The notes beneath the pieces were generated by a model that saw nothing but the letters and a program-made list of their open reading frames with translations, had not been told where the DNA came from and did not search any database. This document shows, one piece after another, positions 1-64,000 of a stretch of 64,000 nucleotides of DNA. Every line of letters begins with the position of its first letter. Positions within the stretch are counted from its first letter, which is position 1. A program made the position numbers and the translations under genes. The stretch covers positions 248,001-312,000 of the IMG/VR virus record IMGVR_UViG_3300042923_000569; one strand, written 5' to 3'.

Positions 1-2
1 GC

Positions 3-761
3 CTTAACAATATGGTTAAGTTTATTACACAGAGTTTCCATATTCTTTTTACTTTTATTATTAATAATCCCATGACCTTTATTAGAAGCAATAACTTCTT
101 TACAGATTCGGATATTAATTAATTCTTTTGCAAACTCATTAATAAATTCATCCCATGCAGTATTTGATACCTTAATTAAATCTTTGAAATTAAGTGGCAT
201 CAATGCCGGAATGAACTGATTATGTTTATTATAATGATTAATCAGTGCCAGCTTGTAATGTCCAGGCATAGTACTGAACTGAACAGATGGAATCTTGACA
301 CTATGTTCTTTCTTAAATCCATTCTTATTCAAGTCCAGATAAGTAAAATTACGTTTTACTTTATTAATTTCAGCATTTGGATTTAAGTTGTTCAACAAGC
401 ACCGATCATACCAGTACTTGAACTCTGCGTATTCAGCAAAAAGATTACTACGCATAAGGTTACATTTCTCACACAGCAAGTGCAAGTTATGCAACAAATT
501 AGAACCTTCAAGAGAGTTAAGTAAGTTATGGTCAACTGTCATACGACGACCATTACCAGCGAACATAATCATACCGTACATATCATGAAGTTTGAATACA
601 CCTTCTGAACCACAGCAATGACATTTTAATCCATCGCGTGTAGCTATATTGATAGCACGGATAGTACACGATTTAAATGGATAGTGTTTACGCATTTGTT
701 CTAAGTTGTTGAGAACAAACTCACCTTTAAACGTTACATTCTTTACTGATGAAATATTCAT
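3..761 (-). CDS. HNH endonuclease (3' end runs off the window)
   Basis: Not in the ORF track. Manual translation from ATG at 761: ...KCHCCG...MTVDHNLLNSLEGSNLLHNLHLLCEKCNLMRSNLFAE (CxxC plus HNH motif); paralog of 4917-5399. Confidence 0.8.
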   Translation of the reverse strand, partial: MNISSVKNVTFKGEFVLNNLEQMRKHYPFKSCTIRAINIATRDGLKCHCCGSEGVFKLHDMYGMIMFAGNGRRMTVDHNLLNSLEGSNLLHNLHLLCEKCNLMRSNLFAEYAEFKYWYDRCLLNNLNPNAEINKVKRNFTYLDLNKNGFKKEHSVKIPSVQFSTMPGHYKLALINHYNKHNQFIPALMPLNFKDLIKVSNTAWDEFINEFAKELINIRICKEVIASNKGHGIINNKSKKNMETLCNKLNHIVK

Positions 762-765
762 TTGA

Positions 766-1110
766 TTACCGTGCAATTAATTCATTTTCGTAAACAACCC
801 AGCGTGCACCGCTGAACACAATAGCTTCGGCTTTATCGATATCCGCAGTACTATGTGGAGAAGAAAGAATGCGAACACGATCACAAATCAAGCCGTTTGC
901 ATCGTCAACATAGGTGAATGATTCATCAAAGATTTTGCGGTACTTAGCATAATCTTCGTCACTAACATCATACACGAGATCATAAGACATACTATTAATA
1001 GTTTCAACTACATATGGAATGTCTGAACCTTGCATAAAAACTTTGTCTCCCACTTTAAATTTACTTGGTGGGATGATTGCAGTTTGCAGAAGATTTTTTA
1101 ATTGGCTCAT
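766..1110 (-). CDS. hypothetical protein
   Basis: 114 aa ORF; KFKVGDKV phage-type motif; downstream of promoter at 1142. Confidence 0.75.
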   Translation of the reverse strand: MSQLKNLLQTAIIPPSKFKVGDKVFMQGSDIPYVVETINSMSYDLVYDVSDEDYAKYRKIFDESFTYVDDANGLICDRVRILSSPHSTADIDKAEAIVFSGARWVVYENELIAR

Positions 1111-1141
1111 TTAAAATGTTCTCTCTTGATTTGATAAGGTT

Positions 1142-1175
1142 ATCATAACAAAAAGGGCTGACCGAAGTCAACCCC
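1142..1175 (-). promoter_or_regulatory. fused terminator / sigma70-type promoter, copy 1
   Basis: GGGTTGAC-TTCG-GTCAGCCC-TTTTT hairpin containing -35 TTGACT, then TG-T-TATGAT. Confidence 0.8.
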
Positions 1176-1180
1176 TTATA

Positions 1181-1510
1181 TTAATAATCTTTAAATTTTG
1201 AACGAATTTTTTTGGTTTTTCCAAAGCCAAACCATACCATGAAACACAGTAATACTACTACGGAGATTCCAACATAGTTAATAATTAGTGTGCCGCATAA
1301 TGTAAATTTGCTTGGGTCATTATCCATAGTAATATCAAGAATAATACACACGATATTAACGAAAGAAAATATATATAATGTTTCTTCTATACCGTCAAAA
1401 TACTTATTAACTAACTTATGACGGTTAAAGATTCTAAGTACTAATGCACATAATGCTACCAGTACTATTAAAGCCAGAACTAATGTTGAGATAAAGTTAT
1501 AGATTAACAT
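1181..1510 (-). CDS. hypothetical membrane protein
   Basis: Three hydrophobic segments; similar to 1517-1846. Confidence 0.75.
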   Translation of the reverse strand: MLIYNFISTLVLALIVLVALCALVLRIFNRHKLVNKYFDGIEETLYIFSFVNIVCIILDITMDNDPSKFTLCGTLIINYVGISVVVLLCFMVWFGFGKTKKIRSKFKDY

Positions 1511-1516
1511 ATAGCC

Positions 1517-1846
1517 TTATGTATCAATAAATGAAGAACGAAATTCTGATAATATCATACATATCAGAGCAATAACAATAATCGAACCAATTAACCCTAT
1601 GGTTGACATTAATATAACTGCTAATGCCGCATATTGATCAATTTTTGGTGGATGGTATATGTCAACTGAAAGACAAATCATAAGAAATAAGTTATATGCA
1701 CTTAAATAATACAATGAATCATCATTACCAGAAAGTTTCGCTACTAACTTTCTTTTATTAAAGAAGCATAGTATCCATAAAGAACATACATAAAATATGT
1801 ACACACCACCTACTACAGAAAAAATTGTGTTAATCCAAAAAATCAT
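1517..1846 (-). CDS. hypothetical membrane protein
   Basis: Three hydrophobic segments; shares FN..KLV.K...LY..S..N with 1181-1510. Confidence 0.75.
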   Translation of the reverse strand: MIFWINTIFSVVGGVYIFYVCSLWILCFFNKRKLVAKLSGNDDSLYYLSAYNLFLMICLSVDIYHPPKIDQYAALAVILMSTIGLIGSIIVIALICMILSEFRSSFIDT

Positions 1847-1890
1847 ATTAGAATCTCTAATGAAAAGGCACAGTTAAGTGCCTTATAGTT

Positions 1891-2289
1891 TTAGTTAATC
1901 TTGGTACATTTTGGTGATTCACCGGTACTGAGAATATCACCTTCAGAATTTTGGGTAATGATAGTAGCACTGTTACTTTTCTTGTAAACATAAATTACAG
2001 TACTACCAGTACTATCTTCATCGTAATAGATATACGTAGTGCGATCTTCATGGAAATCCACACCAGAAGTATCTAATGCAGTTTTCCATTTCTTACGTGG
2101 ATTTTTCTCATCAGTTACTTTAAAGTTGCATGAGAATACCGGGTAATTATCTTTCTTCTTTGGTTCAGAACGAAGGGTTTCGATCTGTTTGAAAGTATCT
2201 TGGGTGTTATCGTTAATCAGGCGTTCAAGTTCAGTTGCTTGAGCTGAGAAGGACAGGACCAGTACTGTAGCGATGATTAAACGTTTCAT
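1891..2289 (-). CDS. hypothetical exported protein
   Basis: Start reassigned to MKRLIIATVLVLSFSAQA (signal peptide). Confidence 0.75.
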   Translation of the reverse strand: MKRLIIATVLVLSFSAQATELERLINDNTQDTFKQIETLRSEPKKKDNYPVFSCNFKVTDEKNPRKKWKTALDTSGVDFHEDRTTYIYYDEDSTGSTVIYVYKKSNSATIITQNSEGDILSTGESPKCTKIN

Positions 2290-2320
2290 TTTATTTCTCT
2301 CAGTTAAATTTTGTCCCATC

Positions 2321-2352
2321 AGAATAGCAAAAAGGCTGACCGAAGTCAACCT
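2321..2352 (-). promoter_or_regulatory. fused terminator / sigma70-type promoter, copy 2
   Basis: GGTTGAC-TTCG-GTCAGCC-TTTTT; TTGACT-17-TATTCT with TG extension. Confidence 0.8.
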
Positions 2353-2359
2353 TTATTTT

Positions 2360-2632
2360 TTATTCTGGACGTTTAACGTCTTTAAGTTTTGGCATTTCCT
2401 GAATAACATTAAATGTGTGTAATACATTTTTACGGTCACGAGTACTGTAAACTTTACCTACATTACGTTCAAAAATGATCATTAGTGTGCTTTCTTGATT
2501 CACAAAAATACGATGTTCATCAGTACTGAATGATTTTACAAAACTGAAACCTTGGCTTTTTAAAAGTTCTCCAAGTTGTTGGATTGGAACCTGCTGCCAA
2601 CTCTTAATAACACTAAAATCTGTCTTTATCAT
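2360..2632 (-). CDS. hypothetical protein
   Basis: ORF in packed minus-strand run. Confidence 0.7.
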   Translation of the reverse strand: MIKTDFSVIKSWQQVPIQQLGELLKSQGFSFVKSFSTDEHRIFVNQESTLMIIFERNVGKVYSTRDRKNVLHTFNVIQEMPKLKDVKRPE

Positions 2633-2661
2633 GTTTAATTCCCTTTAACATATGATTTACT

Positions 2662-3003
2662 TTATTTATTCTCTATACAAATACTAACTAATTCATTTAG
2701 TTTAGTACCTTGTTCGTACAACGCTACTAATGTAAAAGCATTCTCTGAGCAGTACTTAACTGCATAACCAATATCAGTTCCAGATGCTTCAAGTTCTTTT
2801 AATGCTTTAACAATCATCTGATAGATCATAGTACTCGTCTTTTTAACAGGGTCGGGTTGAATCTTACCATTAGCACAATCAATAATATATCTACGCTTCT
2901 GAGATCTGGTTAATCCTGGTGGAATAGTAAAAGTTACACCATTGATATTATGTCTTAACCTGTCAAATTCTTCAGGGCTTACGATATATTCATTATCTTT
3001 CAT
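2662..3003 (-). CDS. hypothetical protein
   Basis: ORF, overlaps stop of upstream gene. Confidence 0.7.
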   Translation of the reverse strand: MKDNEYIVSPEEFDRLRHNINGVTFTIPPGLTRSQKRRYIIDCANGKIQPDPVKKTSTMIYQMIVKALKELEASGTDIGYAVKYCSENAFTLVALYEQGTKLNELVSICIENK

Positions 3004-3260
3004 AACTTACCTACAATTTCATAGTACTTCAATTTAATGAGATAGAGTAGATAGTCCGTATACTTTATCTCATTGTCATAACGTTTTCTTACTTTGACTT
3101 TATCACTTTCAGTAATACAAGTCTTCATTTCTTTTGCTCTGGACTTCTGCAAAACAGTTAGTTTGTTTGCTAGTTCTTTAATAGTACTGTTAACTTCATG
3201 GCGGTTTTTCCATGAAGCCCTGAGATGATTCAGTGTAGCATATGCACTGAATTTACTCAT
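3000..3260 (-). CDS. hypothetical protein
   Basis: ORF, ATGA-type coupling. Confidence 0.7.
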   Translation of the reverse strand: MSKFSAYATLNHLRASWKNRHEVNSTIKELANKLTVLQKSRAKEMKTCITESDKVKVRKRYDNEIKYTDYLLYLIKLKYYEIVGKL

Positions 3261-3445
3261 TGAATCCGGTCCTTTGAGATGTACTTCATTTTATAGTACA
3301 AACTATCTAACCGGACTTGATAGATAGCATCAGTAATAAACGCGTCAACTTCTTCTTCAGTATCCCCGGTTATTACAAGGTGAATGCTTTCGTATACATC
3401 TTCACCCGGCTTAAGACCTTTCAGTAATACATTGTATTCTAACAC
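3257..3445 (-). CDS. hypothetical protein
   Basis: ORF with GTG start and GGGGG SD. Confidence 0.65.
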   Translation of the reverse strand: MLEYNVLLKGLKPGEDVYESIHLVITGDTEEEVDAFITDAIYQVRLDSLYYKMKYISKDRIQ

Positions 3446-3461
3446 AATACACCCCCTAAAA

Positions 3462-3782
3462 TCAATTTAATTTTTCAATTAACCTTTTAAAATGATATAT
3501 AGTAAGACTAACCAAATACCAATAAGCAGAGATAAGAATTCCATATGATAAGTACATGTCTATTGATTGTTCATTTAAAATAAACATGTTTACAAGACTT
3601 AAATTACATAAAATAATTAAAGTATAAGATGCTGGTGTAGAAAGTCTCCACTTAGTTTTGTGTTCTTCTTCATTAAAGTTATTTTTAAAACTTAGTTGAA
3701 GAATCAAACTTAGAACTCCATAAAAGAACAGTACTGATGGAATTAAAGAAACTACAACAACTACAGCTAAAAGAATTTCCAT
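3462..3782 (-). CDS. hypothetical membrane protein
   Basis: Three hydrophobic segments. Confidence 0.7.
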   Translation of the reverse strand: MEILLAVVVVVSLIPSVLFFYGVLSLILQLSFKNNFNEEEHKTKWRLSTPASYTLIILCNLSLVNMFILNEQSIDMYLSYGILISAYWYLVSLTIYHFKRLIEKLN

Positions 3783-3831
3783 ATAAAATATCCTATAAAA
3801 AAAGGGAGATAATTATATCTCCCTATGATTG

Positions 3832-4152
3832 TTATTTTGTGTCTAACAGATGTACTTTATCTTTGTAGTAGTGATAGGTAGTCTTTGCATACAGACTTAC
3901 CATCCATAACCAGAACAGACATGACAGCCAGATTTGTAAATGTGTTACTACATTCCCGTATAGAAGCCCAATTAACCACAAACAAATTACGGTATATAGT
4001 GGGATTACATTAAAGAATGCAGATTTACTTTTCAGTAGTACCATCGTCGAACCCCACACAGATTTCCGTTGCTGGAATTTAGTGACGTACAAATCAAATA
4101 CGAAAAGTAAATTAACTAACGTAGTTCCGATAACGAATCCAAAAATGTTCAT
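3832..4152 (-). CDS. hypothetical membrane protein
   Basis: Three hydrophobic segments. Confidence 0.7.
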   Translation of the reverse strand: MNIFGFVIGTTLVNLLFVFDLYVTKFQQRKSVWGSTMVLLKSKSAFFNVIPLYTVICLWLIGLLYGNVVTHLQIWLSCLFWLWMVSLYAKTTYHYYKDKVHLLDTK

Positions 4153-4153
4153 A

Positions 4154-4936
4154 TTATACCTCTACGTTATTTTCCCACCACCATTCCAGCTCACCGCCGA
4201 ATGATTGGATTAGTTCTGGATTATCACGGATATATGATACTACAGTATCCCATCCAAGTACACCATCAGTGCCTAACTTTTCAATCCAGGGGCGAATCGT
4301 CCGGCGGCCTTGAATACACGCGTCACAACCATTTAGGGTTTCTTCACTGAAGTTAGGCACTACAGGGAACCCAGCGGCGACCAGTACTGCATTTGGTAAC
4401 AGAATTGGATAGCTGGAAACCTCACAGCTATAATCAAGCTGTTCAAAAATAAACTGCAAAACCGTTTGTTCTTCAGAAAACTTTTTAGTAAATGAAGTAA
4501 TAGGGATGTTTGGATTCAGTAACGGCCTGTAGTCATTTGCCTCGAATAATAACTCAATACCAACAGATTCAAAGTATTCATCAAAAGATATAATACCGTA
4601 ATTGTACTTATCACTTAAACTAATATGTTTATCAAGTTGTTCTTTATATCGTTCATAGATAAACGAACTATTATTTTTGTTTTCAATGAGATTGATACAG
4701 AATGAGCATTCAACTTTATGTTTAAACACTTCATCCCAATATTCAATTGGACGCGTATCGAATTTAAAAATACGTCCGTTCACAAAAATACGACCGGCAG
4801 CATCCAATTTACGATAAACTTTTAAGTCAATCAAATCAATCTGATCATTAGGTAAGCGGTGCCAGAGAATAGATTTAACTTCAGCAGAAGTTAGTTCGTT
4901 AATATTCTTTTCAGTACTAACACGCAACTCGATCAT
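4154..4936 (-). CDS. hypothetical protein, D(A/P)CxxGxR paralog family
   Basis: C-terminal GCDACIQGRRTIRPW motif shared with 5462 and 6873 ORFs. Confidence 0.8.
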   Translation of the reverse strand: MIELRVSTEKNINELTSAEVKSILWHRLPNDQIDLIDLKVYRKLDAAGRIFVNGRIFKFDTRPIEYWDEVFKHKVECSFCINLIENKNNSSFIYERYKEQLDKHISLSDKYNYGIISFDEYFESVGIELLFEANDYRPLLNPNIPITSFTKKFSEEQTVLQFIFEQLDYSCEVSSYPILLPNAVLVAAGFPVVPNFSEETLNGCDACIQGRRTIRPWIEKLGTDGVLGWDTVVSYIRDNPELIQSFGGELEWWWENNVEV

Positions 4937-5399
4937 CTTTTAAAACCTCAATTTTAATTAAGCTAGTACCAAAAGTTGGGTGTTTATACTCTTGATAAGC
5001 AACACCATTAAGATATACAACTTTAACTGGTACGGAAATAGTATTAGAACTAAGTTTTGGAATCCAATTATAATCTTCTTTGGTAATCTTTTTAGGCTTA
5101 GTGAGATATGAAAAGTTCTTAGAAACAGGTAAAGGATCACCGCTCCAGTACCATTCAAGAAATTCGGTTAGTTCAGCAAATAGATTACCACGGAGTTGAT
5201 TACAATCATAGCACATGGGAACAAGGTTGTCAATGCAATTAGAGCCGCCCAATGAACGAAGAAATACGTGATCCTGCGTATATCGTACTAAGGTTCCATC
5301 CAGCTTTTTAAAGTAGTTTTTACTTACTTGAGGAATACCACAGCACATACAGCAGACATTGCGGTATACTTGGTTCATATCTTGCATGAGAGACTCCAT
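4917..5399 (-). CDS. HNH endonuclease
   Basis: CMCCG...TQDHVFLRSLGGSNCIDNLVPMCYDCNQLRG. Confidence 0.85.
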   Translation of the reverse strand: MESLMQDMNQVYRNVCCMCCGIPQVSKNYFKKLDGTLVRYTQDHVFLRSLGGSNCIDNLVPMCYDCNQLRGNLFAELTEFLEWYWSGDPLPVSKNFSYLTKPKKITKEDYNWIPKLSSNTISVPVKVVYLNGVAYQEYKHPTFGTSLIKIEVLKDDRVAC

Positions 5400-5417
5400 T
5401 CATTGATTTAGGAGTCC

Positions 5418-5451
5418 ATTGTAGCTTAATCAGGGGGTCAGGTCAACCCCC
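5418..5451 (-). promoter_or_regulatory. sigma70-type promoter with -35 inside a GC hairpin
   Basis: GGGGG-TTGACC-TGACCCCC; TTGACC-17-TACAAT. Confidence 0.7.
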
Positions 5452-5461
5452 AGGGAGGATT

Positions 5462-6262
5462 TTATTGAACAGAAACGCTAGATAAAGTTGAAGATAGCCA
5501 GGTCAAATCGTCTTTAGCTTCTGATAGATTATTAACATTAGCTAAAATGTGACGGGCAACGAATTCATTCCACGAGTACCGTTGGTCACTACGCCCAGCC
5601 CATTTAACTACACGACGCCAGCCCAAACGACAAGGATCATATGAACGTAGTTCATTACTGGTCATAGTAGGTCGAACAGCACCAAAGATTTTAATTTGGT
5701 CTTCAGTACTGATAATAGTTGCACCAAATGCTTCAAACAAAGTAGCCTTAAAGCTAACCAATTGATTAAAAGAAGTTTCCGATACGTTCAAATTACTCCA
5801 GTTATCAATGAATGCTTTTGCTAGTTCAACATCTTTCTTTTCACCAACAATCTCACCGAAAAAATGTCCTCGGTGAGTAGAGTTAGAATTCGTAAGAAGA
5901 CTAATAATCTGTTCAGTACTCAATGCTTGTTGATAAATTAATGTAACAATATCGTATGAAATTTCTGCTTGACGTTCAATAAGATACTCAATACTTTCTT
6001 CATCTAATTTACAATTACTAATAACATAATCGATATATAGATTAGTTCCTTCAGTTAATATAAGGAAAATTTGTAAAGGGATTGGATCTTTTACCATTGA
6101 CAATACATCAGAATTATATAACTGCATATATTCATCTGGATTGAGATTTGATGCTAGTTGGATTAATTCTTCTACTGAAATTGGCGAATCTATTTTATAT
6201 TTTAAAAGGTTATTAGCAACTTCATTAATACTAACTTCCTTAGTAATATTTAAACGTGGCAT
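5462..6262 (-). CDS. hypothetical protein, DPCxxGxR paralog family
   Basis: SYDPCRLGWRRVVKW motif. Confidence 0.8.
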   Translation of the reverse strand: MPRLNITKEVSINEVANNLLKYKIDSPISVEELIQLASNLNPDEYMQLYNSDVLSMVKDPIPLQIFLILTEGTNLYIDYVISNCKLDEESIEYLIERQAEISYDIVTLIYQQALSTEQIISLLTNSNSTHRGHFFGEIVGEKKDVELAKAFIDNWSNLNVSETSFNQLVSFKATLFEAFGATIISTEDQIKIFGAVRPTMTSNELRSYDPCRLGWRRVVKWAGRSDQRYSWNEFVARHILANVNNLSEAKDDLTWLSSTLSSVSVQ

Positions 6263-6810
6263 TATAACAGTTCCTCATCTTTCATTTCTTCAAGGTACTT
6301 AATTACTTCAGGGTCATTTGAATGGTGTAGTACGCAGCCTAGATCTAGATCATCGCTATATTTTTTAACAAAATCCAAATCAATTGATTGTACATTTTCA
6401 ACATAGAAAAGGCGTATAAGGTTTTTCTCAGCTAGTGCGTTCAAATGTTCTTTTGAAGTACTCTCTGGTAGATATTCAAGTATTACGGATTTTTCAATTG
6501 CAATATCCATAATTTTATTCATCAAATCGTCGGAACTAACACCCAACTTATTTGATAGTAAAACAATATACTCATCATTATTAAGTCGATTAATTATAAA
6601 AGCATTAAAAATAGTGTGTAATACTTTACTTCCTGCAATGTCAACAAGTTTAACATACTTTTGTGCATCTTCAAATCCATGATTGAAAGACGTATATACA
6701 ATATCACTACCATAAAGTAATTCTACATTATCAGCACCATAGGTTTCAATGGCAGCAATAATTTCATCAAGACTACTGGTACTTGTTGACTCAACTACTT
6801 TGATATTCAT
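6262..6810 (-). CDS. hypothetical protein
   Basis: QSIDLDFVKKYSDDLD repeat unit shared with neighbours. Confidence 0.75.
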   Translation of the reverse strand: MNIKVVESTSTSSLDEIIAAIETYGADNVELLYGSDIVYTSFNHGFEDAQKYVKLVDIAGSKVLHTIFNAFIINRLNNDEYIVLLSNKLGVSSDDLMNKIMDIAIEKSVILEYLPESTSKEHLNALAEKNLIRLFYVENVQSIDLDFVKKYSDDLDLGCVLHHSNDPEVIKYLEEMKDEELL

Positions 6811-6872
6811 TTTTGTTCCTTTGTTATCTAAATTAAAAAGCCGAACTTAGTTCGGCATTATAAAGTACTTAA

Positions 6873-8003
6873 TTAGCTCTCAGTATGTTCACGAGACATA
6901 AACCGGCCAGTTGCAGGATCACGTGGTGGCATCTTGGCGGCCCGTTCCTGTTTTAGTCGTTCACGTTCTGCTTGTTGTTGTAGACGTTCTGTATGTTCTT
7001 GTTCACGTGCAACAGCTAATTCAGGATTAGCAGCATATGTTTCTTCAACAACGCGATTGAATTGTTCTGGATTTAAAACATCCATAAACTCTTCCTGGAA
7101 CGTAGCATTTGCTTCATCTACACTTACACCCGTTACTGAACTATAATCATTAACATCAATTTCTTTTAGATTATAAGTTAATTTTCGTTCTGCACGTTGT
7201 ACTTGACGTTCAGTGTTATTAACTGCACGTTCTTTCAACCAATCAACGTAACCATTGGCATTCATACGTGGATGTTTCTTGTAAAGTACTAACAAGTCAT
7301 TCCATGTTGGATAACCTTCTGGATCGTTATTAACACGACGATACTTACGTAACCAGATTGAATATGAACGTTGACCATCACCACACGGATCGCCGCTCAT
7401 CACACGCTGTTCATTCATAACGGTATAGAGGTTTTCTGGTGGAGTGATACCAATTCGTTCACAATCTTCAATAGTTGCATATTCAAGAACATCAGAGTTT
7501 TCTAAGTATTCTCGGAACGCATCGTTATAGTTATAGAACTCTTGATATGATTCAACACCTTTATTACGTGCAAAGTGATCAAAGAAATTATCAACATCCA
7601 TAATAGTTGAATTTTCATCTAAGAACTTTGGCGTGATACAATGCTGATGTTCTGCATAATCCATGTGAATATGCTGTTTATAATTTTCTAAAAATTCAAG
7701 CGAGTACTGTTGTTCATTATGAAACATTGAAGTTTCAATTTTAAATTCACGATTTCCGATTTTGTAGTTTGCTTCAATACAACGAATTAGAGCTTCTTCG
7801 TTAATATAATATAGTATATTACTTAAATTAATCCATGAAGCAAGAACATCAGGTGCTGCAACAAACAGACGATTTAATAAAACTTTGTTTGATAACTCAT
7901 CTTGGTAATCTTCAGATTCTTCAAGATAACGCCAAGCAACAATTTTTAATTCAGCTAAGCTAAGATCAAGTAAGCTGGTTTTATCTGAAATACGAGTAAG
8001 CAT
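6873..8003 (-). CDS. hypothetical protein, DPCxxGxR paralog family
   Basis: SGDPCGDGQRSYSIW motif; coiled-coil tail ending PPRDPATGRF. Confidence 0.8.
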   Translation of the reverse strand: MLTRISDKTSLLDLSLAELKIVAWRYLEESEDYQDELSNKVLLNRLFVAAPDVLASWINLSNILYYINEEALIRCIEANYKIGNREFKIETSMFHNEQQYSLEFLENYKQHIHMDYAEHQHCITPKFLDENSTIMDVDNFFDHFARNKGVESYQEFYNYNDAFREYLENSDVLEYATIEDCERIGITPPENLYTVMNEQRVMSGDPCGDGQRSYSIWLRKYRRVNNDPEGYPTWNDLLVLYKKHPRMNANGYVDWLKERAVNNTERQVQRAERKLTYNLKEIDVNDYSSVTGVSVDEANATFQEEFMDVLNPEQFNRVVEETYAANPELAVAREQEHTERLQQQAERERLKQERAAKMPPRDPATGRFMSREHTES

Positions 8004-8803
8004 TATAGAGCCTCAAGTTCACTAAGCATTAAGTTTAAAATAATATCATCGAACCACACGCGTGCCACGGCATAAACACCGCAAGTTTTCGCATCGGCTA
8101 CATATTCTTCCCAATTAGAATAACTTGTTTTGTTATTATTTCGATAGTAATTTACCATATCACGTGTACTATGACTAGCCATACTGCGATTATTATCATA
8201 ATCAGCAGCTAGTACTTCAGCGTTAATAGTACGCATATAATAACGATCCATTACTTCAATGATTGATTTTCCATTAATAATTGAATAAATCTGTTTAAAC
8301 ACATTCAATACACTATCCCGGGCAGTATCATAACGTACAAAGGATGAAATACGGTCACGATCTTTAGTAAGATCAATAAAGTTCAATACATCGCCACGTT
8401 CAGCCCTGATACCTAGAAATGCACTTACATCCATACTATCACGGTACAAATCAAAGAATTCTTTATCGATATTCCTCTGATTTTCAATATGATATAAAGG
8501 AAGTTTTGAAGCATGGTCTTTCAATACTTGAGCAGGGATATTATAATTATGATGGATGATTGAAGTATTAACACTTTTAGAATTAATAAAAATCTTAGTA
8601 ATTTGTTCAGGAGTTAATGAGAAGTTATTAATAATACGGTCTTGTAAACGCTGAGACAAATCACCTTCTAACATACGCTCAAACAATTCTTTATCAGATA
8701 GAATGTTACGTAATTCGTCACGATCTACTTGGTCAAAACAGAAAGAATTAATATTCTCTGAATTAATTTCAGATGGTTCAGCCCTTAAATGAATCTTACC
8801 CAT
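8003..8803 (-). CDS. hypothetical protein (helical repeat, related to neighbours)
   Basis: NQRNIDKEFFDLYRDSMDV resembles HQHCITPKFLDENSTIMDV of 6873-8003. Confidence 0.8.
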   Translation of the reverse strand: MGKIHLRAEPSEINSENINSFCFDQVDRDELRNILSDKELFERMLEGDLSQRLQDRIINNFSLTPEQITKIFINSKSVNTSIIHHNYNIPAQVLKDHASKLPLYHIENQRNIDKEFFDLYRDSMDVSAFLGIRAERGDVLNFIDLTKDRDRISSFVRYDTARDSVLNVFKQIYSIINGKSIIEVMDRYYMRTINAEVLAADYDNNRSMASHSTRDMVNYYRNNNKTSYSNWEEYVADAKTCGVYAVARVWFDDIILNLMLSELEAL

Positions 8804-8829
8804 TTAAATTATTACCTTAAAGTTATGGT

Positions 8830-9465
8830 TAAAAGAATGCTACTCGCCTTGCTTACGCAAGTCAATGATTTTGTTCTCTGCGAGAATCAAAATCTACTTT
8901 AATAATTATTCTGTTATTAAAAGAACCTTTAATATCAAAACACTTATGAAAGTACTTCATAACTTACCTATCTTATACTGACAAGATTTGTAGAGGCAAT
9001 TTCATCCCCCACAAGGGGAACGAATCTGACAATGATAGTCGTCGGTATATTGTATTGAGAATTACTTTTCAGTACAGAAGCGGGTTGTTCGGTATTCTTC
9101 TTATCTCAGTTCTAACAACGGTCGAGGTCTTAGCTCTCTAAGTGCCAGGTCTATACAATCAAACCCAGCACCTGAATAGTCATAAAATTTGGACGCAACT
9201 ATACTGTACAAATTTCGATGCTATTCTCCCTTATACTATTTGGTAAGGTGCATCCTTATATGTCTATCGAGGAAGTACTGTTAAGTATTAGATGTACTTC
9301 TTTATAGTGCCGCATTGCCGAGGGAGGTACAAACTATGCCTTCACCTATCGGGTTTCTTCTGCACTTCGTACTGCTTGAACTACTCATCTATCAATTACA
9401 TTTTCATTGAAGTAGGAACAAAACATTAGGGGCATTACGCCCCTATCAAACAGAGTTTTATTATC
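8830..9465 (-). ncRNA. candidate large (~600 nt) structured non-coding RNA
   Basis: No ORF >=60 aa; many hairpins (GTGCTGGGTTT/AGACCTGGCAC, TTCGTTCCCC-TTGT-GGGGGATGAA, CTTGC-GTAA-GCAAG); directly downstream of the stable-RNA promoter motif at 9474. Confidence 0.55.
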
Positions 9466-9473
9466 ACAGGTAC

Positions 9474-9503
9474 ATTATACCACATTAATCGAAGTCGTTT
9501 CAA
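9474..9503 (-). promoter_or_regulatory. WTGAAAC-type phage promoter
   Basis: TTGAAACG...TGTGGTATAAT, 18-nt spacer. Confidence 0.75.
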
Positions 9504-9528
9504 AAAATGTGTAGATTGTATAGTACCC

Positions 9529-9801
9529 TTAAAGTTTACCGAATGACGCCCATTCAGAGTTAGTCATAACACCGACTACACCTTTGTCATTAACGAAAAT
9601 GATAGTATCACCCGACCAATCTACGCCATGCTGAGTACTTGGTTTTTTGTTAGTACTATAAACTGCAACTAAGTTAGCACTGAATAAATTATTGAAAAAT
9701 TCACGCAGTGCAGTACTTTTCTTGAACTCTTCTGTATTGTAGATGAATTCAATAATGTCGTTGTAGTTCTCTGACAGGTTCAAATCAGAAAGAGCTTCCA
9801 T
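9529..9801 (-). CDS. hypothetical protein
   Basis: ORF in packed run. Confidence 0.7.
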   Translation of the reverse strand: MEALSDLNLSENYNDIIEFIYNTEEFKKSTALREFFNNLFSANLVAVYSTNKKPSTQHGVDWSGDTIIFVNDKGVVGVMTNSEWASFGKL

Positions 9802-10049
9802 TAGTAGATACCTTCCAGTTTAACAATAATATTATCAATACCAGGTTTAACCAGGTACAGAGGATCTTTTACCATATCCCAAAACCTTACAGCTTTGGAG
9901 AGAAATGCTTTACCCGTAACTTCAGTACCGTCAGGTAATGTCAGCGTGTAATCGATGTTACGTAACTGTTGAGGTTGGGTACAAGTAACTTTCTTACCAA
10001 CAACATGATTAGTATCTTCATCAACTACTGCATACATATAGATAGTCAT
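9801..10049 (-). CDS. hypothetical protein
   Basis: Start reassigned to MTIYMY (AAGGG SD, avoids overlap). Confidence 0.7.
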   Translation of the reverse strand: MTIYMYAVVDEDTNHVVGKKVTCTQPQQLRNIDYTLTLPDGTEVTGKAFLSKAVRFWDMVKDPLYLVKPGIDNIIVKLEGIY

Positions 10050-10059
10050 GATTGCACCC

Positions 10060-10596
10060 TTACAGTACTTCGACTTTAGTAATTTCGTCGGATAGGTAGT
10101 AACGAGTATCGTTAACAACAGTGAAGCGATAGTTATTACCACGACCTTGTTCCCAATCGAGTGTGACATTAACAATGTCACCCGATTTAGTTTCCACTTT
10201 GAAACTATCATCGTAGCTTGGGTTGTTGTACAGAGAATCCGCCGCACCCTCATTACCGCCAAAATCTTTCATTTTGATAGTCACTTCAGTTTCATTGTTT
10301 TCCAGCATAACTACTGGAGTTTGCGGGAGTGAAGTTTGCTGCAATACATATTTGATTGCATCTTCAACCGAACCGTTAATTTCAGTTTCTTTACCAGATT
10401 CAATATTTGTTACCAGTATCGAAAACGGACCAACTGGATAGATGTTACGAGAGGGCCAACATGCACCAGTACTGATAGAGATTTCATATCCCATAAAATC
10501 AAACTGGCAGCACGCATTAATCTTTTCGCCATAATTGGTATCGAAGTTCAATCCGAAAATAGTGAATCCTTGAAAATTCTTATCTGAAATCGTCAT
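10060..10596 (-). CDS. hypothetical protein
   Basis: N-terminal half paralogous to 10615-10887 (KNFQGF...ACCQF.F.G.EISIS). Confidence 0.75.
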   Translation of the reverse strand: MTISDKNFQGFTIFGLNFDTNYGEKINACCQFDFMGYEISISTGACWPSRNIYPVGPFSILVTNIESGKETEINGSVEDAIKYVLQQTSLPQTPVVMLENNETEVTIKMKDFGGNEGAADSLYNNPSYDDSFKVETKSGDIVNVTLDWEQGRGNNYRFTVVNDTRYYLSDEITKVEVL

Positions 10597-10614
10597 TTTG
10601 TTTCTCACTTAAAA

Positions 10615-10887
10615 TTAGGCTGTTTGATTAATAACATAATCAATTGCGTTTTCTACTGTTCCACTGATGTATTTGATTTTACCAGATACTGTGTTAATTA
10701 CCCTTATTGTTTCAGGTCCAATATTATATACAGCTTGATTTGGATGTTCCGCAGTCGGACTGATGGAAATTTCATGGCCCCTGAAAATAAATTGACAGCA
10801 GGCGATTGTATTTTGACCGAAGTCATCAATAAAATCAAGTCCAACAACGGCAAAGCCCTGATAGTTCTTTTTGGTCAATGGTTCCAT
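10615..10887 (-). CDS. hypothetical protein
   Basis: Paralog of 10060-10596; start reassigned to MEPLTK. Confidence 0.75.
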   Translation of the reverse strand: MEPLTKKNYQGFAVVGLDFIDDFGQNTIACCQFIFRGHEISISPTAEHPNQAVYNIGPETIRVINTVSGKIKYISGTVENAIDYVINQTA

Positions 10888-10926
10888 TTTATTCTCAATT
10901 AAAAGTAATGTTGTTTCGGTAGGAGT

Positions 10927-10960
10927 ACTATAGCAAAAAGGGCTGACCGAAGTCAACCCT
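10927..10960 (-). promoter_or_regulatory. fused terminator / sigma70-type promoter, copy 3
   Basis: GGGTTGAC-TTCG-GTCAGCCC-TTTTT; TG-C-TATAGT. Confidence 0.8.
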
Positions 10961-10975
10961 TATTTTAAATTCTTT

Positions 10976-11308
10976 TTATTTGTTGGCGTAATAATTAAAC
11001 AAAATATTGATAGCCTGGTTGTCAGCATCTACCTGCCGCTGAATACGCTCTTTCTCCATATGTTCTTTCGCAAGTTCATACAATTTACGAACAGTATCAG
11101 TACGAATATAACGAATTATATCACCGTTACCAAGTATTGATGGTGTTGGGTTATCACCACGAATATCAATTACGACTTCAACCGCCCGGTAACGGTTTTT
11201 AATTACAACACAGTTATGGTCGCGACCAACATCTGTTTTCACCGAAAAATCTTCTGGATGTTTTTCAAAAAGTTCCAGGAACTTATCACCGGCTTCAAAC
11301 TGTTCCAT
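10976..11308 (-). CDS. hypothetical protein
   Basis: ORF with SD. Confidence 0.7.
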   Translation of the reverse strand: MEQFEAGDKFLELFEKHPEDFSVKTDVGRDHNCVVIKNRYRAVEVVIDIRGDNPTPSILGNGDIIRYIRTDTVRKLYELAKEHMEKERIQRQVDADNQAINILFNYYANK

Positions 11309-11318
11309 TACAATACCC

Positions 11319-11918
11319 TTATTTTAATGCGTACAAGTGGAAAAGGAATACGTGTTCAATACCTTCTTCATCATAAAGGTATTCATGTTGAATATCGTGA
11401 GTACCGATATACTCACCCCACTTATGCCACCGCCAGCCGCCATCTTCGGGCTGATGTTTTTTAAAGATTGGTGCCATAACTAAAACGTACTTGTTATCGG
11501 TGGATTCAATGAACGGGTACTTTTGCAGTACTTGTTCGTAGTTATCACATACACCATAACCATCGAAAAGGTTGATGCCATCTTTCATCATCTGAAGTGT
11601 TTTATCCCGGTCAGCAGTGTATTCACCCGTAACTGGATTGAACATACCATAACCACGATCTAATAGTTCGTTCGTAGTATTATCCTGGATAGTGTATTCG
11701 AAGTTCAGCGAACTGACCAAATACACACCAGTACTTTCCTGCAAAATATGATCAATTGCAGTAGGTTCGGTATAGCTACTTTTCCAAAATTCATGATTAT
11801 GGTCACAAGTACCAATGATAGTAATCATTTCTGGATTGGTTGCATCATGTTCTTTGACGTAGTTAACACCATTGTCTGAATTAAAAGTACTCATATCGAA
11901 ATCTAAATTAACAAGCAT
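11319..11918 (-). CDS. conserved phage hypothetical protein (GGWRWHKWGxYIG motif)
   Basis: Motif recalled from large-phage hypothetical proteins. Confidence 0.8.
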   Translation of the reverse strand: MLVNLDFDMSTFNSDNGVNYVKEHDATNPEMITIIGTCDHNHEFWKSSYTEPTAIDHILQESTGVYLVSSLNFEYTIQDNTTNELLDRGYGMFNPVTGEYTADRDKTLQMMKDGINLFDGYGVCDNYEQVLQKYPFIESTDNKYVLVMAPIFKKHQPEDGGWRWHKWGEYIGTHDIQHEYLYDEEGIEHVFLFHLYALK

Positions 11919-11933
11919 TATGTATACCTTTTA

Positions 11934-12260
11934 TTAAAGATCGGGCAATCGGATGTTTTTAGGCATAAGGCGTGAAGTAGTTAAAACTTCACCATTTAAT
12001 TTTTCAAGCAACTCATGGCGAATATCCAATGCTTGCCATTCACTTTCCAGAAGACGATAAGAGAGAAAACAACCATGCTTCTCAATGCCATTTTCATCTT
12101 CATAGCGGAAAGTCCTTGTATAGATATCACGAATCGTGGCTTCTACGCCGCAGCAAAGTACTCGCTCATTAATCTTAAACTTTGAAATATCTTCAGGTGA
12201 ATAACGCGGAATAGATCTGTTGCGTACATTATGGTTCTTTTCGCGAGCTGGAGAGTTCAT
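11934..12260 (-). CDS. hypothetical protein
   Basis: ORF downstream of promoter at 12295. Confidence 0.7.
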   Translation of the reverse strand: MNSPAREKNHNVRNRSIPRYSPEDISKFKINERVLCCGVEATIRDIYTRTFRYEDENGIEKHGCFLSYRLLESEWQALDIRHELLEKLNGEVLTTSRLMPKNIRLPDL

Positions 12261-12294
12261 AAGTTTAACTTTTCTTTATCTGGTCAAGACGTCT

Positions 12295-12328
12295 ATAATA
12301 GCAAAAAGGGCTGACCGAAGTCAACCCT
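12295..12328 (-). promoter_or_regulatory. fused terminator / sigma70-type promoter, copy 4
   Basis: GGGTTGAC-TTCG-GTCAGCCC-TTTTT; TG-C-TATTAT. Confidence 0.8.
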
Positions 12329-12333
12329 TTGTT

Positions 12334-12528
12334 TTACGAATGCACTGCTAAAAAGTTTCTAATTTCACGGTCATTGTACAATGGTGTTTCATCATACTCA
12401 ACCGTCTCTAGGCTCTCTGTGCTGCCTTTGGTGAGGACTTTCACTACTACCTCATCATCGGTCTGGCTGAGTACGGTGAAGCCTGAGCTTTTGATACGGT
12501 CAACCAAATACTGACTTATCACGTTCAC
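12334..12528 (-). CDS. hypothetical protein
   Basis: ORF with AGGAGG SD nearby. Confidence 0.65.
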   Translation of the reverse strand: MNVISQYLVDRIKSSGFTVLSQTDDEVVVKVLTKGSTESLETVEYDETPLYNDREIRNFLAVHS

Positions 12529-12608
12529 CTCCTGAAAGTTGTGTTGGAGTACATAGCTTTCGGTACTGCAACACTCTAGGAGATGAATGTCAATAAGTCA
12601 AGTACTTT

Positions 12609-13331
12609 TTAGCATGAACAGCTAAAAAATGACCCGCGATCATGATAAGGAACTTCAACACCGCGATAGATTTCGTAGTTATCCCAAAACTCGTCTGAAA
12701 CATATTCACCTTCAAGTAATCCACCTTTAACAAGATAGTTATTCCAGGTTCCATTACGCTGTGAACGTACCCAATCATCTGCGTATTCCATTAGTTCATC
12801 AACCTCTAAACCTAAATCATCTGCATAGTTTTCAATCCAGTAATATGCAGTGTTTGAATCTTTCTTTTCTGGCTCTGATAAAGGTGCTGGTTCGACAAAT
12901 TCAGTACGTTTTACAACTGACGATGGTACAGATACAGTTAAACGTTTCTGGATTTCCTGCATTAGTTCTTCAGAAGTTAATTCTTCAAGAGCTTTCGGTT
13001 TATTCTCTGGAAAATCTGGATGGGTCCAAACGTGTGCAAGAGAAGTAATCTTACGTGGATAAACTACTAACCAGAAACGTTCACCTTTTTCAACTTTTTC
13101 AGTTAGAAACGGATCAACAATACCAACAGCTTTCAGTTCTGGACGGAAGTCAGTTGCATATGCTTTACCATCTGAACCAATACCAATGTTACAACCAACA
13201 GTTAAATCTTCACCTGCTTCAACAGGCTCAACACCTAAGTGAATTGCATCACGACGTTCTTCACGAGTATGAATCAAGCCAAGGGAATCTAATGCATCTG
13301 TTGCAACTGAACGTTTATCTTTATGAGACAT
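12609..13331 (-). CDS. conserved phage hypothetical protein
   Basis: RDAIH...VGIVDPFL...GERFWL...ITSLAHVWTHPDF and C-terminal FFSCSC. Confidence 0.8.
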   Translation of the reverse strand: MSHKDKRSVATDALDSLGLIHTREERRDAIHLGVEPVEAGEDLTVGCNIGIGSDGKAYATDFRPELKAVGIVDPFLTEKVEKGERFWLVVYPRKITSLAHVWTHPDFPENKPKALEELTSEELMQEIQKRLTVSVPSSVVKRTEFVEPAPLSEPEKKDSNTAYYWIENYADDLGLEVDELMEYADDWVRSQRNGTWNNYLVKGGLLEGEYVSDEFWDNYEIYRGVEVPYHDRGSFFSCSC

Positions 13332-13343
13332 AATTTTAAAACC

Positions 13344-14348
13344 TTATTCGAAGTTAATATTATTACGTACTACAATGCGACGTACTTTATCCATCATATC
13401 ATTGTAGCGACGGGATAGAGTTGCTTTTGAAGTTACAAACTTTCCTTTACCATCAATATAACCAGAAGTAATTACTTCGTCAAAGGTATGAACACGATAC
13501 CCGTCAAGGCCATGTACTAAACCTAATAGAACTCGTTCATGTTCTTCAAGTTCATCCATAATTTCTTCCATCACTGCAAGAAAATCTTTACTCAAACAAC
13601 GTTCATCTACAACGTAGTCTGCACTTTCACCTGGTATAATATCTTTTAGAGTTTGTTCTGAACCTTCTTCTGAACGGTTCATTGGCGTATCAATACTAAA
13701 AGTATTACTGTTATAATTCATAATACGTTTTACTGCACGGATATCGATCCCGGTTGCTTCTGAAATTTGTTCGTTTGTTGGATAGCCATTGCTATCAGAA
13801 ATGAAACGTTCAATGAATGATTGAATTTTAATATTACTTACAGAAAGATGTTCTGGTAGTGCAACCATCCGTACATCATTGTTGCCGTTACGATACATGT
13901 ACTGACGGATTGCAGTAGTAGCATAAGTACTAAACATTGTACGGAAAGATGGATCAAAACCATAGATTGCTTTCATCAATCCTTCGAATCCATATTGTAC
14001 TTTATCTTGGAATGGAATGTTACAAGTACAGTTCTTTGCTTCAGTATAAACTAAACCACTATTATAAAGTACTAGTAGTTTTTTAGATTCTTCTACATCT
14101 TCACCTGATTGGATCTTACGAATAAGTTCTTCATTGCTCACATATTCACGCGACTTTACAGAAGCTTTAATTTTATCCATAGTTAAATCAGAAGAGGAAG
14201 TATTATCTTCTTGTTTTGTTTCTTCTTCTAAATCAAGCGAACCTAGATTATCCAGATTTGTTGTTTCTTCTTCAAAGCATTCGTTTAGTACTTCTTCCTG
14301 AATTTCTTCTAAGTTTAGCTTTTTAATGCTCACATTTTCTCCGAACAA
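13344..14348 (-). CDS. RNA polymerase sigma-70 family factor
   Basis: Region 2 signature LVLYNSGLV...QDKVQYGFEGLMKAIYGFDPSFRTMFSTYA...RMVALP; region 3 PTNEQISEATG...SIDTP; TTG start uncertain. Confidence 0.9.
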   Translation of the reverse strand: MFGENVSIKKLNLEEIQEEVLNECFEEETTNLDNLGSLDLEEETKQEDNTSSSDLTMDKIKASVKSREYVSNEELIRKIQSGEDVEESKKLLVLYNSGLVYTEAKNCTCNIPFQDKVQYGFEGLMKAIYGFDPSFRTMFSTYATTAIRQYMYRNGNNDVRMVALPEHLSVSNIKIQSFIERFISDSNGYPTNEQISEATGIDIRAVKRIMNYNSNTFSIDTPMNRSEEGSEQTLKDIIPGESADYVVDERCLSKDFLAVMEEIMDELEEHERVLLGLVHGLDGYRVHTFDEVITSGYIDGKGKFVTSKATLSRRYNDMMDKVRRIVVRNNINFE

Positions 14349-14374
14349 AATATATACGATGAATTTTAGTCAAT

Positions 14375-14404
14375 AAAAAAAGCCAGGCTTTTCAGCTTGG
14401 CTTT
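14375..14404 (-). terminator. intrinsic terminator
   Basis: AAGCCAAGCT-GAAA-AGCCTGGCTT followed by T run. Confidence 0.7.
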
Positions 14405-14430
14405 GGTACAACACGAACGTAGGGGTTTGG

Positions 14431-14577
14431 TTATGCTGAGTAGGTGCTGTGAATAATCACGTTACCTTTCTCTTCTTTCAGATAGCGACGTGCTTCGGCT
14501 TCTGAACGTGCTGAAATGCGGGTGCGGTGCTTATTGCTGCTACCTTGGAAATAGTACTCTACGAAATATTCTTTCAT
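14431..14577 (-). CDS. small hypothetical protein (48 aa)
   Basis: Manual: MKEYFVEYYFQGSSNKHRTRISARSEAEARRYLKEEKGNVIIHSTYSA; ATGA-coupled to HTH gene, AAGGA SD. Confidence 0.6.
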   Translation of the reverse strand: MKEYFVEYYFQGSSNKHRTRISARSEAEARRYLKEEKGNVIIHSTYSA

Positions 14578-14819
14578 GATACTGTATCCTTTTGTTTAAG
14601 CTCAGTTGTTATTTTAATATCATAGCCGAGTTCAATTGCAAAGTCAACTAGCATATCGATACTAAACAAATCTTTGCGTTCCTGCATCAAGTTGGATACG
14701 CGAGGCTGAGAAGTCTTTAACGCGTGGGATAAATCCTTCTGTGACATATTGTGGATCAATGCCGTGCCTTTGATTAACTTGAACAACTGTTTCTTTAATG
14801 CGTCTTTATTACTAGCCAT
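14574..14819 (-). CDS. XRE-family HTH transcriptional regulator
   Basis: MSQKDLSHALKTSQPRVSNLMQERKDLFSIDML (HTH_37-like). Confidence 0.85.
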   Translation of the reverse strand: MASNKDALKKQLFKLIKGTALIHNMSQKDLSHALKTSQPRVSNLMQERKDLFSIDMLVDFAIELGYDIKITTELKQKDTVS

Positions 14820-15014
14820 TTCAAAATCTCACTTAAAATTCATCTCGATTAAAAGGTGGCGGGGTTTCCCCCGCCGGGTCTGGCATTCATTGCTTCAACC
14901 GTTACGCATATGCTCTCACCACCGAACTGATGATAACATAGTACTTCGTAGTAAATCAAGAACTTTGTTGAATGAGTTCGGTTCATTCTAAAAGGTACTG
15001 TTTCTCATTCCACC

Positions 15015-15497
15015 TATAAATGGTGTGGGGTATCTACGCTATACCACAAGTACCAGTTTGAAACGTTACGCGGCCTACGTCTACCGCACCAGATAAAGTA
15101 TCTGGAAAGTTTTTCGCTAACTTCATCCTGCTTAACCTATGGTATCGCAAGTCAACGTTTCTACTCCTAGATTACTCACATATTACTATGTCAGCAACAG
15201 TACTGAAACATCAATCCGGTTTCCCCCAGCCCCAGCTCTAACTCGGACTACGCGATTGACATAACCAATGTTCCAGTATACTTCTTTCAATTACCATTAC
15301 TTTGAATGGCGAAGTCAGACATGAGCGGCTTCTACGATATTTGTAGCGGGAATAAGCTACCCCGCATCAATCTCCACCTGTACAGTACAATTACTTTAGT
15401 ACTAATACGTGCTCACTGCAATATGTCTCATTTATAGTGTGAATCTAATTCGCGGTTATTGCCAAAGTGCCGCGAACCAATCACTTTTCGCCTAGAT
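15015..15497 (-). ncRNA. candidate large (~480 nt) structured non-coding RNA
   Basis: No ORF; GC-richer than flanks; hairpins TTCGCGG/CCGCGAA, GCGGG/CCCGC, CCAGATA/TATCTGG, long-range GAAACGTT/AACGTTTC. Confidence 0.5.
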
Positions 15498-15669
15498 TTA
15501 TATGATTAATTTATAATTTAAGTTTTACATTTGCGTAAAGCCCTCATCTTTATTAAACACTACACTTTTCAGTGCATCCAAGAACAATCTTGCTTTAGAG
15601 ACTCTATTATGCTTTCTTTCGAAGTAGAAGTCAAGCATAATTTTCATTTATTTTTCGAATCTTTAAAGT

Positions 15670-15981
15670 TTAAATCGGATATTTCTCTTTCAGTGCTTTC
15701 CAGTCTACCATTCCTGGTAGTACTGTCAATCGCTTTTTTAAGATTTCTTGGGCTAATTTTTCAGCCTGTTCTTCGGCTTGCCAACAGATACGATTCTTAC
15801 TTTCCAGATCATACCATTCATAACCTTCGAAACCATTCCAGCTTTTACATCGTGCTTTGACTTCATGCGTCTTCTTCCAGCACTGGAAGAAATACTTACG
15901 CTCAAGTACTTCGATCTTGATGACAGAACCAAATAAATCAGGTTCAAGTTTAATGAAACTAACAATGAATTTGTGTTTCAT
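15670..15981 (-). CDS. hypothetical protein
   Basis: ORF with SD. Confidence 0.7.
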   Translation of the reverse strand: MKHKFIVSFIKLEPDLFGSVIKIEVLERKYFFQCWKKTHEVKARCKSWNGFEGYEWYDLESKNRICWQAEEQAEKLAQEILKKRLTVLPGMVDWKALKEKYPI

Positions 15982-15986
15982 TTTTG

Positions 15987-16148
15987 TTAATCCTTGAAGT
16001 TAACAATATCAAGAACTACTTCATCATATGATTTACAGAAACCAACCGCCAGACCATGTGCATAATCAAACGCACTGAATTCTGGCTCACCTTTATTACT
16101 GCGAATTTTACGTGCAATGTTAGCAATGCACATTTCGTATGCGTTCAT
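15987..16148 (-). CDS. hypothetical protein
   Basis: Start reassigned to MNAYEM. Confidence 0.6.
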   Translation of the reverse strand: MNAYEMCIANIARKIRSNKGEPEFSAFDYAHGLAVGFCKSYDEVVLDIVNFKD

Positions 16149-16201
16149 ATTAATCTCATTTAAAAGTGGAGAGGCCGTCCCTCTCCAATACATATATAAT
16201 A

Positions 16202-16495
16202 CTACTTAACCTTACGAATTGCAACCAGAAAAATCCCCTTTCCGTTATTTTGGAAGGAAGTTTCTGCCATAATTTTTGAGCCATCCAGACCGAAATCGAT
16301 TGACAGTTTAACAATATTATGAGTGTGGCTAGTCTTACCCAACTGGAAACTCGTAATATAGGCTTCAGCTTCCTGGATAGTTTCAAAGCGTTTAGCAGTA
16401 CTGAAGTCATTTGAGCGTACCGGTGTATCCCATTTATCCTCACGGATAAACTGATACTCAGGAATAACACTATCAACTACAGTAATAATATACAT
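16202..16495 (-). CDS. hypothetical protein
   Basis: DFSTAKRF motif similar to DFKSAKKH of adjacent gene. Confidence 0.7.
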   Translation of the reverse strand: MYIITVVDSVIPEYQFIREDKWDTPVRSNDFSTAKRFETIQEAEAYITSFQLGKTSHTHNIVKLSIDFGLDGSKIMAETSFQNNGKGIFLVAIRKVK

Positions 16496-16496
16496 G

Positions 16497-16784
16497 CTAT
16501 TTTCCTAGACCAAGTGCTTTGATCTCTTGTGGAGATAGTTTCTTTAGGGCTGATTGACGAAGTTCTTCATCAATTGCATCTTGTGATACTTCTTCAGTAA
16601 TAACAGTACAGCGAAGAATTCCAGTTCCATTATCTGAACGTTTAGATTCCATCGCAGAATTCATAGTACTATGTTTCTTAGCACTTTTGAAATCTGTTTT
16701 ATATGGATAACCACCAGTGTGGTTATCATGATCGATAAAGCCATCATCTTTCTTTACTACATAGTAAACAATTGAATTAGACAT
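16497..16784 (-). CDS. hypothetical protein
   Basis: C-terminal ALKKLSPQEIKALGL phage motif. Confidence 0.75.
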   Translation of the reverse strand: MSNSIVYYVVKKDDGFIDHDNHTGGYPYKTDFKSAKKHSTMNSAMESKRSDNGTGILRCTVITEEVSQDAIDEELRQSALKKLSPQEIKALGLGK

Positions 16785-16786
16785 TT

Positions 16787-17308
16787 TTAGTCACCGTAAC
16801 GAACATTCGTAAATTTTCTTTCATTATCATACATGATATGTTCACGTACAATAACACCTTTTTCAATATGAAGTACACGTTCATGTACTGGAGTACTTAA
16901 AGTTATTTGTTTAAGTTCATCCAGTTCAACAGATACTTCACCTTTGTATTTTAAGAATCCCATACGTTTACGATTGAAGTGGTATTCGAATGATTTGTCG
17001 GTGACATTAATATAATACACACCTTCTTCTTCAATCGTCTTACCTTCTTCAACGTAAGTGATGATGATTTTAAAATTGCCATGATCTGTATAAGTACTAA
17101 AACAATTTTTCAATTCATTAGAAGTTACTGTAAATTGAAATACGTAACCACTTTTATTTTTAAATTTTTCTGCTGCACCATTAGCATTCATTTGGATGAT
17201 CTGTAATGGAACTGCGTCAAACTGTTCAAACACATTACTATTTCTGTCATCCATTGAAAGGAATTTATTAGGATCTGTCAGAATAACCCAATCATTTTTC
17301 TTGAACAT
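16787..17308 (-). CDS. hypothetical protein
   Basis: ORF in packed run. Confidence 0.75.
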   Translation of the reverse strand: MFKKNDWVILTDPNKFLSMDDRNSNVFEQFDAVPLQIIQMNANGAAEKFKNKSGYVFQFTVTSNELKNCFSTYTDHGNFKIIITYVEEGKTIEEEGVYYINVTDKSFEYHFNRKRMGFLKYKGEVSVELDELKQITLSTPVHERVLHIEKGVIVREHIMYDNERKFTNVRYGD

Positions 17309-17314
17309 AATTTC

Positions 17315-17581
17315 TCACATACTTAGAGATTCAATAAAATCGAATAGTTCATTACTTTCTACCAAGCCTGCTCCAATTAAACGAATACGAGTTTCTTCTT
17401 TGCTGGCAGTAGTTTCAAAAGTACTTTCCATAACTTCGTGCAAACAGTTTGGTAGTACATTCCAAAGTTCATCACCCAAATCATGGTCACTTAAGCAGCC
17501 ATGTTCATCGAAGTAATCTTTATCCACAATACTTATTAAAAAACCAAAATCTTCAGCATCATTGAATGAAAAGAGATACAT
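17315..17581 (-). CDS. hypothetical protein
   Basis: ORF in packed run. Confidence 0.7.
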   Translation of the reverse strand: MYLFSFNDAEDFGFLISIVDKDYFDEHGCLSDHDLGDELWNVLPNCLHEVMESTFETTASKEETRIRLIGAGLVESNELFDFIESLSM

Positions 17582-17955
17582 TATAGCTCCAGACCGTAAA
17601 CAGTTGCTTTCATGCGTAGTTCATAGGGATCGAACGACTCTTTAATCCATCCTTCAGGCGATACCCATGCATCCCAAGTTTTATTTCGGCGTTTGTAGGT
17701 GGTAAAGTCGAAACGTACTACACTGTCATTCGTATATTCCAAGTTGTCAGCTTGTACAACACAGAATTTAGAATCGATTTTTGCTACGAATTTGCGGTTA
17801 GCAAAAATAATTTCACCATCACACTCAATTCCAATTAGATCTTCAAACTCTGAAACGCGGTTAACCGTACCGGTACGCATTGTTCCTTTATAAAGGAAAC
17901 ATACTTCTTCATTTTTATTCAATAACATAACATTGTACCTCAAAAAGTACTGCAT
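17581..17955 (-). CDS. hypothetical protein
   Basis: ORF; start may be the downstream MLLNK. Confidence 0.7.
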   Translation of the reverse strand: MQYFLRYNVMLLNKNEEVCFLYKGTMRTGTVNRVSEFEDLIGIECDGEIIFANRKFVAKIDSKFCVVQADNLEYTNDSVVRFDFTTYKRRNKTWDAWVSPEGWIKESFDPYELRMKATVYGLEL

Positions 17956-17982
17956 TTGGTTGCAGTACTTAATTTATAATCT

Positions 17983-18438
17983 TTAATCTTTAAAGTTGAT
18001 GAAAGGACAAATTTTTTGTTTCTTTGCTTTTACATAAGCAAATACAAAGTTTGTTTCTTTTGGTTCATCAGATTTATTAGAAACCCAGCGATGTTTGAAG
18101 TATGTATTATATGCAATAACCAATACAAGTAAAGTATCAATTATCACAGATGTTACAACAGCACGATAGTTAAATACGCCGGGTAGCTGATGGAATATTG
18201 CAGGTAAGATCTTCATACTTGCAAGCATATCATTGAAAAATGCACCAAAGCCATATAAAAACACAATTAATATTGCAGTTAATGCGAATAGTAAAATTAC
18301 AACACCTGCAACGATTAAAAATGGTGAAAGTACTACTTGCCAGAAATAGATACAAAGTGAATTTGATGGACTTTTACCAAAAAAGTCCAACATAAAATCT
18401 GCCATACGGTAATGCCAAGAGTTACGACTGATATTCAT
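17983..18438 (-). CDS. conserved phage membrane protein
   Basis: ISRNSWHYR...SLCIYFW...KAKKQKICPFI; two TM segments. Confidence 0.8.
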   Translation of the reverse strand: MNISRNSWHYRMADFMLDFFGKSPSNSLCIYFWQVVLSPFLIVAGVVILLFALTAILIVFLYGFGAFFNDMLASMKILPAIFHQLPGVFNYRAVVTSVIIDTLLVLVIAYNTYFKHRWVSNKSDEPKETNFVFAYVKAKKQKICPFINFKD

Positions 18439-18561
18439 TAACTGCCTCGTGTTAGGGAATTAACACAATCCCCGATTGTTGGATGTTTTGTACCGAACTG
18501 ATAACCAACGCCAGCACCGATACTGAATACTACCAGGATAAGAATAATTGGCTTTAACATT

Positions 18562-19269
18562 TTACGACTCCAGTTTATCAATAATTGATTGGACAGTAGT
18601 TAAACACTCCTGCTGAAACTGCTCTGAATCATAATAAGCAGTCCCGCCGCCAGATTCAACTTGCTCTTTAGATAAGTATAACCCATTTTTAAGATTATAG
18701 TCAAGAACAATTTTCCATGCTTTATACGTCGCTAAAACCAGTTCTACGATGATCGGATGGTGATCCGGCTTAACATAAAAACAAATCGAATATTCACTGC
18801 TAAATGGGTAAGGCGTGCTGATAAAGTTCCTGCTATGGTCAGCCATCTGATCCGTTGCATAAGCAATTTGCTCTGCTGCGATTGCCTCTGCATCGAAATA
18901 GTACGATTTATCTTGTACCCCAAATTCCTGTTTGTAAGTTGAAATACTTTTCTCCATGCGTTGTTTAATACGCTCTGGAACTTCAGGGAAAAGATCTTTC
19001 CATTGTTGATAGTTGGATTCTTCTTCCTGGAGAAAACGTGCACGTTTGTCCAATACAACATCAAAATTGTAATCGTACTTAGAAAACAAATTCTGATAAC
19101 GTCTTTCATCATATTCTTCGTACTGCAACCCTTGTACTGGATCATACTCAATTCCATTTCCAATAACAGAAAAAATATGATCCAGTTGGCTTAGTGCAGT
19201 AGGATGAATAGTAATGTACTTATACTTCTGGAAACTCAAGTTGTATAGTACATTATCTAATTCCGACAT
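18562..19269 (-). CDS. hypothetical protein
   Basis: 235 aa ORF. Confidence 0.75.
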   Translation of the reverse strand: MSELDNVLYNLSFQKYKYITIHPTALSQLDHIFSVIGNGIEYDPVQGLQYEEYDERRYQNLFSKYDYNFDVVLDKRARFLQEEESNYQQWKDLFPEVPERIKQRMEKSISTYKQEFGVQDKSYYFDAEAIAAEQIAYATDQMADHSRNFISTPYPFSSEYSICFYVKPDHHPIIVELVLATYKAWKIVLDYNLKNGLYLSKEQVESGGGTAYYDSEQFQQECLTTVQSIIDKLES

Positions 19270-19273
19270 TTTA

Positions 19274-19522
19274 TTATCCTAACAGAATGTTTAAGATTTG
19301 TTTTTTCATATTGACTACACTAGCTTCCAGCTTTGATTTAGCATTGAAGGTACTGTCAATATCTTTATAGAACTGGTCAATCTCTTTAGTCCTGATATTT
19401 TTTGATTCAGTAAACTTCTCCTGAATAGTCTCGTACAGACCTTTAATCTTAAGAGTCATTTCCTGTACCTGAACATCAGTACTTTTGATAGATACAACTA
19501 AGTCGTTAATTTGTTCTGACAT
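19274..19522 (-). CDS. hypothetical coiled-coil protein
   Basis: ORF. Confidence 0.7.
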   Translation of the reverse strand: MSEQINDLVVSIKSTDVQVQEMTLKIKGLYETIQEKFTESKNIRTKEIDQFYKDIDSTFNAKSKLEASVVNMKKQILNILLG

Positions 19523-19529
19523 TTTGAAC

Positions 19530-19940
19530 CTACTTTAATTGTTGGATGACAGTATCATCGTAAATTTTCTGCTGCAATTTACGTAGTACAATGAAGAATG
19601 CCACAAAAAATAAAGTTGTGCAAGCCCCAAAATACATTTGATACTGAAACATGAATAATGCACATGGAACTAAAATATACACTGGTGTTGATGAAATCAC
19701 ATAGGTTCCATAACGCCGGTACATACCTAATCGTATTTCATGATTCTTATTGCCCAACGCATCAATCATCATATGTGCCGTTATACCGGCAGCCGCAGAC
19801 AATATAATAAGAACTACTGTACTTAATGTAAACCACTGCTGAGGAATATGTAAGTCCAAATTTAAAGATTTTTGAATAACATCCATGAATGCAATAAAGT
19901 ACAATACAAAGAATGCTATTAGATACTTATTGATTTTCAT
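19530..19940 (-). CDS. hypothetical membrane protein
   Basis: Four hydrophobic segments. Confidence 0.75.
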   Translation of the reverse strand: MKINKYLIAFFVLYFIAFMDVIQKSLNLDLHIPQQWFTLSTVVLIILSAAAGITAHMMIDALGNKNHEIRLGMYRRYGTYVISSTPVYILVPCALFMFQYQMYFGACTTLFFVAFFIVLRKLQQKIYDDTVIQQLK

Positions 19941-19947
19941 TTTAACC

Positions 19948-20403
19948 TCAGTCGTTAAGTACTACAGTTGGCTTCTTCTTGGCATTTTCTTTTGCTACTT
20001 CAAGATTATGTGCATCAGCTCGTTCATTCTGACTGACCCGAACATAGTTCCATACTGCAAACATAATTAATGACATCATTAAGAACGGCCAATTACTACA
20101 AAAGAAGCATAATGCTGCAAATACAATAAAGTGGTAAGTATAAATGAAATTGAAACTTTCATACTTATATACTTCCGACAGATGTAAATCTATTTTACGG
20201 GTACTATCTAAATCAGGATATTGAATCCAGTACCCCATAGTAAACAACGAAGAAGCCATATATGCAATGATCATAACTGCTACATATTTTGTTTGTAGTG
20301 TTTGATTAATGTACACATACATTTCATTCAATGAATAAAACGCAAAGATAATTTCAATGAAAATAAGTATTACAGTAATTAAGTTGATATAAGAACGTTT
20401 CAT
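19948..20403 (-). CDS. hypothetical membrane protein
   Basis: Four hydrophobic segments. Confidence 0.75.
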   Translation of the reverse strand: MKRSYINLITVILIFIEIIFAFYSLNEMYVYINQTLQTKYVAVMIIAYMASSLFTMGYWIQYPDLDSTRKIDLHLSEVYKYESFNFIYTYHFIVFAALCFFCSNWPFLMMSLIMFAVWNYVRVSQNERADAHNLEVAKENAKKKPTVVLND

Positions 20404-20424
20404 TATTCCACCGTAAAATTAATA

Positions 20425-20946
20425 TTACTTTAGGGAGATACCCCAATTCTTTTCCATCTCAGCTTTCAAATTACTGATTTCATTATTTGAAAGTACAATC
20501 TTTTCTTTTTTCTGTGAAGACATAGGCTTAGCTACCGCAACATCAGAAGTACCCATATTATTACTGACGTACTGCTGAACGCCTTTGGTGGTTAAGAACT
20601 TACCATTCAGTAGTTGTCCGAAGGTGATATTACGTTTCTCAGTATATTCACCAATTTCACTAACAGGTACGACAGTTTTGCTTAGTACTGCCACTTTGGT
20701 AAAGCCAGTAATTAGTTTATCAGCTTTAACATCACACACGATAGCAAACGGGTAACCTTCCCAATAACAAACCCATTTATGGAAATCAGTACTATCAACT
20801 TTTAAACAATCTTTAAAAGTATAATACATAAAGTCGTCATCCATAAGACCCAAGAAACCTCCACCGTCTGCAATAGATTCAATTGGAATGTAGCCAGCAC
20901 GGTTGATCATTGTCTTGGTAATTTTAGTTGCGAGTACGGATGACAT
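20425..20946 (-). CDS. hypothetical protein
   Basis: ORF with GAGG SD. Confidence 0.75.
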   Translation of the reverse strand: MSSVLATKITKTMINRAGYIPIESIADGGGFLGLMDDDFMYYTFKDCLKVDSTDFHKWVCYWEGYPFAIVCDVKADKLITGFTKVAVLSKTVVPVSEIGEYTEKRNITFGQLLNGKFLTTKGVQQYVSNNMGTSDVAVAKPMSSQKKEKIVLSNNEISNLKAEMEKNWGISLK

Positions 20947-20995
20947 AGTTTAAACCCTCAAGTAACACATTAAAATATAGTTGTTCAAAAATAAC

Positions 20996-21475
20996 TTAAA
21001 GTACTTTACGCTGACGTGCTATTTTTTCTTTACGTTCTTTTTCATGCAACATAGCAACGACTTTGTTTGCAAGTATAAAGACGGTTGGAGAAAGTAAGTA
21101 CTCAACATCGTTTATATTACCAATATTGTACTGAAAAGGCAATGTATTTCTGTTTTCTGGTTGAACAATGCGTAATTTATACTCATCGGTTTCATCCCGC
21201 CAGCTAGACCCTGACCAGCCTACATCAGTTCCACCATCTAAAGCAAGTGCTAATAATTTTTCAAGTTTAGCATTGACTTCTGGATAAAACTGTTGATTGG
21301 TATTGATTTGCTTATAAGTACACAAATATGACAGTGCATAGTTCTGAAGAAATGACCACACACTATTAGATACTTTATAAGCATATCGTGAACGTATATT
21401 AATTCCACCACATGCAAAACTGAATGCACCCTGGAACATTACAAAAAAACATAATAGATACCATTCAAATGTCAT
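20996..21475 (-). CDS. hypothetical protein (N-terminal TM)
   Basis: ORF. Confidence 0.7.
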   Translation of the reverse strand: MTFEWYLLCFFVMFQGAFSFACGGINIRSRYAYKVSNSVWSFLQNYALSYLCTYKQINTNQQFYPEVNAKLEKLLALALDGGTDVGWSGSSWRDETDEYKLRIVQPENRNTLPFQYNIGNINDVEYLLSPTVFILANKVVAMLHEKERKEKIARQRKVL

Positions 21476-21777
21476 TTGCTTACCTTATATTCTTCCTCAC
21501 ATTTAATAGCTAAAGGAGATGTTGAGTTGTTGGTTGCAGTATCGACGCCGCTTTGATAGTACTCTGAAATAATCTGATTCTTTTCAAGTATGCCATTTGG
21601 AATCTGACTATCAAAGTACTTCTGCATTTTCACGTATACTTTCTTTTTCTTTACATAGCTCATCTGTGATGAATATCCAGCACAAAATGAGATATGATTA
21701 ATACCAGTACTTGCTTGTGCTTGTTTATATAAAAACAAACTGATCAATGCAATGAAAATTAATCCAATCGTTTTCAT
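21472..21777 (-). CDS. hypothetical exported protein
   Basis: Signal peptide ending AQA. Confidence 0.7.
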   Translation of the reverse strand: MKTIGLIFIALISLFLYKQAQASTGINHISFCAGYSSQMSYVKKKKVYVKMQKYFDSQIPNGILEKNQIISEYYQSGVDTATNNSTSPLAIKCEEEYKVSK

Positions 21778-21971
21778 TAAACCTTCTCCAAGAAGATTTT
21801 TACAGGAGTAAATGGATCAGCATAAGTATACAATGCTTTATGAAGAACTTTTTTCACAAGGTATTCTTGATTATACAAAAGTACTGTGTCTCCTACCGAT
21901 GGAATTTCCCAAAACTGAATAGTTTCTTCGGCTTCATCAACAACTACATCAACATCTTTTTGAACAATCAT
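21777..21971 (-). CDS. hypothetical protein
   Basis: ORF coupled to neighbours. Confidence 0.65.
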   Translation of the reverse strand: MIVQKDVDVVVDEAEETIQFWEIPSVGDTVLLYNQEYLVKKVLHKALYTYADPFTPVKIFLEKV

Positions 21972-22543
21972 TGGAATCGTAGCTCCTGTAATGGCGACAT
22001 AATACTACTGACCGGATAGTTTTCAATCTTAGGACGATTGTCTGGCCCGGTTAGTACGGGTTCGAGTAGATGGATTTGATCTACCTTATTGTAACCTTCG
22101 AACGTAAACTCATGGATACGTTCATTGAACAACGCCCAAAGAACAATATCAGCTTTACGTTGGATCTTTGGAAGCTGTCGTGAACTGATGCAAGGCCCGT
22201 AGCGTAGCCATGAACCGTACTTAATGCCTTTGACTTCAATCCGCTGTCCACCTACATAAATGTCGCATTCACCTTCACGGCGTTCATCCATGTAAGCAGG
22301 GTCAATTGACAGATTCGCTCCCGTCATTTTCTCAATCTCTTGGAACAGTACATGAGCAGCGTACTCCGCAGCTAAGCCTACCAGATGAGAGTGAGCGTGA
22401 TTGAAGCCATAAGGGGAGACGCCATCAGGTGACAGTACGGAGAACTTTTCGGCCTTGGCTTCAGCCAGGTCCAGAAAGTTCGCGAACTCCGGTTCCGTCA
22501 AGCGAATCTTCATTTTGTTATCACGCACGATTAAACGACTCAT
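21968..22543 (-). CDS. putative PD-(D/E)XK restriction-fold nuclease
   Basis: GLAAEYA (E-helix)...GECDIYVGGQRIEVKG (D...EVK motif). Confidence 0.6.
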   Translation of the reverse strand: MSRLIVRDNKMKIRLTEPEFANFLDLAEAKAEKFSVLSPDGVSPYGFNHAHSHLVGLAAEYAAHVLFQEIEKMTGANLSIDPAYMDERREGECDIYVGGQRIEVKGIKYGSWLRYGPCISSRQLPKIQRKADIVLWALFNERIHEFTFEGYNKVDQIHLLEPVLTGPDNRPKIENYPVSSIMSPLQELRFQ

Positions 22544-22572
22544 AAAATTCTCACCTCAATTAATATGCAACC

Positions 22573-22600
22573 ATTGTACCAAAAACTGGTGCCAAGTCAA
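22573..22600 (-). promoter_or_regulatory. sigma70-type promoter
   Basis: TTGACT-16-TACAAT with TG extension. Confidence 0.65.
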
Positions 22601-22718
22601 GCAGTTTAGAATTTGTTATCTTTTTTCTACAAACTTATTGTTGCACTAAACTGTTATAAAAGTCAACAAAAAATGATGTTTTTTAAATAAATACCTCATA
22701 ATAACAGGAGGATAAAAG

Positions 22719-23855
22719 ATGGCTAGACCTATTGCTGGTATTGATGAATATAAATTTGGTGAATGTGGGTTCGTGGTTGACGGTGCTTTACTAAAGAATG
22801 GTGTTAAACTCAAAAATGTTCGTATCTATAAACAACGTTCAATCCATATGTTCGATTTAATCGATCCAATCACAAGAACTATATATCAGAAAGTACAGAT
22901 TACGGGTTATGACAATGATACTCGTGTTCTTAATTATGATTTAACGGATGATGCTTTGCTGAACGTTATTCCAGTAAACTCATTTTATGTGCGTGGGTAT
23001 AATGATACTCTATCGCAAAAAGGTTTTGTAATAAGATTCTTAACTAATAAAGTAGTACTGAGTGATGGAAGTCATGCATATCTATACGATATGTATACAC
23101 CGTTCTGTAGTTTGCCTAATCCAGATTTGGGTACAATCATTGTTAATACTGTAACAGTTGACAGTACTACAGTTACTGGTTCAGTAAGTGCAACATCAGG
23201 CAATTTAATTGAAAATGGAATGGTAGTAACGTTAACAACTCCAGAAGGAAGAGTGTATGCGACTAATGTAGTTAATCGTATCTTTACATTTACTGGTGTT
23301 GTGTTTGAAGGAACAGGAACAGGCACGATTGAGATAACTTCACCAATCTATAACACCAGTTCCATTGAATTTGAAGTACAGCCTGAAACGGCAGATAGTG
23401 ATTATGTAACTGTATATCCAGTTGCGGCTAGCCAGTTCATAGCTAATCCAGATAGTACGTACAGTTATGTTCTTCCTGAAAGTGTACATATGAGAGGGGT
23501 TGATCTTATCGTTCAGGTACAATCGAATGGTTCGGTTTATACCAGTACTGTGAATGTGGATGGCACCGGTAATATCACACTTACTCAACTAAGCAGAGCA
23601 GATGCTAACATACTTATTATTGGTAGTACAAGACTTACAGTGACTTATTCGACTGCATTGGTTTGGACATTGAACGGTTCACATTATCAGATGAGTATTC
23701 CACAATCTGTTCACCAGAAAGAGAATATATCTCTAGCAGTATATAATGACACTGAGCTTGTTACGGTAGAAGTACAAATAGATAACTCAGAAAATATAAC
23801 TCTAATCAGTGATACTAACTTTACTGGTAAGGTTGTTATTTCTGGTAAATCATAA
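22719..23855 (+). CDS. putative virion structural protein (beta-rich, Ig-like repeats)
   Basis: Only long plus-strand gene; AGGAGG SD; Thr/Val-rich; internal duplication (PESVH / PQSVH ... V.VDGTGNITL / VQIDNSENITL). Confidence 0.7.
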   Translation: MARPIAGIDEYKFGECGFVVDGALLKNGVKLKNVRIYKQRSIHMFDLIDPITRTIYQKVQITGYDNDTRVLNYDLTDDALLNVIPVNSFYVRGYNDTLSQKGFVIRFLTNKVVLSDGSHAYLYDMYTPFCSLPNPDLGTIIVNTVTVDSTTVTGSVSATSGNLIENGMVVTLTTPEGRVYATNVVNRIFTFTGVVFEGTGTGTIEITSPIYNTSSIEFEVQPETADSDYVTVYPVAASQFIANPDSTYSYVLPESVHMRGVDLIVQVQSNGSVYTSTVNVDGTGNITLTQLSRADANILIIGSTRLTVTYSTALVWTLNGSHYQMSIPQSVHQKENISLAVYNDTELVTVEVQIDNSENITLISDTNFTGKVVISGKS

Positions 23856-23858
23856 ACG

Positions 23859-23887
23859 AAAAAAGGGAGCCAATAGGCTCCCTTTTG
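23859..23887. terminator. bidirectional intrinsic terminator
   Basis: AAAAAAGGGAGCC-AATA-GGCTCCCTTTTT between convergent genes. Confidence 0.85.
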
Positions 23888-23900
23888 TTTTAATCAAATA

Positions 23901-24605
23901 TTATAGACCACGAAGAATTTCGTTGAATACCTGATTAACGGTTAGATGTGCATTGTTACGTGCAGTATCAAAGATAAACGATTTGTGATTTGCAACAGCA
24001 CCTGCAACTTCGTCATCACCGTGGAAACGACGAACGTTATCAACTAGTGCAATGACACGAGCATCATTTGCCATTAGGTGTGCAACTTTGTCATCGATAG
24101 CAGACGTTAGTTCTGCATCAGTTAGATCAGAAACTACTGAATCTGCTGACACCGCAGTTTTTGCTGCTGAACGACCGTTACCAAATACAGATTCTGCATC
24201 AGCAACAGTATCACGACCAGTACGTACTGAACCGCGTAGTGCTTCAGTAATGGTATCGATCATATCCTGAGCACGGGCTTCAACATCAACTTTCTGAGTG
24301 GTTGCCGCCGCACCAGCTTTACGTGCTTTAGCAGAAACGGTATCAACTACGCCACCGAAAAGACCAGATACTAGGCTGGAAACTTCCTGGAAAAGACCAG
24401 TTACCGAGTTTGAACTTTTTGCATCATCAAGGATTTCACCAAGATCAAGCTGAGCAGATAGTGCTTCTTCGTGTGAATCAAAAGCAACGATTAGTTCTGC
24501 TTTAGAAGTTTTGATGACTAGGGAAGTAGCATCAACTACTGCGAATAGGAAATCTTCTGAATCAAATAGTACGGTTTCGAATTGAACTTGCATTGTATAC
24601 CTCAA
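23901..24605 (-). CDS. hypothetical protein
   Basis: Ala/Asp-rich; start probably MQVQF (24593). Confidence 0.8.
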   Translation of the reverse strand: MRYTMQVQFETVLFDSEDFLFAVVDATSLVIKTSKAELIVAFDSHEEALSAQLDLGEILDDAKSSNSVTGLFQEVSSLVSGLFGGVVDTVSAKARKAGAAATTQKVDVEARAQDMIDTITEALRGSVRTGRDTVADAESVFGNGRSAAKTAVSADSVVSDLTDAELTSAIDDKVAHLMANDARVIALVDNVRRFHGDDEVAGAVANHKSFIFDTARNNAHLTVNQVFNEILRGL

Positions 24606-24667
24606 GGGTTATTGGATTATTTTGTTTCTTAGTTACTTAAAATGTACTTAATTCCTTAAGTACTTTG

Positions 24668-24740
24668 TGGAGCTATGCGGATTTGAACCGCAGACCTACT
24701 ACGTGCAAGGCAGTTGCTCTACCAACTGAGCTATAGCCCC
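24668..24740 (-). tRNA. tRNA-Ala(UGC)
   Basis: GGGGCTATAGCTCAG...CTTGCAC...TTCAAATCC; G3:U70; CCA not encoded. Confidence 0.95.
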
Positions 24741-24821
24741 TTATCACGTCCTAACTTATACCGAGTCGGCTTTCGGGCAGACGTGATACACCCCGAAGCA
24801 CATTGGCTTTGTATAAGCTTG

Positions 24822-24895
24822 ATGCGGGAGAGGGATTTGAACCCCCGACCTCCAGGTTATGAGCCTTGCGAGCTACCTGCCTGCTCCATCCCGCA
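24822..24895 (-). tRNA. tRNA-Met(CAU), initiator-like
   Basis: TGCGGGATGGAGCAG...GGTAGCTCG...GGCTCATAACC. Confidence 0.9.
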
Positions 24896-24910
24896 CTTGA
24901 TTACGTATCT

Positions 24911-24940
24911 ATTATACCAGATTTTTTCGTTTCGTTTCAT
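24911..24940 (-). promoter_or_regulatory. WTGAAAC-type phage promoter
   Basis: ATGAAACG...CTGGTATAAT upstream of tRNA-fMet. Confidence 0.75.
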
Positions 24941-24986
24941 ATTTTTAAGATTTATTTTTAAAATCTTTATCTCAACGAATGCCCTT

Positions 24987-25016
24987 ATTATACCACAAAA
25001 AAATCTGGCGTTTCAT
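24987..25016 (-). promoter_or_regulatory. WTGAAAC-type phage promoter (tandem copy)
   Basis: ATGAAACG...TGTGGTATAAT. Confidence 0.75.
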
Positions 25017-25020
25017 ATTT

Positions 25021-25224
25021 TTAAAGGGCAATGTAAAAAACAAAACCTGGGATGCCGATGAACAGTACTAACAATGCAATAGTCAGGAGTATATCGTACT
25101 TCATCCGATTCTTCTTTGACCCGTACTGTGGAGCCGCAATACCGAAGTTAATTAACACCAGAATACCAACTACCCAACAAATCAACATGAATACTACGGA
25201 CAATAAAATATGCATAAAATCCAC
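25021..25224 (-). CDS. hypothetical membrane protein
   Basis: Two TM segments. Confidence 0.65.
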   Translation of the reverse strand: MDFMHILLSVVFMLICWVVGILVLINFGIAAPQYGSKKNRMKYDILLTIALLVLFIGIPGFVFYIAL

Positions 25225-25226
25225 CG

Positions 25227-25457
25227 TTATTTGTCAATCTTTTTAAGAATTAATTCTTCGGCCTTTTTGTAGTTTAACCCACTAACTGACGCAAGCTGCA
25301 TTTCTTCAGAAACCATCTTATCACATTTAGTGCATTCAGCAGTATAATTAATTTGATGATTTCCGTTGGGTTCACCCCACCAGTTTAAACGCTGATATAC
25401 ATTCAATGACAGTACTTCAAACTTATGTCGGCAAAAGAACATTTTTAATTTAGACAT
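25227..25457 (-). CDS. hypothetical protein (FCRH...CxKC)
   Basis: Small phage zinc-finger-like pattern. Confidence 0.7.
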   Translation of the reverse strand: MSKLKMFFCRHKFEVLSLNVYQRLNWWGEPNGNHQINYTAECTKCDKMVSEEMQLASVSGLNYKKAEELILKKIDK

Positions 25458-25462
25458 ACAAG

Positions 25463-25858
25463 TTACCAGATATTAGACATATTATGAAGTGCTAAGCGTG
25501 CATCCTCAATTGTATTGAGTTTGTTGACAAAGAAAGGACTATTAATTTCCGATTCAGTCAAAGCACGATCAATACAAGCATTGGCAACTTCTAGGAATTC
25601 AGTGCATTCTTCATTGGTGAATGGTTTATCAAACACCCAATAAGGATGTGATGAATCCAACGAAATATGAACTAAATTAATTGCTTTTTTGAATGATATA
25701 TCAGCGTTTGTTGCAAGGGTAAGTACATCTTCAACAAAATCTTCAGTACTGATATATGTTGTTAATTTAACAGGTTCAAAAATCATTTCTTTGGATGTAG
25801 ATTCTTTAAGTGCAACTTCTACTTTGTTGTCTCGTTCATCCAATATGAAGTATTTCAT
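25463..25858 (-). CDS. hypothetical protein
   Basis: ORF with AAGGA SD. Confidence 0.75.
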   Translation of the reverse strand: MKYFILDERDNKVEVALKESTSKEMIFEPVKLTTYISTEDFVEDVLTLATNADISFKKAINLVHISLDSSHPYWVFDKPFTNEECTEFLEVANACIDRALTESEINSPFFVNKLNTIEDARLALHNMSNIW

Positions 25859-25871
25859 TTATTTTCCTTAG

Positions 25872-25944
25872 TGGTCAGTACTGGATTTGAACCAGTGACT
25901 TCTACATTATGAGTGTAGCGTTCTACCAACTGAACTAACTGACC
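25872..25944 (-). tRNA. tRNA-Met(CAU), elongator-like
   Basis: CTACA-CTCATAA-TGTAG anticodon arm, full cloverleaf. Confidence 0.9.
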
Positions 25945-26169
25945 TTAATTTTTATATTTTTGTATGTTGTGTGCTAGTGCGTGAATGTCGAACCGTGCAC
26001 GTTGTAGTGCAGATACTGCTGAGTCCTGATAGCTATTAGTTGTCGCCTGTACATTCTTTTCAACTGTAATATACTGCTGTAATTCAAGCTGGATGTTCAG
26101 AAGCTTTTCTTCGATCTCGATCAAACGTTGTGCAGTAATCATAATTTTTATCTCATTTAAAAAGACCAC
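25945..26169 (-). CDS. hypothetical protein
   Basis: ORF; start probably MITAQ. Confidence 0.65.
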   Translation of the reverse strand: MVFLNEIKIMITAQRLIEIEEKLLNIQLELQQYITVEKNVQATTNSYQDSAVSALQRARFDIHALAHNIQKYKN

Positions 26170-26199
26170 TCCTATAGTGGTCAGGACAGATGTAGTGTC

Positions 26200-27447
26200 T
26201 CACGACACGGCTTCTGTGTCAAGCCTAGAAATGAATTCTTCGGCATTATCTTTACATTCCAAGAAAAGTGCTTGTAAATCACAACCAGCTTTCGTTGAGA
26301 ATGTAATATCAGGTATATTTGCATCAGGGTACATTAGTTTAATATATTCCTTGATTTCAATATCTTCTAGATATGGTATTTCATATATATAATCAACCCT
26401 TCCTTTACGCACTACTGCTGGATCAACTTTTTCAAGATGGTTAGTAGTTAAGAAGATGATAGTACCGTTCAACGAAATCACACCATCTAGTACATTAAGA
26501 ATTTTTGATAGGCTTAACATTTCCATATCAAAGATATTATCGGATTGTGCTTTTGTTTCACGGTCATGAACTGCACTACATGAATCAAAGTCTTCAATCA
26601 GTACTATACTATTAGGTGGAATAGTACTCATTGCTTTTTCAAATGATTTATTACTCATAGTTGATAAATCAATGATACAAATATTTTTATTAAAGTTAGA
26701 TGCAATTGCTTTAATAGTACTACTCTTACCAGTGCCAGGTTTTCCATGTAAAATATAAGTTTGTTTACATGCTAGACCACGAGATGTGTACCAATCAGGA
26801 TTACTATAGAAGTACTCTAGGTTTTCTAGAATTTTATCTTTAATTTCTTTTTTGAGAATTACAGAAGATAATGGACGCTTCTTAACACTTGTCAAGTACT
26901 TCCAGTCTTCACCAGCAATTGTATAAATTCCCATATCGTCTTTCTTTGGTTTATATGCGAAGTCCTGTATTAATGCCATAATAGGCTTTTGGCTTCGACC
27001 AAAGGTTTTAATTACAATATGTTGCTTTTCTTTTTCTGAACCCTGTGAGTTTAAAGATGTTTTTTCAAACCAGAATAATCTTTTATTATAGAAGAAGAAG
27101 TGTTTACCATACCCTGCACCTACCACGTATGACTCATTATTATCGTTATCACTGTACCAACCGGTATTACCATCAAGAGATAAGTATCTAGACCATTTAG
27201 CATATGGTGATTTTAAAAACCAAGACATAAAAGCTTTAAACTGAGTCTCGTTTCCGGTATGTCCTGCGTTATTAAACTCTAAACTTGTCAGTACCTGTCT
27301 TTTTACAAACATAATAAATGTTGGAATAAACTTTAGACAGTACGTTAATACACCTAATCCCCATAATGAAACTGCCCCTGCTAACCAGGGATAGGTTTTC
27401 ATTGCCAGTACTAACTGTGCGTATAATCCCGCAACAAACTCGAACAT
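26200..27447 (-). CDS. BCS1-like AAA+ ATPase with N-terminal TM segment
   Basis: RPLSSVIL...WYTSRGL...Walker A GKPGTGKS, Walker B VLIEDFD, LNVLDG, TTNH..KVDPAVVRKGRVD. Confidence 0.9.
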   Translation of the reverse strand: MFEFVAGLYAQLVLAMKTYPWLAGAVSLWGLGVLTYCLKFIPTFIMFVKRQVLTSLEFNNAGHTGNETQFKAFMSWFLKSPYAKWSRYLSLDGNTGWYSDNDNNESYVVGAGYGKHFFFYNKRLFWFEKTSLNSQGSEKEKQHIVIKTFGRSQKPIMALIQDFAYKPKKDDMGIYTIAGEDWKYLTSVKKRPLSSVILKKEIKDKILENLEYFYSNPDWYTSRGLACKQTYILHGKPGTGKSSTIKAIASNFNKNICIIDLSTMSNKSFEKAMSTIPPNSIVLIEDFDSCSAVHDRETKAQSDNIFDMEMLSLSKILNVLDGVISLNGTIIFLTTNHLEKVDPAVVRKGRVDYIYEIPYLEDIEIKEYIKLMYPDANIPDITFSTKAGCDLQALFLECKDNAEEFISRLDTEAVS

Positions 27448-27806
27448 TACATATCCTTTACTGCACGTGTTAAAATATAATTAAATCTTGCTAGATCATA
27501 GATGTTTAAATCAAATAGATCTTCTCTCATAATTTGTAAGTACTCGTAAATCTCTGGTGTATCACCTTGTGATTCAATATCAGTATTGATTAGAAGGCCA
27601 AAATCTACGATACAAAGAAGAAGGTTTAAATCACCTTCATCATCAAAGTAACCCACTTTTACTAATGGTACTGGTGCTGTGTGGTCAAGTTCTAACAAAT
27701 ACGTCACACCATTATAATCAAGTGTGTGATCATCGTAACGAAGAAAATGATAGTAGTTCTTGTCAAAGAACTGTGCAACTTCACGTAATGAACCGAATGC
27801 GTGCAT
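27447..27806 (-). CDS. hypothetical protein
   Basis: ORF with AAGGA SD. Confidence 0.7.
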   Translation of the reverse strand: MHAFGSLREVAQFFDKNYYHFLRYDDHTLDYNGVTYLLELDHTAPVPLVKVGYFDDEGDLNLLLCIVDFGLLINTDIESQGDTPEIYEYLQIMREDLFDLNIYDLARFNYILTRAVKDM

Positions 27807-27827
27807 TGTGTTTCCTTATATTGAATG

Positions 27828-27903
27828 TGGAGCATGGGATCGGATTCGAACCGATGAATAATGGATTTGCAATCCACCCCCTTAACCGTTCAGGCACCCA
27901 CGC
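27828..27903 (-). tRNA. tRNA-Cys(GCA)
   Basis: GTGGA-TTGCAAA-TCCAT; U73, CCA encoded. Confidence 0.95.
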
Positions 27904-28473
27904 TTATTTGAACTTTATATATACTCGATTTCCGCTACCTTTAATGAACAAACCAAATGATTCAAAGTAATCTACAATCATTTGTAGTCTCTGGCATTGC
28001 TCAAAGTCCAAGATATAATCTTGTGTAGTAGCTGTTTGGAAGTGTTCTTCTTCCGTTTTGGGTAGTACTGGATAGTGTAAATTCAAACTGGTGGTTACTA
28101 TTTCAACCATATCATTCTCAAAATAAGATAATGCAGTTGTGTTAGAGTTAGATACCATAGTTTTAGTAAAATTAACCCAGCTCATATCATCACTTGCACT
28201 AATCATACTAACAGAATCTTGACGCCATTCGAGAACGTTAACTACAGAATCAAGACGTTTGGTTTCAATACGACCACTGTACTGTCTTTGATCATATTCA
28301 GCGTATACATACATTTTAAAAGTTATAGTGTTGTTGAATAAGTCATGTTCAATTTTAAGATTGTCATATTCATAGACGCGTGATAAATTTCCCACATCTT
28401 TACTTTGTTTAAAATTATTAAGGTTTTCATAGAATACGTTAACAATTGCATTTCTAGTATCTAGAGCATCCAT
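27904..28473 (-). CDS. hypothetical protein, EExxFQxxT family
   Basis: TEEEHFQTATTQD. Confidence 0.75.
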   Translation of the reverse strand: MDALDTRNAIVNVFYENLNNFKQSKDVGNLSRVYEYDNLKIEHDLFNNTITFKMYVYAEYDQRQYSGRIETKRLDSVVNVLEWRQDSVSMISASDDMSWVNFTKTMVSNSNTTALSYFENDMVEIVTTSLNLHYPVLPKTEEEHFQTATTQDYILDFEQCQRLQMIVDYFESFGLFIKGSGNRVYIKFK

Positions 28474-28647
28474 TTATTTGTTATATCCTGTAAGATTTTT
28501 CTTTTAATGGTTTTAATATTCTCAGTACTTTCATAAGGTAACACATTAGAATGAACTGTACTTTGTTGAAATGTTTGTTCAAATATATTAGATACAGTTT
28601 TCATTTTATCTCAAACAATAAAATAGGGAGCAATTTGCTCCCTTATT

Positions 28648-28860
28648 TTAATTAGATTGGCTGGCATCTGGTGCAGGCGGTTCTGGCTGTACTACTGGTG
28701 CAGGATCTGCGGCAGGGGTAACAACTTCAGCGGGTGCGTCAGTACTTACTTCGTCTTCACTTGCTGGAATACCAACGTCAAGTTGATTGTTTTCCGGCTC
28801 TTTAGTTAAAGCGGCAAATATTGATTTTAGAATAGACCAAATTTTACTTAAAATACTCAT
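28648..28860 (-). CDS. hypothetical Pro/Ala-rich protein
   Basis: AAGGAG SD; amphipathic N-terminus; terminator at 28621-28648. Confidence 0.7.
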   Translation of the reverse strand: MSILSKIWSILKSIFAALTKEPENNQLDVGIPASEDEVSTDAPAEVVTPAADPAPVVQPEPPAPDASQSN

Positions 28861-28955
28861 AAGTACTCCTTAGATAAACAGACTTGTGTCTGCTAATTAT
28901 TTAAGTAAGTACTTAATATAATGATGTAAACAATTATTACTGTATGTAAAAGTTG

Positions 28956-29291
28956 TTATTTACGAATACAACTGATTCCACCTTCCCATGTTTTACTGTT
29001 CATGACGACAAAACATGATGCATCGGGATATTCTACACGTTTAACACTTTGATAGTTATTACCTGATGTAGCTACTGAGATTACACGGTTGTTAGGTGTA
29101 ATATCTTCATCAATGACCGGTTTCGGTTCATCGTCAACATCTTCTTCCGTTGGTTCAGGTGCATTTTGTACATGAACTTGAACGGTAGTTGCAGTTTCTT
29201 GTGGTGCTGGATTGTTTTTCTGAGCTTCTGCCGGAAAAGGTTTACATCCAGCAAGTAGTAACAGAGCTGTAATAAGAAGTGCTTGTTTCAT
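28956..29291 (-). CDS. putative lipoprotein
   Basis: Lipobox LLLAG-C. Confidence 0.75.
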   Translation of the reverse strand: MKQALLITALLLLAGCKPFPAEAQKNNPAPQETATTVQVHVQNAPEPTEEDVDDEPKPVIDEDITPNNRVISVATSGNNYQSVKRVEYPDASCFVVMNSKTWEGGISCIRK

Positions 29292-29596
29292 TATAATTCC
29301 TTTGGAATTTTGATTTGTTTAACATCAACTACAGTTTCATCTTCAAAGAAACTTACCGCCCACTGATGGGTATTTGGATTACGAACAACTGACTTAACAG
29401 TATTGTACTTTTCACGACTTTTAAATGGCTTAAGAGATTTTTTACAAACCATCTTACCAATAAGTTTAGTTCCTAATTCCCACACTTCACGATCTGAATC
29501 GATATGACGTTGTGCCAGTACTTCTTTTTCTTTTGGAGTAAGTGAAATATACATATTAACCTTACATAATTTTAATACGTTTAAACTCAGGAACAA
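29291..29596 (-). CDS. conserved phage hypothetical protein
   Basis: IGKMVCKKSLKPFKS...NTVK...NPNT; start probably MYISL. Confidence 0.7.
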   Translation of the reverse strand: MFLSLNVLKLCKVNMYISLTPKEKEVLAQRHIDSDREVWELGTKLIGKMVCKKSLKPFKSREKYNTVKSVVRNPNTHQWAVSFFEDETVVDVKQIKIPKEL

Positions 29597-30008
29597 TAAA
29601 GTCTTCTTCGATTAAGAAGATCTCTGCATCAGAGAACACACGACAGAACTCATAATCATATTCAACCGGATTACCAAGAATACATGATTGAATGAATTCA
29701 AGTACACAATAACTATCTAATTCTTCATTATATAAGTCAATATTGTACAGAGAAAGAAGCTTCAGTACTTCTTCTTTTATTTCTGATTTCTCAACCAATT
29801 CCAACATGTCGTCGATTACAAAATCATTAAATTCTTTGTTGCCATACTTGTTAGAAGTATAAAGTTTAGCTACTGAAACTAAAAACACTGCCTGTTCATA
29901 TGAAAGGCCGTGTTGGTTTACAGTATTGTAATGATCTCCATCATTTTCCCATGAAGTAATGGCGACCGAATAACCTTTCGGAATTGTACTACCAGTTTCT
30001 ACTAGCAT
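29562..30008 (-). CDS. conserved phage hypothetical protein
   Basis: IPKGY...TSWENDGDHY motif. Confidence 0.75.
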   Translation of the reverse strand: MLVETGSTIPKGYSVAITSWENDGDHYNTVNQHGLSYEQAVFLVSVAKLYTSNKYGNKEFNDFVIDDMLELVEKSEIKEEVLKLLSLYNIDLYNEELDSYCVLEFIQSCILGNPVEYDYEFCRVFSDAEIFLIEEDFIVPEFKRIKIM

Positions 30009-30015
30009 TTTTGCC

Positions 30016-30222
30016 TTATTGTATTAGTTCAACGAAGTTTACCAGATAGATATATTTTTCATCATTGTAGGTAGTACCGAATGATGCTTTGATAATCTGG
30101 ATATTATTTTCGATACAGAAGTCTTCGAACAGATTACGGTTGTCAAATGACTTGAATACACGCCTTGAGTTAGCACCATGTTCTTTGCTGAACTGCTCAA
30201 CTACCACGATTTCTTTTGACAT
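30016..30222 (-). CDS. hypothetical protein
   Basis: ORF with SD. Confidence 0.65.
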   Translation of the reverse strand: MSKEIVVVEQFSKEHGANSRRVFKSFDNRNLFEDFCIENNIQIIKASFGTTYNDEKYIYLVNFVELIQ

Positions 30223-30418
30223 TTTTCCGCTCCTTACTCTGATTGTTCCGAGCTTTCGCTTCGCTAATACGAATGTGTTCTATTGCTTCATCAATCGTAT
30301 TATACGTGCTAAGCCGTTGGCTGTCAACAGATTTTACTGAAGATGTGTCACCCATGCAAGCATGAATTCCAGTACAGCCACACCACAAACATTTATCCTT
30401 TAAGTTTAGTTTTTTCAT
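30197..30418 (-). CDS. hypothetical protein (CxxCGxxGxHxC)
   Basis: Zinc-knuckle-like motif. Confidence 0.6.
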   Translation of the reverse strand: MKKLNLKDKCLWCGCTGIHACMGDTSSVKSVDSQRLSTYNTIDEAIEHIRISEAKARNNQSKERKNVKRNRGS

Positions 30419-30710
30419 ATCCTTCCAATTGTTCCATGATATTCATATCATATAACGCACCTGAAACAGTACTGTATACTATCGCATTATTTTTATCATC
30501 ATACACAATTGAACCATTTTTGGTGATACAATATCCCCATTCTTTGTCAACATTTTGTTCACGCGATAAACTATAAGGACTTTTTTTGCCGGTTGCTTCA
30601 GGATTGACAGTTTTTACATAAATCCATGCTGCAATACGTTTATTCATAGCATAAACAATACAAACACAAACAAATAAAATTGTACAACAAATTAATAAAG
30701 TGTTCATCAT
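30393..30710 (-). CDS. membrane-anchored protein, SPY-TKNG tandem paralog 1
   Basis: TM + SPY...GYCITKNG...VY...EGY. Confidence 0.8.
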   Translation of the reverse strand: MMNTLLICCTILFVCVCIVYAMNKRIAAWIYVKTVNPEATGKKSPYSLSREQNVDKEWGYCITKNGSIVYDDKNNAIVYSTVSGALYDMNIMEQLEGYEKTKLKG

Positions 30711-30712
30711 TA

Positions 30713-31051
30713 TTATACCTTAGTTAAACGATAACCTTCCATCTTCTCGTATTTGTTCATTACTTCAATCGCACTTTCCATATACTTGTAAACATCATAT
30801 GTATTTTCAGTACCATGAATTTTAACTACATTACCATTTTTAGTGATAGTATAACCCGTATCACCTTTGTAGTCTTTTGAACGTACTAAACCATAAGGAC
30901 TCTGTGGTAGTGAATCGTTTTGTACATCAGATACTGTCATCATATAAAGATTGGCTGTAATCTTTTTTACGTTGCTATATGTTTTAGCTACAATCAATAA
31001 GATTAAAGTCCCGCAAATCATTGCGATAGATATATCACTCACTTTGTTCAC
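30713..31051 (-). CDS. membrane-anchored protein, SPY-TKNG tandem paralog 2
   Basis: TM + SPY...GYTITKNG...VY...EGY. Confidence 0.8.
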   Translation of the reverse strand: MNKVSDISIAMICGTLILLIVAKTYSNVKKITANLYMMTVSDVQNDSLPQSPYGLVRSKDYKGDTGYTITKNGNVVKIHGTENTYDVYKYMESAIEVMNKYEKMEGYRLTKV

Positions 31052-31436
31052 CTATATCTGATACTTCATAACCTTCAAGCTTTTCATAAGTATTGATAAC
31101 TGCCATAGCATCAGTGATTTTAGTATACACTGGTGCTGAAGCAGACCTGCTTGAACGAAATATTTCTCCATTTTTAGTAACACAGTACCCCCAATTTTTA
31201 TTGGATGAAACTGTATGTATTACACCGTAAGGGCTTTTTGGTTTAGGCTTGGGTGGTGTTGGTGGTTCAATTTCACCAGTAACCATCCGGCGATACAACA
31301 TTGCAGCAATTGTCTTAGTACTGTTATGAATAACACACGCTGTAATAGCAAGTACTACGGTACAAAACATAATTATCTGTGTATCAGTCATGATATTCTC
31401 AAATTTTAGTTTGCTTATATCCACCGATCTTTTCAA
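31035..31436 (-). CDS. membrane-anchored protein, SPY-TKNG tandem paralog 3
   Basis: TM + SPY...GYCVTKNG...EGY; start probably MTDTQ. Confidence 0.8.
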   Translation of the reverse strand: MKRSVDISKLKFENIMTDTQIIMFCTVVLAITACVIHNSTKTIAAMLYRRMVTGEIEPPTPPKPKPKSPYGVIHTVSSNKNWGYCVTKNGEIFRSSRSASAPVYTKITDAMAVINTYEKLEGYEVSDIGEQSE

Positions 31437-31707
31437 GTTCGTTCATGGATTTAAGTGCAGTTGGTAAATCATAGAATGTTGATGTATCAATGGTAACCAT
31501 ACCATTTTTAATAACATATATATCTGTGTTGCTATAAGACGAATACTTTCTATCGATTTTATATGGGCTGTTCTTTAAGCCGGATTCATCAACTGGTTTA
31601 ACTAGCTTCATATGCATATTAGCTGCTATCTTTTTGTTAGCAACATATACAAGTGAACCAGAGATTGAAAGTACTACAACCACTCCTAATAAAATGAATT
31701 CAATCAT
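31399..31707 (-). CDS. membrane-anchored protein, SPY-TKNG tandem paralog 4
   Basis: TM + SPY...YVIKNG...GGY. Confidence 0.8.
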   Translation of the reverse strand: MIEFILLGVVVVLSISGSLVYVANKKIAANMHMKLVKPVDESGLKNSPYKIDRKYSSYSNTDIYVIKNGMVTIDTSTFYDLPTALKSMNELEKIGGYKQTKI

Positions 31708-32006
31708 TATGCTTTTCCATTAAGTACTGAACAGTACCATTGTAAAAGGTCAAGGTATGCTTGCTCGGTGGCAGTACGTTGTTTGATTGAACGCATCCAC
31801 CGCATATCGTCAATAATCCATTGTTCAGGTTTCATTCATCATCCTCAATAGGTGAATCAAGATCGACTTCAACACCTTTAGTTAATTCTTTAATTTCATT
31901 CCAGAAACGAACTGGTACTGGATGGACATTGATTGATACATTAATCTCTCTTGCAATTAAATCTAAGTGAATATGTTCAGGAAGTGACATATGTTTTCCT
32001 TATTAG

Positions 32007-32079
32007 TACCGCGTATTGGACTCGAACCAATGACAAAGCGATTAAGAGTCGCCTACTCTACCAACTGAGTTAACACGGC
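32007..32079 (-). tRNA. tRNA-Lys(CUU)
   Basis: GGCGA-CTCTTAA-TCGCT. Confidence 0.92.
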
Positions 32080-32090
32080 ATGTGTTTTAG

Positions 32091-32164
32091 TACCCCGTCC
32101 GAGACTCGAACTCGGAACCTTCCGATTAAAAGTCGGATATTCTAACCAATTGAATTAACGAGGC
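32091..32164 (-). tRNA. tRNA-Lys(UUU)
   Basis: TCCGA-CTTTTAA-TCGGA. Confidence 0.92.
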
Positions 32165-32353
32165 ATTATACTTTTAAAAGTACAATTTACTTTCCAGAAG
32201 AACTTATAGTTCTCATGTTTGGTTTTCCCATACGTTTACCGCAATCCTTACACAACTTAGTGTAAATCAAATCAGTACTGTCAGGGTTATAATGAATTTT
32301 ACAAACTTCAATGCTGACATGATGCCCGCAGAATAGCTGTTTAAGTATTTTCA

Positions 32354-32557
32354 TTACGGATGGAGGATATCGATCATATCATCTGGATATTCGGCATTAC
32401 ATGCAATGATACCGTGAATTGATTCACCATTTTCTGAATCTACCAAATTACCAGAAAACAGTCTATATTCTTCATTCATTTCTGAACCAGAAATATCTTT
32501 CACTTCAAATCCAGACATTAATGCAAGTTGTTGAATTTGTTTTCGGGTTAATACCAT
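32354..32557 (-). CDS. hypothetical protein
   Basis: ORF with SD. Confidence 0.65.
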   Translation of the reverse strand: MVLTRKQIQQLALMSGFEVKDISGSEMNEEYRLFSGNLVDSENGESIHGIIACNAEYPDDMIDILHP

Positions 32558-32605
32558 TATTATCTTCCTTAATTTTAAAGGGTACTAAGTACCCTTATTT
32601 TTTTA

Positions 32606-33073
32606 TTATTCTGTCGCTGCTTCAGTTTCGTAACCGTTGATAATACGGTGAATAATATCGTGTACTGACATTCCTTGGTAGCGAGTTTTACCCACATATA
32701 CATCATGCGTAACAAACGATACCGGAGTACCATCTTCTGATACCCAATTAAGTTCAGTTGGAACAAGACGGAGCTTGTGTTTGATAATATACCAATACAG
32801 ATCATGCACGTTTAATTCAATATCACGTGGTGATGGATTGAATTTAGTTGCAACATAACTTTTTTCTGATTCAGTACTTTTCAGATATACCTGGTAAACG
32901 ATTTGATTATCATCATTTCGATCAATACAGTTAGTCTGTTCAATCAGTACAGAAATCTTCTCATCAGATTCTTCTTTAGTATTAGCAAGTAGAGTCAGAG
33001 AGAATTCTTCACGGCGGTTGTCAAGAGGCCACAGCTTTACAAAGTTTAAAGTACTTTTAATTTTCAAAGACAT
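32606..33073 (-). CDS. hypothetical protein
   Basis: ORF downstream of promoter at 33108. Confidence 0.75.
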   Translation of the reverse strand: MSLKIKSTLNFVKLWPLDNRREEFSLTLLANTKEESDEKISVLIEQTNCIDRNDDNQIVYQVYLKSTESEKSYVATKFNPSPRDIELNVHDLYWYIIKHKLRLVPTELNWVSEDGTPVSFVTHDVYVGKTRYQGMSVHDIIHRIINGYETEAATE

Positions 33074-33107
33074 TTGTTTTATTTCCTGTTAGGTGTTCAT
33101 TACGAGC

Positions 33108-33136
33108 ATGGTATCAGGTTCACGCCACTCTGTCAA
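33108..33136 (-). promoter_or_regulatory. sigma70-type promoter
   Basis: TTGACA-17-TACCAT with TG extension. Confidence 0.7.
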
Positions 33137-33144
33137 GCGTGATT

Positions 33145-33221
33145 TGGTGGGGCCAGCGGGAGTCGAACCCGCGACCTTCGGATTTTCAATCCGACGCTCT
33201 AACCAACTGAGCTACAACCCC
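33145..33221 (-). tRNA. tRNA-Phe(GAA)
   Basis: TCGGA-TTGAAAA-TCCGA; CCA encoded. Confidence 0.95.
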
Positions 33222-33222
33222 A

Positions 33223-33474
33223 TTAAACTTCTTTTTGTAATTCCTTCACTTTTTCAAAAAATCTGAGAAATTTGGTTATATAATCTGGATGTATATCTTT
33301 GTGTCTTTTGGGGATACTTAGGTTTTCAAATATACCTTCATAACTGAATACATAATGACTTGATGCATTATTAACACACGGCACCCCGAACTTATCTGCA
33401 ACTGTCAGGAGATGCCGCATTGACCAGTTACGTTTGTTTTGACGCATTTTATTAAGAATCTTTTCTGCACTCAT
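33223..33474 (-). CDS. HicA-family toxin-like protein (orphan)
   Basis: 83 aa; helix-FG-beta-SSHYVF...LSIP...I.P.YI pattern of the HicA dsRBD fold; no hicB adjacent. Confidence 0.7.
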   Translation of the reverse strand: MSAEKILNKMRQNKRNWSMRHLLTVADKFGVPCVNNASSHYVFSYEGIFENLSIPKRHKDIHPDYITKFLRFFEKVKELQKEV

Positions 33475-33522
33475 TATTTTGTTTCCTTATATTATGGAAA
33501 CAAAATAATGTTTCCATTAAAT

Positions 33523-33930
33523 TTATAATTTATTTTTCATAAAATAAGATACTACGTCATAAAATTCTTTAATCATCTGCATATCTTCCAATTCTAAATC
33601 ATCGAAATCATGTAGAGTACTTTGCTGGAAGAATTGTTCTTCTGTCAATGTTAATGGAAGCTCTTTGTTATTTTTAATTGAGAATATGTCACCCTGTATA
33701 ATACATACATTTTTACCAATCATGGGTTTTTCATAATCATTTATAATTAAATTATTATTTCTTAAGATGAATGCATGTAAAGAGGTGTTCATAATTTTGG
33801 TATCACCAACCGGCCTAGTTAAATATTGGCGTAGTTGTATAGAGCTAGTACATTCAACATCATACTCACCATTTTGATTAATGGTTATCTTAGTACTTTC
33901 AAAAATACTTTCTATTAGTTTCTTGTACAT
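33523..33930 (-). CDS. hypothetical protein, EExxFQxxT family
   Basis: LTEEQFFQQSTLHDF. Confidence 0.75.
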   Translation of the reverse strand: MYKKLIESIFESTKITINQNGEYDVECTSSIQLRQYLTRPVGDTKIMNTSLHAFILRNNNLIINDYEKPMIGKNVCIIQGDIFSIKNNKELPLTLTEEQFFQQSTLHDFDDLELEDMQMIKEFYDVVSYFMKNKL

Positions 33931-33946
33931 GTTAAGATCTTATTAT

Positions 33947-34024
33947 TGGTGTGGCTGGCGGGATTCGAACCCGCGTCATCTGCGTCACAGGCAGGAACGT
34001 TAACCAACTACGCTCACAGCCACC
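33947..34024 (-). tRNA. tRNA-His(GUG)
   Basis: CTGC-CTGTGAC-GCAG; G-1 present but discriminator reads A. Confidence 0.88.
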
Positions 34025-34029
34025 ATTGA

Positions 34030-34410
34030 TTAAAAACCAATTTCATTATCTTTAAGTACTTTAATAATCTTCTTCAAGTACTTTATTTCTTCGTCAGTGT
34101 ATCCGAAATCTAAAAGTTGTTGTTCAAAACCGTTATTGACATATACTGTAATAGATGGAATACCTTCAATCGCCTTCCAAGTATAAATCTTAGAGGAAGT
34201 CATTCTAAAACCACTAGTAAGAGCACTACCAAAAACTTTTTCATTAATGGTGATACATGGTACAGTTCCAGTATTTGGTTCGACCATAGTAGTGAGTTCA
34301 GTGATTAATTGTGCATATTGCATTTCGTAATCATGCTTAGTTAAAGCTTTTAAATTAACTTCAGAAATAATATCATTCAGTACTACTTCTAATACAAAGT
34401 CTTTAAACAT
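34030..34410 (-). CDS. hypothetical protein
   Basis: ORF. Confidence 0.7.
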   Translation of the reverse strand: MFKDFVLEVVLNDIISEVNLKALTKHDYEMQYAQLITELTTMVEPNTGTVPCITINEKVFGSALTSGFRMTSSKIYTWKAIEGIPSITVYVNNGFEQQLLDFGYTDEEIKYLKKIIKVLKDNEIGF

Positions 34411-34779
34411 TTAAAATTCTCGCATTGGAATAAAAGGATAATCACCTTCATCTTCTATATGAATATGTACTTTATCATCTGAATCCATAAAGTATTCTCC
34501 CATCCACATAGCACATTCAGTATTACCGAATCCTGAATACCATCTTCCAGTATCCAATGCACTCTTAGGTATGTAGATAAAATCCAGTACTTCAGACTCT
34601 GGTACAAATACATCATGTACACTGTCATCATCTGGATGGCTTATGTATTCATTGTATACGTCACCGTACCATTCACTTCGAGTATAAATGAATTTTCTAC
34701 CATCCCATACTGCTGATGATGCATTCCTGCAATCACCAGAGTACATGCAACCACGTTCTAATTCAGATTTAGGAATCAT
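34411..34779 (-). CDS. hypothetical protein with duplicated domain
   Basis: IPKSEL..G..YSG..RN...A.W.G..F occurs twice; start reassigned to MIPKS. Confidence 0.75.
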   Translation of the reverse strand: MIPKSELERGCMYSGDCRNASSAVWDGRKFIYTRSEWYGDVYNEYISHPDDDSVHDVFVPESEVLDFIYIPKSALDTGRWYSGFGNTECAMWMGEYFMDSDDKVHIHIEDEGDYPFIPMREF

Positions 34780-35089
34780 TCTTCTTTGCCTTGTTCTTGG
34801 CTTTGTTATTCTGAATTTCATTGTAGTAAAGTACTTTACCACGTGGTGCTCCATCTGTGTTATGACGCTTACGAGCATTAGCAGTGTGCATATTACCTGC
34901 ACCTAATTTGTCGCACCAACGCATCATTTCGCGACAAATCCAGCCAATATCAGAACGAAGCTCACACGCCATTTCATCAGAGAAATTACCATTAACAAAC
35001 AATCGTGCGTGCCAACGATTATTAATCTTGGTAACCTTAATATCAGTTTCTGATTCAGTACTTAATATCATTTGTCTATTACGTTTCAT
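34769..35089 (-). CDS. hypothetical protein
   Basis: ORF with AAGG SD. Confidence 0.7.
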   Translation of the reverse strand: MKRNRQMILSTESETDIKVTKINNRWHARLFVNGNFSDEMACELRSDIGWICREMMRWCDKLGAGNMHTANARKRHNTDGAPRGKVLYYNEIQNNKAKNKAKKNDS

Positions 35090-35105
35090 TGTTAACCTTT
35101 TATTT

Positions 35106-35183
35106 TGGTCGGGATGGTTGGACTCGAACCAACGACTTCATCGTCCCAAACGATGCACTCTAAACCAACTGAGCTACATCCCG
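35106..35183 (-). tRNA. tRNA-Pro(UGG)
   Basis: CATCG-TTTGGGA-CGATG; CCA encoded. Confidence 0.95.
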
Positions 35184-35189
35184 AATTTG

Positions 35190-35263
35190 TCCGTGTGGCA
35201 GGATTTGAACCTGCGACCCCTCCGCCCCAAACGGAGTACTCTACCAAACTGAGCCACACACGG
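35190..35263 (-). tRNA. tRNA-Pro(UGG), second copy
   Basis: CTCCG-TTTGGGG-CGGAG. Confidence 0.93.
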
Positions 35264-35283
35264 TTTTTATTTCTTATGGTATT

Positions 35284-35313
35284 ATTATACCATATTTGTT
35301 TAAACTGTTTCAT
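35284..35313 (-). promoter_or_regulatory. WTGAAAC-type phage promoter
   Basis: ATGAAACA...TATGGTATAAT upstream of tRNA-Pro pair. Confidence 0.7.
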
Positions 35314-35695
35314 ATTTCTCTTTGAAATATATGCGGTGCAGTTCACGCATTGTTTGGTACATATCAGTACTCAAATCATAGGTATCAATTGTAGTTCCAA
35401 TCTGGAATAATCTAGCTTCAAATTCATCAAGATTCCTAATCTCCGAACTATGAGACAGAACCTCATCATTTTCATATATAGAAACACCTAATGAATCATC
35501 GTTCAGATCATATGAAAAGTTGAATATAGTAGTGCTATTGCCGTTCATTATATAGATACAAAAAATTAACATTGTTTGGTCTTGGTACTTTTCAATCTCA
35601 TACTGAAAAGATATATCAGTACCTTCAATTGACCATAAATTACCTTTCCAATTATGTTTTGCTCGCAATGAACATAAATCAAATATATTAGTCAT
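35300..35695 (-). CDS. hypothetical protein, EExxFQxxT family
   Basis: EARLFQIGTTID. Confidence 0.7.
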   Translation of the reverse strand: MTNIFDLCSLRAKHNWKGNLWSIEGTDISFQYEIEKYQDQTMLIFCIYIMNGNSTTIFNFSYDLNDDSLGVSIYENDEVLSHSSEIRNLDEFEARLFQIGTTIDTYDLSTDMYQTMRELHRIYFKEKYETV

Positions 35696-35696
35696 A

Positions 35697-36095
35697 TTAT
35701 GTTAAACTATAGAAATCGTAGATTCGTTTAAATTTCGTTACATGCTTAGGCTTAAGCCATTTCAAATCTTCAATAGTACTCAACTGGAATAGCATTGCTT
35801 CATCAGCTTCATAGGGTACAAATAAATCATCACTTGCATCAAACACTTCATCATCATTATAACTAAGAAATGTTGTGAACATAAAACCATCAGGCTTAAG
35901 TACTATTTCAACTAGTTCACCCTTAATATAAACATTTAAGGTAGGATACTTAGTACCTTCGTACCAACCAACAAACAGTTGCAATTGCTTACCAACGTAA
36001 TACGTTATGCGTTTCATCCATATTGCATCATATATCAGTACTCTTGAGCTTGGGTCAAGTACGTGACTAAGCTTTTGATCGAAGTTCATTCCCAT
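35697..36095 (-). CDS. hypothetical protein, EExxFQxxT family
   Basis: DEAMLFQLSTIED. Confidence 0.7.
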   Translation of the reverse strand: MGMNFDQKLSHVLDPSSRVLIYDAIWMKRITYYVGKQLQLFVGWYEGTKYPTLNVYIKGELVEIVLKPDGFMFTTFLSYNDDEVFDASDDLFVPYEADEAMLFQLSTIEDLKWLKPKHVTKFKRIYDFYSLT

Positions 36096-36474
36096 GAATT
36101 TTCCCTAAAATGTTTATTAACTTGTTACAATTGATGATTGTTTCATATATCATATCTCCGAAATCCTGAACAGTACTCTGTTGAAAGAATTCTTCCTCAG
36201 TAATGTTCAATGGTATTCTTACGTCGAATCCAGGTCGCATGTACCAGATTAATTTCTTACACACCTTAATAGTAGTATCATGAAGCTCACCTTCGGTATA
36301 AGGTATTAAGTCAAACAAACTGACATATTCATCACACTCATCAAAGTTCTGATTAGTTAATGCTATAATATAGTTGTTAATATTGAAAAACTTTAAATCG
36401 AAATGAGTTAAGTTATCAACATTCTCAAGAAACTGTGTCACCTTATCAATCGTTTGATGAATAGTCAATTTCAT
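36067..36474 (-). CDS. hypothetical protein, EExxFQxxT family
   Basis: ITEEEFFQQSTVQDF; start reassigned to MKLTI. Confidence 0.75.
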   Translation of the reverse strand: MKLTIHQTIDKVTQFLENVDNLTHFDLKFFNINNYIIALTNQNFDECDEYVSLFDLIPYTEGELHDTTIKVCKKLIWYMRPGFDVRIPLNITEEEFFQQSTVQDFGDMIYETIINCNKLINILGKIHGNELRSKA

Positions 36475-36763
36475 ATTCTGCCTTATAGTACGTATCGTCG
36501 TCATAGTCGAATGTAAAACATATCTGATAAAGACCTTCTTCAAGGTCAAGTGAATGTGTTATATCATGACAACAGTCTTGTTTTTCATTGAAATTTCTAT
36601 ATTCCTTCATTCCAGTAGTTGTGTAACAGAAGTTCTGTACAAGATGTAATACATCTTTTCTAAAGAAAGCTATCTCATACAACATATCATCTGAGAAAAA
36701 AGCAACACTGCTGAAGTTTTCAGGTAATTCAATTTCTTGATTATTCGGTAATAAAATTTTCAT
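36446..36763 (-). CDS. hypothetical protein
   Basis: ORF. Confidence 0.65.
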   Translation of the reverse strand: MKILLPNNQEIELPENFSSVAFFSDDMLYEIAFFRKDVLHLVQNFCYTTTGMKEYRNFNEKQDCCHDITHSLDLEEGLYQICFTFDYDDDTYYKAEYEIDYSSND

Positions 36764-36784
36764 AATAAAAAAGGAGAGTACACC

Positions 36785-37159
36785 TTACGGCATCTCTCCT
36801 AGTATAAATTCATAGATTTCTTTAAGTACAAGTATTTCTTCTAGAGTTAAGTCTAGGAAATCATGTACAGTACTTTGCTGGAAGTATGATTCTTCTGAGT
36901 GTACTTTATCTATGTTACGGCGAGATCCGTTGTAAAATAAATTTCTACAATTGAAGCTAAAGCCAGTACCATCGACACTACAGTATTTTATGAAATAATC
37001 ATATGTCACATATCCCCATACACTGGCTGAACCTTCGTATTTGAATCGGTGAATTACTTCTTTCACTACTTTCCATTGGTCTTCGGAAAGATGAACTGCT
37101 TTAAATTCTATGGGTTCATCTTTCCAACTTTCATTATGCATTTTCTTTTTCGGAAGCAA
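36785..37159 (-). CDS. hypothetical protein, EExxFQxxT family
   Basis: SEESYFQQSTVHDF. Confidence 0.75.
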   Translation of the reverse strand: MLPKKKMHNESWKDEPIEFKAVHLSEDQWKVVKEVIHRFKYEGSASVWGYVTYDYFIKYCSVDGTGFSFNCRNLFYNGSRRNIDKVHSEESYFQQSTVHDFLDLTLEEILVLKEIYEFILGEMP

Positions 37160-37352
37160 TCATCTCAAGATGTTTGCGAATCCAACGCATAAAGAATGTG
37201 GCTTTATCTTCGTTTTTAAATTCTGCGTTACCTGTATCAGCTACGGGAACGGGGAACATAAAGCCACATTCAGTAGTGTACCATAACTCATTTTCTTTAT
37301 AATGGCTAAATTTGACTTTTTTGTCTTTCACCATGTCTAGTAGTTTACTCAT
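37134..37352 (-). CDS. conserved phage hypothetical protein
   Basis: LWYTTECGFMFPVP..DTGNAEF...DKA..FMRWIRK. Confidence 0.8.
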   Translation of the reverse strand: MSKLLDMVKDKKVKFSHYKENELWYTTECGFMFPVPVADTGNAEFKNEDKATFFMRWIRKHLEMIASEKENA

Positions 37353-37374
37353 TTCTTTAATCCTTTAGATTTTG

Positions 37375-37448
37375 TGTTCTCGGTAGGGTACGATCCTACA
37401 ACCTATTGCTTCGTAAACAATGGCTCTATCCAGTTGAGCTACAAGAAC
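37375..37448 (-). tRNA. tRNA-Arg(ACG)
   Basis: ATTGT-TTACGAA-GCAAT; D-loop A20; atypical T-loop ATCGTAC. Confidence 0.85.
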
Positions 37449-37869
37449 TCGTTATAGTAAGAGTACCCGAAGGTACTCATAGATGTTCGTCGGCCTGCAT
37501 CTTTCAGCGTCGTAGGGGGAGTGCCGTCCCTTGTCCCTACCAAAATTCTTAATGTACTGCACTGTCACGTACAGCAGTGTTATGCACTATTCACATCGTC
37601 AACCTTCACGGTGCACTAAGGCAGTGTGATAGGATTTGTTATAGTAAGTCAGTACTTCAGTACCGACAGTATAAGCTGGACTTACCATCCACATGTGCTT
37701 ATTCGTTGCTTATACAATTTCATTAATCTCAATATAATCAGGATCGCTTATAGCACCCATTACTTGATATTCCTTTCCATTGTATTCATATTTTTCATCC
37801 CAAAGATGAAGTGAAGAACCTGATGTAATCATTACACCATTTTCTTGTAATTCTTCATACGTTGGCATA

Positions 37870-38103
37870 TTATTTAGTCTCAAAAATATCAGTACTAATT
37901 AGATGGCATTGATGGGTCATAAGACCAAAATCTCCGTAATCTTTACATACATGTTTTTTAATTTCTTTTTTGACTAATATATTTAGATGTTCTTCTGAAA
38001 TAGATGATTCCAGTACTACAGTATCTTTACGAGAACTATCGCCATCGTAGTCATACCAATCATGTTCAAATACTAATATAGCTTTATGCATTTGCATTCC
38101 CAC
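37870..38103 (-). CDS. hypothetical protein
   Basis: ORF. Confidence 0.65.
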   Translation of the reverse strand: MGMQMHKAILVFEHDWYDYDGDSSRKDTVVLESSISEEHLNILVKKEIKKHVCKDYGDFGLMTHQCHLISTDIFETK

Positions 38104-38365
38104 ACATCAAACCAACACTTTGTTCTAAACGTGCGGCTTCTTCAGCATCCCATTCGGGATAAGTTTCTTTATGTCGCCAAGTCATTTTATGAATAATTTC
38201 AGCTTCAGTCCATAATCCACCTTTATACTTACGGCGACCACGACCACGAGAACTCATTAGTATGCTTTTCTTTACCATATTACGATAACGGTGATTGTTT
38301 TGAACATGTTCACCTGATGATGCCATTACAGCATCAAAGATACGCTTCTTAGCTTTCTTGTTCAT
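38084..38365 (-). CDS. hypothetical basic protein
   Basis: ORF with AAGGA SD. Confidence 0.7.
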   Translation of the reverse strand: MNKKAKKRIFDAVMASSGEHVQNNHRYRNMVKKSILMSSRGRGRRKYKGGLWTEAEIIHKMTWRHKETYPEWDAEEAARLEQSVGLMCGNANA

Positions 38366-38384
38366 AAGTTTCCTTATTAATTTG

Positions 38385-38456
38385 CGGAACCAGCGGGAAT
38401 CGAACCCGCGTTACCTCCGTGACAGGGAGGCGTCCTTACCGCTAGACGATGGCTCC
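38385..38456 (-). tRNA. tRNA-Asp(GUC)
   Basis: CCTCC-CTGTCAC-GGAGG; G73. Confidence 0.95.
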
Positions 38457-38464
38457 AATAGACA

Positions 38465-38686
38465 TTATAGCCTATTCATTGCTATAATATCAAAGTACTC
38501 ATTAAGATGAGTTACTTCTTTTAATTTATCTCGTACTTGATCCATATCAGTGAATTCAAATACCGATGTAATAATACATGAATCGGCAATATCAACCAAT
38601 TCAGTTCTGTAATAATCATCACTAAATTGATCAGTACTCTTTTTTTCATAATAAGAGTACTGATAACGTACAAAGTACTTAAACAT
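38465..38686 (-). CDS. hypothetical protein
   Basis: KYFVRY...DSCII, similar to adjacent gene (RYYVKY...DSVII). Confidence 0.7.
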   Translation of the reverse strand: MFKYFVRYQYSYYEKKSTDQFSDDYYRTELVDIADSCIITSVFEFTDMDQVRDKLKEVTHLNEYFDIIAMNRL

Positions 38687-39012
38687 TATAGTAATCCAAT
38701 AAAATCAATTGTAATCCACATTGGTTCGATGTTTGCTGGAATAATATCTTCATCATTATACTGAAAAATATTTACACCATCACGGAATTTAGTAATTGTT
38801 TTAGCTACTGCGACATTTACTTCCCATGCTTCAACAAAATCTTTTTCAATTTCAATAATTACGGAATCAGTGACCGGCTCGTGTCCACCACGATTCATTG
38901 CATCTTCAAGGCTTAATCCTTCACCAAGTGCAAATGCAAACTGTGGTACTGAGTACTTTACATAATAACGTTTCATTTTACTTTCCATTGAATATTGCTC
39001 GTGTAGCATCAC
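38686..39012 (-). CDS. hypothetical protein
   Basis: ORF; start probably MKRYY. Confidence 0.7.
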   Translation of the reverse strand: MMLHEQYSMESKMKRYYVKYSVPQFAFALGEGLSLEDAMNRGGHEPVTDSVIIEIEKDFVEAWEVNVAVAKTITKFRDGVNIFQYNDEDIIPANIEPMWITIDFIGLL

Positions 39013-39478
39013 GTTCTTCGTTTACTACCAAGTATCCTTTCATAGTCATGCAACCTTGAATGTATCCCAACCAGCGGTGTTTTTTTGTTTCTGACATATC
39101 ATCTTTTGATAGTTCAGTTAACATCCAAGAAAGATGTGAATCAGCCGTTGGTAGTTCAGAGTTTGCTTCTGGTGTGGTATTAAGAATATCATAGTAACGC
39201 TGTCTTAATTCTGGATAGAAATTTCCATGAATCGGATTACTACATTTCTCTTGTTCTTTGAATAGGATATATGCAAGATTAACAGATTTAGAATACAAAT
39301 CAAAGTCCAATTTATCTAAATTACCACCTAAAAATAGATGATCAAGTAGAAACAGTACTGATTTGTGAGCTTTAATCTGATTAGCTGAAGCTAGTTCATA
39401 AATGCGGTGAGGATCACGAAAGTACATTTGAAACAATTCACGTGCTTGTGCCATCTCTGTATTATTCATCACTGTCAT
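38978..39478 (-). CDS. conserved phage hypothetical protein
   Basis: C-terminal HLSWML...KKHRWLGYIQG...ERDATR. Confidence 0.8.
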   Translation of the reverse strand: MTVMNNTEMAQARELFQMYFRDPHRIYELASANQIKAHKSVLFLLDHLFLGGNLDKLDFDLYSKSVNLAYILFKEQEKCSNPIHGNFYPELRQRYYDILNTTPEANSELPTADSHLSWMLTELSKDDMSETKKHRWLGYIQGCMTMKGYLVVNEERDATRAIFNGK

Positions 39479-39725
39479 CCTGCATATCTTGCAAGCGTTT
39501 CATGATTTCATCAATGAAAATCATAGCTTGTTCTTCTGATAGATTATCAGGAATTTCTAAAATCAGTTCACCTGACTCTTTCCCACTTTCAATCATATCA
39601 CGTAAACAATTATTAATCTGTTCTGCGAAATCTTCTGCGGATAGTTCAATTTTTGGTACTTCATTCATGTATGCAAAATGCATAAAATTAGTAGTCATAT
39701 AACTCTCAATAATGCTGGAATCCAT
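39462..39725 (-). CDS. hypothetical acidic protein
   Basis: ORF; start probably MTTNF. Confidence 0.65.
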   Translation of the reverse strand: MDSSIIESYMTTNFMHFAYMNEVPKIELSAEDFAEQINNCLRDMIESGKESGELILEIPDNLSEEQAMIFIDEIMKRLQDMQDDSDE

Positions 39726-39777
39726 TTTGAAGTTTTCAATTAACAGTTGAGTTCATTATGGTTGCTGATAGATTCCA
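39716..39777 (-). ncRNA. GAAUC/CAGCAA-module RNA A (minimal, Asn GUU anticodon-loop mimic)
   Basis: TGGAATC-TA-TCAGCAACCA...TCAA-CTGTTAA-TTGA...GATTCCA. Confidence 0.7.
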
Positions 39778-39783
39778 ATTTTT

Positions 39784-40113
39784 TTATTTAAGCTTAATGG
39801 AGGACGCAATTTCTTCCATTAGTTCTGCTGTAAATTCAATTCCGAACACTTCACTATATCGTTTAGAAGTACGCTCTAACCAATTAGTACTTTTCGTTGT
39901 GAAACCGTATTGTACGTTCTTAGCTGCGTTGTTGTAAGAGTTCCAAGGCTCGTTAGACGATGCATTTAAACGACCCCAATCAGTAATAGCAATGAAGCCT
40001 AGTGCTGATTCTTTACCCCGAAGAATGTTATAGACAATATGGTCTTCTGCGGTGTGTTCTTTCTTACTTTTCCAGGTTTTGATTACGGTGATGTATTGTT
40101 CTTTATTTAACAT
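39784..40113 (-). CDS. conserved phage hypothetical protein
   Basis: HIVYNILRGK motif; own AAGGA SD; preceded in frame by an amber-interrupted leader. Confidence 0.8.
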   Translation of the reverse strand: MLNKEQYITVIKTWKSKKEHTAEDHIVYNILRGKESALGFIAITDWGRLNASSNEPWNSYNNAAKNVQYGFTTKSTNWLERTSKRYSEVFGIEFTAELMEEIASSIKLK

Positions 40114-40194
40114 GATATGTTCCTTTAGATAATTTAATTTAGTTTGTTCTGAATTAAGTTTATCTGGAGGACCAGTACTAAATTTCTATAGCAT
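40114..40194 (-). promoter_or_regulatory. Met-Leu-amber leader, in frame with downstream CDS
   Basis: AAAGGT SD, ATG CTA TAG then KFSTGPPDKLNSEQTKLNYLKEHI-M with no other stop. Confidence 0.5.
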
Positions 40195-40222
40195 AATATT
40201 ACCTTTGTGCTTGTTTAATTTG

Positions 40223-40305
40223 AGCGGAATACAGGATTCGAACCTGCGTAAACTATTCGCCTCTTGCTTGGAAGGCAAGTGCTCTACCAACTGAGCTAAT
40301 CCCGC
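40223..40305 (-). tRNA. tRNA-Gly(UCC) with long variable region
   Basis: CTTGC-CTTCCAA-GCAAG; U73; 15-nt variable region AGGCGAATAGTTTAC. Confidence 0.88.
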
Positions 40306-40444
40306 TAGGATGTACTGCCGCTCTCAGTACTGTACATACTTAATCTTTACGATTTGACCTGTACAGGTGCAACGCGGTTCCCGTCATATAATTTTACAAG
40401 CTGGGGGAATCATACAAGCTTGTTTCACAAGGAAATGAAATCTT

Positions 40445-40693
40445 TTAAATTAAGGTTTCTGAAACTTCTACATTACTTACACTGTAGTAACGATCATACT
40501 CTGAAGTTTTCTTTTCATAATGTGCAATGAACTTACGCTCTGCATGATCTTCATCAAGAGCATAAACAATGTGCGACTTATTATAAGTTCTTGGTTCATC
40601 AACCATATAATCGCTAATTACCACTTTACCCGTTACAAAGTATGCAAGCATATCTCGTACTGGTGTTGTGTTACCATATTCTTCTTCGATCAT
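40445..40693 (-). CDS. hypothetical protein
   Basis: ORF with AAGG SD. Confidence 0.7.
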   Translation of the reverse strand: MIEEEYGNTTPVRDMLAYFVTGKVVISDYMVDEPRTYNKSHIVYALDEDHAERKFIAHYEKKTSEYDRYYSVSNVEVSETLI

Positions 40694-40714
40694 AATTTAC
40701 CTTATTTTATTTTG

Positions 40715-40788
40715 CAGGAGATGGTGGATTCGAACCACCGATACCGATTTCAAAGACCGGTGCATTAGGCCATCTATGCTAATCTCCT
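40715..40788 (-). tRNA. tRNA-Gln(UUG)
   Basis: CCGGT-CTTTGAA-ATCGG; G73. Confidence 0.92.
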
Positions 40789-40793
40789 AAGAC

Positions 40794-40847
40794 TAGAATC
40801 TATTGTTTTTCATATATCCAATGATGTTTGATTGCTGTTAGATTCTA
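40794..40847 (-). ncRNA. GAAUC/CAGCAA-module RNA B (minimal)
   Basis: TAGAATC-TA-ACAGCAATCA...TCAT-TGGATAT-ATGA...GATTCTA; near-identical to 41113-41166. Confidence 0.7.
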
Positions 40848-40852
40848 AATTT

Positions 40853-41083
40853 TTATTCTACTTCATGTTCCCAAACTAGTACTGCTTGCTCTAATATAGT
40901 AGTATCACCATAATAGGTTTCAAGAGTATAAGGGTACGTTTTCTGGTGCCATATTGTCTTTTGTGGGTCAGTCCATATATGTTTTAACATATCAGATACC
41001 ACAAAAATGTTATCACCGTCTACACCGATATAATCATCTTCACGACCTTCTCGTTGTAGTAAATACATTTTAATTTTTTTCAT
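40853..41083 (-). CDS. hypothetical protein
   Basis: ORF lying between RNA B and RNA C repeats. Confidence 0.7.
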   Translation of the reverse strand: MKKIKMYLLQREGREDDYIGVDGDNIFVVSDMLKHIWTDPQKTIWHQKTYPYTLETYYGDTTILEQAVLVWEHEVE

Positions 41084-41112
41084 TTAACGTCACCGTTTAT
41101 CTAAATTAAAAC

Positions 41113-41166
41113 TAGAATCCATCTTTTTTCATATATCCAATGATGTTTGATTGCTGTTAGATTCTA
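41113..41166 (-). ncRNA. GAAUC/CAGCAA-module RNA C (minimal)
   Basis: Direct repeat of RNA B. Confidence 0.7.
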
Positions 41167-41298
41167 AAAGAGAAAGTTTCAAATTGAGTTTACAGAAAGA
41201 TTTTCAAGATCTTAATACGTATTCTATTCCAACCTTATAGGATAACATGCTATCCGTATTGCACCATAGTACGCCTGGTGAATTTGAAACAAATTTTG

Positions 41299-41371
41299 CG
41301 ATCACGGCTGGATTTGAACCAGCGACCACTCGCTTAACAGGCGAACGCTCTAACCACTGAGCTACGTAACC
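41299..41371 (-). tRNA. tRNA-Asn(GUU)
   Basis: TTCGC-CTGTTAA-GCGAG; G73. Confidence 0.93.
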
Positions 41372-41390
41372 ATTTGTATTTCTTACTTAT

Positions 41391-41420
41391 ATTATACCAC
41401 AAAATTTTGCGGCGTTTCAT
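41391..41420 (-). promoter_or_regulatory. WTGAAAC-type phage promoter
   Basis: ATGAAACG...TGTGGTATAAT upstream of tRNA-Asn. Confidence 0.78.
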
Positions 41421-41424
41421 TTAT

Positions 41425-41602
41425 TTCAGTACTAATATCAATTTAATAATAAGGCCATATCGGTCGTTGCGACAATTTATATAACCCCTGCGTGTACTTT
41501 CGGAGTAATTAATTCCTATCCTTAACGATGTTATTTGCCTGCTGATAAATTATTCTAGAAGTAATTTAACGCACTTATTATTAAATTATTATTAGTACTG
41601 AA
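41425..41602. repeat. 178-nt element closed by a ~28-bp inverted repeat (rod-like ncRNA candidate)
   Basis: TTCAGTACTAATA-TC-AATTTAATAATAAG ... CTTATTATTAAATT-AT-TATTAGTACTGAA. Confidence 0.7.
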
Positions 41603-41709
41603 TTGTTGGGAGCCGCAGCGTAACTCCCGTCAGATGATAAGCCATCTGCTACCCATCGTACATAGTCTATAGCTTATTGAATCAGTGTACGTAAGCTCTT
41701 GTAGTGTTT

Positions 41710-42159
41710 TTAACAGCCAAAAAGTCCATAACCCATGCTCATATTCAAATCGCCCCAAAATCCGTTAAAGTCTGGAACTTCGTCATTAACGATTGAATAT
41801 TCAAAATCCAATTCAGTTTGTGCAATTCGCATTAATAAGTCAACAAAATAACTTGGGTCTTCGATAATATAATTAGGTTCTTCATCAGTACCGTCATTAA
41901 ACACCAAGTCACTAAATTTAACACCAGCATCAGCTAGATTCTGAGCATGTTCATTATTAAGTTGACTGTCTTCGTAATCATCAGCAATCAGAAATCGAGG
42001 ATGGTTACCTCCACTGATAATACCAATCTTAGTACCAGCAATCTTGAATGATTCTTGAACTTTTTCATTAGGTTCAGTACTTTCAACAATGAAGACTTCA
42101 TACTGATTGTGTCCATCTTTAGACCAATCACCAATATTAACTTTGAAACGATAACTCAT
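41710..42159 (-). CDS. conserved phage hypothetical protein
   Basis: IGDWSKDGH N-terminus and GYGLF C-terminus. Confidence 0.8.
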   Translation of the reverse strand: MSYRFKVNIGDWSKDGHNQYEVFIVESTEPNEKVQESFKIAGTKIGIISGGNHPRFLIADDYEDSQLNNEHAQNLADAGVKFSDLVFNDGTDEEPNYIIEDPSYFVDLLMRIAQTELDFEYSIVNDEVPDFNGFWGDLNMSMGYGLFGC

Positions 42160-42170
42160 GATTTTACCTT

Positions 42171-42761
42171 TTATTGACCAAACTTGGTCATAGCTTCTTC
42201 TAGTGTATATGAATTTACAACTTTAATAGATGCAACATTGTATATTATTACGAATACTTCACCATTATTAAACTTGTACGTATAAGCATCATACCCAAGT
42301 TGTGTTAATGCACGAACAAATTGCGTCGGATGACTGTTATACCAATCATACCATACTGACATAAGTGCATCATACATACTATCTTCACTCATATAATTAT
42401 CGAGTGCAGTACGAATAGCACGATTTTTGTCTTCGTCCCAATTTGTATATGCTTCATCATCAGGAGTATTCTGTATTAATTTTAGCAGTACTGCCTTGTT
42501 AATTTTCTGACTTTTTGATAGTTCTTTTCTTATTGTCAATTCACATTCATAAATCATACCCGTAGGGGATTTTTCACAATACCCACGTGCAGTAATTGGA
42601 TTAGATGTGAAATATATACCTGGCCCGTATTCATCGTTACCTCTACCAACGAATTCATCGCTGAATTGTGAAATTGGATTTTGTGTACCATGATAATAGT
42701 AACCGGATAGTTTACCTTCCATGATAGAAGATATATCTTCCATCAATTTTTTCATTTGCAT
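42171..42761 (-). CDS. putative ADP-ribosyltransferase-fold protein
   Basis: YYHGT...YGPGIYFTSN...ARGY...LGYDAY...E.FVIIYN (H-Y-E type ART pattern). Confidence 0.65.
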   Translation of the reverse strand: MQMKKLMEDISSIMEGKLSGYYYHGTQNPISQFSDEFVGRGNDEYGPGIYFTSNPITARGYCEKSPTGMIYECELTIRKELSKSQKINKAVLLKLIQNTPDDEAYTNWDEDKNRAIRTALDNYMSEDSMYDALMSVWYDWYNSHPTQFVRALTQLGYDAYTYKFNNGEVFVIIYNVASIKVVNSYTLEEAMTKFGQ

Positions 42762-42790
42762 AATTATGTCCCTAAGAGTTTTATTTTTAT

Positions 42791-43144
42791 TTACTTCTTA
42801 AAGAATAACCATCCAAATGCTCGTACACCAGCATACATCAGTACTGCACGAGGTTTACCAACGTTGGTATCTCTTAATGCTTGCATAAGAACTGCGTCAG
42901 CCTCTTTGCGGCTTAGATTCCCATAGTGGTATAGCCAATCATGTAGGGTTGCTGCGGAATGACCACGATCCCCAACCAGCTCAAATACTACCGGAATACG
43001 AGGAACACTTGCAAAATCTGTTTCAAACCCTGCTGGTACAATAATAGTACCGTGCTTCTTATCCTCGTAAATTAAATCAGATAGTAAACGCCACTTCTTA
43101 CCTTCGTTGTTAATTAACTCTACTTTTAAATGTGTAATGAACAT
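42791..43144 (-). CDS. DUF1353 family protein
   Basis: IIVPAGFETDFASVPR...AATLHDWLY...RKEAD...MYAGVRAFG. Confidence 0.9.
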   Translation of the reverse strand: MFITHLKVELINNEGKKWRLLSDLIYEDKKHGTIIVPAGFETDFASVPRIPVVFELVGDRGHSAATLHDWLYHYGNLSRKEADAVLMQALRDTNVGKPRAVLMYAGVRAFGWLFFKK

Positions 43145-43206
43145 ATTCCATCCTTGATTATAGTTAGTACTATAATATTTAAGAATAGATGTTCATTTTT
43201 AGGTAA

Positions 43207-43434
43207 TTATACCTTTTCGATAATAACAGTACTAGTACGTTTAACTACTGAAAAATTTTCAAGATACTGTTTACTGCGATTTAGAAATATATATGCATCG
43301 TCTTCAGTTTCAAACTCCATAGCACCGAAAAGTACTGGAAGTGTTATTACTGAATTTTGAAAACCAATGCTACTGAAAAACTCTTCAGTTTCGTTATCTT
43401 GTAACATATACGCAGTATTTGTATGAGTATACAT
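43207..43434 (-). CDS. hypothetical protein
   Basis: ORF with AAGGA SD. Confidence 0.7.
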   Translation of the reverse strand: MYTHTNTAYMLQDNETEEFFSSIGFQNSVITLPVLFGAMEFETEDDAYIFLNRSKQYLENFSVVKRTSTVIIEKV

Positions 43435-43459
43435 GCAATATTTCCTTTATTATAATTGC

Positions 43460-43580
43460 TGGAATTCATTTAATTTTTGACCGCTGCGTCTACCGATTTC
43501 GCCACTTGCACCGAAGTGCAAGGCAGGACTCGAACCTGCAAAAAGCTGTTTGCTATTAGTGTGTTTGCTGCTGAATTCCA
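43460..43580 (-). ncRNA. GAAUC/CAGCAA-module RNA D (circularly permuted tRNA mimic)
   Basis: TGGAATTC-A-GCAGCAAACA...T-arm GCAGG-TTCGAGT-CCTGC, acceptor CTTGCAC-TTCG-GTGCAAG, D-arm TGGCGAAATCGGTAGACGC...GAATTCCA. Confidence 0.85.
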
Positions 43581-43590
43581 AATTTATTAT

Positions 43591-43667
43591 TGGTGGGAAT
43601 AACTGGACTCGAACCAGTGACCTCTCCCTTATCAGGGGAGTGCTCTAACCAACTGAGCTATATTCCC
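43591..43667 (-). tRNA. tRNA-Ile(GAU)
   Basis: CTCCC-CTGATAA-GGGAG; CCA encoded. Confidence 0.95.
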
Positions 43668-43675
43668 GTACTACT

Positions 43676-44134
43676 TTACATATTATACCGTCTGTTTAAC
43701 CAATTATCATCGATACGAGTACGGCGTTCTCTTTCCGCGAATTCATCATCCAATTTCTTCACTGCTTCACAGATGCTGTCAATTTGCTCTTGAGTAGGTT
43801 CCCAAGTTTTTATGAACTCATATAGATCATTAACTGTCATTTTACCGTCAGTAAGAGGGTCTTTCACTTCAGTACTGTCAGGTTCTTCTACATGAGATTT
43901 AATGATTGGTTTAGCTTCTTCCTGCCAACCACGAGGCATCCAGTTGTCGTCTTCTAATTCACAAGACATTAGCTCTGTTGGATTCATTGTAGTATCACCA
44001 TAGAAAACATGATACAATTCACCATTCTTGTTCAGATAAAGACGTTCATTGGATCTGAACTTTGGAAGTTCAAATAAAATACCGTCTTCACCTGAATCTT
44101 GGAGTAGTTTTTTGATTTCGTTAAAAGTCATCAC
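43676..44134 (-). CDS. hypothetical protein
   Basis: ORF. Confidence 0.75.
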   Translation of the reverse strand: MMTFNEIKKLLQDSGEDGILFELPKFRSNERLYLNKNGELYHVFYGDTTMNPTELMSCELEDDNWMPRGWQEEAKPIIKSHVEEPDSTEVKDPLTDGKMTVNDLYEFIKTWEPTQEQIDSICEAVKKLDDEFAERERRTRIDDNWLNRRYNM

Positions 44135-44344
44135 TTACCACGCGAATTTATTCATAGAATCTAGTACTTCATTAAGTACTTCAAGTTTTGGGTCATTGTC
44201 TTCAATATCAAACAATGCATAAGCAAGTTCACCATAAAGAACAACGTTTTGGTCATAAGTTTGCTTTTCAACAATTTGTTTAGTGCAAACTGCAATATCA
44301 GTACTTTCAAGAATTTGCTTTACAATATTTTCCATGACATTCAC
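44135..44344 (-). CDS. hypothetical protein
   Basis: ORF. Confidence 0.65.
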   Translation of the reverse strand: MNVMENIVKQILESTDIAVCTKQIVEKQTYDQNVVLYGELAYALFDIEDNDPKLEVLNEVLDSMNKFAW

Positions 44345-44424
44345 CTAATTTTGGACATAAAAAATGGACTACACCATATGTTAAGAAACACAAGGAATAA
44401 TCCATAATCATGACTAGTTCAGTA

Positions 44425-44649
44425 TTAGAACGAATCTGGTTTAGCTACTGATCGTACTGCCGACATAAAACCTTTTTGCAGGTCAGTCCTAGCAATAGAA
44501 AGCCAACGTTGATCAATTTCTGGATTATCTTGTAGGGAATCAATAAGATCACCAACTTGGCTAGCCAAGTTTTTAATATTATTCATCGCATCAATCTCAG
44601 CCTGAGATAAATCGCGATACCCTTTAATGTGTTTGTGTTGATTATCCAT
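44425..44649 (-). CDS. acb2: anti-CBASS cyclic-nucleotide sponge Acb2
   Basis: [20 protein letters not shown]...[27 protein letters not shown] matches the Acb2 N- and C-terminal signatures as recalled. Confidence 0.9.
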
Positions 44650-44672
44650 AATCGTTATCTCTTAATTAAAAC

Positions 44673-44731
44673 TGGAATCCACATAGTCAAAGTAAAAGTT
44701 TGAGTTTTTGTGTGGTTGCTGGGGGATTCCA
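44673..44731 (-). ncRNA. GAAUC/CAGCAA-module RNA E (minimal, Lys UUU anticodon-loop mimic)
   Basis: TGGAATC-CC-CCAGCAACCA...TCAAA-CTTTTAC-TTTGA...GATTCCA. Confidence 0.72.
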
Positions 44732-44738
44732 AAACTTG

Positions 44739-44966
44739 TTATTCTACGTAGCCTAAGTAACCTACATGTACCTTTTCAGTACTCTTAGTTTTCTTGCCCG
44801 TTTCTTTATCTTCTGTGCTTACTTCACGCTCAAATACAATTGGCTCAAGTAAGACTACTTTCTTTTCTGCACCGAATACACTACTAATTTCATCATTAGA
44901 AAGTTTATCAGTACTAGTATGACGGCGTAGTGTACCATCAACTTTGTAATAATAATCGTAATACAT
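44739..44966 (-). CDS. hypothetical protein
   Basis: ORF with AAGGA SD. Confidence 0.7.
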   Translation of the reverse strand: MYYDYYYKVDGTLRRHTSTDKLSNDEISSVFGAEKKVVLLEPIVFEREVSTEDKETGKKTKSTEKVHVGYLGYVE

Positions 44967-45026
44967 AGTTATTTCCTTTTGTACTTTCTTCTATGATATT
45001 ATTTATCAATATATTCGTGCTAAATT

Positions 45027-45103
45027 TGGAGGGATACCAGTGGACTCGAACCACCAACGCAAGGATTTCACATCTCCGCTCTACCAATTGAGCTAGGCAA
45101 CCC
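45027..45103 (-). tRNA. atypical tRNA (8-bp acceptor, degenerate anticodon arm, identity unclear)
   Basis: Canonical D and T arms and CCA; anticodon arm GGAGA-TGTGAAA-TCCTT. Confidence 0.6.
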
Positions 45104-45114
45104 CATTACTAATT

Positions 45115-45205
45115 TGGTGGAAGGTCAGGGATTCGAACCCTGGGAGGGCTATTAACCCCCGACGGTTTTCAAGACCGTTGCATTAAACCACTCTGCCAAC
45201 CTTCC
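45115..45205 (-). tRNA. tRNA-Ser(UGA)
   Basis: ACGGT-CTTGAAA-ACCGT; long variable arm; CCA encoded. Confidence 0.95.
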
Positions 45206-45237
45206 AAAGAAAGTACTATAAAGTACTTTTGTACGCT

Positions 45238-45395
45238 GAATTCTATAGTAATCGAACATACTACCTTTAACACGGTTCAATATGACTTATTTATATATCC
45301 CAAGTCACCAAGTGATTACGAAGGGAGTTTTACGTCCGAGTAACCAATCCATTATTGTATGATTTTAGATTGTTTTATGTTTGCAGTGAGAATTC
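45238..45395 (-). ncRNA. GAAUC/CAGCAA-module RNA F (divergent, longer cargo)
   Basis: GAATTC-TC-ACTGCAAACA...GAATTC closing ~145 nt with internal hairpins. Confidence 0.55.
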
Positions 45396-45423
45396 GGTGT
45401 GTTAAAAATTTCTAAATTAAAAC

Positions 45424-45527
45424 AAGAATCGGGTTTTTCTGTGCCTCGTAACCAACGATGAAAGGGAATTGAACCCTAAGCGGTTTTCGCCAAATGAAAT
45501 AAGATTTATGGTTGCTGTGCGATTCTT
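45424..45527 (-). ncRNA. GAAUC/CAGCAA-module RNA G (permuted, Gln UUG-like loop)
   Basis: AAGAATC-GC-ACAGCAACCA...TTTC-ATTTGGC-GAAA, T-arm AGGG-TTCAATT-CCCT, D-like TCGT-TGGTT-ACGA...GATTCTT. Confidence 0.75.
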
Positions 45528-45643
45528 TAAATTGGAGTATATATTGGTGTTCTACAGGACTAGTGATTCTCAATAAGAGACGAATGATAAGCGTCGTGTC
45601 ATATCATCCTACAATAGAGCATCAGATCTGAGCAATACATACT

Positions 45644-45725
45644 TGGTGGGGTGTCCTGGATTCGAACCAGGGTGTGGTGTGCCTGATTTACAGTCAGGTG
45701 CATTCGACCGCTCTGCCAACTCCCC
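45644..45725 (-). tRNA. tRNA-Tyr(GUA)
   Basis: CCTGA-CTGTAAA-TCAGG; CCA encoded. Confidence 0.93.
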
Positions 45726-45731
45726 AAATTG

Positions 45732-45803
45732 CGTTCCCACGGAGACTTGAACTCCGGTTCCATGCGTGAAAGGCATGTGTCCTAACCACTAGACGATGGG
45801 AAC
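45732..45803 (-). tRNA. tRNA-Glu(UUC)
   Basis: CATGC-CTTTCAC-GCATG; G73. Confidence 0.93.
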
Positions 45804-45974
45804 AGTTTTACTACTTCAATGTCCACTCTTTACTTTTCTCTGTATCTTTCGATACTTCAAAGTTAATAGATTCCATTACTTCAGACAGATTGTTGTTCGC
45901 AATCCCATCCAAAATTTTTCTAAGGATTTTAATGTTTTCTTCCGATGACATATTTATTCCTAAATTAAAAGGCT

Positions 45975-46092
45975 GAAATCTTTTCTATACGGTCATCCAG
46001 ACACAGCCTAAAAAGCAACATGGCTGCTGGGGGATCGAACCCCACCGTTTTTCATAGCAGGAAAAAAGTTTTTATGTTTGCTGTAAGATTTC
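45975..46092 (-). ncRNA. GAAUC/CAGCAA-module RNA H (permuted tRNA mimic, Ser GCU loop)
   Basis: GAAATC-TT-ACAGCAAACA...TTTTTC-CTGCTAT-GAAAAA, T-arm TGGGG-TTCGATC-CCCA, acceptor hairpin GCAGCC/GGCTGT, D-arm GTC-TGGAT-GAC...GATTTC. Confidence 0.8.
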
Positions 46093-46105
46093 GATATTGC
46101 TTCGT

Positions 46106-46212
46106 GCAGCGACAAGGATTTGAACCTACGTGATATTAAGAGAAACCTTCTCTACTTAATTCATTACCAGTGATCGATTTACTAATGAATCGCGTCAATC
46201 ACCATCCCGCTA
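46106..46212 (-). ncRNA. tRNA-like RNA with enlarged anticodon and variable arms
   Basis: Acceptor TAGCGG/TCGCTG, T-loop AGG-TTCAAAT-CCT, arms TTCATTA/TAATGAA and AGAGAA/TTCTCT. Confidence 0.5.
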
Positions 46213-46223
46213 AACTTACTTAT

Positions 46224-46253
46224 ATTATACCACAATTTTTTCTACCGTTTCAT
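46224..46253 (-). promoter_or_regulatory. WTGAAAC-type phage promoter
   Basis: ATGAAACG...TGTGGTATAAT at the head of the 45.0-46.2 kb RNA cluster. Confidence 0.78.
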
Positions 46254-46926
46254 ATTTTTTCAAAGTATTTCGAAAAGATACACCATCACCTGTATAACTT
46301 TGTGGAAGTAATGGATTTTGAGTATTGTTCATATCATCAATCATAATAGGAACAAATGAAATACGAACAAATGTACGGACTTTGTTAGTACTTTCAACTG
46401 GACGACGATGAAGTACATAAGGATCTAAACAATAAAGTACATTCTCTTTGCATACACGAACTTCTTCAGAAATATTATCCTGTAAGAAGTAATTAACATT
46501 GTGTACTTTAGGATAAAAGTCATCAGGGAACTTAACAGAAACATTGGTGTATTCTGTTGGAATACGATTAGACCAAATATAATTTTGTTCAGGTACATGT
46601 GAGACTTTAGTACTGAAACCATCTACATGCCATTCATCATCTGTTACTGATTTAACGTAACCATGTCGAACGGTAATATAACAGTACTTTTTATCTACAT
46701 TAACTACATTCTGTTGATGAGTTAATGCTTCAATTAGTAATGATTTCATCCATTGTAGTTCATCAGGAATATGAAGAGTTTCACCATCTTCACTGATACA
46801 CATACGTAAAATATACTGAGTACCATAAGGACATTTAACTTCAATCTTAGATAACTCAATTGGTTCAACATTGTTCTCAAATTCTGCTACAGAAACTAAA
46901 CGCTTTGCACGATCAATGATACGCAT
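46225..46926 (-). CDS. putative 2OG-Fe(II) dioxygenase-like protein
   Basis: WHVDGF (HxD)...VLHRRP (distal H)...RTFVRISF. Confidence 0.55.
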   Translation of the reverse strand: MRIIDRAKRLVSVAEFENNVEPIELSKIEVKCPYGTQYILRMCISEDGETLHIPDELQWMKSLLIEALTHQQNVVNVDKKYCYITVRHGYVKSVTDDEWHVDGFSTKVSHVPEQNYIWSNRIPTEYTNVSVKFPDDFYPKVHNVNYFLQDNISEEVRVCKENVLYCLDPYVLHRRPVESTNKVRTFVRISFVPIMIDDMNNTQNPLLPQSYTGDGVSFRNTLKKYETVEKIVV

Positions 46927-46959
46927 GTGTACCTCTCAATTAAAAAAGGGCATAAGCCC

Positions 46960-47430
46960 TTAGTCTAATACTACTTCTTCAGTTTCTTTACGTTTAGCTG
47001 GTGCAGTAGTTGCAGCAGTAACATCAGTACTGGTAGTTTCTAGACTTTGTTCAAGTTTAACTACACGCTTGAACGTTTTGATCTTTGGTTTAAAGCAAGA
47101 CCATTCATTACTGTTATTTGCACCGTACTTAGCAAGATTCGCATATGCATAGTACTTATTACCTGTCCAAATCTCACCAGCTTTCTTACCGGTTTCTTTG
47201 TCATTAAAAGATAAAGATTTCTCAAGACGATCAACCGTCAAAAGACCAGCTTCAAGCTTATCAATTAGAAGGTTGATTTTAGTATCAGCTTCTTCATTGT
47301 AAATCATTGAGGACATTAGGAATTGTGCAACTTTCAGACGGTTGGTTCCCATAGCAGCCGTTACAACCAACATGTAGATAACAAAACATGCAAGAGCACT
47401 AGCAACACCATAAAGAATATAAAGACCCAT
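46960..47430 (-). CDS. hypothetical membrane-anchored protein
   Basis: N-terminal TM; EIWTGNKYYAY motif. Confidence 0.75.
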   Translation of the reverse strand: MGLYILYGVASALACFVIYMLVVTAAMGTNRLKVAQFLMSSMIYNEEADTKINLLIDKLEAGLLTVDRLEKSLSFNDKETGKKAGEIWTGNKYYAYANLAKYGANNSNEWSCFKPKIKTFKRVVKLEQSLETTSTDVTAATTAPAKRKETEEVVLD

Positions 47431-47442
47431 TTAAAACTCCGA

Positions 47443-47685
47443 TTAAGACGAAATAATTTCGGTGATAACCTTTTCTTTGAGTTCGTTGAATTTTAATTCA
47501 AGACCACGAATCTCATAGATAAGACCCCATTTTAATTTAGAAACATTCGCTAGATGCTTTGTTTCATCCTTTGATTTACCTTCTTTACTTTCAAGTACTG
47601 CCCATTCATCCGTTGCAAGCTGAAGCTGCCCTTTCAGAAGTTTAATACGTTTGTGAAGGTTCTTAAGATCAGTTGCACTTTTCAT
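47443..47685 (-). CDS. hypothetical coiled-coil protein
   Basis: ORF. Confidence 0.7.
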   Translation of the reverse strand: MKSATDLKNLHKRIKLLKGQLQLATDEWAVLESKEGKSKDETKHLANVSKLKWGLIYEIRGLELKFNELKEKVITEIISS

Positions 47686-47765
47686 GATAACAGTCCCGTT
47701 TCTAACTTAAAAGATACCGCCAACGTAGTTGACGGTATTTGGTAATTCAAACTTTAAAGTTTAAT

Positions 47766-48047
47766 TTACTTAGTATGACGTGGTTTTGGAGCTACGCCAC
47801 GAAGTTCTGCAAGCTCAGCCTGCAACTTCTTCTTCCAATCAAGAAGATGTGCGTAGCAGATCTTTGGCTTATCGCTGTTAGCGAATGGAGCAAGCTGCTC
47901 GTTTGCCTGAGCGATCTGGAACTTGATGTAGTTCTCAGTACGCATTGTTTCCAGACGAGCGATTTCAGCTTCTAGTTCTTCATTGCTCATTTCAACGATG
48001 GTGTTCTTAGCCATATCTTTATAATACCTTTTAAATAAATGCTTCAA
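47766..48047 (-). CDS. hypothetical protein
   Basis: ORF; start probably MAKNT; promoter TTGACT-17-TATCAT at ~48104-48132. Confidence 0.7.
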   Translation of the reverse strand: MKHLFKRYYKDMAKNTIVEMSNEELEAEIARLETMRTENYIKFQIAQANEQLAPFANSDKPKICYAHLLDWKKKLQAELAELRGVAPKPRHTK

Positions 48048-48155
48048 ATAGTAACTCCAACACGAAGTTACCGGAAATACGATTTACATCCGTCGATGTG
48101 AATATGATACGAGATTTCTTATTAGGAGTCAAGTACAATTTTCAAAGTTTAATTC

Positions 48156-48632
48156 TTAATCTTGAAGTAAACCGTAATCATAGATGATTAGTTCATCATC
48201 TTTGATTCCGATATTATGACTCTCTACGTCATAAAGGATATTCGAAATATCTTCACGTGTCAAGCCACTTTTTAAAATCTTTTTTGCAAATTCTCTGAAG
48301 TGAGGATGAATAGAATTTAAGTACTTTTCATCTTCAGTCGCAGAATACAAGCGATGCATCATTTCGTCCAACTCATCCAGATCATAATCATTAGGATGGT
48401 CAGTAATACTAATCACTCGTTCCATCACTATACGCGTTTCTGAACTCATGTCAACAAAAATCTTACACAGAGGAAGTTTATCGCCATATTCCTTGAAAGT
48501 GGTTAGCTCGTTATGACACTGCTTAACACCCCAGGAATCTATGAAATCCATATTCTGTGCAATCTTGATTACCATATCATCATTGATTGCATATACTATA
48601 CGTGTAGATCCAGAAGCAATATAATTGAACAT
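48156..48632 (-). CDS. protein kinase-like fold protein
   Basis: IASGSTRIVY, VIKIA, NE, YDVESHNIG (catalytic loop), IYDYG. Confidence 0.75.
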   Translation of the reverse strand: MFNYIASGSTRIVYAINDDMVIKIAQNMDFIDSWGVKQCHNELTTFKEYGDKLPLCKIFVDMSSETRIVMERVISITDHPNDYDLDELDEMMHRLYSATEDEKYLNSIHPHFREFAKKILKSGLTREDISNILYDVESHNIGIKDDELIIYDYGLLQD

Positions 48633-48652
48633 TATATCCCTTAATTTTCATC

Positions 48653-48688
48653 ATCTTAATTAAAATTTGAGGGGCTGTCAAGCCCCTC
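48653..48688 (-). promoter_or_regulatory. fused terminator-like hairpin / sigma70-type promoter
   Basis: GAGGGGCT-TGAC-AGCCCCTC hairpin containing TTGACA; TTGACA-17-TAAGAT. Confidence 0.7.
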
Positions 48689-48700
48689 GTGGTATTTATT

Positions 48701-50062
48701 TTACCACTCTACACCGACACCAGCACCCCAAAGTACTTCGGACTGTGTGTTGGTACTGACCGTCACTTTCGTGGTTACAGCTTGGTTTACACGAGAACTG
48801 AAGCCTACTGCCACAGCCTGTTCACCATCATAACCACCTACGCCTGCACCCAGCATGAAATTACCATCGCGGGTTACCTGGGGAATGTTCGCCATAGCAC
48901 CGGCACCGGCAATACCTGCACTTGCAAGTTTACGGTTATCGCCCATACGTTTATCAATATCAGAGAAACGTTTGTTATTTTTGTAATCGCTGTTGTTCAT
49001 GCGATCTTCAACTTTACCAATACGCTGAGTGTTACTGGTGATACGTTCGTCATGATCAACCAGAGTACTGTCATTGTTATCGATACGTTTACTTAACACA
49101 GCATCAGCACTTTTACGCGACGATGTTTCAGCAGTTACTGAGCGTTGTACAGAAGATACCGCAGCGGTACGTTCAGTACTTTCATCGTTGATCTGTTGTG
49201 CCAATGCTTTATCTGCGTTACCACGAGTAGTGGATTCAGACTGTAATGCATTATCCTGACGTTGTTGATCTTTCAGGAAGGTATTATTATCTACCTTAGT
49301 ACTGATAACAACGTTTTGCTGGTCATCCGTAATACGCTGTTCAGCTTTGTTTTTGTCGATATTGCTTTGCAGCATTTTATCGCCAGAAACACGCTCGGAT
49401 TTTTCAACAATAAGTGCATTACTATTGTCCTGTCCCAGCCGAACACCAATATCAGCAGTGTTTTGTGCATTGATCGCATTGTTGTTGGCATTCTGACCAA
49501 TTTCAATTGCAGTCTGTGCATTATTACCTGCGTTGATTGCATTGTTATTTGCATTATGTGCCAGGTCTTTTGCTTCTTCAACACCGGCTTGTGCAGTGAT
49601 TGCCTTGTTATCGGCTGCCTGACCAATTTCAATTGCAGTTTGTGCATTGGTCATTGCATTGTTAGCGGTGTTTTGTGCATCGCTGGCTTTATTAAAAGCG
49701 TTATGACCGATGTTTTTTGCTTCTTCAACACCTGTCTGACGTTCACTGATTTCTTTCTGAAGTGCATTGTCCTGACGTTGTTGATCAACCTGGAAAACGC
49801 TCTTATCAAGTTTATCTTTTTGGAGGTTTGAAACTTGATATTCTAAATTCTTCCCGGCGGCTTCATTGTACTTAGTTTGAATTTCTTTCCACTGAGTTTG
49901 TTCTTCTTTCCATGCACGATCTTTCTCAGCGAGAAGGTTCGCATCTTGTACTTTATCGTAAGCAGTGGGAGTTTTTACACAACCACAACTTGGATCAATT
50001 GAAGTAGCATGTGCAGAAACTGAACATGCAACAATCGCCATTGCAATCAATGTCTTTTTCAT
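48701..50062 (-). CDS. YadA-family trimeric autotransporter adhesin
   Basis: Signal peptide MKKTLIAMAIVACSVSAHA (start reassigned), coiled-coil stalk with repeats, anchor GIAGAGAMANIPQ...GAGVGGYDGEQAVAVG...GAGVGVEW. Confidence 0.9.
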   Translation of the reverse strand: MKKTLIAMAIVACSVSAHATSIDPSCGCVKTPTAYDKVQDANLLAEKDRAWKEEQTQWKEIQTKYNEAAGKNLEYQVSNLQKDKLDKSVFQVDQQRQDNALQKEISERQTGVEEAKNIGHNAFNKASDAQNTANNAMTNAQTAIEIGQAADNKAITAQAGVEEAKDLAHNANNNAINAGNNAQTAIEIGQNANNNAINAQNTADIGVRLGQDNSNALIVEKSERVSGDKMLQSNIDKNKAEQRITDDQQNVVISTKVDNNTFLKDQQRQDNALQSESTTRGNADKALAQQINDESTERTAAVSSVQRSVTAETSSRKSADAVLSKRIDNNDSTLVDHDERITSNTQRIGKVEDRMNNSDYKNNKRFSDIDKRMGDNRKLASAGIAGAGAMANIPQVTRDGNFMLGAGVGGYDGEQAVAVGFSSRVNQAVTTKVTVSTNTQSEVLWGAGVGVEW

Positions 50063-50189
50063 TTTTATTACCCTGGTGTGCCGCCACATTTGGCGTGAGG
50101 TAATAATACCGTGTCGAAACATTTCGGTCAACACATTTTTTAATATAATTCAAAGAAAACTTAACCCAAATTTACATTAAAAAAGATAT

Positions 50190-50277
50190 TGGTGGGAATA
50201 GTCGGACTCGAACCGACACGCCATCTCTGGCGGGGGATTTTGAATCCCCTGCGTGCTACCAATTTCGCCATATTCCC
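50190..50277 (-). tRNA. tRNA-Leu(CAA)
   Basis: GGGGA-TTCAAAA-TCCCC; long variable arm; CCA encoded. Confidence 0.95.
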
Positions 50278-50311
50278 AGATAAGCCCTTCAGATGAAGGG
50301 CTAAGAAGTAC

Positions 50312-50671
50312 TTATACTGACTTGTAAGAAATTACATGAATCCGATCACTAGCAATTGGAATACCAGTGTGGTCAGTAATATACTCAGCAAGAGTTAGGA
50401 GTACTTTATTACTATCTACTGTATATAAATGTAATTTAGCCGTGAATGTTTCACCTGGATTAGTGTAGAATTCATAAACTACTTCTACATTACTGTTCTT
50501 TTGTCCAGTGGCAGATGCATAAATCTGGTCTGGTGTTTGGTGTACTTTCTTAATAGGAACAGCCCAAGCAATTAGACAGAACATACCAGCAAAGATACCT
50601 ACTGCCATGTTGCCAAGAGAAAATGCTACAATTGCAACTGCAAGAAAGAATACTTCAAAAAAATGTTTCAT
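50312..50671 (-). CDS. hypothetical membrane protein
   Basis: Two N-terminal TM segments. Confidence 0.75.
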   Translation of the reverse strand: MKHFFEVFFLAVAIVAFSLGNMAVGIFAGMFCLIAWAVPIKKVHQTPDQIYASATGQKNSNVEVVYEFYTNPGETFTAKLHLYTVDSNKVLLTLAEYITDHTGIPIASDRIHVISYKSV

Positions 50672-50680
50672 TGTTAATCC

Positions 50681-51115
50681 TTAAAATCCAGTTACTTTGA
50701 ATTCACGACTTTCTTCGTCGAAGTATAGTACTTCACCAATAGAAGCTGATGCCGCTGATGAATGGTCAGTTGTTGCATCACTTTCACCTTCTACCGATAC
50801 ACGGATACCATCGATAACAAAGGTCATATTATAACCATTAACTACTAGTTCATTTTCAACAGTAGTTTCAGAGTTTGATTCTTCATCATCATTTTCGTCT
50901 TCATCCCAATGATCATCCCAATCATCGTTCTCACTTATACGCCAGATGTTTGCTCGAAGGAAAGAAAGAATTTCTTCAATGCTTTCTGATTTTTCAGGTA
51001 CAATTTTTACATTAAAGTGTTTATAAGTATATGCATCTGCATCTCCGTGCATAAACTTTAATGCAATTACAAGAACGTTTTTCTTTGGTTCTACAGGAAT
51101 TAGTTTAATAGACAA
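50681..51115 (-). CDS. hypothetical protein
   Basis: FMHGDADAYT motif, acidic loop; likely TTG start at 51115 (track ORF extends to 51235). Confidence 0.7.
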   Translation of the reverse strand: MSIKLIPVEPKKNVLVIALKFMHGDADAYTYKHFNVKIVPEKSESIEEILSFLRANIWRISENDDWDDHWDEDENDDEESNSETTVENELVVNGYNMTFVIDGIRVSVEGESDATTDHSSAASASIGEVLYFDEESREFKVTGF

Positions 51116-51125
51116 TTTGTAACCC

Positions 51126-51374
51126 TTATTCTTCAGTTTGTTCTGGCATATTATGGTATTTGAAATTACCATGTTTATCTTTTGCCGTGTAACGATCATA
51201 AGTTCCTGGATAGGATGACTTAATTGATTGTTCACGTGCGACCGCAGGGTTAATAAAAGTTACATCAGTTTTAATGTAATCTTTAAATTCTTTTTTCTTT
51301 TGTTCAAAAAGAACAGCAGTACTTTCAATGAAGTTATAAAACTTCATAGTAAGGTTTAATAGGTAATTAAACAT
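51126..51374 (-). CDS. hypothetical protein
   Basis: Start reassigned to MFNYL (GAGG SD). Confidence 0.65.
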   Translation of the reverse strand: MFNYLLNLTMKFYNFIESTAVLFEQKKKEFKDYIKTDVTFINPAVAREQSIKSSYPGTYDRYTAKDKHGNFKYHNMPEQTEE

Positions 51375-51389
51375 ATAATCCTCTGTAAT

Positions 51390-51513
51390 TGGCGGCGAGT
51401 ACTGGATTCGAACCAGTGACCAGGACATTAAAAGTGTATGAGTTATGGTTGCTGCGGGAATCCAATCAGGATTCCTTGGGTTCTACCTGCTCTACCAACT
51501 GAGCTAACTCGCC
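51390..51513 (-). ncRNA. tRNA-Lys(UUU) interrupted by a 48-nt GAAUC/CAGCAA module (RNA I)
   Basis: Removing 51438-51485 gives a 76-nt cloverleaf with GGACA-CTTTTAA-TGTCC and CCA. Confidence 0.88.
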
Positions 51514-51520
51514 TATATTT

Positions 51521-51877
51521 TTAACGAATAAGTACTAAAGTATTATTTTTAGCCAGCTCATTCACATCATAATTATCAAGTAGTTGATCAAGTGATTCAA
51601 CTAAGATAATTGGATTTTCGGTACTTTCGCTTACATCAACCAAGCTTTCTTTAATTTCCAAGAAATCTTGTACATATGGTTCACTGATAACACTATTATA
51701 CTCAGATGCATAATAAGTTACAGTTTTGTTGACACGCAAATTAAGTAATGTTCCTACAAAATCATGAATATCATTTGGTTTACCAATTAAAGTAAACTTC
51801 ATACCAAGATCTTTTTTAGAACAAATATCAGATGCAATATCTTGATATGCATGTTCTGCCATTTTAATATTTAACAT
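51521..51877 (-). CDS. hypothetical protein
   Basis: ORF with AAGGA SD. Confidence 0.7.
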   Translation of the reverse strand: MLNIKMAEHAYQDIASDICSKKDLGMKFTLIGKPNDIHDFVGTLLNLRVNKTVTYYASEYNSVISEPYVQDFLEIKESLVDVSESTENPIILVESLDQLLDNYDVNELAKNNTLVLIR

Positions 51878-51885
51878 TGTTATCC

Positions 51886-52245
51886 TTAGCTACGATTAGG
51901 TCGTGAATTTTTAATTAACTCAATGCCTGCATCAGTACATTTTTTAATATTCTGTTCGTACAGATTATCAACAACATCGGTATCTGAACTGTGAAGATAA
52001 ATCTGTTTCAGATTAGGAAACAGACCCCGCTTAAAGCGATATGTCATCATCGTTAGAATCTGACCACCAGTACGCCCACCTGAACCAGACAAGAAATTAT
52101 CCAAATGAACAACTTCGATTTCTGAAGCATTATCAAAGATAAAATTCTTTGCTTCCCACCACTCTTTCAACCAAACAATACCGTCTGATTGTTCAGCACT
52201 AAGGTGATTAGCTGGATTCCGAATATCATCTACATAGACTTTCAT
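51886..52245 (-). CDS. cyclic-phosphate-processing receiver-like domain protein
   Basis: MKVYVDDIRNP...W...EVVHLDNFL...TG...IYLHSS. Confidence 0.7.
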   Translation of the reverse strand: MKVYVDDIRNPANHLSAEQSDGIVWLKEWWEAKNFIFDNASEIEVVHLDNFLSGSGGRTGGQILTMMTYRFKRGLFPNLKQIYLHSSDTDVVDNLYEQNIKKCTDAGIELIKNSRPNRS

Positions 52246-52607
52246 TCGTGATTCTCCAGGCTATTAGCAATCAGTTCGATTCCAACTGCTTTTAGTAATT
52301 CAAAACAATTATCGAACATCATGTTAACCAAATCAGCATCAGATGAATGAAGATAAATCTGCTTGAGCTTAGGCCAAGTACTACCATCTCCCCACATCCA
52401 ATCACCAGCAACCATATAAAACAGATCCTGACCAGTAAGTTCAGGTTCATCCATATAGTTATCGAAATGGATCACTTCGATTTCAGCGGCATTTGCAATC
52501 AGGAAACTTCTTGATTCCCACCATTCTTTCAGCCAAACAATACCTTCTGACTGTTCAGGGGTAAGATGATTAACCGGATTGCGAATATCATCAATAAAGA
52601 CTTTCAT
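52242..52607 (-). CDS. cyclic-phosphate-processing receiver-like domain protein (tandem paralog)
   Basis: MKVFIDDIRNP...EVIHFDNYM...TG...IYLHSS. Confidence 0.7.
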   Translation of the reverse strand: MKVFIDDIRNPVNHLTPEQSEGIVWLKEWWESRSFLIANAAEIEVIHFDNYMDEPELTGQDLFYMVAGDWMWGDGSTWPKLKQIYLHSSDADLVNMMFDNCFELLKAVGIELIANSLENHE

Positions 52608-52846
52608 TGACTTTCCTTAATAACTTTTTGAAATGCTCGTATCTGCCTAATAATAACACAAACCGAATCATATTCATCAATTGCTCCGGTATTAACCAGT
52701 ACTTCAATTGAATCAAGAAGTTTTTCATCTTCTTCATTGATGTTGATTGATTTACTTAGTTTATTAAGTATCAATAACGAACGATGAACAAAATGTAAAT
52801 TATTCGAGCCAGGTTCACTGAAGATAGTTAGAAGATTATTGTCCAT
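52604..52846 (-). CDS. hypothetical protein
   Basis: ORF. Confidence 0.65.
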   Translation of the reverse strand: MDNNLLTIFSEPGSNNLHFVHRSLLILNKLSKSININEEDEKLLDSIEVLVNTGAIDEYDSVCVIIRQIRAFQKVIKESQ

Positions 52847-53171
52847 TTACCACCAGATGATGACCATGACTACGAGCAATAAACTGATCGACACTACAAC
52901 CCATTTCTTTACCAATAGTGGCAGTAGTGAAATCTGCTGAACCTACTTCACGGAACGTTTGTGTATCGAATGTATTATCAACATTCAATTCATAAACACA
53001 GTTCTCTTTTAATTCGATGCTGCCATTAGCTGGATGGTCTTTTGGTACAATATGACCAATTACAATACCACCTGGCATTACATGGAGCCGCATGACCATT
53101 GAGTTCATAAAATTAAATCCAGTGCATTTATTCAAGATATGAATGTTATCAAATACGTCAATCAAAGTCAA
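52836..53171 (-). CDS. hypothetical protein
   Basis: ORF, TTG start. Confidence 0.65.
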   Translation of the reverse strand: MTLIDVFDNIHILNKCTGFNFMNSMVMRLHVMPGGIVIGHIVPKDHPANGSIELKENCVYELNVDNTFDTQTFREVGSADFTTATIGKEMGCSVDQFIARSHGHHLVVNGQ

Positions 53172-53178
53172 GTACTTT

Positions 53179-53472
53179 TTATGAAAAATTTTCGTGATGC
53201 TTATAATTTAACGATGAATAGCACGATAGATCATACGCAATAAAATCATAAAATTTTGGTACATGTTCTTGTAGTTTACGCATCACTTTGAAATCAGCAC
53301 GTGCTTCTTCAGGTGTGTAAACTTTTAGACCGCAATGAAAGTACTCGTCATGTTCGGACTTCCACTTTTCAATTGCCATTTCATCAGTCATCAGATGATC
53401 ATCAGTGTAGATAATCTCGGTTGTCCATCCTTCGCCAGTAGCAGCGTACTCATAGAATAAGAAACTTTTCAC
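53179..53472 (-). CDS. hypothetical protein
   Basis: YAATGEG motif. Confidence 0.7.
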   Translation of the reverse strand: MKSFLFYEYAATGEGWTTEIIYTDDHLMTDEMAIEKWKSEHDEYFHCGLKVYTPEEARADFKVMRKLQEHVPKFYDFIAYDLSCYSSLNYKHHENFS

Positions 53473-53678
53473 TTATTAACCTCACTTATGTTTCTGATAA
53501 TATTTTCACATCGCCCAAGTTTCTTTTTCAGCTTATTATGTTCCTTCAACAAATCATTGTATGTCTGAAGTTTAACAAATTCACCTTTTTTAGATTCCTG
53601 CATTTCTGCGTCATAAGAATATTCATCATCCCATAAATCAAAACTACGTTTTACTACTGGATTATATTTCTTTACCAT
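53469..53678 (-). CDS. hypothetical protein
   Basis: MQES..GEFVK..Y phage motif. Confidence 0.7.
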   Translation of the reverse strand: MVKKYNPVVKRSFDLWDDEYSYDAEMQESKKGEFVKLQTYNDLLKEHNKLKKKLGRCENIIRNISEVNK

Positions 53679-53692
53679 GATATTACCATTTG

Positions 53693-53803
53693 TGCAAGGT
53701 GCAGGATTCGAACCTGCGTTACGTTCTTGAAATGAAAGTTATGTATGCCGTAAGATTCCATCTGGAATCGCTTTTCGTGTCCTAACCACTAGACGAACCT
53801 TGC
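53693..53803 (-). ncRNA. tRNA-Glu(UUC) interrupted by a 39-nt GAAUC/CGGCAU module (RNA J)
   Basis: Removing 53737-53775 gives a cloverleaf with CGTTC-ATTTCAA-GAACG and a Glu-type D-arm TCGTCTAGTGGTTAGGAC. Confidence 0.85.
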
Positions 53804-53809
53804 TATATT

Positions 53810-54112
53810 TTAGATTACTGGTGCATTAGAACCAATAAACATTTTAAAATTGCAGTCATGCATATAACCATTGAAATCTTTAATTGCAGTTTCAATGATT
53901 GTTAAGTATTCAGTACTACCGGGTTGAACATCAACTTCAAAGTAGTATTCCGATATATCAGTTGGATCAATCTGTAAAAGACGGGCTTTTCCACCTGCAT
54001 AGATATTATATAACAGACGTTCATGAACGTCAGACCACGCTTCAGTATCTTGTTCATTTTTAGGTGCAATGGTCAATACGTTGGAACGTGCAACAATAAC
54101 TAAGTTAATCAT
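53810..54112 (-). CDS. hypothetical protein
   Basis: ORF. Confidence 0.7.
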   Translation of the reverse strand: MINLVIVARSNVLTIAPKNEQDTEAWSDVHERLLYNIYAGGKARLLQIDPTDISEYYFEVDVQPGSTEYLTIIETAIKDFNGYMHDCNFKMFIGSNAPVI

Positions 54113-54394
54113 TTAATCTCCGATGGCAATTTCTTTAGGAGTGAATTCAAAATAGCCGTGAGAATTCAATACTTCAATTACTTTGTCACGCACTTCTTCA
54201 TCACGCTTATTATGATATTTTACATAATACTTATCTTCTTCACTAGCATGATCAACTTTAGCGTATTCATATTCACGCATTTTTTCAATTACAATGTTAC
54301 GCATTTCATCGACTTCAGGAGAAGTATTATTACCGATGAATAATGATGTATATGAACAACAATCATATTCTTTTAGATTTAAAATTTTCATCAA
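54113..54394 (-). CDS. hypothetical protein (paralog of 54391-54657)
   Basis: LF.G...SP...L..HGY.E..P..I.IGD. Confidence 0.75.
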   Translation of the reverse strand: MMKILNLKEYDCCSYTSLFIGNNTSPEVDEMRNIVIEKMREYEYAKVDHASEEDKYYVKYHNKRDEEVRDKVIEVLNSHGYFEFTPKEIAIGD

Positions 54395-54657
54395 TCACCA
54401 ATAGTAATAGAACGAGGTTTATATTCTGAGTAACCATGACCTTTAAGAATCGAATAGAACAATTCCTTCAATTCTTGTTGTTCACGATAACTACGGCAGT
54501 TAGTCTGAAAACCTTCGTCATCAACGATAGGTTCTTCCATGTATGTTTTTAATTCTGCCAGTACTACACTTGGCTGTGGGGAAAGTTCCCCACCTTTGAA
54601 CAGTGTCTGTACCAAGCAATCAAAATCACCATAGGTGTTAATTGCTAGTAGTTTCAT
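54391..54657 (-). CDS. hypothetical protein (paralog of 54113-54394)
   Basis: Same motifs. Confidence 0.75.
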   Translation of the reverse strand: MKLLAINTYGDFDCLVQTLFKGGELSPQPSVVLAELKTYMEEPIVDDEGFQTNCRSYREQQELKELFYSILKGHGYSEYKPRSITIGD

Positions 54658-54839
54658 TAGTAGTCACCCAAGTTTGATACACAAAAATCAGTATTGATTT
54701 CGTGTTCTTGAACATCAGTGATTTCACGGTCAACGGCAACTGGATGCGTAGAAAGCATACGATTGTAGGCATTTTCAACGGATACATCCACTAGCGTTAT
54801 TGAACCGTAATATCCCAAATCTAACGTGTACAGTTTCAT
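54657..54839 (-). CDS. hypothetical protein
   Basis: ORF coupled to neighbours. Confidence 0.65.
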   Translation of the reverse strand: MKLYTLDLGYYGSITLVDVSVENAYNRMLSTHPVAVDREITDVQEHEINTDFCVSNLGDY

Positions 54840-55249
54840 AAGTAATCCTTAGTCATATCATATACAACTGAATTAAGTTCAGAGAATTTTACTTTCCACG
54901 GCTGATAGTACTGTTGGAGTAGCTGATCTTTCTTGAACAAAGCTTCTAGTGCATTTACTGCGTATTTGAGATCTTCAACGAACTTATCCTTAACTTTCTG
55001 GATATATTCTGGTTTCATACCAGAGAAGCCCATTTTGTACGCAACTTCGAATTCACGATAGGACGCACCCAAATCACCTAATGGGTTCTTAACGTTCTCA
55101 GGAAAACAGAAGCGATATACTTCTTCACATGTTTCCTTTAGACGTTCTTCAGCTTTAGCTTCTTTCCCGTACTTTTCGAAAAAGATTTCTGCTGGAGGAT
55201 AGGTTTTGGCATTCGCATACCATTGAACCAGTAATTCATTCATTGCCAT
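54836..55249 (-). CDS. hypothetical protein
   Basis: ORF. Confidence 0.7.
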   Translation of the reverse strand: MAMNELLVQWYANAKTYPPAEIFFEKYGKEAKAEERLKETCEEVYRFCFPENVKNPLGDLGASYREFEVAYKMGFSGMKPEYIQKVKDKFVEDLKYAVNALEALFKKDQLLQQYYQPWKVKFSELNSVVYDMTKDYL

Positions 55250-56051
55250 AATCCTTATCAGACACGCCAGGGATGCTAGTATAATCTTCTACACTGGTAT
55301 TATGCATTTCCAGTACTATTACACCAGCACCTTGATCTTTCACAAATCCAGTACTACTGTAAATGGCGTCCATCATTTCGGTCCACTTATCATAGTTCAC
55401 TGTGTACTCAGTTCCGACAAACTCCCAGCGTCCGAAGCTTCCAGAAATGAATCCAATGAATTCACCTTTCCAGAAGACGTTAATAGTTCGAGTTCCGAAT
55501 TTGTTATCGTAGCTATCAACATCATTCCATACAACTTTGAGATCTAAATCTACTGGCTGATTCTCATTATAACCAAACCAGCTTTTAAAGTCCATGATTA
55601 GATCGTAGTTGCGATCATATTGTTCTTCCTGCAATCCAAAGAATTTACAAAAAGAATCTGTTAATACAGAGAAATCAGATTTCATGATTTCGGGTGCATC
55701 AATTAGCTGACGCCAGTTCGGAACTTCAAGATGAATACGTGCGAAGCGTGAAGCATCAATGACCAGTGTTTCAGTTAATCCAGAAACATCCAATGTGTCA
55801 CATTTGACGTAATCACGACAAGATTCAATAAGTTTAAAGGCTTTGTGCATGTCATCTTCGCACATTTGGTAAACAGTACTTTCATTGGAGAACCCGACCA
55901 TAAGTTCAACTTCATCGTTTACTAAAAACGGATAAACCAAAAAGTACTTATATTCTTCAATATTTTTATTGAAGCTTTTAATATGATTCCGACGACCATT
56001 TTTGATAAGATCGGTATAACCATCTACCAGCGTTTGTACTAAATCAGACAT
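55236..56051 (-). CDS. hypothetical protein
   Basis: 271 aa ORF downstream of promoter at 56087. Confidence 0.8.
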   Translation of the reverse strand: MSDLVQTLVDGYTDLIKNGRRNHIKSFNKNIEEYKYFLVYPFLVNDEVELMVGFSNESTVYQMCEDDMHKAFKLIESCRDYVKCDTLDVSGLTETLVIDASRFARIHLEVPNWRQLIDAPEIMKSDFSVLTDSFCKFFGLQEEQYDRNYDLIMDFKSWFGYNENQPVDLDLKVVWNDVDSYDNKFGTRTINVFWKGEFIGFISGSFGRWEFVGTEYTVNYDKWTEMMDAIYSSTGFVKDQGAGVIVLEMHNTSVEDYTSIPGVSDKDYGNE

Positions 56052-56082
56052 TGGACAACCTTTGGTTTCTCAATTAATAGAA

Positions 56083-56115
56083 CAGTACTGTACCAGAAAG
56101 ATTCAGTACTGTCAA
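56083..56115 (-). promoter_or_regulatory. sigma70-type promoter overlapped by two CAGTACTG palindromes
   Basis: TTGACA-GTACTGAATCTTTCTGG-TACAGT-ACTG. Confidence 0.7.
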
Positions 56116-56119
56116 CAAC

Positions 56120-56578
56120 TTATACTATTTTATCGATAGCATCCAGATCAAACGCCTGCTCTGAACCAGGCACGTGCGTTGAAGAAGTAAAGATAAAGTT
56201 TCCTGCTGGTGTTTCTTCGAACCGTTGACCCGGATGTGCGGTGAGATAACGATTTTCCTCACCATCAGGCCATTCAATACCAACGGTTTTAACAGTTCCG
56301 CTTTCGTAGTTAATTTCGAATGCAGTTACATCTACGCCTTTTAAACGTGTTTTCCAATCGTATGAAGATGCAAAAGTTTCATCAGCAACAAGTTGTGCTG
56401 TTGGAAGAAATGCAATTCCAAACAATTCGCGGTTGTCATCTTCGAATACTTCGTGACCATTTTCAAACATAAAGTCACGATTGTTTATAAAACTAAACCA
56501 GAATACATGTTTGATATCGAATGTTAGTACTTCGCAGTTTTCTGTTACTAAGGTAATGCTTTTGATCTTATCTGTCAT
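56120..56578 (-). CDS. hypothetical protein
   Basis: IKSITLVTENCE phage motif. Confidence 0.75.
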   Translation of the reverse strand: MTDKIKSITLVTENCEVLTFDIKHVFWFSFINNRDFMFENGHEVFEDDNRELFGIAFLPTAQLVADETFASSYDWKTRLKGVDVTAFEINYESGTVKTVGIEWPDGEENRYLTAHPGQRFEETPAGNFIFTSSTHVPGSEQAFDLDAIDKIV

Positions 56579-56724
56579 ATTGTTCCTTATTTGATAAAGT
56601 AGTATACTACGCTTAAGCCGATAACTACTGCTACAGTAGTAACAAGCTTCTTCAAATCATTCTTTCCAATACTTTCTGGATTTACTGCTTTATCGGTTTC
56701 TGGATCAATTTTAATAGACATGGT

Positions 56725-56988
56725 TTACCAATCGTTAAGGATATAAATTGTTCTACACTCTGGATTATCTGCAAAAAGCTTTTCAAAGATTTTAGTCAAA
56801 CCTTCAGATTCAAAGCTCATATAATCACGACTGACAGTAGTGAAGCCGGAACCATCTTGACCATAAAGACAATCAACTTGACACATATCACATACGTCAT
56901 TCCATTCATAGCCAAGTATTTCACCAACGGTATTAATATCACCAGTTGTAATGATATAATGCTGTTCAATAATAAATGGTTCTGACAT
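56725..56988 (-). CDS. hypothetical protein
   Basis: ORF. Confidence 0.7.
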   Translation of the reverse strand: MSEPFIIEQHYIITTGDINTVGEILGYEWNDVCDMCQVDCLYGQDGSGFTTVSRDYMSFESEGLTKIFEKLFADNPECRTIYILNDW

Positions 56989-57218
56989 TATTTTACCTTT
57001 GGAGCAGTACGTGCTGCATCATAGAATTTGTTTACTTTATTACGATAAGAAATTGCAGCATCAAATGCAGTACTGTCAATCCCTTCTTTCATGATGCGAA
57101 TAACACCGTCTTCATATTCATAAAATTCTTTATTGATATAAGCAAGCACCGTAGTGCGGTGACCTTTAAGACGCTGAAGGCTCATTTTCTGTAGTACTTT
57201 ATCTTCTAACTGTTTCAT
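56988..57218 (-). CDS. hypothetical protein
   Basis: ORF. Confidence 0.7.
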   Translation of the reverse strand: MKQLEDKVLQKMSLQRLKGHRTTVLAYINKEFYEYEDGVIRIMKEGIDSTAFDAAISYRNKVNKFYDAARTAPKVK

Positions 57219-57529
57219 TTGGACGTCCTAATTTTACAACTAGCATTGATATAACTAAATGCATCACCATCAGTATCAATACCAGAAATGATTTTTTTAT
57301 CATAACTTAAAATATACGAAATAGCATCAACATCACCGTAACCCGTACAGTACAGTGTAAAGTACTTGTAACCGGGTGGAACAGTATACTTAGTTGATGG
57401 CTCATCAATACGATCCGCTAATGCAGAAGTACTGAATATCGATAACATTAATACCAGAAACATCTTACTCATATTATTCACCAAATAACTCAGGTGGTTC
57501 GGTAATTGCCAGTAATTGTAAAAAATCAC
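57215..57529 (-). CDS. hypothetical exported protein
   Basis: Signal peptide MSKMFLVLMLSIFSTSALA; true start is internal. Confidence 0.65.
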   Translation of the reverse strand: MIFYNYWQLPNHLSYLVNNMSKMFLVLMLSIFSTSALADRIDEPSTKYTVPPGYKYFTLYCTGYGDVDAISYILSYDKKIISGIDTDGDAFSYINASCKIRTSK

Positions 57530-57695
57530 AACAATCGTAATGGCTTATACCATCCACCAGAACAATACGACCACCATTAATAGGCCAGCTTTCGATTTTA
57601 ACAAGACTTCTTTTATTCTCAAAATCAGTCTCTAGTACTGTACCAAGCCAAACACCTTCTGGTACATTTTCAAAGTCAGTACATTCAATCCACAT
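57474..57695 (-). CDS. hypothetical protein
   Basis: MWIEC...PEG...W phage pattern. Confidence 0.7.
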   Translation of the reverse strand: MWIECTDFENVPEGVWLGTVLETDFENKRSLVKIESWPINGGRIVLVDGISHYDCCDFLQLLAITEPPELFGE

Positions 57696-57713
57696 GATTA
57701 TAGTACTCTTAAT

Positions 57714-57800
57714 TGGTACGGGTGATGAGATTCGAACTCACAAGACCTAAGTCTGAGGGATTTTAAATCCCTTGCGTACTGCCAATACCGCCACACCCGC
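57714..57800 (-). tRNA. tRNA-Leu(UAA)
   Basis: AGGGA-TTTAAAA-TCCCT; CCA encoded. Confidence 0.93.
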
Positions 57801-57815
57801 ATTTAAATTTATAAT

Positions 57816-58265
57816 TTAGTAAGTACTTTCTAAAGGAAGAAAAGAGCTAGCGTTCTCGCTATGCAAGTCGCTCATTTTTCCCCAAAAGGACATTGAACCT
57901 GCGATTCCATAACCAGCAGAGAGCATACCTGAAAAATTAGACTTAATCAAGCGTTTATTCATTTCAGTATAAAGTTTCTTACCATAACCCATACCACGAA
58001 AATCAGGCTTAATATAAATTTGGATATTGGTATCGAAATAACTCCAACGATATTCTTCATTATGGAAAACTACACCAATGTTATTACCTGTATCATCCTG
58101 GATAATAATTAAATCCGAGGATACAGCAACATCTTCATCAAAAGTTATATCCTGAAGACAACTAATTAATGTCCAAGCTGGAGATTCATAAAGTCCAGAA
58201 TCAATTGCTAGTTGTGCAAGTTGTTTAATGCAAAATTCATCAGTAGTTAATAATTTCATTACCAT
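57816..58265 (-). CDS. GNAT-family acetyltransferase
   Basis: IYIKPDFRGMGYGKKLY motif A; SFWGK. Confidence 0.85.
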   Translation of the reverse strand: MVMKLLTTDEFCIKQLAQLAIDSGLYESPAWTLISCLQDITFDEDVAVSSDLIIIQDDTGNNIGVVFHNEEYRWSYFDTNIQIYIKPDFRGMGYGKKLYTEMNKRLIKSNFSGMLSAGYGIAGSMSFWGKMSDLHSENASSFLPLESTY

Positions 58266-58471
58266 AATCCAGTATGAGTTACACTAAACAAACGAAGGAA
58301 TGCATCAATCCAGATTACTGAATATGGTAAAGCATTACCAACTGATTTAATAAAAGTACTTAATTCGGACGCAATTACAGTTTTTATTGCAACATGCCAA
58401 TGATAAAATCCAAAGAATAAAGACCAGAAGAAAATCAATACGAGTACAATGCTCATTAAATAATTTCCCAA
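58259..58471 (-). CDS. hypothetical membrane protein
   Basis: Hydrophobic ORF. Confidence 0.6.
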   Translation of the reverse strand: MGNYLMSIVLVLIFFWSLFFGFYHWHVAIKTVIASELSTFIKSVGNALPYSVIWIDAFLRLFSVTHTGLW

Positions 58472-58656
58472 TCTTGAACTTCTAGTTCAATATTCATGAA
58501 ATCATCTTTAAGTACTTTACCATTAGTTAATTGATATACATTATTTCGTTTATCAATATAAAGTTCAATACCATGTTCAATGAAATGTGGGCGTCTGATA
58601 TAGAAGCCATTTTTAAAAGAGGTTTTTAAAAGTTGTTGGATTTCAGCAATAGTCAT
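58456..58656 (-). CDS. hypothetical protein
   Basis: IRRP.F...DWEII pattern. Confidence 0.65.
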   Translation of the reverse strand: MTIAEIQQLLKTSFKNGFYIRRPHFIEHGIELYIDKRNNVYQLTNGKVLKDDFMNIELEVQDWEII

Positions 58657-59139
58657 AGGTTCTCACTTGTTAACGAGATATGTTTCATCAATTTGGTTCT
58701 GAGAAATTATACGACCTATTCCTTCATGTATTGCGTTTGATACTACTAGTAGTACTATGACAACTAACAAACCAAAAAGTACAAAGCATGAATTTCTTTT
58801 TAAGAAATGAATCATAATTTATTTCTCTATTCTCAATTAAAAACTACAAGACTCCGTACTGACCGGAGATCTCTACTTGTAGAAGGTTTGTGTGGTTGGG
58901 GGTATCAACACAGTTAAGGCCAAATTCCCATTCTCGCCACGTCAAGATGTAAGTACTCTTACATTAGAGTTTGTTTTACCGCGATTAACTGGCTACATTC
59001 GAGGATAACCAATCCCCTAGCTACGATCAAGTAGCGTGGTTCTTTTTATTTCAAAAGGTGCACACCCTGTTAATTCAGGCTTTCTATCTTTACGGGATAG
59101 TTTTTTGAATTATCCTTACTGGATAACTGTGTGGGTATT

Positions 59140-59216
59140 TGGTGGTCCCAGCAGGACTCGAACCTGCGACCAAAGAATTATGAGTTCTCTGCTCTAACCA
59201 ACTGAGCTATAGGACC
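59140..59216 (-). tRNA. tRNA-Ile2(CAU) (lysidine type), or Met
   Basis: GGTCCTATAGCTCAGTTGGTTAGAGCAG..ACTCATAAT..TTGGTCGCAGG resembles ileX. Confidence 0.88.
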
Positions 59217-59374
59217 GAATTAATTATTTCTTTTCTTCGCCGCAGTACTCGCATTGTACTACTTCAGTTGGTTCACCACCTTCTTCACCAGTGATAAACT
59301 CTGATGGGATGGATTGTTTCTGGTAGTTATGTCCTGCACCAGATGCTGAACACTCATTATATGGGAATGACATA

Positions 59375-59587
59375 TTAACCTCTTTTACGACGCATTAATT
59401 TACGTAAAGCTAAAAATGGATTAGCTGGTTCTTTTACAGCTTCTTTTACTTTACCAAAAGATTCTTCTGAAAGTACTTTACTGTTTGTTTGAACGATTCC
59501 GGTAGTATTACAAGGATGACATTCATACATCATACCATCACCAGCATAATGCCAGCCATCACCATTACAAGAAGTACACTTATCCAT
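59375..59587 (-). CDS. small zinc-finger protein (CxxCxGxG)
   Basis: CTSCNGDG...CHPCNTTG. Confidence 0.7.
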   Translation of the reverse strand: MDKCTSCNGDGWHYAGDGMMYECHPCNTTGIVQTNSKVLSEESFGKVKEAVKEPANPFLALRKLMRRKRG

Positions 59588-59611
59588 GATAATCTCTCTT
59601 AATTAAAAGGG

Positions 59612-59721
59612 TGCATAAAGTAGGGTTCGAACCTACAAGGGAACCTCGCGGCTGCTCCCGAAGTCCTATCTTCGCTTTCGCTATTGTCGGACTCTCCGTT
59701 TACCAATTCCGGCATTTATGC
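59612..59721 (-). ncRNA. tRNA-Leu-like RNA with 22-nt anticodon loop
   Basis: Acceptor GCATAAA/TTTATGC-A, Leu-type D-arm, GAGTCC-[22 nt]-GGACTT, long variable arm, canonical T-arm. Confidence 0.8.
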
Positions 59722-59723
59722 AT

Positions 59724-59808
59724 TGGTGCGTCTGGTCGGACTCGAACCGACAAGCCATACGGCGGGGGATTTTAAATCCCCTGTGTTTACCAATTTCACC
59801 ACAGACGC
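59724..59808 (-). tRNA. tRNA-Leu(UAA), second copy
   Basis: GGGGA-TTTAAAA-TCCCC; CCA encoded. Confidence 0.95.
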
Positions 59809-59890
59809 TTTGTTCATCTTATATAAGTGTAGGCGTGTTCCGACGACCTCGTGTTAGTTGCTCGACATATTATGTCGCTACCTTTAGTGC

Positions 59891-59977
59891 GGCGGGTAGA
59901 GGGAATCGAACCCCCGTAGCGATGAAACGCATTGACTAAGCTAGCACGTCAATTGAGGTCGCCAACCTCATACCCGC
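59891..59977 (-). ncRNA. atypical tRNA-like RNA (long D stem, 11-nt anticodon loop)
   Basis: GCGGGTA/TACCCGC, GAGGT-TGGCG-ACCTC, ATTGAC-GTGCTAGCTTA-GTCAAT, GGGGG-TTCGATT-CCCTC. Confidence 0.75.
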
Positions 59978-60021
59978 ATCGATAATCGATGAACCACTAA
60001 AGCTCACTTATATTTTAAATT

Positions 60022-60097
60022 TGGTGCAGACAGCAGGATTCTAACCTGCGTCCATACATTCGGAATGTATGTGTTTTGACCCATAAACTATATCTGC
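60022..60097 (-). tRNA. tRNA-Arg(CCG)-like, atypical T-loop
   Basis: ATACA-TTCCGAA-TGTAT; T-loop TTAGAAT; CCA encoded. Confidence 0.7.
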
Positions 60098-60098
60098 T

Positions 60099-60173
60099 TG
60101 GTGCCCCTGACAGGATTCGAACCCGCGAATCACGGTTTTAGGGACCGCTGTTCTACCATAGAACGGCAGGGGC
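60099..60173 (-). tRNA. amber suppressor-like tRNA (CUA)
   Basis: GCGGT-CCCTAAA-ACCGT; full cloverleaf and CCA; C8 and C33 are non-canonical. Confidence 0.75.
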
Positions 60174-60193
60174 GTTGTTGTCTTGATGTATCT

Positions 60194-60223
60194 ATTATAC
60201 CACAGTTTTTCGAGCCGTTTCAA
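60194..60223 (-). promoter_or_regulatory. WTGAAAC-type phage promoter
   Basis: TTGAAACG...TGTGGTATAAT upstream of the CUA tRNA. Confidence 0.78.
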
Positions 60224-60257
60224 TTTTTTCTTCAATTTTCAACGGCTTGGGCAAAAA

Positions 60258-60527
60258 TCAATCAGTACTGTTACGTAGCTCAATGCAATGTGAGATATAA
60301 GTTCCTACCCACCAGCATAGTACTACAAGATTTACTACAGGTAAACTGCAAACTAAAATTATCGCTACAGTTAAACCCCAAATATTTCCGAAGCTATAAC
60401 CAAACTTCGGGTCAGGCTTACAATATCCTAATAAACAAAGAATATCGTATACTGCAAAACAAAGGAACATTACAATTCCAATTGTTAAACATAGCCAGAG
60501 ATACCCATACCAAATAGTTAATAACAT
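60258..60527 (-). CDS. hypothetical membrane protein
   Basis: Two TM segments. Confidence 0.7.
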   Translation of the reverse strand: MLLTIWYGYLWLCLTIGIVMFLCFAVYDILCLLGYCKPDPKFGYSFGNIWGLTVAIILVCSLPVVNLVVLCWWVGTYISHCIELRNSTD

Positions 60528-60535
60528 AGGTATCC

Positions 60536-60799
60536 TTAGTACTGGTAGCGTTCAACAAACTTGTTCTGACGAACATCGAACACATGATGCCAAACATCAG
60601 TTGGTTCAAGCTGAACTACATCGATAATGAAACCTTCTTCAGTATCGCCAGTCCATGTATCTTCGAACATATATGGACGATTAATCCACACACGAACGGT
60701 TCCATCTAAATCAATGGTTACATAACGAACATGTGAATGAACTTTAATAACTTGACCATTAATATTACAGTCAAGAAAAAGCTGTTCTTTCATTTTCAT
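60536..60799 (-). CDS. hypothetical protein (paralog of 60809-61072)
   Basis: C.ING...V...V...IDLDG.V..W...PYM. Confidence 0.75.
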   Translation of the reverse strand: MKMKEQLFLDCNINGQVIKVHSHVRYVTIDLDGTVRVWINRPYMFEDTWTGDTEEGFIIDVVQLEPTDVWHHVFDVRQNKFVERYQY

Positions 60800-60808
60800 A
60801 TCATAACC

Positions 60809-61072
60809 TTAATCGTAATACATGTCAACAAAAGAATGTGTGTCAACTGAATAAAGTTTTGTCCAGGTGTCACCATCTTCCATTGTTACCTGATACGCCC
60901 TGATGCTACTGGAACGGTCATGATACCAGTACCCTTCTGACATGTATGGAAGCTCAAGCCAGAATTCTACACGCCCTGCCATATCAATTGAAATGAATTT
61001 AACACCGAATGGAACTGAGAGTTCTGCACCATTGACGGTGCAAATCGTTTCGTTCTTTGCAAGTACTTTCAT
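60809..61072 (-). CDS. hypothetical protein (paralog of 60536-60799)
   Basis: Same motifs. Confidence 0.75.
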   Translation of the reverse strand: MKVLAKNETICTVNGAELSVPFGVKFISIDMAGRVEFWLELPYMSEGYWYHDRSSSIRAYQVTMEDGDTWTKLYSVDTHSFVDMYYD

Positions 61073-61203
61073 TTTATTTTTTACTCTTTCGTGTCGATGA
61101 AAAGATTATACTCTTAAAACATGGCACTAATCAAGGCTTTTTTTGATCTTTTTTAAGCTCGTGTACGGGCATCTGAGGGGTTTTTGTGGCTTCCCTGATG
61201 CGG

Positions 61204-61575
61204 TCAAGCATTGACTGCTTCGGCTTCTCTGGCTGCTTTTCGTTGCTCATAGCGTTTCGTCCATTCGTCGTGTTGGTAGGATACCCAAAAATATACCCAT
61301 GATATATTTTCAGGTGTCGCAAGCTTTTGCTGATTTAAATGATTAATTACAAATTGAATATCATCATCTTCATTCATATCATGAGCATCATATTCAAGTG
61401 CTTCATCATAATGTCGGTACTGAATGCTACCCATACGTTCTATTGGAGTATCATTACTATCTAGCCAGAAAAACTCTATCTCAACTATTTCATGCCATCT
61501 AATAGTGCCAAGTGAGTTACTATCTGGATATTCAACCCATTCTTGTGTTATATACTCCCATAAAAGTACTTTCAT
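61204..61575 (-). CDS. hypothetical protein
   Basis: ORF coupled to upstream gene. Confidence 0.7.
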   Translation of the reverse strand: MKVLLWEYITQEWVEYPDSNSLGTIRWHEIVEIEFFWLDSNDTPIERMGSIQYRHYDEALEYDAHDMNEDDDIQFVINHLNQQKLATPENISWVYFWVSYQHDEWTKRYEQRKAAREAEAVNA

Positions 61576-61931
61576 AGTATTAACTCATGGTATTTTTTAA
61601 TTTCAGCAAAATCATCAAAGTCAAAGTTTGCTGCTAAGAAATTTTTAGTACTTTCTTGAAAATGAGATTCTTCGGTATATTGATCTAATAGATCTAAATC
61701 CACTCTTCCACCACCGGTATAAATTAAAACTATATCATTCTGGTGAATGTACAATGTTCCTACATCTACAAAAAGGCATATATGTTTGTCAAGTATTGAC
61801 AGTTCGAAACCACCCTCGGTAATATTTGTGTCTTCTAAAAATGCCCAAGTTACCCACTTAATAGGTTTGCCGTACAGGAGTGTATAGTTTACATAAATGT
61901 CATTTAATGCTTTTAGTACTTGTTCTCTCAT
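61572..61931 (-). CDS. hypothetical protein, EExxFQxxT family
   Basis: TEESHFQESTKNF. Confidence 0.7.
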   Translation of the reverse strand: MREQVLKALNDIYVNYTLLYGKPIKWVTWAFLEDTNITEGGFELSILDKHICLFVDVGTLYIHQNDIVLIYTGGGRVDLDLLDQYTEESHFQESTKNFLAANFDFDDFAEIKKYHELIL

Positions 61932-61985
61932 TACACTATCCTACAAAAACAAAAAACCCAAGACTTAGCTTGGGTTAATTTAAAT

Positions 61986-62060
61986 TGGCATCCCGTATAG
62001 GAATCGAACCTATATCGATAGCTTAGAAGGCTACTGCTCTATCCATTGAGCTAACGGGAC
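61986..62060 (-). tRNA. tRNA-Arg(UCU)
   Basis: GTAGC-CTTCTAA-GCTAT; A20; CCA encoded. Confidence 0.95.
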
Positions 62061-62092
62061 ATAGTACTACTTTGTAGTACTTTTATTTATTC

Positions 62093-62434
62093 TTATTCAG
62101 TTTCGTTAAATTCACTGAATGTCATTACTGCACGTTGGTTTTTACCATTAAAATAATAGGTACAGGCAACATCACCTGATTCTTCACCATGACGAATACA
62201 CGTCAACAGAATTCCCGGTAAAGATAAGCTTAATTTAGTTAAATCTTCTATTTCATCATACCAAACAGCATCACTATCAGTGCAAATCTGGTTGTTACGG
62301 ATAAAGAATGATTCACCCGAAACTACATCTTTAAGTGCAGCTTGAATATAATTCAAATCAACTTTAGCATCTTTAATACCTGGTGGTAATGTATGTAGTT
62401 TAGCAGTAATTGAAAATGATGATGAGTAACCCAT
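62093..62434 (-). CDS. conserved phage hypothetical protein
   Basis: MGYSS.F...WYD...DL..LS...P...GEESGD...YYFNGK. Confidence 0.8.
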   Translation of the reverse strand: MGYSSSFSITAKLHTLPPGIKDAKVDLNYIQAALKDVVSGESFFIRNNQICTDSDAVWYDEIEDLTKLSLSLPGILLTCIRHGEESGDVACTYYFNGKNQRAVMTFSEFNETE

Positions 62435-62436
62435 TA

Positions 62437-62631
62437 TTAAACCTCTGTTGTTTCCTGAACTTCTAGTTCAAGTACATTATCTAAATCTTCAGTACTACAA
62501 GTATCAAGCCATTCCTGACGTTCTTCAGCACTTTCGAAAATAAAAATACTATCCTTGTATTCGAAGCCATATGGAACACCATATTCAGCTTCTAAATCAT
62601 CACGTAGATTAACCGAATCCTTCGTAATCAT
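62437..62631 (-). CDS. hypothetical acidic protein
   Basis: ORF with AAGGA SD. Confidence 0.7.
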   Translation of the reverse strand: MITKDSVNLRDDLEAEYGVPYGFEYKDSIFIFESAEERQEWLDTCSTEDLDNVLELEVQETTEV

Positions 62632-62643
62632 ATTGTATCCTTG

Positions 62644-63105
62644 TTAAAGTTGAAGTTCCATGAACTTCTGCATAAGTAAATCATAATCATCAATTACAGT
62701 ACTAGTTTTAGTTTCTGATACTTGTTTGTAATCATTTAAACTAATAATGTAAGTCCAACCTGTACAATAACCATATCCACTAAATTCAGCAATGATATGG
62801 TCGTTTGATTGAATTCCTTCATTCGTTGAATATGCTTTCGCAAAAGAATGAACGAATCCAAGAGATTCACTACCCCGAAGAATAGATGATACATGTTCAC
62901 GAGCATTAATTGTTGAACGAATAAAAGAATACCATTGATTTCTTTTATCAAAGCCATAGTCATAAAGATCAATTTCCTGTGCAGGAGAATGATCTTGAAA
63001 AACCAGAGTACAAATATCTTTTGTTTTTTCTGTTTTCGCACTAAACAATTTAAAAGTCAGCGTAGACATGTTATTTCTCTGTTTATTGGCACCCGAAGGT
63101 GCCAA
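62644..63105 (-). CDS. hypothetical protein
   Basis: ORF; start probably MSTLT. Confidence 0.7.
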   Translation of the reverse strand: MAPSGANKQRNNMSTLTFKLFSAKTEKTKDICTLVFQDHSPAQEIDLYDYGFDKRNQWYSFIRSTINAREHVSSILRGSESLGFVHSFAKAYSTNEGIQSNDHIIAEFSGYGYCTGWTYIISLNDYKQVSETKTSTVIDDYDLLMQKFMELQL

Positions 63106-63111
63106 TCATTA

Positions 63112-63489
63112 TTATTTAGGTAAAGAGTTTAAGTACTTTTTACCTGCTTGGATAAGTTTCTTCTTTTTGATCTTAAAAGAAGTACTGTCCTGACCACCAA
63201 ACATTGTGCAGTTCGCGAGAATTTCAGCCCACGCTGTCATATAAAGAGTTGGTGCAAGAGGATCTGTCCATATGGTTTCAAAGTCCTCAGACTTCGCCAT
63301 ATGGAAGGTCATATCCTTGCGGATCAATTCTTGAATTACAGTTTCTTCAGGAAAGAGATGTTTCCATGTATCAGCACTAACATTAGCGTGATCAGGGAAA
63401 TGTACTTTACCCTCTTCATCTTCTACACGACATAATGGTTTACCACAGTCATGATATTCTTGGTAACGAAGTACAATATCATTTGGCAA
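63112..63489 (-). CDS. putative HD-domain-like protein (start uncertain)
   Basis: YHDCGKP...HFPDHA.VSA resembles the HD-domain HDxGK...H..H motifs. Confidence 0.5.
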   Translation of the reverse strand: MPNDIVLRYQEYHDCGKPLCRVEDEEGKVHFPDHANVSADTWKHLFPEETVIQELIRKDMTFHMAKSEDFETIWTDPLAPTLYMTAWAEILANCTMFGGQDSTSFKIKKKKLIQAGKKYLNSLPK

Positions 63490-63674
63490 AATCTTATCTT
63501 TGATTTTGCTATATACTTCAAGTAATACAGGGTCGCCCTATCCAGTGTCAAGTTCAGAAATTAGTACTTTGTACTGTTCCTGAACCATAAGACCATGTGC
63601 ATGTACACTTAGTCCTTTCATCTGTTCGGTTGTCTGCATTAAGTGTAGTAAGTCTTCGAAAGTGTTTGGATAAA

Positions 63675-63998
63675 TCATTTAGCACCTCCGTTGAAGAGTT
63701 GATACTTACGGAAGATACTACGCTGTTCAGCAGTTACTGGAGCACTTGCAAAGGCGGTGAAGCCATAATCCCAATCAGGTTCGAAGAACTGAACAAAGTC
63801 AATCCCTAATCCCTGGAGTTCATCATATGCTTTTTGTAACTTATGTTTATTCTTACACGAAATGACAATTAGAGAACTAGTCTCAGTACTGTTATTTTCG
63901 AAGGCCAAGCCGCTTTCATAAGCTGCGTGGTTAGATTGTACTACTATTTGCTCGATTGGAAGATCCGTTCTTACAAATACATAAATCCAAGTTTTTTC
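63675..63998 (-). CDS. peptidyl-tRNA hydrolase Pth2-like protein (5' end beyond the window)
   Basis: Frame extends to the edge: WIYVFVRTDL...VQSNHAA...LIVIS...FFEPD...TAFASAP. Confidence 0.75.
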   Translation of the reverse strand, partial: EKTWIYVFVRTDLPIEQIVVQSNHAAYESGLAFENNSTETSSLIVISCKNKHKLQKAYDELQGLGIDFVQFFEPDWDYGFTAFASAPVTAEQRSIFRKYQLFNGGAK

Positions 63999-64000
63999 AT

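What the first reader, a model, noticed from the sequence alone, without database searches (positions are those of the whole stretch)
59612..59721. Leu-type tRNA body with a 22-nt structured anticodon loop
Seen: all arms intact, A73 and a long variable arm, but the anticodon loop is GACAATA-GC-GAAA-GC-GAAGATA. Established: LeuRS largely ignores the anticodon, so this RNA might be charged yet unable to decode. Inference: a non-translational aminoacyl donor or decoy, reminiscent of the T4 species I/II RNAs.
Basis: partly seen in the sequence, partly recalled or inferred. Interest (0 to 1): 0.62.

Follow-up and report, generated by a model that had tools for sequence, protein, structure and literature searches.

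The report
Anticodon-less leucine tRNA mimic in phages
A giant phage, and an unrelated small phage of the same plant-associated bacteria, carry a conserved copy of a leucine tRNA whose anticodon loop has been rebuilt into a rigid hairpin, so it cannot read codons and probably acts as a tRNA look-alike of unknown purpose.

Summary
On the minus strand at 59612-59721 lies a 110-nt RNA gene with intact acceptor, D and T arms, A73 and a long variable arm. A 6-bp stem carrying a 22-nt structured insert replaces the anticodon loop. It is not chance and not decay. Eleven distinct versions exist, in Rak2/CBB-like jumbo phages and in N4-like Erwinia phages. All helices keep pairing through compensatory changes (14 of 30 pairs), while the insert and the variable-arm tip are almost invariant. 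The body is closest to tRNA-Leu, and every E. coli LeuRS identity element is invariant. No excision of any length restores a normal anticodon loop. Gene finders give orthologs four different "anticodons", so it is not an intron-bearing decoder. The two 7-nt strands of the insert follow the pattern of the bacterial 5S rRNA loop E, and the central cross-strand pair covaries, which suggests a continuous non-Watson-Crick rod. My best reading is a neofunctionalised tRNA-Leu paralogue. It would be matured like a tRNA, be probably chargeable, be excluded from decoding, and act in trans through the rebuilt arm. Expression, charging and the partner are untested. It shows no detectable homology to T4 species 1/2 RNAs. 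I rate it a new variant of a known kind, of moderate to high interest.

The parts
59612..59721 (-). whole tRNA-Leu-like RNA gene (110 nt, G1 at 59721, discriminator A73 at 59612)
59715..59721 (-). acceptor stem 5' strand (pairs with 59613-59619); 5 of 7 pairs covary
59696..59712 (-). D arm: 3-bp stem plus 11-nt loop GAAUUGGUAAA, holding A14, A15, G18G19 and A20a (the Leu identity set)
59661..59694 (-). extended anticodon arm: 6-bp stem (59689-59694 with 59661-59666) enclosing the 22-nt insert
59682..59688 (-). 5' strand of the symmetric 7x7 internal loop (GACAAUA)
59674..59681 (-). capping hairpin GC-GAAA-GC; the stem is invariant, the tetraloop varies (GAAA, UAAU, UUAG)
59667..59673 (-). 3' strand of the 7x7 internal loop (GAAGAUA); 59670 covaries with 59685 (A.G, G.A, A-U)
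59639..59659 (-). long variable arm: 5-bp covarying basal stem, CAG bulge, near-invariant CC-GCGA-GG tip
59620..59636 (-). T arm (5-bp stem, loop UUCGAAC)
59613..59619 (-). acceptor stem 3' strand; the trailer after A73 is CCC-UUUU, so CCA is not encoded
59724..59808 (-). canonical tRNA-Leu(UAA) 2 nt upstream (after its encoded CCA); closest relative of the element's body
60194..60223 (-). near-consensus sigma-70-like promoter (TTGAAA-18-TATAAT, TG-extended) upstream of the tRNA cluster Sup(CUA)-Arg-remnant-Leu-element; a consensus match only

Best explanation
The element is a neofunctionalised paralogue of a phage tRNA-Leu that no longer decodes. SHOWN: it keeps a complete L-shape-forming tRNA core (acceptor, D, T and variable arms, and all conserved tertiary positions) under compensatory evolution. 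The anticodon loop is replaced by a conserved 6-bp stem, a 7x7 internal loop and a 2-bp capped hairpin, and no normal anticodon loop can be recovered. It occurs once per genome, only in phages, always inside tRNA clusters. INFERRED: it is transcribed with the neighbouring tRNAs. RNase P and 3' trimming release it, and the host CCA enzyme completes its 3' end, as must also happen for about ten other tRNAs of this window that lack a full encoded CCA. Because every E. coli-type LeuRS identity element is retained, host LeuRS most likely recognises and charges it. The two 7-nt strands (both G-A-N-N-N-U-A) probably stack into a bacterial loop-E-type non-Watson-Crick helix. This would turn the anticodon arm into a rod about 15 layers long that cannot enter the decoding site and that offers a protein-binding surface. 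The RNA would then act in trans as a tRNA-Leu mimic with two functional ends. It would titrate or recruit a tRNA-binding factor during infection as a decoy or adaptor, rather than serve translation. Confidence in what it is (a conserved, structured, non-decoding tRNA-Leu derivative): about 0.85. Confidence in the decoy/adaptor mode of action: about 0.35. The figure given below is a compromise between the two.
For: Structure and selection: searches show 14 of 30 pairs with compensatory change. One search compares the window with the N4-like phage Fifi287. The 6-bp stem is 12/12 identical, the 7x7 loop 13/14 and the variable-arm tip 8/8. By contrast the acceptor stem is 8/14, the T stem 4/10 and the variable basal stem 3/10. 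Leu type: with the identity set taken from PMC9976931. Non-decoding: searches find no excision that restores an anticodon stem-loop, while the positive control is solved uniquely. One search shows ARAGORN naming orthologs Cys, Val, Arg and Tyr. Column 33 is C or U and always pairs with G56, so there is no U33. Loop-E pattern: the E. coli rrfH strands GAUGGUA/GAGAGUA compare with GACAAUA/GAAGAUA here. The cross-strand table has identical terminal G.A, A-U, U-A and A.G juxtapositions and a central A.G, G.A or A-U covariation. Phage-only and mobile. No protein is shared between the Fifi287 genome and this window. Contrast: the neighbouring tRNA remnant at 59885-59990 is not conserved. Context: promoter-like site and cluster layout.
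Against: There is no direct evidence of transcription, processing, CCA addition or charging. The read data were assembled contigs; one 257-nt contig from a run only guessed to be RNA covers the element unspliced. The eleven sequences represent only about four or five independent lineages, so covariation counts are inflated by relatedness. The loop-E assignment rests on sequence pattern and one covarying position, not on a structure. The helix IV that L25 also contacts in 5S rRNA is absent. The Serratia BF lineage has a G.G mismatch in the 6-bp stem. Retention of the Leu identity set could be simple inheritance plus folding constraints. No partner protein was identified. Close relatives (GAP32, fHe-Yen9-04, Rak2-type coliphages) do without the element.
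Confidence: 0.5

Rival explanations
1. tRNA-scaffolded hairpin. The business end is only the conserved rod, as a protein- or RNA-binding module. The tRNA body serves merely as a processing and stability chassis (RNase P, 3' trimming, nuclease resistance), as in engineered tRNA scaffolds. Leu identity is irrelevant.
For: The rod and the variable-arm tip are the most conserved parts, while acceptor and T stems drift freely. The same window holds two other conserved tRNA-like genes with different inserts in the anticodon-arm region, suggesting a general chassis-plus-module design. A 196-kb IMG/VR contig has a Leu-type tRNA-like RNA with a different long anticodon arm.
Against: A73, A20a, A15-U48 and the exact D-loop length are invariant although the acceptor stem turns over. 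A pure chassis would not need them, but this is weak evidence with few lineages.
Confidence: 0.2
2. The RNA is leucylated and, being invisible to the ribosome, supplies Leu to a non-ribosomal acceptor such as the host L/F-transferase or an unknown transferase.
For: The LeuRS identity set is complete. The anticodon and variable arm are dispensable for E. coli LeuRS (PMC9976931). A small GNAT-fold ORF lies 1.3 kb downstream at 57816-58265, although nothing links the two.
Against: A donor role does not explain the sequence-conserved rod. No transferase co-occurs: no protein is shared between Fifi287 and this window. Ordinary Leu-tRNA is already available to such enzymes.
Confidence: 0.12
3. Degenerate tRNA-Leu pseudogene kept only as a punctuation signal. 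Its RNase P site frees the 3' end of the upstream tRNA and the 5' end of the downstream mRNA.
For: It sits 2 nt after the CCA of tRNA-Leu(UAA), or of the suppressor tRNA in BF and XbC2, and about 25 nt before an ORF. GAP32 has an ordinary tRNA-Leu in the same slot.
Against: Punctuation needs only an acceptor/T minihelix. It does not explain near-invariance of the 22-nt insert and the variable-arm tip across two phage families, or the transfer into an N4-like tRNA cluster between two tRNAs. A true remnant next door is not conserved.
Confidence: 0.08
4. Intron-containing tRNA gene. The insert is removed and a decoding tRNA results.
For: Annotators and ARAGORN in intron mode call it a tRNA with a 17-19-nt intron. 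These phages encode RNA ligases (PMC5259590). Another tRNA-like gene in the window does look like a tRNA-Lys with a 48-nt insertion.
Against: An exhaustive scan of single excisions finds no canonical stem-loop in any homolog with perfect pairing. With one mismatch there is still none in three homologs, and no shared anticodon. Predicted isotypes differ among orthologs. There is no bulge-helix-bulge. The insert is far too short for a group I intron and no Rfam intron family matches. One contig crosses the element unspliced, and no joint was seen at the element.
Confidence: 0.04

Closest known systems
Class II tRNA-Leu of bacteria and phages (Rfam RF00005), in particular the adjacent phage tRNA-Leu(UAA)
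   Same: Cloverleaf, 3-bp D stem with GAAUUGGUAAA loop, A73, long variable arm and T loop. These are the best non-self hits of the family model (54.8, 48.5, 48, 47.8 and 54 bits).
   Different: The 7-nt anticodon loop is replaced by a 22-nt structured insert on a 6-bp stem. The variable arm is longer (21 nt) with a bulge. CCA is not encoded. There is no recoverable anticodon.
Phage T4 species 1 and 2 RNAs (rnaC, rnaD)
   Same: Stable small RNAs encoded at the end of a phage tRNA cluster with unknown roles (PMC3014915, PMC9697503). rnaC has an acceptor-like closing helix and a T arm.
   Different: No detectable homology: rnaC scores 15 bits through its T arm only, and rnaD has no match. They lack a D arm of tRNA-Leu type, and their architecture is different.
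Bacterial 5S rRNA loop E (binding site of ribosomal protein L25)
   Same: A symmetric 7x7 internal loop with both strands G-A-N-N-N-U-A. The outer four cross-strand juxtapositions are identical (G.A, A-U ... U-A, A.G) to E. coli rrfH. The motif is described as symmetrical and fully non-canonically paired (PMC4408793).
   Different: The central three juxtapositions differ (C.A, A.G or G.A, A.A or A.C, against U.G, G.A, G.G). The adjoining helix is only 2 bp plus a tetraloop instead of helix IV. The geometry is not verified.
tRNA-like modules of tmRNA and of bacterial Y RNA (YrlA)
   Same: tRNA mimics that lack an anticodon and are coupled to another functional or protein-binding module.
   Different: Rfam gives a 13.6-bit tmRNA fragment only next door, at 59899-59916, and nothing for YrlA. 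The element has normal tRNA topology with its ends in the acceptor stem. It has no G3.U70, no tag reading frame and no Ro-binding helix.
Intron-containing tRNAs (group I intron in bacterial tRNA-Leu(UAA); archaeal bulge-helix-bulge introns)
   Same: Extra sequence inside the anticodon loop of a Leu-type tRNA gene.
   Different: The net insertion is 15 nt. There is no intron core and no bulge-helix-bulge, and excision cannot rebuild an anticodon loop.

Membership tests
tRNA (Rfam RF00005), structural membership | Cloverleaf with 7-bp acceptor stem, D arm, T arm and conserved tertiary positions; score above the gathering threshold | tested here: met
   36.6 bits against a gathering score of 29 in the sensitive scan, although the default filtered scan and ARAGORN miss it. 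Covariation is seen in all arms.
tRNA, functional decoder | 5-bp anticodon stem with a 7-nt loop, U33, purine 37, and the same anticodon in orthologs | tested here: not met
   The loop is 22 nt. The column equivalent to position 32/33 pairs with G56. No excision restores the loop. Predicted anticodons are ACA, GAC, ACG and AUA among orthologs.
Substrate of enterobacterial LeuRS | A73, A15-U48, G18G19 in register, A20a, and D/T-loop tertiary pairs (PMC9976931) | tested here: met
   All are invariant in 11 homologs. This is a sequence-level test only.
Substrate of enterobacterial LeuRS | A mature 3' CCA end and actual leucylation | not testable with these tools
   CCA is not encoded. Charging needs an enzyme assay or an acid gel.
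Intron-containing tRNA | Removal of one contiguous segment gives a canonical anticodon stem-loop; a group I core or a bulge-helix-bulge is present | tested here: not met
   where the positive control is solved. There is no Rfam intron hit and no spliced joint at the element in the contigs.
Bacterial loop E motif | Symmetric 7x7 loop with terminal G.A and A-U juxtapositions on both sides | tested here: met
   This tests the sequence pattern only.
Bacterial loop E motif | Non-Watson-Crick geometry, isosteric covariation throughout, L25 binding | tested here: inconclusive
   One covarying central position (A.G, G.A, A-U) and a C.A in place of U.G. The three-dimensional structure and protein binding are not testable here.
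T4 species 1/2 RNA | Sequence or structure similarity to rnaC or rnaD | tested here: not met
tmRNA / YrlA tRNA-like RNAs | Match to the Rfam models; G3.U70 and a tag ORF (tmRNA); Ro-binding stem formed by the RNA ends (YrlA) | tested here: not met
   No match over the element. Pair 3-70 is A-U, U-A or G-C. The ends form an acceptor stem.
Kink-turn | 3-nt bulge followed by tandem sheared G.A and A.G next to a canonical stem | tested here: not met
   By inspection: position 2n would be U, and the required G is replaced by A in the Kaldavass/XbC2 lineage.

The most novel reading that the evidence does not exclude
The element is one member of an unrecognised class of anticodon-remodelled tRNA mimics carried by jumbo, T4-like and N4-like phages. 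It is matured and leucylated like a tRNA but kept off the ribosome by a loop-E-type rod. It works as a mobile counter-defence or host-takeover RNA, for example by trapping a tRNA-binding host factor such as a tRNA-targeting immune effector, RelA or LeuRS itself. This would explain its horizontal spread between unrelated phages of Erwinia, Pectobacterium and Serratia.
Probability: 0.25. Interest if true: 0.8.

Novelty: new variant of a known kind. Interest (0 to 1): 0.6.

Why it matters
Phage tRNAs have recently been shown to counter tRNA-cleaving immunity such as PARIS, retron effectors, PrrC and Schlafens (papers listed). In all those cases the tRNA still decodes. A conserved, horizontally shared tRNA-Leu derivative that has given up its anticodon for a structured rod would be a different use of the tRNA fold by phages, one of pure mimicry. 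It would also offer a tractable relative of the T4 species 1/2 RNAs, whose roles have been unknown for fifty years. On the practical side, the gene is unannotated or mislabelled in GenBank as tRNA-Val, tRNA-Arg or tRNA-Cys. This distorts tRNA repertoires and codon-usage arguments for these phages.

Tried and rejected
(1) Intron hypothesis. I enumerated all single excisions between the D and T arms, with 0 or 1 stem mismatch and a shift of plus or minus 1. There was no consistent solution.

(2) Homology to T4 rnaC/rnaD. The covariance model run without filters, folding and Rfam all gave nothing beyond the T arm.

(3) Kink-turn, sarcin-ricin and SRP domain IV readings of the insert and variable arm. 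These were rejected on sequence variation.

(4) An alternative CCGA/UCGG helix across the insert. It is not conserved in the Kaldavass lineage.

(5) Bacterial or prophage copies. Two genome-contig scans gave 0 hits and then 16 hits, about the number expected by chance. None had flanking stems or a model match.

(6) A co-transferred protein partner. All Fifi287 ORFs were compared with the window by tblastn, and only translated tRNA genes matched. The rest of the jumbo genome was not available.

(7) Expression and processing from public reads. Only assembled contigs were available. One contig from a run guessed to be RNA crosses the element unspliced, and a true metatranscriptome covers the neighbouring tRNA-Leu and ORF but not the whole element. 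This was inconclusive.

(8) A first variable-arm/T-loop pattern scan used the wrong spacing (11 N) and returned unrelated loci. The corrected scan recovered the known loci plus one distant analogue, L074.

(9) E. coli genomes: no similar DNA.

(10) Literature: no paper describing this RNA was found. The primary loop E papers are not held, so the base-pair geometries are cited from my own knowledge.

Full report
WHAT IS THERE

The window is part of a Rak2/GAP32/CBB-like jumbo phage. Its best DNA matches are Pectobacterium phage CBB and Yersinia phage fHe-Yen9-04. It carries 26 ARAGORN tRNAs plus further Rfam tRNA hits, all on the minus strand.

The reported element is the minus strand of 59612-59721.
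- a 7-bp acceptor stem, then U8-G9;
- a 3-bp D stem with the 11-nt loop GAAUUGGUAAA;
- a 6-bp stem enclosing GACAAUA-GC-GAAA-GC-GAAGAUA;
- a 21-nt variable arm;
- a T arm with UUCGAAC;
- discriminator A.

ARAGORN and the filtered Rfam scan miss it. A sensitive Rfam scan gives 36.6 bits against the tRNA model, whose gathering score is 29, with a 30-nt insertion in the anticodon arm.

IS IT REAL?

BLAST and exact-pattern scans recovered the element in several places:
- Pectobacterium phage CBB (93% identical);
- Serratia phage BF and six Erwinia pEa_SNUABM phages (80%);
- Erwinia phage Kaldavass and Xanthomonas phage XbC2;
- several metagenomic contigs;
- four N4-like Schitoviridae of Erwinia amylovora (Fifi067, Fifi287, Fifi450, Kuerle), where it lies between tRNA-Gln and tRNA-Ile.

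Eleven distinct sequences were aligned as A3. On the structure I wrote down, 99.7% of cells are standard pairs and 14 of 30 pairs show compensatory double changes. No shuffle out of 500 reaches this, and sliding the partners drops pairing to 31-44%. RNAalifold predicts the identical structure on its own.

The pattern of conservation is informative. Between the window and Fifi287:

| Region | Identical positions |
|---|---|
| 6-bp anticodon-arm stem | 12/12 |
| 7x7 internal loop | 13/14 |
| variable-arm tip | 8/8 |
| acceptor stem | 8/14 |
| T stem | 4/10 |
| variable-arm basal stem | 3/10 |

The last three regions have turned over while staying paired. A tRNA-like remnant 170 nt upstream (59885-59990) is not conserved outside a 31-nt piece in CBB. 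This shows what real decay looks like at this locus.

Two scans of 185,579 species genomes gave nothing tRNA-like. The element is therefore phage-specific as far as these data go.

WHAT KIND OF tRNA BODY?

I built a covariance model from A3. It finds one copy per genome. Its next-best hits are all tRNA-Leu:
- the adjacent Leu(UAA), 54.8 bits;
- GAP32 tRNA-Leu, 48.5 bits;
- fHe-Yen9-04 tRNA-Leu, 48 bits;
- the window's Leu(CAA), 47.8 bits;
- T4 tRNA-Leu, 54 bits.

tRNA-Ser comes after these. Alignment with phage and E. coli leuZ tRNAs shows the same D arm and discriminator.

The published E. coli leucine identity set is A73, the A15-U48 pair, G18G19, A20a and the D/T-loop contacts. The anticodon arm and variable arm are dispensable for charging (PMC9976931). 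All of these positions are invariant in A3.

Synteny fits an origin by duplication of tRNA-Leu:
- GAP32 has suppressor tRNA, tRNA-Leu and then the ORF, with no element.
- The window and CBB have tRNA-Leu followed 2 nt later by the element.
- BF, pEa12 and XbC2 have the element directly after the suppressor tRNA.

IT IS NOT A DECODER AND NOT AN INTRON

I enumerated every single contiguous excision between the D and T arms. I asked for a 5-bp stem and a 7-nt loop with U33 and a purine at position 37.
- With perfect pairing there is no solution in any of the 11 homologs.
- With one mismatch allowed there is still none for the window, L018 or Kuerle, and no anticodon is shared among the rest.
- As a positive control, the same script finds a unique solution for another odd gene of the window, at 51393-51513.

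The column that would be position 32/33 is C or U and always pairs with G56. ARAGORN in intron mode names orthologs Cys(ACA), Val(GAC), Arg(ACG) and Tyr(AUA). That explains the contradictory GenBank labels.

The net insertion of 15 nt is far too small for a group I intron. It has no bulge-helix-bulge, and Rfam finds no intron or ribozyme there.

THE INSERT

Both 7-nt strands have the form G-A-N-N-N-U-A. So do the two strands of E. coli 5S rRNA loop E, GAUGGUA and GAGAGUA, which I read from rrfH. Laid antiparallel, the element gives G.A, A-U, C.A, A.G, A.A, U-A, A.G. Loop E gives G.A, A-U, U.G, G.A, G.G, U-A, A.G.

The outer pairs on both sides are the same. The central juxtaposition changes from A.G to G.A in the Kaldavass/XbC2 lineage and to A-U in Fifi287. 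It is never A.A or G.G. A natural variant in a public run changes only the neighbouring A.A to A.C.

The bacterial loop E is described as symmetrical and fully structured by non-canonical pairs, and it is the L25 site (PMC4408793). The pair geometries themselves (sheared G.A, reverse-Hoogsteen A-U) I cite from memory of Correll et al. 1997 and Leontis and Westhof 1998, because those papers are not held.

I therefore read the '22-nt loop' as a continuous irregular helix of about 15 stacked layers capped by a variable tetraloop. This is an inference. A kink-turn reading fails in the Kaldavass lineage. Helix IV, which L25 also contacts, is missing, so L25 binding is only a lead.

HOW IT PROBABLY WORKS

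A near-consensus sigma-70-like promoter lies at 60223-60194, upstream of the cluster Sup(CUA)-Arg(CCG)-remnant-Leu(UAA)-element-ORF. No terminator-like site follows on that strand. These are consensus matches only.

The element starts 2 nt after the encoded CCA of tRNA-Leu. RNase P cleavage at its 5' end would therefore also free the upstream tRNA.

Its trailer is CCC-UUUU, and CCU, CUU or ACA in other phages, so CCA must be completed after transcription. About ten of the other 27 tRNA-type genes in the window also lack a full CCA, so this is ordinary for this phage.

With the Leu identity set intact, charging by host LeuRS is plausible. A 15-layer rod in place of the anticodon loop is not compatible with codon reading.

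The most conserved parts are the rod and the variable-arm tip, so I take these as the functional surface. I commit to a trans-acting tRNA-Leu mimic (decoy or adaptor) as the most likely mode of action. My confidence in that mode is about 0.35, against about 0.85 for the structural and evolutionary description.

The rivals are scored in the report sections:
- a pure tRNA scaffold for the rod;
- a punctuation-only pseudogene;
- an intron-bearing tRNA.

No protein is shared between the whole Fifi287 genome and this window. The RNA therefore seems to move and act without a linked gene, at least within these 64 kb.

EXPRESSION

The only public data were assembled contigs. A 257-nt contig from a run guessed to be RNA spans 59579-59835 without a gap. 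A genuine metatranscriptome has contigs on the adjacent tRNA-Leu and on the downstream ORF. No joint at the element was seen. This neither proves nor disproves expression.

COMPARISON WITH KNOWN THINGS

The element is structurally a tRNA, but it fails the functional definition of one. It shows no detectable homology to T4 rnaC or rnaD, whose roles are also unknown (PMC3014915, PMC9697503). It is not a tmRNA, a Y RNA or an intron-containing tRNA.

I found no paper describing it. The CBB genome paper only says that 31 of 33 predicted tRNAs appear functional.

I class it as a new variant of a known kind, namely phage tRNA-like RNAs. Interest is moderate to high, given current attention to phage tRNAs in counter-defence.

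Noticed in passing
window 51393-51513 (-): A 121-nt tRNA-like gene (Rfam tRNA 47 bits, encoded CCA). Deleting 48 nt inside the 5' strand of the anticodon stem gives a perfect tRNA-Lys(UUU) stem-loop, GGACA/CUUUUAA/UGUCC. The split stem covaries in BF (CGACA/UGUCG), GAP32 (CGAGC/GCUCG) and fHe-Yen9-04 (CGACU/AGUCG, there with a GAU anticodon). It is conserved in all Rak2-like relatives and weakly in Vibrio KVP40-like phages. Annotations vary: tRNA-Lys, Phe, Undet or pseudo. It could be an insertion-bearing or spliced tRNA of an undescribed kind.
   Followed up: partly
window 53693-53803 (-): A 111-nt tRNA-like gene with intact acceptor stem, A73, D arm and T arm, and about 60 nt in place of the anticodon and variable region, including the hairpin GAUUCC-AGAU-GGAAUC. 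Only my family model found it (25 bits). It is conserved in the same jumbo phages and in dozens of Vibrio T4-like phages. Annotations vary: tRNA-Phe, Pseudo-AAA, OTHER, or none.
   Followed up: partly
window 59885-59990 (-): A tRNA-like remnant (acceptor GCGGGUA/UACCCGC and a T arm, with three hairpins between) lying between tRNA-Arg(CCG) and tRNA-Leu(UAA). It is not conserved beyond a 31-nt piece in CBB, so it is probably a decaying tRNA gene. Rfam gives a 13.6-bit tmRNA-fragment hit at 59899-59916.
   Followed up: partly
window 60102-60173 (-): A tRNA with anticodon CUA (amber suppressor type), Rfam 50.6 bits, missed by ARAGORN here. It is annotated as tRNA-Sup or tRNA-Pyl in related phages, and in those phages it lies immediately upstream of the element.
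   Followed up: no
window 40223-40305 (-): tRNA-Gly(UCC) is 83 nt long, with an unusually long (about 14 nt) variable region for a glycine tRNA.
   Followed up: no
window 59375-59587 (-) and 57816-58265 (-): The ORF directly downstream of the element encodes a 70-aa protein with two CxxCxGxG-type zinc-finger repeats (weak DnaJ central domain and GRXCR1/2 hits). It is also present in GAP32, which lacks the element. A 149-aa GNAT acetyltransferase ORF follows the second tRNA-Leu(UAA).
   Followed up: partly
L074 1069-1176 (-), IMG/VR contig of 196 kb: A single Leu-type tRNA-like RNA (47 bits against the family model) with the same D loop and CC-GUGA-GG variable-arm tip. It has a different long anticodon arm (about 11 bp with a 10-nt loop), a bulged acceptor stem and G as discriminator. 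It has no relatives in the phage collection.
   Followed up: partly
window, all tRNA genes: About ten of the 27 other tRNA-type genes have CAA or CUA instead of CCA after the discriminator, so this phage depends on 3' repair or CCA addition for many of its tRNAs.
   Followed up: no

What the first reader, a model, noticed from the sequence alone, without database searches (positions are those of the whole stretch)
60099..60173. Amber (CUA) suppressor-like tRNA as first gene of a tRNA operon
Seen: an intact cloverleaf with loop CCCUAAA on a Trp-like arm (GCGGT/ACCGT), encoded CCA, and non-canonical C8 and C33, immediately after a promoter. Several CDS here end normally in TAG, so the genome is not recoded. 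Inference: a weak or conditional suppressor for regulated read-through, or a decoy.
Basis: partly seen in the sequence, partly recalled or inferred. Interest (0 to 1): 0.7.

Follow-up and report, generated by a model that had tools for sequence, protein, structure and literature searches.

The report
Jumbo-phage amber-suppressor tRNA, odd allele
This is a real tRNA gene with a stop-codon-reading (CUA) anticodon. The same tRNA is kept at the same spot in a whole clade of giant enterobacterial phages that otherwise use the normal genetic code, and the copy here is an unusual allele with several universal tRNA bases changed.

Summary
It is a 75-nt cloverleaf with four fully paired stems, loop CCCUAAA (anticodon CUA), an encoded CCA, C8 and C33. 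It also has C9, U14, A15 and U16. It starts 20 nt after a strong sigma70-like promoter and heads a run of tRNA and tRNA-like genes. ARAGORN misses it; Rfam's tRNA model scores 50.6 bits.

It is not a one-off. Orthologs sit at the same site in a close IMG/VR relative and in phages GAP32 ('Sup-tRNA'), CBB ('tRNA-Pyl'), fHe-Yen9-04 ('tRNA-Sup-CTA') and BF. All carry CUA-A37-A38, and 11 of 21 base pairs show compensatory change.

The genome is not recoded: I found no convincing in-frame TAG. TAG is about half as common as a stop in the suppressor-bearing phages as in relatives that lack the tRNA.

Public metagenomes carry at least three alleles at this locus. C33 occurs in two of them, and in what is probably a fourth tRNA from a different genomic context. 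The broken tertiary core is specific to the window's allele.

Best reading: a conserved phage amber suppressor, probably charged with Lys or Gln by host enzymes, and probably weakened in this allele. The 'Trp-like arm' is not conserved. This is a known kind, already annotated in relatives but never studied functionally.

The parts
60194..60223 (-). Sigma70-like promoter: -35 TTGAAA, 18-nt spacer, TG-extended -10 TATAAT. The tRNA's 5' end lies 20 nt after the -10.
   Evidence: 11 of 12 hexamer matches, with TG before the -10. The same motif stands before the orthologous tRNA in G001, CBB and GAP32. It recurs at four other places in the genome, one of them directly upstream of a tRNA-Met.
60099..60173 (-). 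tRNA with anticodon CUA (amber-suppressor type), allele A. It has C8, C9, U14, A15, U16 and C33. CCA is encoded at 60101-60099.
   Evidence: Rfam tRNA model, 50.6 bits. Family model R1, 88.7 bits. All 21 stem pairs are standard. Orthologs with CUA lie at the same site.
60139..60141 (-). Anticodon C34 U35 A36. C33 is at 60142, and A37 and A38 are at 60138-60137.
   Evidence: Read. No variant at these places in any of eight public runs.
60022..60097 (-). tRNA-Arg(CCG), second gene of the transcription unit, 1 nt after the suppressor's CCA. Its T loop has A56 in place of the universal C56.
   Evidence: 59 bits. No tRNA with a CCG anticodon was called in G001, GAP32 or BF, and none sits at the orthologous site in G001, CBB or GAP32. 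Natural allele B has C56.
59888..59977 (-). tRNA-like element. It has acceptor stem GCGGGUA/UACCCGC and a T arm, but a non-standard, variable middle. An outer helix (about 60005-59994 with 59892-59877) flanks it.
   Evidence: Read. Conserved ends and a variable middle in CBB and G001. Weak hit to the tmRNA 3' end (13.6 bits). ARAGORN calls it only with introns allowed.
59724..59808 (-). tRNA-Leu(UAA), canonical.
   Evidence: 61.2 bits. It is 94.9% identical to the tRNA-Leu of Xanthomonas phage XaC1.
59612..59721 (-). A 110-nt tRNA-like gene with an enlarged anticodon region and a long variable arm. Its CBB ortholog is annotated tRNA-Val(GAC).
   Evidence: Rfam tRNA model, 36.6 bits. CBB annotation. 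ARAGORN calls it only with introns allowed.

Best explanation
The gene is this phage's copy of a conserved amber-suppressor tRNA carried by the Mimasvirus/Eneladusvirus group of Rak2-like jumbo phages.

Shown:
- It is a cloverleaf tRNA gene with a CUA anticodon and an encoded CCA.
- It sits directly behind a consensus host-type promoter.
- It is orthologous by position and sequence to CUA tRNAs in at least five other phages.
- Its stems evolve by compensatory change, while C34 U35 A36 A37 A38, the first three acceptor pairs (G1-C72, C2-G71, C3-G70) and A73 stay fixed.

Inferred:
- It is transcribed early by host RNA polymerase, trimmed, and charged by a host synthetase. LysRS is the most likely, then GlnRS, because U35 plus A73 on a short-variable-arm body is what those enzymes accept. 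The nearest body within the phage is tRNA-Lys(CUU).
- It then competes with release factor 1 at UAG.
- The phage uses the standard code and has few TAG stops (about 4%), so it pays little for this. The read-through would fall mainly on host mRNAs that end in UAG. The state is also one that could precede TAG recoding.
- In this allele, C33 and the loss of the U8-A14 and 15-48 tertiary contacts, together with a D stem that can extend to 6 pairs, probably lower its activity relative to the canonical orthologs.
For: - A real tRNA: Rfam 50.6 bits; all stems paired.
- Orthologs with CUA at the same site behind the same promoter: G001, GAP32 annotated 'Sup-tRNA', CBB annotated 'tRNA-Pyl anticodon CTA', fHe-Yen9-04 annotated 'tRNA-Sup-CTA', BF.
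- Covariation: 11 of 21 pairs changed on both sides in only 4 sequences, 95% of cells paired, 0 of 500 shuffles as high, and slid controls give 0 to 4 such pairs.
- Loop positions 34-38 are invariant. Every ortholog except the window-type alleles has CUCUAAA. From my recollection of the Yarus and Kleina work that PMC11231383 cites, this is the A36-A37-A38 context found in efficient amber suppressors. The review passage I read states only the general 'extended anticodon' principle.
- TAG is the stop in 53 of 1513 ORFs of at least 100 aa in four suppressor-bearing phages, against 84 of 1148 in three relatives without the tRNA. Odds ratio 0.46, Fisher p = 1.2e-5. All-frame TAG trinucleotide shares are similar.
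- After a TAG stop the next in-frame stop comes sooner in suppressor-bearing phages: median 4 codons against 7.
- Allele A is unchanged in six public runs besides the two that may be the source, and has one pair-preserving change (A39 to G) in a seventh. C33 with CUA also occurs in natural allele B, which has an otherwise canonical core, and probably in a 42-nt piece from contigs with unlike flanks.
- Body affinity: the second-best hit of family model R1 in the window is tRNA-Lys(CUU), 61.8 bits. Only the phage's two tRNA-Lys genes share the 5' GCC start.
Against: - There are no expression, charging or suppression data for any member, and no RNA run could be laid on the locus.
- The window allele lacks U33, U8 and A14 and has an A15/C48 mismatch. 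ViennaRNA extends its D stem to 6 pairs with a 3-nt loop, which would bury G18 and G19. ARAGORN rejects it but accepts allele B. It may therefore be poorly active or inactive.
- The TAG depletion compares two clades, so it amounts to one or two evolutionary events, and it rests on crude ORF calls.
- The affinity to tRNA-Lys is marginal: mean identity 0.64, against 0.63 for an elongator Met and 0.61 for Phe.
- Four of the seven sequences carry two conserved acceptor-stem mismatches (U4.C69 and U5.U68). That is unusual for an efficient elongator tRNA.
- No beneficiary gene was found.
Confidence: 0.55

Rival explanations
1. Allele A is a decaying or already inactive copy. The family is, or was, a suppressor, but this phage's version has lost the tertiary core and U33. 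It persists only because it is young or harmless.
For: - C8, C9, U14, A15 and U16 and the variable loop GAUUC all differ from every ortholog.
- ARAGORN rejects allele A but accepts allele B.
- The neighbouring tRNA-Arg(CCG) in the same allele also carries a lesion at a universal base (A56). Allele B has C56 there.
- The predicted D stem extends to 6 pairs with a 3-nt loop.
Against: - All 21 stem pairs are intact.
- Relative to allele B, two acceptor mismatches have become G-C pairs through four coordinated changes. That is not what decay produces.
- The encoded CCA and the promoter are intact.
- The allele is common and unchanged in independent samples, and is the only allele seen in X3, X6 and X12. 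The one substitution seen (A39 to G) keeps the pair.
Confidence: 0.22
2. The tRNA has an anti-defence or other non-decoding role. It could be a tRNA-shaped target, sponge or replacement aimed at host tRNA-cleaving defences. Fast turnover of the body, and C33, would then be escapes from an anticodon nuclease.
For: - Phage tRNAs are known to counter tRNA-targeting defences through anticodon-loop changes (PMC10264068, read; PMC11555353, title and abstract only).
- C33 lies next to the 33/34 bond that I recall PrrC-type nucleases cutting in tRNA-Lys (from memory). The body is Lys-like.
- The locus is polymorphic within populations: three alleles occur in the same samples.
- The phage carries many other aberrant tRNA-like genes.
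Against: - A replacement tRNA should read a sense codon. Nothing explains why CUA-A37-A38 would stay invariant for a decoy.
- About a third of this phage's tRNAs show the same kind of allele replacement against G001, so the turnover is not special to this gene.
- No defence or anti-defence gene is linked to it. The neighbouring ORFs match no Pfam family at or above its curated cut-off.
Confidence: 0.1
3. Programmed read-through or partial recoding. The tRNA would exist to read specific in-frame or terminal TAG codons in phage genes, for example late genes, as in TAG-recoded phages.
For: - Suppressor tRNAs accompany TAG recoding in many phages (bioRxiv 10.1101/2021.08.26.457843; PMC13037316).
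- One gene (genome 138644-139231, minus strand) keeps TAG as its stop in all four genomes compared.
Against: - ORFs of at least 60 aa cover 89% of the genome under code 11.
- Only one TAG-terminated ORF has an in-frame continuation of 40 or more codons. That case is a spurious ORF in front of a NadR-like gene with its own start codon.
- ORFs that become longer when TAG is read through are no more gap-filling than the TGA or TAA controls.
- Among apparent in-frame stops in tblastn alignments between four suppressor-bearing genomes, TAG makes up 57 of 267 (21%). That equals its all-frame trinucleotide share.
- Extensions after the conserved TAG are not conserved in length or sequence.
- No RF-1 domain gene is present.
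Confidence: 0.05
4. It is a pyrrolysine tRNA, as ARAGORN labels the orthologs.
For: Only the CUA anticodon and the automatic label 'tRNA-Pyl'.
Against: - The anticodon stem has the standard 5 pairs and the variable loop has 5 nt. G18 G19 and the T loop UUCGAAU are present. From memory, tRNA-Pyl has a 6-pair anticodon stem and a 3-nt variable loop and lacks these motifs.
- There is no PylS catalytic domain in the genome.
Confidence: 0.01

Closest known systems
CUA tRNAs annotated in Cronobacter phage GAP32 ('Sup-tRNA'), Yersinia phage fHe-Yen9-04 ('tRNA-Sup-CTA') and Pectobacterium phage CBB ('tRNA-Pyl'), and the unannotated one in Serratia phage BF
   Same: - Same genomic site, behind the same promoter and ahead of the same tRNA-Leu and tRNA-like genes.
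- Same anticodon, A37 and A38.
- Same G1-C72, C2-G71, C3-G70 and A73.
- Same D stem, G18-G19 and T loop.
   Different: - The window's copy has C8, C9, U14, A15, U16 and C33 where they have U8, A9, A14, G15, C/U16 and U33.
- It has a different anticodon stem and variable loop.
- Its acceptor stem is fully paired. CBB, BF and Yen9-04 carry the U4.C69 and U5.U68 mismatches.
- It is followed by an extra tRNA-Arg(CCG).
- Identity to these orthologs is only 59-74%.
Suppressor tRNAs of stop-codon-recoded phages (code 15 crAss-like, Lak and other gut phages)
   Same: A phage-encoded tRNA with a CUA anticodon, in an AT-rich, TAA-preferring genome with few TAG stops.
   Different: - This genome and its relatives show no in-frame TAG and normal coding density under code 11.
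- There is no phage RF2 or RF-1 domain gene.
- From memory of that literature, the body is not Gln-like.
Classical E. coli amber suppressors (supE tRNA-Gln, supF tRNA-Tyr, Su7 tRNA-Trp, synthetic tRNA-Lys CUA)
   Same: The family's CUCUAAA loop and A36-A37-A38 context match those of efficient laboratory suppressors. This rests on my recollection of the Yarus and Kleina work cited in PMC11231383. The anticodon arm of the window allele resembles Su7's.
   Different: - Those are single-base mutants of host tRNAs. This is a long-standing, separately evolving phage gene.
- It has A73 and a GCC/GGC acceptor end, unlike Gln or Trp (G73).
- It has a short variable arm, unlike bacterial Tyr.
- It has C33 in this allele.
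Phage tRNAs with anticodon-loop changes that escape host anticodon nucleases (van den Berg et al. 2023, PMC10264068)
   Same: A phage tRNA with a non-canonical anticodon-loop base, in a phage carrying about 30 tRNAs.
   Different: Those are sense-codon tRNAs that replace cleaved host tRNAs. This one reads a stop codon, and no nuclease target is known for it.

Membership tests
tRNA (Rfam RF00005) | Cloverleaf scoring above the family's gathering threshold | tested here: met
   50.6 bits against a gathering score of 29, with model positions 1-71 fully matched.
tRNA (canonical elongator) | Universal bases U8, A14, U33, G18 G19, T loop U54-U55-C56 and a purine at 37 | tested here: not met
   G18 G19, the T loop UUCGAAU and A37 are present. 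Positions 8, 14 and 33 are C, U and C. Orthologs have the universal bases, except that allele B also has C33.
Amber-suppressor tRNA | Anticodon CUA at positions 34-36 of a 7-nt loop closed by a 5-pair stem | tested here: met
   Loop CCCUAAA between GCGGU and ACCGU.
Amber-suppressor tRNA | Anticodon conserved among orthologs while the body changes in a structure-preserving way | tested here: met
   CUA in 7 of 7 sequences. 11 of 21 pairs are compensatory in 4 sequences, with 0 of 500 shuffles as high.
Amber-suppressor tRNA | Is aminoacylated and inserts an amino acid at UAG in vivo | not testable with these tools
   No RNA or proteome data could be used. The only indirect sign is a twofold TAG-stop depletion in suppressor-bearing phages.
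Stop-codon-recoded phage (genetic code 15) | Many genes with in-frame TAG, and low coding density under code 11 | tested here: not met
   89% coverage by code-11 ORFs. No excess of in-frame TAG.
tRNA-Pyl | The special tRNA-Pyl architecture, plus pylS in the genome | tested here: not met
   Standard arm and loop sizes, with G18 G19 and a normal T loop. No PylS_Cterm match.
tRNA-Trp-derived suppressor (Su7-like) | Trp-type body: G73 and a Trp-like arm conserved among orthologs | tested here: not met
   A73 in all sequences, and the arm sequence differs in every ortholog. BLAST similarity to actinophage tRNA-Trp is short and weak: 81-86% over 41-53 nt, E from 8e-5 to 3e-3.
tRNA-Lys(CUU)-derived suppressor | Body closest to the phage's tRNA-Lys(CUU); A73 and U35 | tested here: inconclusive
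   The second-best R1 hit is tRNA-Lys(CUU), 61.8 bits. It shares the 5' GCC, the variable loop UUGUC and CUCU in the loop. The identity margin over Met and Phe is only 0.01-0.03.

The most novel reading that the evidence does not exclude
A clade of standard-code jumbo phages deliberately keeps a working UAG-decoding tRNA as a weapon or as part of a private translation system. Two versions are open.

(a) It forms a natural pair with the phage's own tyrosyl-tRNA synthetase. That enzyme is present in all six suppressor-bearing phages checked and absent from all five relatives without the tRNA. The tRNA has A73, U35 and A36, which I recall as TyrRS determinants.

(b) It drives read-through of host UAG-terminated genes during takeover. 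In that case the C33 alleles would be tuned variants, or variants that resist a host nuclease.
Probability: 0.15. Interest if true: 0.75.

Novelty: new member of a known kind. Interest (0 to 1): 0.42.

Why it matters
Why phages that use the standard genetic code carry stop-codon suppressor tRNAs is an open question. Most known cases come from uncultured, recoded gut phages.

Here the same CUA tRNA is conserved across two genera of culturable jumbo phages, which infect Cronobacter, Pectobacterium, Serratia, Yersinia and Erwinia. It shows clear signs of selection on structure and anticodon. TAG stops are twofold depleted in these phages, and there is no recoding.

That makes the question testable at the bench. 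One can ask which amino acid is inserted, whose mRNAs are read through, and what the phage loses without the tRNA.

The natural allele series would also be a ready-made test of how much U33 and the tRNA core matter for stop-codon decoding. It runs from a canonical form, to C33 alone, to C33 with a remodelled core.

A practical point: ARAGORN misses this allele, so suppressor tRNAs are probably undercounted in phage surveys.

Tried and rejected
- ARAGORN on the window and on the whole genome does not call the gene. It does call natural allele B, so the miss comes from the core changes, not from C33.
- BLAST of the tRNA against E. coli genomes gave only E values of 2 or more, to tRNA-Asn and tRNA-Arg. 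Uninformative.
- IMG/VR pattern scans with the T arm plus acceptor end returned mostly unrelated tRNA-Thr, Arg and Leu genes. Scans with the flanking 14-mer returned chance hits. Only CBB, GAP32, Yen9-04 and one close relative are in that collection.
- Read-through search: post-TAG extensions, ORFs lengthened by reading TAG through (with TGA and TAA controls), in-frame stops in cross-genome tblastn, and stop-codon conservation. None gave a convincing case. The one long extension is a spurious ORF ahead of a NadR-like gene.
- Genome searches for an RF-1 domain, PylS, class IIb aaRS (Lys/Asp/Asn) and Gln/Glu aaRS found nothing. Only a TyrRS is present.
- A Pfam scan of five neighbouring small ORFs found nothing at or above any family's curated cut-off. 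The only hits were two sub-threshold zinc-ribbon-like matches in one ORF.
- Assigning the tRNA's ancestry by identity to the phage's own tRNAs was unresolved: Lys(CUU) 0.64, Met 0.63, Phe 0.61. The phage's tRNA-Tyr shares only the loop context.
- 'Hypervariable locus' as a feature special to this tRNA is rejected. About a third of the tRNAs show the same 0.67-0.80 identity class between this phage and G001.
- Literature: the CBB paper does not discuss the CUA tRNA. Searching an Eneladusvirus paper for suppressor, amber and related terms found no mention of it. No paper on function in standard-code phages was found.
- Expression could not be examined.
Full report
**Setting**

The window is bases 248001-312000 of a 357,873-bp phage genome from IMG/VR, with direct terminal repeats and 35.8% G+C. 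It is a Rak2-like jumbo phage. Its nearest named relatives by DNA are Pectobacterium phage CBB and Cronobacter phage GAP32 (Mimasvirus) and the Eneladusvirus phages fHe-Yen9-04 and BF. A closer uncultured relative, G001 (355,155 bp), matches the flanks of the locus at 87.6%. ARAGORN finds 30 tRNA genes in the genome, 26 of them in the window, all on the minus strand.

**The observation**

The feature is on the minus strand, from 60173 down to 60099. It folds into a cloverleaf in which all 21 stem pairs are standard. Its parts are:
- acceptor stem GCCCCUG/CAGGGGC
- D stem GUUC/GAAC
- anticodon stem GCGGU/ACCGU
- T stem GCGGG/CCUGU
- T loop UUCGAAU
- discriminator A73
- an encoded CCA

The anticodon loop is CCCUAAA, so the anticodon is CUA, with C33, A37 and A38. 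Rfam's tRNA model scores it 50.6 bits (E = 7.6e-9, gathering score 29). ARAGORN does not report it.

Its variable loop is GAUUC, which leaves A15 opposite C48. With U14 and A15, the D stem can extend to six pairs around a 3-nt loop in the ViennaRNA fold.

A promoter lies at 60223-60194: TTGAAA, 18 nt, then TG-n-TATAAT. It matches 11 of 12 hexamer positions and ends 20 nt before the tRNA. The same promoter motif recurs elsewhere in the genome. One copy is directly upstream of a tRNA-Met.

Five tRNA or tRNA-like genes follow the promoter without an intervening ORF:
1. this tRNA
2. tRNA-Arg(CCG)
3. a tRNA-like element
4. tRNA-Leu(UAA)
5. a 110-nt tRNA-like gene

So the observation, and the description 'first gene of a tRNA operon', are confirmed.

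**It has orthologs, and the anticodon does not vary**

A CUA tRNA stands at the same place, behind the same promoter, in:
- G001
- GAP32, annotated 'Sup-tRNA; discovered using tRNAscan-SE'
- CBB, annotated 'tRNA-Pyl, anticodon CTA'
- fHe-Yen9-04, annotated 'tRNA-Sup-CTA'
- BF, where it is unannotated

In an alignment of four of them, 11 of 21 pairs carry changes on both sides and 95% of cells stay paired. None of 500 shuffles reaches these values. Sliding the partners gives 0 to 4 such pairs. Across seven sequences, the invariant positions include:
- G1-C72, C2-G71 and C3-G70
- A73
- G10
- G18 and G19
- the first six bases of the T loop (UUCGA-)
- C32
- the whole run C34 U35 A36 A37 A38

It does not vary. 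The family loop is CUCUAAA. From my memory of the Yarus and Kleina papers, this is the A36-A37-A38 context of efficient laboratory amber suppressors. The review that cites them states only the general 'extended anticodon' principle (PMC11231383).

A covariance model of the family (R1) finds no CUA tRNA in five other Rak2-like phages: RaK2, K64-1, UE-S1, XaC1 and Hallingskeid. Its best hits there are sense tRNAs. ARAGORN finds no stop-codon anticodon in the three of these that I fetched whole: RaK2, UE-S1 and Hallingskeid.

**Not recoded, and no read-through target found**

Crude ORF calls under code 11 cover 89% of the genome. Stops are TAA 395, TGA 87 and TAG 23. Four conserved minus-strand ORFs in the window end in TAG.

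- Only one TAG-terminated ORF continues in frame for 40 or more codons. It is an implausible 83-aa ORF in front of a NadR-like gene that has its own ribosome-binding site and ATG.
- ORFs that lengthen when TAG is read through fill no more unassigned sequence than the TGA or TAA controls. Their translations do not look like interrupted genes.
- In tblastn comparisons among four suppressor-bearing genomes, TAG accounts for 57 of 267 apparent in-frame stops (21%). That equals its share of stop trinucleotides in all frames, 0.20-0.22.
- One gene (genome 138644-139231) keeps TAG as its stop in all four genomes. What follows the stop differs in length and sequence between them.
- The genome has no RF-1 domain gene and no PylS.

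**Indirect signs that UAG decoding matters**

Using the same ORF caller (ORFs of at least 100 aa), I compared TAG stop use:

| Group | Phage | TAG stops |
|---|---|---|
| With the tRNA | this phage | 3.9% |
| With the tRNA | G001 | 4.3% |
| With the tRNA | GAP32 | 3.0% |
| With the tRNA | BF | 2.8% |
| Without | RaK2 | 6.1% |
| Without | UE-S1 | 8.3% |
| Without | Hallingskeid | 7.5% |

Pooled, this is 53 of 1513 against 84 of 1148 (odds ratio 0.46, Fisher p = 1.2e-5). All-frame TAG shares do not differ in that direction. After a TAG stop, the next in-frame stop is also nearer in the suppressor-bearing phages: median 4 codons against 7, and within 10 codons in 79% against 63%.

Both results fit selection against exposed TAG stops where a suppressor is active. 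But they compare two clades, so they may amount to a single evolutionary event, and they rest on crude gene calls. I treat them as supporting evidence only. Borges et al. proposed that loss of a stop codon precedes its recoding in phages (bioRxiv 10.1101/2021.08.26.457843). This clade could be an example of that state, already holding the tRNA.

**Which amino acid?**

This is inference only.

BLAST finds 81-86% identity over 41-53 nt to actinophage tRNA-Trp genes. But the arm differs in every ortholog, and the discriminator is A73 rather than G73.
- Within the phage, the family model's next-best hit is tRNA-Lys(CUU), at 61.8 bits. The two tRNA-Lys genes are the only other short-arm tRNAs starting with GCC. 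tRNA-Lys(CUU) shares the variable loop UUGUC and the loop CUCUUAA, one base away from CUCUAAA.
- The identity margin is nonetheless small: 0.64, against 0.63 for Met and 0.61 for Phe.
- From established identity rules (from memory: Giegé et al. 1998; Normanly et al. 1990), short-arm tRNAs with CUA and A73 are mostly charged with Lys in E. coli, and some with Gln.

So Lys is my first guess and Gln my second.

A separate lead is the phage's own tyrosyl-tRNA synthetase. It is a full-length bacterial type: TIGR00234 at 352 bits, with best PDB matches to bacterial TyrRS. The enzyme is present in all six suppressor-bearing phages examined and absent from all five relatives without the tRNA. From memory, A73, U35 and A36 are TyrRS determinants, and CUA is one base from the Tyr anticodon. 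Against this:
- the co-occurrence is confounded by phylogeny
- bacterial TyrRS normally also reads a long variable arm
- the phage has an ordinary tRNA-Tyr(GUA)
- the CBB authors link the enzyme to that tRNA (PMC5259590)

**Alleles in nature**

Logan contigs from eight public runs were laid on 59900-60400.

- **Allele A** is the window's sequence. It recurs with no change inside the tRNA in X3, X4, X7, X9, X12 and X16. In X6 it has a single change, A39 to G, which keeps the 31-39 pair as U.G.
- **Allele B** occurs in X4 and X9. It differs from A at 12 tRNA positions in X9, and at a thirteenth (60132) in X4.
  - It has the canonical U8, A9, A14, G15 and C16 and the variable loop GUGUC.
  - Its acceptor stem is GCCUUUG/CAUCGGC, as in CBB, BF and Yen9-04, with the mismatches U4.C69 and U5.U68.
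  - It keeps the same anticodon arm, including C33.
  - ARAGORN calls it as tRNA(cta).
  - Its neighbouring tRNA-Arg(CCG) has the normal C56, where the window has A56.
- **Allele C** is the G001 type. It appears as joints that skip 143-151 nt (X7, X9) and as loose ends that match G001's tRNA (X4).
- **A fourth form.** A 42-nt piece covering the same C33-CUA arm lies in 1.7-2.9-kb contigs whose flanks are unlike the window, in X4, X9 and X16. It probably belongs to a fourth tRNA in another genomic context.

Two conclusions follow. First, C33 is not an assembly error or a private lesion, because it persists on at least two different tRNA bodies. Second, the remodelled core is specific to allele A.

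Relative to allele B, allele A converts both acceptor mismatches into C-G pairs through four coordinated changes. That does not look like decay. Its changes at 8, 9 and 14-16 and in the variable loop remove tertiary contacts, which does look like decay.

Turnover of tRNA alleles is general in this genome region. Identities between this phage and G001 are bimodal, either 0.97-1.00 or 0.67-0.80. The suppressor (0.75) falls in the second class, along with about a third of the tRNAs. So I do not claim special hypervariability for this gene.

**Verdict**

The finding is real. It is one allele of a conserved phage-encoded amber-suppressor tRNA family that database records already label as such, but that I could not find discussed or tested in the literature.

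The most likely mechanism is ordinary: early transcription, charging by a host synthetase, and competition with release factor 1 at UAG. This would be tolerated by a phage with few TAG stops, and its effects would fall mainly on host mRNAs.

Whether allele A itself is active is uncertain. I put the family-level suppressor reading at about 0.55. The 'inactive allele' rival is at about 0.2. A non-decoding or anti-defence role is at about 0.1. Programmed read-through of phage genes is at about 0.05.

The most novel reading still open is that the tRNA works with the phage's own TyrRS, or serves as a host-takeover tool with tuned C33 alleles.

Noticed in passing
window 59888-59977 (-), outer helix about 60005-59994 with 59892-59877: A tRNA-like element with a 7-pair acceptor stem (GCGGGUA/UACCCGC) and a good T arm. 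Its middle is non-standard, including an 11-nt 'anticodon' loop that contains CUA. The ends are conserved and the middle varies in CBB and G001. GAP32 has an ordinary tRNA-Leu with the same acceptor stem at this site. There is a weak Rfam hit to the tmRNA 3' end (13.6 bits).
   Followed up: partly
window 59612-59721 (-): A 110-nt tRNA-like gene with an anticodon region enlarged by about 15-17 nt and a long variable arm. Rfam tRNA model scores it 36.6 bits. ARAGORN misses it unless introns are allowed. The CBB ortholog is annotated tRNA-Val(GAC).
   Followed up: partly
window 51393-51513 (-): A 121-nt tRNA with an insertion of about 49 nt in the anticodon-arm region. Matches of similar length (120-126 nt) occur in fHe-Yen9-04, BF, CBB and G001.
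   Followed up: partly
window 60022-60097 (-): tRNA-Arg(CCG), 1 nt downstream of the suppressor's CCA, has A56 in the T loop (UUAGAAU). No tRNA with a CCG anticodon was called in G001, GAP32 or BF, and none sits at the orthologous site in G001, CBB or GAP32. A natural allele in runs X4 and X9 has the normal C56.
   Followed up: partly
genome 325653-325740 (-), outside the window: The phage's only tRNA with a CCA (Trp) anticodon is an 88-nt molecule with a long variable arm and a 3-pair D stem. That is an odd architecture for tRNA-Trp.
   Followed up: no
genome 169991-170848 region (-), outside the window (L107:1183-2448): A full-length bacterial-type tyrosyl-tRNA synthetase (421 aa, TIGR00234 at 352 bits). 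Its presence tracks the presence of the CUA tRNA in 11 of 11 Rak2-like phages checked, though this is confounded by phylogeny.
   Followed up: partly
genome 162965-163546 (-), outside the window: An ORF that looks like NrdG (anaerobic ribonucleotide reductase activase), judged by eye from its CxxxCxxC motif, not by a search. It ends in two consecutive TAG codons.
   Followed up: no
window 24000-62100 and the rest of the tRNA region, against G001: tRNA identities between this phage and its close relative G001 are bimodal: 0.97-1.00 or 0.67-0.80. This points to frequent allele replacement of individual tRNA genes within otherwise collinear DNA.
   Followed up: partly
window 45027-45103 (-) and 40222-40305 (-): ARAGORN calls a 77-nt tRNA-Ser(UGA) without a long variable arm, next to a normal 91-nt tRNA-Ser(UGA). 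It also calls an 84-nt tRNA-Gly(UCC). Both sizes are unusual for those identities.
   Followed up: no
acceptor stems of the CUA tRNAs in L001 (CBB), L034 (BF), L035 (Yen9-04) and natural allele B: Two adjacent pyrimidine mismatches (U4.C69 and U5.U68) are conserved across two phage genera. They are replaced by C-G pairs in the window's allele, and by C-G and U-A pairs in GAP32.
   Followed up: partly
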